A stretch of DNA of 32,000 bases from Gammaproteobacteria bacterium (GCA_965279305.1 OZ257143.1:1830001-1862000); one strand, 5' to 3'; shown: positions 1 through 32,000, counted from the first letter of the stretch. Notes: generated by a model from the letters alone, not told the origin. Numbers and translations are program-made.

Positions 1-3000
1 CATCATTGCCTTTCCATTCAGCTGGATGCCAAGAATGTTGTACTACTCTTACAATTCGTTCAGGGTGTGGCATCATAATAGTGACTCGTCCATCGGTTGT
101 GGTAAAACCGGTTGCACCATTTGCTGATCCATTCGGATTGGCAGGATAACGTTCTGTTGCTTGCCCATGACCATCCACATAACGCGCACAAATTAAAGGA
201 GCGTCGCCTTTCACATTTTCGGCAAAACCTTCACCATGAGACACAATAATCGGTAATATGCTGCCTTCCATCCCTTTTAATAAAATCGAAGGTGATTCCG
301 CTATTTCTACATTCACTAATCGCGCTTCAAATTGCTCAGAGCGATTCGACATAAAATAAGGCCAGGCATCAGCACCCGGAATAAGCTCACGTAAATGCGA
401 TAACATTTGGCATCCATTACAAATACCTAATGTGAAAGTATTATTCCGTGCAAAAAACTCAGCGAACACATCGCGCGCCACTTCGTTTCTTAATATAGTA
501 GCAGCCCAACCGCGTCCTGCACCTAATACGTCTCCGTAAGAAAAACCACCGCAGGCCGCTAAACCATTAAAACCAGAAAGCTCTACACGACCCGATAATA
601 TATCGGTCATATGTACATCCACGGCTTCAAAACCGGCATGCATAAATGCGGCGGCCATTTCTAAATGTCCATTAACGCCTTGTTCACGTAAAATAGCCAC
701 TTTAGGCGCAATACCTTTATTAATATAGGGAGCTGCGATATCGTCACTCATATCAAAATTGATCTTGGCGATTAAACCAAGATCATTTTCGCCTAGAACC
801 TGATCAAATTGTTGTAAAGCACATTCAGGATTATCTCTAAGCTTTTGAATTTCATAACTGGTTCTAGACCATTTACGCTGTAAATCCACACGGTTGGCTT
901 GATAAATAAATTGATCAGATTTAATAGTAATATCATTATTACCATTCACTTTTGCTATTTCATGGCAGTATTGATCTAATTGATTTTTGTCAAAAATACT
1001 TTTTACTTTATCTACATCATTCATGCGAACTTGCACGACCACACCCAGCTCTTCATTAAATAAAACGGGTAAGCTTTCACCTAAATGGCTTATATCAATA
1101 TCTAAACCACAATGACTGGCAAAAGCCATCTCTAATAAAGTGGTGATTAATCCACCGTCTGAACGATCGTGGTAAGCTAACAATAATTCTTGATGACGCA
1201 GTTCTTGTAATGCACTAAAAAATTTCACTAGTAATTCAGGTTCTTCAACATTAGGGGGCACATCACCGATATGATTAAATACTTGTGCCAGTGCACTTCC
1301 ACCTAAACGCTGCTGCCCTTTTGCTAAATCAATAAACAATAATTGTGTATCGTGTTGCGTATCTAATAATGGAGTCAGTGTTTTTCTAATATCATTCACC
1401 GCTGAAAACGCAGTCACATTTAAAGATACAGGCGATACTACTAATTTATCGCCTGACCATGCAGAGCGCATGGATAAAGAATCTTTACCGACTGGAACGC
1501 TGATACCAAGTGCATAACACATATCATATGAAAGTGCTTTCACGGCTGCGTATAAACCAGCATCTTCACCTTCATATCCGCAAGCGGCCATCCAGTTTGC
1601 AGATAGTTTGACTTGATTGAGTGCTTTAATATCGGCCGCCATTAAATTTAATACAGCTTCACCTACCGCAATTCTTCCACTGGCAGCAGGATCTAATAAT
1701 GCAATAGGAGGTCTTTCACCTAATGCCATTGCTTCACCCGCAAAACCTTTATAATCAGCTGCAGTAACAGCTACGTCAGCAACAGGTACTTGCCATGGTC
1801 CAATCATTTGATCACGTGCCACCATACCGCCTACAGAGCGATCAGCAATGGTAATTAAAAATGTTTTATCAGACACGCAAGGTAATTGAAGTACACGATC
1901 AATTGCATCTTCTAATGAAATGGTTTTTAAATCTAAGGCTTGATGATTTTTCTTAACGGTTTTCACATTACGCGTTAAAGTTGGCATATTTTCTAATAAT
2001 GCAGGCAATGGTAAATCTACAGGATTATTATTTTCATCATGCACTATTAATTGTTGTGATTCCGTAGCGGTTCCCACCACGGCAAAAATACAACGTTCAC
2101 GCTCGGCTATTTGTTGAAATAACGGTAAATCATTTTTTGAAATGGATAATACATAACGTTCTTGTGCTTCATTGCACCAGAGCTCTAAAGGTGACAAGCT
2201 AGGATCAGCCGTTGGAATTTTTGATAAATCAATTTTTCCACCACGACCACTATCATGTAATAATTCAGGCAATGCGTTTGATAAACCACCTGCACCTACG
2301 TCATGAATAGCCACAATAGGATTTTTTTCGCCGAGTGCCCAACAAGCATCAATCACTTCTTGGCAACGTCTTTCCATTTCAGCATTATCACGCTGCACTG
2401 ATGCAAAATCTAAATCAATTTTTTTATCGCTAGCTTCCATTGAAGAAGCCGCACCACCACCTAAACCAATTAATAATGCAGGGCCACCTAAAACAATTAA
2501 TAACATGTCAGGTTGTAATTGATTTTTATGAACATGTTGCTCACGAATATTTCCAATACCACCGGCCAACATAATCGGCTTATGATATCCGCGATGGAGG
2601 CCATCTAAGGTAGTTTGTTCAAAAGTGCGGAAATATCCACAAATATTGGGGCGACCAAATTCATTACCAAAACGCGCAGCACCAATAGGCGCTTCCAACA
2701 TAATGGCTAAACTTGATGCCATATTTTGCGGATATCCGTAAGGTGCTTCCCAAGGTTGCGGATCATCAGGAATATGCAAATTAGAAACGGTATATCCTAC
2801 TAATCCTGCTTTGCTATGCGCACCGCGGCCTGTTGCACCTTCATCACGAATTTCACCGCCTGTTCCTGTCGCCGCACCCGGTGCAGGTGCAATAGCGGTT
2901 GGGTGATTATGAGTTTCTACTTTAGCAACAAAATGAATATTTTCAGAAACGGTTTGATAACGATGTGAAAGTGGATCTGCAAAAAAGCGCTCACCTTTAC

Positions 3001-3853
3001 TGCCTTCAATCACGGCCGCATTATCAGAATAGGCAATTAAAGTGCCTTGAGGATTACGTTTATGTGTATCTTTGATCATGCCAAATAAACTAGAGGGCTG
3101 CGCTTGCCCATCAATAATCCATTCGCTACGAAAAATTTTGTGACGGCAATGCTCTGAATTCATTTGCGCGTACATCATTAATTCAACATCGGTAGGATTG
3201 CGCTTTAATTCGGTAAATAACCCTTGTAAATAATCGATTTCAGGATTACTTAACGCTAAACCCCATTGTTGGTTGGCTTTTATCAGGGCATCACGGCCTT
3301 CTAACAATACAGGGCATTCTGTTACTGAACGACGCGCAGGGTGGCCAAATAACATTTCTGGTGTAGGTGGCTCGAATAAGGCTGACTCTGTCATGCGATC
3401 ATGCAAAACGGGGAATATCAGATCCCAATCCGTTGTCGTTAAGGGTGACGTGCTATCAATACGATACACACAGCCACGCTCAACTCGCTTAATATCTTTC
3501 CATCCACACACCTGCAAAATCTGGGTGGCCTTGCTAGACCAGGAAGACAAGGTGCCTATTCGAGGCAAAACCCATAGGCTTTGAGAAAGATTATTGCCTT
3601 CTGGAACCACTTCTTCAACTACATTGTTTACCAGCACTTCTGATACGATTTCATTAAAATTTTGCTCTGTGGGCTTATTTAATAAGGCTTTTAATTCAGC
3701 CGTTTGTTCGGCTGTGACAGGAGAGCTAATATCGATAAAATAGACCCAAGAAGCCTGAACATCTGCAATTTTAGAGACTAAAGAGGCTAATCGTTGACGC
3801 AGACGGACCAATTGCACAGAACTAAAAGCGGAAGGTCCATTAAGTAGTAGCAT
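1..3853 (-). CDS. purL: Phosphoribosylformylglycinamidine synthase, large single-chain form (partial; the last ~10-15 codons lie beyond the window start)
   Basis: Absent from the ORF track because it runs off the edge. My minus-strand translation from ATG 3853-3851 reads [65 protein letters not shown], which looks like a PurL N-terminus. The same frame near position 190 reads [63 protein letters not shown], the conserved amidotransferase C-terminus. No other ORF of 60 aa or more is reported in 1-3272. Confidence 0.93.
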
Positions 3854-3959
3854 AGCCTGCCTTTTTGAGTGAAATAATACCCCGCTATTATGCCCGATTG
3901 GATGAACAGGGGCAAATAAACCTTATTTCCATCTGACTGGAGAGGTACCCCATTAATAC

Positions 3960-5306
3960 CTAGACCTCTTTAGATTCAAAATGCTGTTTCCAGGCTTCTA
4001 GCTCCTGTTGGCTAATACCTATTCCTGCAATAGTATGAGGCGCCAACTCAGATAAATCTTTTTTCACATCTTTCATGAATTGTTGCCGATCAGTCGTAGG
4101 AATTATTTCATTGGTACGTTGATTAATTAAAATAGATATATTGGGCTCATAAATAAGATTGCGTACAATTTCAGCAAGCAATTGCCTGCGTTCAGTCCGA
4201 TAAAATACACGCACAGGGTCAATACCCAACGCTTGTGCCGCTACCGTATAATGTTTACAGCTACGTAAATAAGACCAGCAATAGAGTTCAGATAAGGGGG
4301 TGACATCATTTAGCTCGTATATCACTAACATCGCTGAAATATAATCATCTTTACTAATATCATTAAACGAAAGTGGTACAAGATTATGTTGTACTAAGGG
4401 AATATTGGCTGCAAGCCGTGCAGTACGTTTATTAACATCAATAAAGGCTTGCAAATAAGAAAGATGTACTAAAAGAAAAAAGCTTTGTTCAAACGGATCA
4501 TGAATTTGACTCGCTTTACTTGCTATTTCTTCCATTAATCGCGTTAATTTTTGTACATTTTCTATTGGAACATAAGTAGTTGCCGAAATTCGCACTGCAT
4601 CTGTCCTTACTTGACCAGGCGCTCCAGGATGAACTAAGCCATCTGATAGAATATAATGCAAAGACCGAATATTATTCAAATTAATTTCTATCCGATTAAT
4701 ACCTTCAACCAGAAATTTGATCGCCTCCTTATGATTCAAAATCATAATGCTTTCAGCATCCATTTTATCAATAGCCAATTTTCCTTCAAAAATTAATTTT
4801 TCTGTTTCTAATAGAGAATAGGTGTTTCCTTCTAATCTTGATGAGTTGTACGATAAGTCAATCAGCAGTCGATTGAAAATCTTATGCGCATAGGTACCCG
4901 CAGGAAGTTCCTGACTAAGCCGTTTGCCATTTTCATAAAGTTCCTTGCGTTGTGCTGCATTTAAGTAAAATGTTTGATTAGGAATATAAGCATTCAACCA
5001 TTCTTCATGATAAGAACAAGGCTGACGTTGCATCAATGGAGCGCGTACTTGTGAAAGCAAACCCACACTTTTTTCAGTAAAGATAGGATGTTTATCCTCT
5101 GTAAGTGGGGTTCTCACTCGATACACGCTGTACTTTCTTCCCTTGTTTTTCCCTGTTTTTTTTATAGCACCGTCCTGCACCAATTGTGATAACCAGCGAC
5201 TCAGGGTGCGATCAGACACGGATAAATGTTTTTTTAGAACTGCCAGCGAAACCGGTTCCGAGTAGTTTTCCAGTATGCTCAGCAGGATTTGTTGGTTTGT
5301 TGACAT
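3960..5306 (-). CDS. HTH-Fic family protein with a non-canonical (probably catalytically altered) Fic motif
   Basis: 448-aa ORF. The N-terminus looks like a winged HTH (SLAVLKKHLSVSDRTLSRWLSQLVQDGAIKK). An inhibitory-helix motif [ST]xxxE[GN] is present as SSRLEG (aa 155-160). The Fic core position reads LQAFIDVNKRTARL (aa 285-298, nt 4416-4451) against the canonical HPFx[DE]GNGRxxR. Confidence 0.8.
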   Translation of the reverse strand: MSTNQQILLSILENYSEPVSLAVLKKHLSVSDRTLSRWLSQLVQDGAIKKTGKNKGRKYSVYRVRTPLTEDKHPIFTEKSVGLLSQVRAPLMQRQPCSYHEEWLNAYIPNQTFYLNAAQRKELYENGKRLSQELPAGTYAHKIFNRLLIDLSYNSSRLEGNTYSLLETEKLIFEGKLAIDKMDAESIMILNHKEAIKFLVEGINRIEINLNNIRSLHYILSDGLVHPGAPGQVRTDAVRISATTYVPIENVQKLTRLMEEIASKASQIHDPFEQSFFLLVHLSYLQAFIDVNKRTARLAANIPLVQHNLVPLSFNDISKDDYISAMLVIYELNDVTPLSELYCWSYLRSCKHYTVAAQALGIDPVRVFYRTERRQLLAEIVRNLIYEPNISILINQRTNEIIPTTDRQQFMKDVKKDLSELAPHTIAGIGISQQELEAWKQHFESKEV

Positions 5307-5310
5307 ATGC

Positions 5311-5404
5311 TTATATCGGCCATTTTGTGATTATATCAGCCAATTATAGTGATATATCAGCCATAAATCAAATATATCAGCCATTTTTTACATTATATCG
5401 GCCA
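5311..5404. repeat. Five direct 12-bp repeats (WTATATCRGCCA) spaced alternately 20 and 21 bp apart; iteron/operator-like array
   Basis: Read directly from the sequence: ttatatcggcca 5311-5322, ttatatcagcca 5331-5342, atatatcagcca 5352-5363, atatatcagcca 5372-5383, ttatatcggcca 5393-5404. The array ends 5 nt upstream of the Fic gene start codon (5306, minus strand). Confidence 0.9.
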
Positions 5405-5438
5405 CACACTGATTAAAAAAGTAGTATCTATCGACCAT

Positions 5439-5466
5439 TTGACAATAAAAAGCCCGCTGATATAGT
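5439..5466 (+). promoter_or_regulatory. Putative sigma70-type promoter for doxX (TTGACA-16 nt-TATAGT)
   Basis: TTGACA at 5439-5444 and TATAGT at 5461-5466. An AAGGGA Shine-Dalgarno lies 4 nt before ATG 5489. Confidence 0.5.
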
Positions 5467-5488
5467 TAATTTAACTATAAGGGACTAT

Positions 5489-5938
5489 ATGACACACACG
5501 CTCTCTCACCTGCTCTTTCTGGTTTTCCATTTTTTAGAAACATTCTGCGCACCGGTTTTACAGCTGATTATCCGCTTATGGATGGCCAATATTTTTTGGA
5601 ATGCAGGCGTTGTGAAAATTTCTGATTGGCAAACCACCCTAGCGCTTTTCCAACAAGAATATAAAGTGCCTTTTATTCAACCCGATGTGGCGGCCTATTT
5701 AGCTGCCATGACCGAGCTTACCTGCCCTGTTTTACTGGTATTAGGCATTGCCACGCGGATAGCCACGATTCCTATGATGATAATGATCCTGGTCATACAG
5801 TTCACCTATCTGAATAGCGATGAACACCTTTATTGGCTGATGTTACTGGGCACTCTACTTTGTTTTGGCCCTGGGCGCTTATCCTTCGATTATTTGTTAA
5901 AACGGCGTAATGATCCTTATTTCACTCAAAAACCTTAA
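5489..5938 (+). CDS. DoxX family inner-membrane protein
   Basis: 149-aa ORF with about four hydrophobic helices. The segment LIIRLWMANIFWNAGVVKI...LAAMTELTCPVLLVLGIATRIATIPMMIMILV follows the typical DoxX pattern. Confidence 0.7.
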   Translation: MTHTLSHLLFLVFHFLETFCAPVLQLIIRLWMANIFWNAGVVKISDWQTTLALFQQEYKVPFIQPDVAAYLAAMTELTCPVLLVLGIATRIATIPMMIMILVIQFTYLNSDEHLYWLMLLGTLLCFGPGRLSFDYLLKRRNDPYFTQKP

Positions 5939-5966
5939 GATTGCCTTATCTTAAATAAGTCGTATA

Positions 5967-6911
5967 ATGACTGCCATGAGCACATCCTTACATCTAGCTT
6001 TTACTCGCGATGAATGGCGTCATTTTCGCTCTGACGTTCCTCTTGCGCTAACAGAATCAGAGCTCGCCGCATTACGTGGCTTTAACGATAAAATATCACT
6101 AGAAGAAGCTGCCGATATTTACTTGCCTTTAGCGCGCCTGATTAACGAATATGTAGGTGCTGCCCAAGAACTCTATAAAGCCAGCAGCCATTTTTTAGGA
6201 ACCGATGTACCTAAAGTGCCTTATATTATTGGTGTAGCAGGCAGTGTGGCGGTAGGCAAAAGTACTACCTCACGTATTTTACAGGCTTTACTTTCTCGTT
6301 GGCCTAATTCACCTCGCGTTGATTGGGTTACCACCGATGGATTTTTATATCCTAATGCGGTTCTAGAAGAAAAAGGACTGATGGAAAAAAAAGGTTTTCC
6401 TCAAAGTTTTGATAGAGCTCGTTTTTTAGATTTTTTAATGGCAGTGAAATCAGGTGAAAAAAAGGTTCAGATCCCTATTTATTCTCATGAACAATACGAT
6501 ATCGTTCCAAATGAATATAAAAACATTAGCCAACCTGATATTTTAATTGTAGAAGGCTTAAATATTTTACAAACCGCACTGGTGAATAAAAAACCTCATC
6601 CTCAAATTTTTATTTCTGATCTTATTGATTTTTCCATTTATGTAGATGCCGATATTAAAACTATTGAAAAATGGTATTTAGATCGTTTTATGGCTTTTCG
6701 TGAATTAGCTAAAAACAAACCCGAATTATTTTTCCATCAGTTTTCAACATGGCCAGATGAAAAAGCCCTAGATTTTGCCAAAAATATTTGGAAAACCATT
6801 AATGAAAAAAACCTACTAGAAAATATTTTACCTTTCAAATATCGTGCTCGTCTTATTTTAGAAAAATCCACCAATCATAAAATTGAAAAAGTATTTCTGA
6901 GACGTTTATAA
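5967..6911 (+). CDS. coaA: Type I pantothenate kinase
   Basis: 314 aa. It appears collinear with E. coli CoaA as I recall it: [29 protein letters not shown] (P-loop), [39 protein letters not shown]. Confidence 0.92.
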
Positions 6912-6913
6912 TC

Positions 6914-8506
6914 ATGGCTTATCATCACACCGACGTATTAATTATTGGAAGTGGCGCTGCTGGCTTAAGCGTAGCTTTACAGCTATCCCCTTCTATTAAA
7001 GCAACTTTAGTTTGCAAAGATGAATTAGGCGAAGGAAGCACTTACTATGCACAAGGTGGTGTTGCTGCTGTGATGGCTGAAGAAGATACTTTAGACTCTC
7101 ACGTTGAAGATACATTAGTGGCAGGCGCAGGATTATGCGATCTAAAAACAGCAGCCTTTACCGTTGAACATGCAAAAGAATGTATTCAATGGTTAGTGGA
7201 TATGGGCGTAACATTTACACCCAGCACCGATCCACATGCCTCTATTCCTTTTCATTTAGGCCAAGAAGGCGGACACAGCCATAGAAGAATTATTCATGCA
7301 GCCGATTCTACTGGGCAAGCTATTTCTCAAATACTGATTGCACAATTACGAAAAAGAAAAAATGTAAAAATTCATGAAAACGCAATGGCTGTTGATTTAA
7401 TTACACAGCAGGGCCAATGTAAAGGCGCTTATATCTACAATGATAAAACCAGAAACATTGATACTATCAGAGCCAAAGTAGTGGTACTTGCCACAGGTGG
7501 TGCTAGCAAAGTATATTTATATTCCACTAATCCTAATGTATCTAGCGGTGATGGAATTGCTATGGCATGGCGCGCGGGTTGCCGTGTTGCTAACATGGAA
7601 TTTAATCAATTTCATCCTACTTGTTTATATCATCCTAAAGCTAAAACATTATTACTCACCGAAGCGATCCGTGGTGAAGGTGGAAAACTTCGATTGCCCG
7701 ATGGCAGCACTTTTATGGAACGTTTTGATCCACGCGCTGAATTAGCACCTCGCGATATTGTTGCACGTGCGATTGATCATGAAATAAAACGCTTAGGGAT
7801 CCCTTGTGTTTATTTAGATATTAGCCACAAACCTGCTGAGTTTATCAAAGAACATTTCCCTATGCTTTATGAACGTTGTAAAGAATATGGTTTTGATATG
7901 ACTAAAGAACCATTACCTGTCGTTCCTGCTGCTCATTATACGTGTGGTGGCGTAGTTACCGATTTAAATGGCAATACCGATATCAAAAATCTTTATGCTA
8001 TTGGTGAAGTAGCCTATACCGGATTGCATGGCGCAAATCGCATGGCAAGTAATTCGATTTTAGAATGCTTAGTTTTTGCTAATAGTGCCTCCAAACATAT
8101 TAATAATTCTATTAATACTATTGAAGAAGCCGCTCAACTACCCGAATGGGATGCTAGCCAAGTTACCGATTCTGACGAAGAAGTAGTAGTTTCTCACAAC
8201 TGGGAAGAACTCAGACGATTTATGTGGAACTACGTAGGTATTGTAAGAACCAATAAACGTTTAGAAAGAGCGCAGCATCGAGTGGAATTATTAAAGCGCG
8301 AAATTCATGAGTATTACAGTAGCTTTCAGCTGACTCCCAATTTAATTGAATTACGTAATTTAGTATTAGTCGCCGATCTTATTATAAAATCGGCAATATC
8401 GCGCAAAGAAAGCCGTGGCCTGCATTTTAATTTAGATTACCCTTGTGCTTCTGATACTTGTTTGCATCCTACGATTTTAAGTAAAACTCACTCTAAGCAA
8501 GAATAA
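6914..8506 (+). CDS. nadB: L-aspartate oxidase
   Basis: 530 aa. FAD-binding N-terminus [13 protein letters not shown], then [31 protein letters not shown] and RGEGG, all typical of NadB. Confidence 0.92.
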
Positions 8507-8571
8507 AAAATCTCTTTACTTTAAACCGTAACCTATTTAGAATTTAATAATAGTTTAATTTTGGAAACAGT

Positions 8572-8856
8572 ATGTCAACCGATTCAAAAAAAATTGATTC
8601 AGAAATAACCGAGTCAGGCCGCTTAGCTCGCTTAAAATGGCGATGCCGACGAGGTATGAAAGAGCTCGATTTATTCTTAATTCCTTTTATTAACTCTAAT
8701 ATCAGTTCTCTTACAACTAGCGATATTGAAACTTTAGAGATAATGCTAGAAGAACCCGATCCTGATTTATACAGCTGGTTGGCCGGTTACTGCTGCCCTC
8801 TTAACGCGGAATGGGAAGCCATGTGCGAGAAAATTCGTGTACAGCATTACGCCTAA
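8572..8856 (+). CDS. sdhE: FAD assembly factor SdhE (YgfY/CptB family)
   Basis: 94 aa. RLKWRCRRGMKELDLFL matches the RGxxE SdhE signature. A ygfX-like gene follows, as in enterobacteria. Confidence 0.85.
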   Translation: MSTDSKKIDSEITESGRLARLKWRCRRGMKELDLFLIPFINSNISSLTTSDIETLEIMLEEPDPDLYSWLAGYCCPLNAEWEAMCEKIRVQHYA

Positions 8857-9325
8857 TTTGATTATTACTGTTCCTCGTTCCCGTTATTTAACGATAAGCC
8901 TTTTATTCTGCACTATCGGTTCTTTTTTTATCATCTACTCTTTATCTCTGAATATCTTAACTAAACTGGCTATTGCTTTAATCGTATTGATTTACAGTGC
9001 ATATTTGTACCTTCACCATATTCGTTCAGAACTACCCTATTCATGTGTTAAAATACAATTATTACAAAAAGTAGAATGGATGCTACAATTAAGTAATGGA
9101 AAAATCGATTCAGGCATTTTACGAGCAGATACTTATGTATCTTCATGGTTAATTATTTTTCGCTTTCAAACGAGAAAACCATGGCCATTTAATAAAATAA
9201 GCATTCTATTGTTTGCGAAAGAAGTTGATTCAGAACTCTGGAGAAAACTCAATATTTACTTACGCTGGCAAGCTCAAAAATATTTAAACCCAACAATATT
9301 AATAGATAACGAGAAATCAAAATGA
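8837..9325 (+). CDS. YgfX/CptA-like small membrane protein
   Basis: 162-aa ORF with two N-terminal TM helices and a C-terminal segment (DSELWRKLNIYLRW) resembling YgfX. It sits immediately after sdhE. Only GTG (8837) or TTG starts are available, so the start is uncertain. Confidence 0.6.
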   Translation: MYSITPNLIITVPRSRYLTISLLFCTIGSFFIIYSLSLNILTKLAIALIVLIYSAYLYLHHIRSELPYSCVKIQLLQKVEWMLQLSNGKIDSGILRADTYVSSWLIIFRFQTRKPWPFNKISILLFAKEVDSELWRKLNIYLRWQAQKYLNPTILIDNEKSK

Positions 9326-10221
9326 ATACTGTTGCACCCATAAGCCATTATACCTTAATAAAAATTCACGGCGATCAGGCACAAGAATTCTTGCAAGGGC
9401 AATTAACCTGTGATGTAAAAAAAATTGGTACTAACCATTATTCTCTCACCGCTTATTGCGATGCCAAAGGCAGAATGTGGAGCATAGCTCGCTTATTTCA
9501 AATCCAAGATGATTATTTTCTTTTTTTACCAGTTGAGGTAGCAGAAGAAACCGCCAATGATTTAAATAAATACGCAAAATTTTCTAAAGTAAGCGTGAGT
9601 ATTGAACCAAATTATTCCGCTTTATTAGTTCATTCTAATGAATTATCAAACCTATTAAATAAAACCTTGCCTGATAAAGCCTATGAATATTCCCAGCTAA
9701 ATGATGTGACTATTTTATATTTACAGGTTAATTCTTATTTGGTTATTGGCAATAAAAAAGCCATCAGCGAATTAGAAGATAAATTAGCAAAAACAGATCA
9801 TCTACATCTTCCCACATCTGCATGGGATTTATCCGAAATACAAATGGCAATTCCTACGGTATGGAAAGAAACATTAGGTGAATTATTACCTCATGAAGTG
9901 AATTTACCTGAGCTCAATGGCGTAAGCTTTACCAAAGGTTGTTATAAAGGCCAAGAAATTATTGCCCGCATGCAATATAGAGGTCAGCGCAAAAAACATA
10001 TGTATCAAGCTCATTTCGGCGGAAACGAATTACCACTTCCAGGCTCTGTGATTACCGACGAAGAACAAAAGAAAGTAGGCGAAGTAGTATCCGCCGCACC
10101 CAATTTATCAGGAACATTCGAGCTATTAGCCGTCTTATCTAACGCTGCTATCGATGAAAAGAAAGAGCTATTACTCAATGGTAATAGATTAACTCAAATA
10201 ATTTTAGATGTTAATTTTTAG
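9322..10221 (+). CDS. ygfZ: Folate-binding Fe-S cluster repair/tRNA-modification protein YgfZ
   Basis: 299 aa. Carries the signature KGCYKGQEIIARMQYRG (KGCYxGQE). Its start overlaps the upstream stop as ATGA. Confidence 0.88.
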   Translation: MNTVAPISHYTLIKIHGDQAQEFLQGQLTCDVKKIGTNHYSLTAYCDAKGRMWSIARLFQIQDDYFLFLPVEVAEETANDLNKYAKFSKVSVSIEPNYSALLVHSNELSNLLNKTLPDKAYEYSQLNDVTILYLQVNSYLVIGNKKAISELEDKLAKTDHLHLPTSAWDLSEIQMAIPTVWKETLGELLPHEVNLPELNGVSFTKGCYKGQEIIARMQYRGQRKKHMYQAHFGGNELPLPGSVITDEEQKKVGEVVSAAPNLSGTFELLAVLSNAAIDEKKELLLNGNRLTQIILDVNF

Positions 10222-10366
10222 TATCAGGTTTTTTTATTAGCTCTTCCCTAAATAAAGAAGATGCACTATAATACTATTAAATTAAGAATAAATTAATTTG
10301 ATTTGTATTGTAAACCATAGTAGAGTTCTATAGTAGTTCCTCTAAAAATGTAAAAAGGAAATCTAT

Positions 10367-19304: not shown

Positions 19305-19312
19305 TATTATCT

Positions 19313-19353
19313 CGTCATTGCGAGCTTGCGAAGCAAGCGTGGCAATCCACATC
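19313..19353 (+). repeat. GC-rich palindromic (REP/MITE-like) element, copy 1
   Basis: cgtcattgcgagcttgcgaagcaagcgtggcaatccacatc. Inner hairpin GCTTGC-gaa-GCAAGC and outer ATTGC/GCAAT pairing. It starts 8 nt after the rapZ stop. A second copy lies inverted at 22471-22513. Confidence 0.85.
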
Positions 19354-19441
19354 AAAAAATAGTATATTCAGTAAACTATCAGGTTGGGATGGGTAGGTAA
19401 TTCGCCAAGAGCCGCATCTTGTTGAGTCTTGGTAAAATATT

Positions 19442-19744
19442 TTAGGCGGCTTTTGAGGAGATGGGTTTAATCCAAGAGAGTCCTTTTCCTGTGTGTTCAA
19501 TTTCCCACAAATCGTAAGCACTTTGCATGCGTAGCAATACCGCAGGATCCACTCTCAATAAGCGCCCTAACTTTGCCGCTAAATCTGGAGTTAAACGTAA
19601 TCTTTCATTTAAAATACCTGATAAGGTATTGCGAGATACATCAATACGCTTGCTAATTTCTTGCTGGGTTAACTCTACCGCAGGCAAAATGATAATTCTT
19701 AAAAAAGCTCCTGGATGAGTGGGCTTTCTATTACTGGGCTTCAT
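19442..19744 (-). CDS. HigA/VapI-family XRE-type HTH protein (antitoxin-like, no cognate toxin gene seen)
   Basis: 100 aa. THPGAFLRIIILPAVELTQQEISKRIDVSRNTLSGILNERLRLTPDLAAKLGRLL...LLRMQSAYDLW follows the HigA pattern HPGE.L...L...G.SQ..LA..LGVSR..IS.I.NG.R.IT.D.A.RL...F.......WL.LQ..YDL. Confidence 0.8.
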   Translation of the reverse strand: MKPSNRKPTHPGAFLRIIILPAVELTQQEISKRIDVSRNTLSGILNERLRLTPDLAAKLGRLLRVDPAVLLRMQSAYDLWEIEHTGKGLSWIKPISSKAA

Positions 19745-19776
19745 TAGTGATAATCCTCTAAATCAATTATGATAAA

Positions 19777-19815
19777 ACTATACTGCCATTTATTGAAATG
19801 TGTCAACTTTTGACA
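19777..19815 (-). promoter_or_regulatory. Putative higA-like promoter (TTGACA-18 nt-TATAGT) with a perfect 6-3-6 inverted repeat over the -35
   Basis: The minus strand reads TGTCAAaagTTGACA (plus-strand coordinates 19801-19815), an 18-nt spacer, then TATAGT (19777-19782). A GAGGA Shine-Dalgarno lies 9 nt before ATG 19744. Confidence 0.5.
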
Positions 19816-19880
19816 TGCAAAAATACTGATCATATCAGAATCTTCCGACCAGACCCCGTCATTTTTCTCCTGAAAGATCT

Positions 19881-19925
19881 CTTTCTTTTCCCCATAGTGG
19901 GAGGAGAAAAAAGCGGGGTGACAGA
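19881..19925 (+). repeat. Second short repeat family, copy A (pyrimidine/purine hairpin followed by GGGGTGACA)
   Basis: ctttcttttccccatagtgggaggagaaaaaagcggggtgacaga resembles 22383-22427 cttttcttttatagtttttttggtaaagaaaaaagaagggtgaca in the same orientation. Aligned by eye: the 3' half matches at 17 of 21 positions. Confidence 0.5.
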
Positions 19926-19949
19926 TTAAGCTTTTGTAAATGTTTTAAA

Positions 19950-20670
19950 TTAGGGTGGTGGTCGCCTTATTACAAATGGATTTGGTTTTGGGGCTGGTCG
20001 ATTAAAGTTTTTATCGACAAGAGCTCCTGCTTCCTTTCCTTCCAACGCAGATTCATCATTGGTAAACGCTACGATCTTACGATTTAATTCATAAGGAAGC
20101 ATCCAGAAAAAACCCGTATTAGTAGTAAGCGATTGATAAACCATACGAGCATTTTTTATAACTTCCCCCCTATTCCTAATCTTATTCCGTGAAATCTCAC
20201 CAATAACCTCTCGTCTTGTTGGTTTATTCAATGCAGGGGGATATACGGGGCATAATAATCTTATGTCAGGCAAACTAGATTCCCATCCAACACATTGCTC
20301 AAATACACGTTCATCACGCATAATAAAATTAACAATCACTCTCGCTTGTTTTGGAAATTGCTGTAACACTTCCGTCAGTTCTATACCAGTGACATTGTTA
20401 ATAAGACGTTTAAATTCACCTTTGACGCGAAGAAGGATCCGAATAGCCTGTGGTGCATAGTTAGGAGTAAGACACCCTAATGCGCATAGATCGTAATGAT
20501 CCTTAATGATACGTTTAAATTCTGGAATATTATTAACGAGAAGATGAGTAAGAGGGCCAAAGATATTGTGGGAACCTTTGTTTTACAACATAGAAATCTG
20601 TATAGGATTTAAAAAGAGATTGAAAAGCACAGAGATTGCTTAAAGCTTCTTGTATGTCTTGTTCTTTCAT
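19950..20670 (-). pseudogene. Frameshifted gene for an LPYEL-motif, proline-tailed protein (paralogous motif to the neighbouring F-box protein)
   Basis: ATG 20670 has a strong GAGGAG Shine-Dalgarno and opens a 45-codon frame (MKEQDIQEALSNLCAFQSLFKSYTDFYVVKQ...) that stops at 20533-20535. A second frame is open from 20582 down to the stop at 19950; it contains the 139-aa track ORF, which has no ATG start of its own. The two frames overlap over 20536-20582, and the total length of 721 nt equals 3n+1. Confidence 0.55.
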
Positions 20671-20784
20671 AATGGATACTCCTCGTTATTATTAAAGGGA
20701 CAACTTGAGTGTTCCATAAAATTAAAATAAAAACAAGCCACTTTTTTATAAAGCGATTAAAAAAATTCAATAAGGTTTTATTTA

Positions 20785-21660
20785 TTAGCTGGGGTTGGGG
20801 CCATATAAATAGTTAGATGACGGAGGTGCAGGAGAAGTCGCTCGAAGTTCACCTGGAGGAGAAGGTGGTGGTTTTGGAAATTCACTTTCAAGAGCGGCCT
20901 TTTGTTCTGCAGTTAAATCGATGATGTCTTGAATGGTGCGCTTCTTCTCTATAACTAAATGTCCCCAATCTGTGATATTGAAAAACTGTATCATGTTGAG
21001 ATCTTTAATTTGATCAAATGACAACACTCTACTTTTCATCAATGCGTGAATGTTTTCGTTATTAAAATTAGAAGATTGAGTACCTTTTAAATCGCTAATT
21101 TGCTTAAAGCACACTATTCCAGCGATTAGCATTCCTCGAAGCACTGAATTATCAATATGAAGTCCTGAATCCCAGCTTAAATTCTTAGCATCTGGCAGTG
21201 AGAGTATTCCGCTCGCAACAAAAGCCTTAATAGTGTGTAATCTCAGAGGCTCTTTACCATCAGGAAAATTTCTCCTTCTAAGTTCTTGTTCAATTTCTGC
21301 AAGAATGCGTCTTTCCTCTTCAGTTATTTGACCCCGCATAATTCTTGAAACAGAATCATTAGAAGTACCTGAAAGGACTTGTTCAAGAACCGTAAAAGCA
21401 CGCTCCCACCCTTCTTGACCAAGAGTGCGATATAAAATCAGTCTTTTTTCACGTTCGTTTTTATATAATGCTATAACATCATTTAATGGTATTGTTCTGT
21501 ATTCTGGTAATAAACGATCTCGATAAATTAAAGTATCCTCGCTAAGCGCTCTATGTGCTCTTGATACTTGAGCCAAACGACCACGTTCTTTATCGCCTAA
21601 ATATAAACGTACTATTCTTAGAGCAAGTTCATAAGGCAAATTTCCGATAAGACCTGTCAT
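20785..21660 (-). CDS. F-box domain protein with internal ~31-aa repeats and a proline-rich C-terminus; candidate eukaryotic-like effector
   Basis: 291 aa. N-terminal LPYELALRIVRLYLGDKERGRLAQVSRAHRALSED fits the F-box consensus LPdEil.kIl.yLd.kdL.rlr.VSKrWr.L with one extra residue. It has three to four degenerate repeats (GILSLPDAKNL / GIVCFKQISDLKG / SRVLSFDQIKDLN / RTIQDIIDLT). The tail reads PKPPPSPPGELRATSPAPPSSNYLYGPNPS. Confidence 0.7.
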   Translation of the reverse strand: MTGLIGNLPYELALRIVRLYLGDKERGRLAQVSRAHRALSEDTLIYRDRLLPEYRTIPLNDVIALYKNEREKRLILYRTLGQEGWERAFTVLEQVLSGTSNDSVSRIMRGQITEEERRILAEIEQELRRRNFPDGKEPLRLHTIKAFVASGILSLPDAKNLSWDSGLHIDNSVLRGMLIAGIVCFKQISDLKGTQSSNFNNENIHALMKSRVLSFDQIKDLNMIQFFNITDWGHLVIEKKRTIQDIIDLTAEQKAALESEFPKPPPSPPGELRATSPAPPSSNYLYGPNPS

Positions 21661-21890
21661 TTGAGTACCTTTAAACGATATAAATTAACAGCGCCCATTT
21701 TAAGCTATTTAAATAAATAATTCAAATTCGCCCCTTAAGTGGGCACTTACATGAACCACGCCCCGCTAAATCGACCACTGAGAAACAAGGAGGGTGTCGC
21801 GTAACAGGAAGATTATTTTCTGAGTTTGGCCTATAATAGCTTATCTGCGCCATTAAACGTTAATGTTGTATTAGGGACAAAGAGACGATA

Positions 21891-22130
21891 ATGAGTCCAA
21901 CAGTTTTTAAGTCAGGTTCATATAGATTTTACTTTTTTTCTAGGGAAGAGCCTAGAAAACATGTACATGTTACATGTCCAGATGGGGAGGCAAAGTTTTG
22001 GATAGAGCCTATTGTTTCTTTAGCCACGTCTACTGGCTTATCAAAGAAACAACTAAAAGAAATTCAATCATTAGTGGAGAGTCATATCGATGAAATTAGC
22101 AAAGCGTGGAAAAAGCATTTCGGCAATTGA
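21891..22130 (+). CDS. DUF4160 family small protein
   Basis: 79 aa. GSYRFYFFSREEPRKHVHVTCPDGEAKFWIEP matches the DUF4160 pattern (YRFFFYS.E..EPPH.HV......AKFW..P). Confidence 0.75.
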   Translation: MSPTVFKSGSYRFYFFSREEPRKHVHVTCPDGEAKFWIEPIVSLATSTGLSKKQLKEIQSLVESHIDEISKAWKKHFGN

Positions 22131-22347
22131 TATCAATCTCACACAGTTTGGTATGTGGTTATGCTTATCTGATGAAGAATTCTTTTTATCCTATGAAGAC
22201 TATCCTTTCTTCAAAACAGCCAAAGTCAACGATATTTATCAGGTTGAACTACATCACAAAAATCATCTCTATTGGCCTAATTTGGATGTAGATTTGAGTG
22301 TGGATATTTTAAAAAATCCGCATCACTTCCCCTTATTAGCACATTGA
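22090..22347 (+). CDS. DUF2442 family small protein (partner of DUF4160)
   Basis: 85 aa. LCLSDEEFFLSYEDYPFFKTAKVNDIYQVELHHKNHLYWPNLDVDLSVDIL fits the DUF2442 pattern (fP.L..A......n.e.....g.hWp.LDvDlsv..L). It overlaps the upstream gene by 41 nt, so the start is uncertain. Confidence 0.7.
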   Translation: MKLAKRGKSISAIDINLTQFGMWLCLSDEEFFLSYEDYPFFKTAKVNDIYQVELHHKNHLYWPNLDVDLSVDILKNPHHFPLLAH

Positions 22348-22382
22348 TGCATGTTTCAAACCAATTTTTAGATAGAACCGTA

Positions 22383-22427
22383 CTTTTCTTTTATAGTTTT
22401 TTTGGTAAAGAAAAAAGAAGGGTGACA
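22383..22427 (+). repeat. Second short repeat family, copy B
   Basis: See 19881-19925. cttttcttttatagtttttttggtaaagaaaaaagaagggtgaca. Confidence 0.5.
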
Positions 22428-22450
22428 CACGGAGCATAATCAATCTAATA

Positions 22451-22562
22451 AGGCTTTTCTGAATCATTTTGGATGTGGATTGCCGCGGCCGCTACGCGGC
22501 CTCGCAATGACGGAAAAGGTTTTCTGAATCATTTTAGAAATAAAGGGTTTCCGAATCGTTTT
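22451..22562. repeat. Three ~20-bp direct repeats (AGGYTTTCYGAATCRTTTT) in the dacC 3' region, the first two split by the palindromic element
   Basis: aggcttttctgaatcatttt 22451-22470; aggttttctgaatcatttt 22517-22535; agggtttccgaatcgtttt 22544-22562. The last copy overlaps the dacC stop codon. Confidence 0.8.
22471..22513 (-). repeat. GC-rich palindromic (REP/MITE-like) element, copy 2 (inverted relative to copy 1)
   Basis: The reverse complement reads ccgtcattgcgaggccgcgtagcggccgcggcaatccacatcc. It shares the arms cgtcattgcgag and ggcaatccacatc with copy 1. Its inner hairpin is GGCCGC-gta-GCGGCC. Confidence 0.85.
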
Positions 22563-23724
22563 AGTTCATGGAGAGGCGGAAACGATCGGAGACTACGCGT
22601 AGCCATCCACCCTTTTTAGCAGGTTCTAACGCGACTAGAGGCTTCTGATCAATCACTTTCTTATCTAGTTTCACTTCCACATTCCCGCACTGCTGCTTCT
22701 CAGCCACGGGCGCCTTCATACCATTATTCACATGAAACTCAAAATCCAGATTATCAAACTCACCCTTAGGCACCGTCACATACCAATCATCCGGCACGCC
22801 TACTTCAATACGCTTCTTATCCCCCATCCAAATACGCGCCTTACTCACAGGTGTATAAGCATCTTGCAACTTACGGGTTTCATAATATTCAAAACCGTAG
22901 TCTAATAACTCTTGGCTTTGCTGAGTACGCGCTTTTACGCTCTTAGAACCCAGCACAACCGCAATCAAGCGCATATCGTCACGTTTAGCAGATGATGCCA
23001 AGCAAAACTTAGCCGCGCGCGTATAGCCCGTTTTAATGCCATCTACGCTATCATCCCACCACAACAATAAATTCGGATTACTTTTTCTCACACCTTTATA
23101 CGTAAATGATTTTTTAGAATACTTAGGATAGGTTTCAGGAAAATCATTAATTAAAGCTCTAGCCAAAATAGCCAAATCCCGTGCACTACTATAATGATTG
23201 TCTTCGGTTAAACCATGAGGATTAGCAAAGCGGGTATTTTTCATGCCTAAGCGCCTAGCTTCACGATTCATTCTATTTACAAATTCATCTTCGCTGCCGG
23301 AAATAAATTCGGCTAGCGCCACGCTGGCATCATTCGCTGATTGAACTGAAACGCCATACACTAAATCTTCTACGGTAGGTTCATTGGTAGGTTTATGAAA
23401 CATACGCACCCGTTCAACGCGCACGGCATTGTTAGTGATAGGAACGCGTTGGTTCTTTTTAATTCTGCCCGCTTTAATTTCTTGATCGACAATATAGGCG
23501 GTCATCATTTTAGTAATGCTAGCAGGATGAAGACGTTTGTCAGGATTTTGCTCGGCAAGCACGATGCCAGAATTAGCATCCACTAAAATATAGGAATACA
23601 CATCAAAACGAGGTGCAGGAGGAACTTGATAGATTTCGTGCGCAGATGCAAAGCACGTAGATAAGGAAAAAGTGAAAAGCAATAATAAGCGAAAGCAAAG
23701 ACGTTTCATTATCACGGCAGACAT
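22561..23724 (-). CDS. dacC: D-alanyl-D-alanine carboxypeptidase (PBP5/6 class)
   Basis: 387 aa. Signal peptide, SxxK (ASITKMMT), SxN (QSANDAS), KTG (IKTGYT), and a C-terminal amphipathic anchor. The true start may be the ATG at 23709 (MKRLCFRLLLLF). Confidence 0.88.
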   Translation of the reverse strand: MSAVIMKRLCFRLLLLFTFSLSTCFASAHEIYQVPPAPRFDVYSYILVDANSGIVLAEQNPDKRLHPASITKMMTAYIVDQEIKAGRIKKNQRVPITNNAVRVERVRMFHKPTNEPTVEDLVYGVSVQSANDASVALAEFISGSEDEFVNRMNREARRLGMKNTRFANPHGLTEDNHYSSARDLAILARALINDFPETYPKYSKKSFTYKGVRKSNPNLLLWWDDSVDGIKTGYTRAAKFCLASSAKRDDMRLIAVVLGSKSVKARTQQSQELLDYGFEYYETRKLQDAYTPVSKARIWMGDKKRIEVGVPDDWYVTVPKGEFDNLDFEFHVNNGMKAPVAEKQQCGNVEVKLDKKVIDQKPLVALEPAKKGGWLRVVSDRFRLSMN

Positions 23725-23734
23725 CCTTTGTCAT

Positions 23735-23777
23735 AGTATATTACTTTTATAATATACTACTTTCTCGCCGAAGCAAG
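23735..23777 (-). terminator. Possible structured region or terminator between rplQ and dacC
   Basis: The minus strand reads CTTGC-TTCG-GCGAG (5-bp stem including one G-U pair, UUCG loop; plus-strand 23764-23777). A 9-bp A/T-only inverted repeat follows: agtatatta-N6-taatatact (23735-23758). There is no clear U-tract. Confidence 0.3.
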
Positions 23778-23798
23778 GTTCCTTAAGTGATAAGAACT

Positions 23799-24188
23799 CT
23801 AGGCGGTAGCGCTGTTAGCTTCAACCGCTTCTGCGCGATCTACCCACTCAATAATAGCACGAGGTGCGCTATCACCAGGGCGGAAACCACATTTGATAAT
23901 GCGAGTATATCCACCACGACGATTGGTTGAGCGAGGAGCTACCATTTCAAATAGTTTTTTAACAGCATCTTTGTCACGTAAGCGAGCAAATGCAATGCGG
24001 CGTTTCGCCACGTTGTCTTCTTTCGCCATGGTGATCAAAGGTTCAACAACACGACGTAATTCTTTTGCTTTAGGCAAAGTAGTATTAATTATTTCATGCT
24101 GAAAAAATGATACAGCCATGTTACGAAACATAGCGGTACGATGTGATGAATTTCTATTCAGTTTACGCCCGGATTTGCGGTGACGCAT
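23799..24188 (-). CDS. rplQ: 50S ribosomal protein L17
   Basis: 129 aa. [24 protein letters not shown] is the canonical L17 N-terminus. It lies downstream of rpoA. Confidence 0.95.
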
Positions 24189-24216
24189 AACACTACTCTC
24201 CTAATAAGCCGCTGTA

Positions 24217-25209
24217 CTATTCGCCTTGGTTAGGCATTCCAGCTGGCGGCCAGTTATCAATTTTCATACCAAGAGACAATCCCTTGCTATGTAACACTTC
24301 TTTAATTTCAGTTAGAGATTTTTTACCTAAATTAGGTGTTTTCAACAACTCAGCTTCGCTGCGTTGAATCAAATCACCAATATAATAAATATTCTCTGCT
24401 TTTAAACAATTTGCTGAACGCACTGTTAATTCTAAATCATCAACAGGACGCAACAAAATCGGATCTAATTCACGAGATACTTTCAGAGAAGATTGACCTT
24501 CAATCGCTTCTAAATTAACAAACACAGATAACTGCTCTGCTAAAATAGTCGCTGCACGACGGATCGCTTCTTCAGGATCAATCGTTCCGTTAGTTTCTAA
24601 ATCAATAACCAATTTATCTAAGTCGGTACGTTGTTCTACACGTGCGCTCTCTACAGAGTACGCTACTTTACGAACAGGAGAAAAAGAGGCATCCAAATAC
24701 AAATGACCAATAGGACGCTCTGCTTCAGGATCTACAACGGTTTGCACCGGTTGGTATCCACGGCCACGACGAACCACAATATTCATGGTCAAGTTAGCGT
24801 TAGGGTTGGTTAATGTAGCAATTAATTGTTGTGGGTTAATTAAACTCACACCATGATCTAATTGCACATCAGCGCCCATTACTAAACCTTGTCCACTGTG
24901 CTGAATTTTTAACTTAACTTCTTCGCGATTGTGTAAAACAAATGCAAGATTTTTTAAGTTCAACAAAATTTCAATAACGTCTTCTTTCACACCAGGAATG
25001 GTGCTGTACTCATGTAAAACGCCTTCGATTTCCGCTTCTACTACCGCACAACCTGGCATAGAAGACAATAAAATACGACGTAAAGCATTACCTAGCGTAT
25101 GACCAAATCCACGCTCTAGCGGCTCTAACACCACACGTGCATGGTAAACCCCTTGGCGTTGAACATCAACAATACGAGGTTTTAAAAACTGAGTAACGTT
25201 ACTTAGCAT
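24217..25209 (-). CDS. rpoA: DNA-directed RNA polymerase subunit alpha
   Basis: 330 aa. [12 protein letters not shown]...[23 protein letters not shown], and a C-terminal domain with [22 protein letters not shown]. Confidence 0.96.
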
Positions 25210-25254
25210 GCCATTTTCTCCAGAAGAATAATATTTGCTCTCTATTAATGAGGA

Positions 25255-25665
25255 TTAGATTCGTCTCTCTTTGGGCGGACGGCAACCATTATGTGGTACC
25301 CGTGTAACGTCCCATAAAGCTTCAATTGTAAAACCGCAAGCTGCTAATCCACGAATAGCATATTCACGACCGGGTCCAGGACCTTCCACGTAAACTTCCA
25401 ACTTCTTGAGGCCATACTCTTTTGCAATTTGCCCAGCATCTTCAGCTGCAATTTTTGCAGCGTAAGGAGTACTTTTGCGGGCACCTTTAAACTTCATTTT
25501 ACCTGGGGTAGACCAAGACAAGGTGTCCCCAAATCGATCGGTAATAGTAATAACGGTGTTGTTAAACGCCGCTTTAATATGAGCAATACCGTCTACAACC
25601 TGACGTTTCTTCGCCTTTTTGCGAACTACTGCACCTTTTGCACTGGATGGTTTTGCAACTGCCAT
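25255..25665 (-). CDS. rpsK: 30S ribosomal protein S11
   Basis: 136 aa. [18 protein letters not shown]...[13 protein letters not shown]...[18 protein letters not shown]. Confidence 0.95.
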
Positions 25666-25679
25666 ATTAATTCCTTCAA

Positions 25680-26066
25680 TTATCCTTTAGCGACTTTGCT
25701 TTCGGTCTTTATTTGCGGCCCACCACGTTTACGACCACGACGGGTTTTAGCGTTTGTGTGAGTGCGTTGACCATGTACGGGAAGACCACGAATATGGCGT
25801 AAGCCTTCATACGTTTTTAAATCGACTTTACGCTTAATCGCCATTGAAATCTGGCGGCGTAAATCACCTTCCATATCATAAGCGGCAGCTGATTTACGTA
25901 GCGCCTCTTCTTGTTCAAATGTTAATTGGTTCACCTTGGTGGTAGGCGCTACACCGGTCGCTTCGCAAATTTTGCGAGCGCGAGTAGGTCCGATACCAAA
26001 CACATAGGTTAACGCTATAATCACATGTTTGTTTGCTGGCAGGTTAATTCCCGCGATACGCAGCAT
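25680..26066 (-). CDS. rpsM: 30S ribosomal protein S13
   Basis: 128 aa. [33 protein letters not shown]...[24 protein letters not shown]. Confidence 0.95.
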
Positions 26067-26112
26067 ATTTTACTCCCCAATTACTCTATAAATTCTGTTT
26101 TTATATTCGTAC

Positions 26113-26156
26113 AAAAAAGCCTCAGCGGCCACATAGCATACGTGGAAACGGGCTTT
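26113..26156 (-). terminator. Putative intrinsic terminator or attenuator between rpmJ and rpsM (end of the spc operon)
   Basis: The minus strand reads AAAGCC-cgttt-CCACGTA-tgc-TATGTGG-ccgctga-GGCTTTTTTG: an outer 6-bp stem, an inner 7-bp stem with one G-U pair, and a U-run. A possible TTGTAC-18 nt-TATAGA promoter for rpsM lies just downstream. Confidence 0.5.
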
Positions 26157-26182
26157 GGGTCAAGCCTATCTCCGCCCTTGGG

Positions 26183-26296
26183 TTACCCCTGGCGTTGCTT
26201 ATGCTTAGCATTTTCGCATATCACCATCACGTTACTTCTGCGACGGATAACACGGCATTTTGTACACATTTTCTTAACGGAAGCACGTACTTTCAT
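26183..26296 (-). CDS. rpmJ: 50S ribosomal protein L36
   Basis: Too short for the ORF track. My translation is [37 protein letters not shown] (37 aa), preceded by a GAGGTGAGGA Shine-Dalgarno. It occupies the canonical position between secY and rpsM. Confidence 0.93.

Positions 26297-32000: not shown

Follow-up and report, generated by a model that had tools for sequence, protein, structure and literature searches.

The 3.2-kb islet, located where two conserved operons converge, is a strain-variable patch of toxin-antitoxin and F-box genes. With a probability of about two in three, its genes are exchanged mainly via the flanking core genes, and the palindromes at its borders are 3' hairpins of the CGTC-tagged REP family, not the ends of a mobile unit. 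The host, an uncultured gammaproteobacterium, has a small AT-rich genome (~39% GC). In the window, i.e. the whole 32-kb stretch of DNA analysed, the islet is preceded by the kdsD-kdsC-lptC-lptA-lptB-hpf-rapZ operon, in which rapZ (18459..19304, plus strand; Pfam RapZ-like_N and PapZ_C) is the last gene. It is followed by a dacC-like D-Ala-D-Ala carboxypeptidase gene (22561..23724, minus strand; Peptidase_S11/PBP5 in Pfam and NCBIfam) and the alpha/spc ribosomal-protein operons ending in rplQ. The RapZ and Peptidase_S11/PBP5 assignments agree with the flanks described in an earlier note, made from the DNA alone. The junction was compared between the window sequence (W), relatives B and C, the three being ~95% identical at the DNA level, and five more distant relatives.

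A classical genomic island or integrative element was considered and rejected, in agreement with the earlier note. No tRNA gene was found in the window, no integrase or transposase was detected among the ORFs scanned with Pfam (3960-13916 and 18459-23724), and the GC content of the islet equals that of its flanks, as does GC3 (0.30 versus 0.31, p=0.98). The fit to the codon usage of the flanks is somewhat lower for the islet genes (p=0.01). Composition therefore does not set the islet apart, which is one half of an outcome that, combined with a uniform spread of the element behind core genes, the earlier note would have counted against its own proposal of a recombination-prone cradle. The equal GC and GC3 fit exchange among relatives, not recent import of foreign DNA.

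The gene content reported earlier, namely an orphan HigA-like HTH protein, a split LPYEL gene, an F-box-like protein and a DUF4160/DUF2442 pair, was confirmed in full. The product of the HigA-family antitoxin gene (19442..19744, minus strand) includes an HTH_3 Pfam domain and scores 78.2 bits against TIGR02607 (cut-off 47.7), as in higBA type II systems. Unlike those systems it has no HigB partner; as no HigB-sized ORF occurs in the 200 nt upstream, the gene is considered an orphan. A promoter scan identified a near-consensus sigma-70-like site (11/12) by higA at 19806..19777, and no protein with at least 90% identity to this HigA was found elsewhere in the collection. The LPYEL gene (19950..20670, minus strand), which is F-box/PRANC-like, consists of two reading frames split at GTTGTAAAACAAAGG (about 20583-20597). 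The same frame break is present in relative C, and frame B stays open over 210 codons in W as well as in C (dN/dS 0.37). A conserved +1 frameshift in place of a broken gene is a side possibility. The PRANC match is weak and confined to the copy in relative C, and no homologues of the LPYEL gene were found outside the lineage.

The neighbouring gene (20785..21660, minus strand) encodes a eukaryote-like, F-box-like protein of 291 aa that exceeds the gathering score of PF12937 (28.7 versus 24.3 bits). This protein is fast-evolving, with 73% amino-acid identity to its counterpart in relative C and dN/dS of 0.61, and only 19 remote relatives, some with F-box domains, were found among 1.84 billion representatives. 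On the plus strand, overlapping genes for DUF4160 (21891-22130) and DUF2442 (22090-22347), both above the Pfam cut-off, occupy 21891..22347. They form a putative dhiTA-type toxin-antitoxin module with the toxin gene first, the same order and overlap as in the dhiTA pair tested in Dickeya dadantii (PMC8198452). It differs from known dhiTA in that the match to the NCBIfam DhiT equivalog model is weak, at 19.9 bits against a cut-off of 100.

The convergent rapZ/rplQ junction is kept in all relatives compared, and its cargo ranges from nothing to 7.7 kb. The dhiTA-like pair and both border palindromes are common to W and B. In B the left palindrome has a 9-nt deletion and is followed by 10 nt and then by a second repeat described below (repeat 2), with no higA at this position. 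Relative C (about 94-97% identical) lacks the border element at both borders and has different cargo: it carries genes for 380-aa and 347-aa proteins, the latter replacing the dhiTA-like pair. Its F-box and LPYEL genes are shared with W (88.7% DNA identity), and its junctions carry other small hairpin repeats. In the more distant relatives, the cargo varies without the border element. A 211-aa gene plus dacC was found in L006 (83% RapZ identity), five other genes and no dacC in L007 (73%), and kinases, an ABC protein and an NRPS in L008 and L010 (70% and 69%), and in JGI 3300050821 (73%) rapZ and rplQ are only 59 nt apart. As dacC is conserved in W, B, C and L006 but missing at the junction where RapZ identity is 69-73%, it is itself older cargo. 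The earlier note had proposed to see whether cargo varies at this accessory islet while the elements persist; the cargo does vary, and the elements are kept in B but absent from C and from the distant relatives. Close relatives with the same genes but without the elements, which it had named as evidence against the cradle, were not seen.

A signal of exchange is present in rapZ. Over 4 kb of the left flank, informative sites place B with C (172 sites) more often than with W (40), whereas over the final ~380 nt of rapZ the balance tips towards W (24-27 sites, against 17 for C; Fisher p about 6e-7). This shift matches the sharing of the rapZ end and the adjacent palindrome by B and W. Homology to relative C ends at position 19297, inside the last rapZ codons (blastn). 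The informative-site analysis gave no clear mosaic signal in the right flank. The mosaic in rapZ is indicative of homologous recombination acting through the conserved flanks. The cargo (the orphan higA, the dhiTA-like pair and the two fast-evolving F-box-like genes) turns over by gain, loss and replacement within short evolutionary distances, and the main route is inferred to be recombination with DNA of related strains through the flanking genes. Small indels and rearrangements at local repeats would add to this turnover.

The palindromes bordering the islet form a 41-nt inverted pair at 19313-19353 (plus strand) and 22472-22512 (minus strand), included in the longest inverted repeat of the window (19313-19358/22467-22512). 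The conserved halves CGTCATTGCGAG and GGCAATCCACATC each occur exactly twice in the window, both times in these palindromes. The left copy starts 8 nt past the rapZ stop, and 48 nt separate the dacC stop from the head of the right copy. Both are intergenic, facing the convergent neighbour, and, as noted before, in sense orientation relative to the adjacent core gene. Each is single, not part of a head-to-head dimer. Perfect identity between the two copies extends over only 12-13 nt. Their inner stems, GCTTGC-GAA-GCAAGC on the left and GGCCGC-GTA-GCGGCC on the right, differ at 3 base pairs, all compensated, so that the inner hairpin is kept.

These elements are not new and, contrary to the special role as border markers first given to them, are ordinary members of the CGTC-tagged REP superfamily described by Di Nocera, De Gregorio and Rocco (BMC Genomics 2013, PMC3733652), which includes dRS3 of Neisseria and RPE-4 and RPE-6 of Rickettsia conorii. 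Hallmarks of this widespread family are an unpaired CGTC (or TGTC/CCTC) head, A-T pairs at the first and second stem positions and a CCA tail. The repeats are present in many copies per host genome, normally no more than tens of bases past the end of an ORF, in intergenic space between convergent or unidirectional genes, and are not adjoined by a dedicated transposase (PMC3733652). Both copies in the window begin with CGTC, directly followed by an ATTGC...GCAAT stem in which the first two pairs are A-T, and end in GCAAT-CCA-CATC with CCA unpaired. The heterogeneous yet self-complementary stem and the lack of a transposase domain in the ORFs scanned are likewise as described. Unlike the published repeats of 20-40 bp with a single 8-9 bp stem and a 4-5 nt loop, the 41-nt element is a longer variant with a composite hairpin (5-bp outer stem, small internal loop, 6-bp inner stem and a GNA loop of 3 nt, either GAA or GTA) and has a conserved CATC after the CCA tail. 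Also, the published CGTC repeats are mostly from Alphaproteobacteria, whereas the present host is a gammaproteobacterium with ~39% GC.

Close matches to the border element occur in more than 240 stretches of public metagenomes and the viral collection. The frame GTCATTGCGAG...GCAATCC was found in at least 120 stretches of the viral collection, from which 172 copies (156 non-redundant) were extracted. The inner segment is 10-24 nt long, and GTC is preceded by C or T in 144 of the 156. The longer form with a CCAYATC tail is present in at least 120 metagenome stretches against ~0.1 expected by chance by our own estimate. No target-site duplications were found in general around the public copies, the longest shared flank word being 5.1 nt versus 4.5 nt in controls, and no sense bias was seen in a noisy orientation survey (45 versus 49).

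As with REP/BIME mosaics of the E. coli type, small hairpin repeats here combine with other short motifs in 3' intergenic positions, for which transcript-stabilising roles have been proposed. However, the head is CGTC and not the GTAG found there with RAYT transposases, and no RAYT (Y1 transposase) gene is present in the window. The one trace of such a gene, a short Y1_Tnp fragment, came from a contig of a distant relative (L009). Most likely, the REP copies are transcribed as hairpins at the 3' ends of the rapZ and dacC transcripts, which they would stabilise or delimit. No T-run follows either copy, and neither was picked by the terminator scan; a role at transcript ends is therefore suggested by position and by the literature. 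The REPs would mark the junctions without defining a mobile unit. This was the alternative offered in the earlier note, with 3' hairpins and independently arriving cargo, and it fits the data better than the cradle.

Downstream of dacC, a patchwork (22450..22563, minus strand) that resembles a mosaic element comprises units u3 (22450-22470), the REP (22472-22512), u2 (22518-22537) and u1 (22544-22563, overlapping the dacC stop), with a copy of repeat 2 on its islet side. Relative B has an identical REP here and lacks a 27-nt u2 unit. An apparent 16-nt duplication around the right REP was accordingly rejected as an indel of this local tandem unit. Relative C has u1 alone, next to which come repeat 2 and a different hairpin repeat, and in L006 a 225-nt insert of other palindromes occupies the same spot.

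The second direct repeat pair reported earlier is real in its core, as GAAAAAAGCGGGGTGACAG at 19906-19924 has a copy with 3 mismatches (16/19 nt) at 22410-22428 and none was expected from 100 shuffles, although the alignment over the whole 45 nt is gapped and only 75% identical. The left copy (19853..19924, plus strand) is a ~70-nt imperfect hairpin with the core in its 3' arm (DNA fold -19.1 kcal/mol, z = -4.8). The right copy (22383..22428, plus strand), which is conserved in relative B, is degenerate, with a pyrimidine arm, ATAG, a purine arm and then GGGTGACA, and folds weakly (z = -1.3). A 'u' unit, AAAACATTTACAAAAGCTTAAT (19925..19949, minus strand), directly follows the LPYEL stop.

Since the two copies bracket a 2.5-kb block with the LPYEL gene, the F-box gene and the dhiTA-like pair, and since many cassette recombination sites are imperfect hairpins like repeat 2, the islet could be a remnant mobile element or an integron-like cassette array that lost its integrase, with repeat 2 as leftover att/attC-like sites. 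Mobile elements and chromosomal cassette arrays typically carry toxin-antitoxin modules, which would agree with such an origin. However, this origin is very improbable given the lack of a tRNA gene in the window and of integrase or transposase among the scanned ORFs, the presence of genes in both orientations and a composition equal to that of the flanks. Moreover, neither the viral collection nor any locus fetched from outside the lineage yielded repeat 2, and the block does not behave as a unit, as relative C swaps the dhiTA-like pair and keeps the F-box and LPYEL genes. An integron array as such was rejected; there is no IntI among the scanned ORFs, genes lie in both orientations where cassettes would be co-oriented, and the junction word ATTAAGC/GCTTAAT departs from the RYYYAAC/GTTRRRY consensus of attC cores.

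Small palindromic repeats do occur at the islet ends and at its inner junctions, as the earlier note had observed, and the limits of the homology blocks shared by W, B and C coincide to the nucleotide with the edges of repeats. The LPYEL/F-box block stops exactly at AAGCTTAAT, the end of the 'u' unit (blastn), and next to it W has repeat 2 and C a CACCTCTCC double hairpin; the dacC block ends in u1, and W and B diverge directly after the left REP. A stretch identical at 32/32 positions (repeat 2 plus ATTAAG) adjoins dacC in C and LPYEL in W; neighbouring genes are only 89-97% identical. Palindromic inserts downstream of dacC differ between W, B, C and L006. Breakpoints placed so exactly suggest that the repeats may have a role beyond marking junctions, and REPs are reported insertion targets for IS elements in several genera (PMC3733652). 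The repeats (CGTC REP, repeat 2, 'u' units and, in relatives, the CACCTCTCC double hairpin) might therefore actively promote cargo turnover, with modules swapped without a dedicated recombinase via short homologies, hairpin-induced breaks or template switches at cassette junctions.

This explanation is nevertheless unlikely. Cargo is also variable in relatives without any of these elements, the identity between the REPs is too short for RecA-type exchange, and the rapZ mosaic shows exchange through the flanking genes. Public copies generally lack target-site duplications, and the one apparent duplication at the right REP is an indel. Furthermore, gene junctions are by definition intergenic, where such repeats accumulate, so that coincidence of repeats and breakpoints is expected. 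In this lineage, each module junction of the islet is taken up by tiny hairpins, which belong to at least three unrelated families (CGTC REP, the lineage-specific repeat 2 with 'u', and the CACCTCTCC double hairpin). A recombinase-free cassette exchange, in which hairpin repeats would be break or template-switch points shuffling toxin-antitoxin and effector modules at a fixed landing pad, is less probable still. Nothing shows the repeats to be drivers of gene turnover, though they may assist breakpoints.

Exchange through the flanking core genes, the preferred reading, places the islet beside known core-flanked hotspots of gene gain and loss, with which it shares constant core flanks, variable small toxin-antitoxin-rich cargo, no integrase and signs of recombination in a flanking gene. 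Nothing essential differs from those hotspots; here the lineage is poorly known and F-box-like genes are among the cargo. The locus is variable in an ordinary way and adds one more instance to kinds already known.

The 41-nt palindromes at the borders of the islet between rapZ and dacC (19313-22562), located at 19313-19353 (+) and 22472-22512 (-), form the longest inverted repeat of the whole 32-kb window (19313-19358/22467-22512), which confirms the inverted pair described in the earlier note. Within the window, the conserved halves CGTCATTGCGAG and GGCAATCCACATC are present at the two border sites only. In both copies an ATTGC/GCAAT outer stem encloses an inner stem of 6 bp closed by a GNA triloop. 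The inner hairpin reads GCTTGC-GAA-GCAAGC on the left and GGCCGC-GTA-GCGGCC on the right, with compensated changes at all three base pairs in which the two differ. Perfect identity between the copies extends over 12-13 nt only.

CGTC-tagged REPs were defined by Di Nocera, De Gregorio and Rocco in 2013 (PMC3733652) as elements whose head, CGTC or TGTC, is unpaired, whose stem opens with two A-T pairs and which carry a CCA tail. By the same definition they have no linked transposase and mostly lie no more than ~20 bp past the end of an ORF, between convergent or unidirectional genes; the family takes in dRS3 of Neisseria and RPE-4/6 of Rickettsia (PMC3733652). The window element shares all of these features except for stem and loop length, being a longer variant with a composite hairpin. 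As judged by its sequence, the border element is therefore a member of this known family. The left copy starts 8 nt past the rapZ stop and the right copy has its head 48 nt beyond the dacC stop on the minus strand; both are in sense orientation relative to the adjoining core gene. As this is the usual placing of CGTC-tagged REPs, it is no special sign of a border. Given their position and the literature, the REPs would act as 3' stabilising hairpins of the rapZ and dacC transcripts. A role as intrinsic terminators was rejected for both the REPs and the second repeat in the islet (repeat 2), since no T-run follows any of them and none was picked in a terminator scan.

No Rfam family was detected at the gathering score in the whole window, nor at E-values up to 10 around the left REP, and a full-text literature search for GTCATTGCGAG returned unrelated primers only. 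A scan of a viral-contig collection with GTCATTGCGAG-N(10-24)-GCAATCC matched at least 120 stretches. From the matches listed, at least 172 copies were taken, with some loci carrying four to nine. These matches keep one frame around a highly variable inner segment of 10-24 nt (at least 131 versions), and of the 156 non-redundant copies 144 have C or T before GTC. Copies in sense (45) and antisense (49) orientation to ORFs are similarly frequent, as far as the crude ORF calling in GC-rich DNA allows. In metagenomes, at least 120 stretches, mostly GC-rich soil contigs, matched when the pattern was tightened by adding the CCAYATC tail, with ~0.1 chance matches expected by our own estimate. Among the soil matches listed, the REPs mostly stand tail-to-tail, 12-16 nt apart (...GCAATCCATATC-N-ATGGATTGC...); head-to-head dimers are the predominant form described for the family (PMC3733652).

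The right REP is flanked by a direct repeat of 16 nt, AAAATGATTCAGAAAA, which resembles a target-site duplication. This reading was rejected because relative B, described below, carries an identical REP with the second unit missing, because no general duplication was found around the public copies among the matches listed, and because L006, a more distant locus, and relative C share the motif, a local tandem unit. The apparent duplication is best described as an indel of this unit.

Contigs of relatives were reached via RapZ homologues, and those of two far closer ones, B (L135; ERR3281022/3) and C (L131 and L132; SRR28248352), via cluster look-ups. Between rapZ and rplQ, more distant loci contain one 211-aa gene and dacC (L006, RapZ 83%), a pentapeptide protein and four unknown genes without dacC (L007, RapZ 73%), HPr, an ABC protein, a hybrid kinase and others (L008, RapZ 70%), a kinase and an NRPS (L010, RapZ 69%), or nothing, the genes being 59 nt apart (JGI 3300050821 contig, RapZ 73%). 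As the content of the junction differs among relatives, the description of this interval as an accessory islet holds; the same comparison indicates that rapZ and rplQ form the conserved frame and that dacC is older cargo. The gene order lptB-hpf-rapZ in the window (17362-19304) has no rpoN or ptsN in between and no HPr gene past rapZ; ptsN-like and HPr genes surround rapZ in L008 (7031-8924).

Relative B (94-96% DNA identity) carries REPs at both borders. The right one is identical to the window copy. The left one lacks 9 nt, and 10 nt past it stands an inverted copy of repeat 2; between this REP and the contig end no higA was seen. The DUF4160/DUF2442 gene pair is as in the window. Relative C (94-97% identity) has no REP at all. 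Its rapZ has a different C-terminus, with homology to the window stopping at 19297, a 380-aa gene lies past rapZ, and a 347-aa gene replaces the DUF4160/DUF2442 pair. The F-box and LPYEL genes are common to the window and C (88.7% identity), and repeat 2 is found at the junctions in C together with a double-hairpin repeat of another kind, CACCTCTCC..GGAGAGGT-hairpin-GGTGAGGGG. REPs are also absent from the rapZ-rplQ junction of all five distant loci.

The gene content described previously was found in full. The HigA-family antitoxin has no HigB partner; upstream of it, between higA and the repeat 2 hairpin, lies a near-consensus sigma-70-like site (19777-19806, -; TTGACA, 18 nt, TATAGT; 11/12). 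In a set of 1.84 billion representative proteins, the F-box protein (20785-21660, -) has only 19 remote relatives, some with F-box domains, and it is 73% identical between the window and C with a dN/dS of 0.61, as compared with 97-100% and 0.02-0.04 for core proteins. The overlapping DUF4160/DUF2442 genes (21891-22347, +) encode the same two domains as dhiTA, a toxin-antitoxin system that has been tested experimentally (PMC8198452). The LPYEL gene (19950-20670, -), named for its C-terminus, has weak PRANC similarity and no homologues found outside this lineage. An identical +1 frame break at GTTGTAAAACAAAGG is present in C (L132 7401-8121; 89% identity), which excludes a sequencing error. The downstream frame is open for 210 codons in both genomes, including 71 codons without a start codon, with a dN/dS of 0.37, and the gene could be a dead or slowly decaying one, a truncated one, or one read by a conserved frameshift in translation.

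The earlier observation that integrases, transposases and tRNAs are lacking was borne out by the Pfam-scanned ORFs (3960-13916 and 18459-23724) and by a tRNA search of the window. An integron-like reading was rejected, as the genes lie in both orientations and no integrase was found among these ORFs. A foreign composition was looked for and not found, GC and GC3 of the islet genes being equal to those of the flanks and their fit to flank codon usage slightly lower.

The second repeat pair was likewise confirmed: a 19-nt core of repeat 2 (19853-19924 and 22383-22428) recurs with three mismatches, with none expected from shuffles, and a hairpin of ~70 nt (z = -4.8) has the left copy as its 3' arm. 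Short units, AAAAYGATTYRGAAAAGC, stand in tandem directly past the dacC stop, with three in the window (22450-22563), two in B (L135 640-722) and one in C (L132 5139-5165), the difference between B and the window being a 27-nt indel of one unit. They also occur in L006 (2495-2800), flanking a 225-nt insert, and a related unit lies past the LPYEL stop. The spot 3' of dacC holds different small palindromic inserts genome by genome, in L006 a MITE-like palindrome of ~130 nt (2555-2690) with inverted ends of ~23 nt (GAGATTCTGGTGCAGGTAGG...). Like the CGTC REP, the repeat seen in C, in full CACCTCTCC-N-GGAGAGGT-variable hairpin-GGTGAGGGG, has a fixed frame and a hairpin that varies by compensated changes; it forms a second family of tiny repeats and occupies islet junctions of relatives (L132 5198-5258 and 8153-8178; L006 2690-2745, reverse). 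It is itself widespread, with occurrences in 31 viral-collection stretches, and in L068, one of these, a CGTC REP is present as well.

Of the informative sites in 4 kb of the left flank, 172 place B with C and 40 place it with the window. This preference reverses in the final ~380 nt of rapZ (18920-19300), where B matches the window at 24-27 sites versus 17 for C (Fisher p about 6e-7), which agrees with a rapZ end and REP common to the window and B. The dS of rapZ, 0.44, is the highest among the flanking genes (others 0.05-0.21). The flip in site sharing is the footprint expected if homologous recombination via the core genes on either side had swapped islet alleles; no clear mosaic signal came from the right flank. 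The ends of homology blocks coincide with small repeats, which may therefore contribute to the breakpoints of cargo exchange. However, these repeats sit in the sole non-coding DNA between islet genes, the REP copies share perfect identity over just 12-13 nt, the public copies listed have no target-site duplication, and the apparent one at the right REP is a tandem-unit indel. The suggested role of the palindromes as a cradle for cargo was not borne out beyond positional coincidence. The REPs belong to a known family, and the locus behaves as an ordinary core-flanked hotspot.

The best named matches of the lineage are SecY (~70% identity) and RapZ (~54%). Elsewhere, the window has further genes of accessory appearance, for a Fic-domain protein with a winged helix (3960-5306, -), for a 506-aa ankyrin-repeat protein (10367-11887, +) without a counterpart at that position in L007, and for a type III polyketide synthase with a putative methyltransferase gene next in line (12714-14680, +), the latter named from a 94%-identical gene in C (L131). 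No CGTC REP borders these loci. The ankyrin and Fic genes fit a host-associated lifestyle.

How CGTC REPs spread with no known transposase was a question left by the 2013 paper (PMC3733652), and the rapZ-dacC locus does not settle it. The window adds a gammaproteobacterial lineage of low GC to the range of CGTC-type REPs, which here have a longer, composite hairpin, and three close alleles (REP present, 9 nt shorter, or absent) could be used for studying their gain and loss. The locus is also a small, clean example of how effector-like (F-box) genes and toxin-antitoxin genes turn over at one fixed junction with no integrase, the bacterium having a reduced genome and an apparent association with a host.
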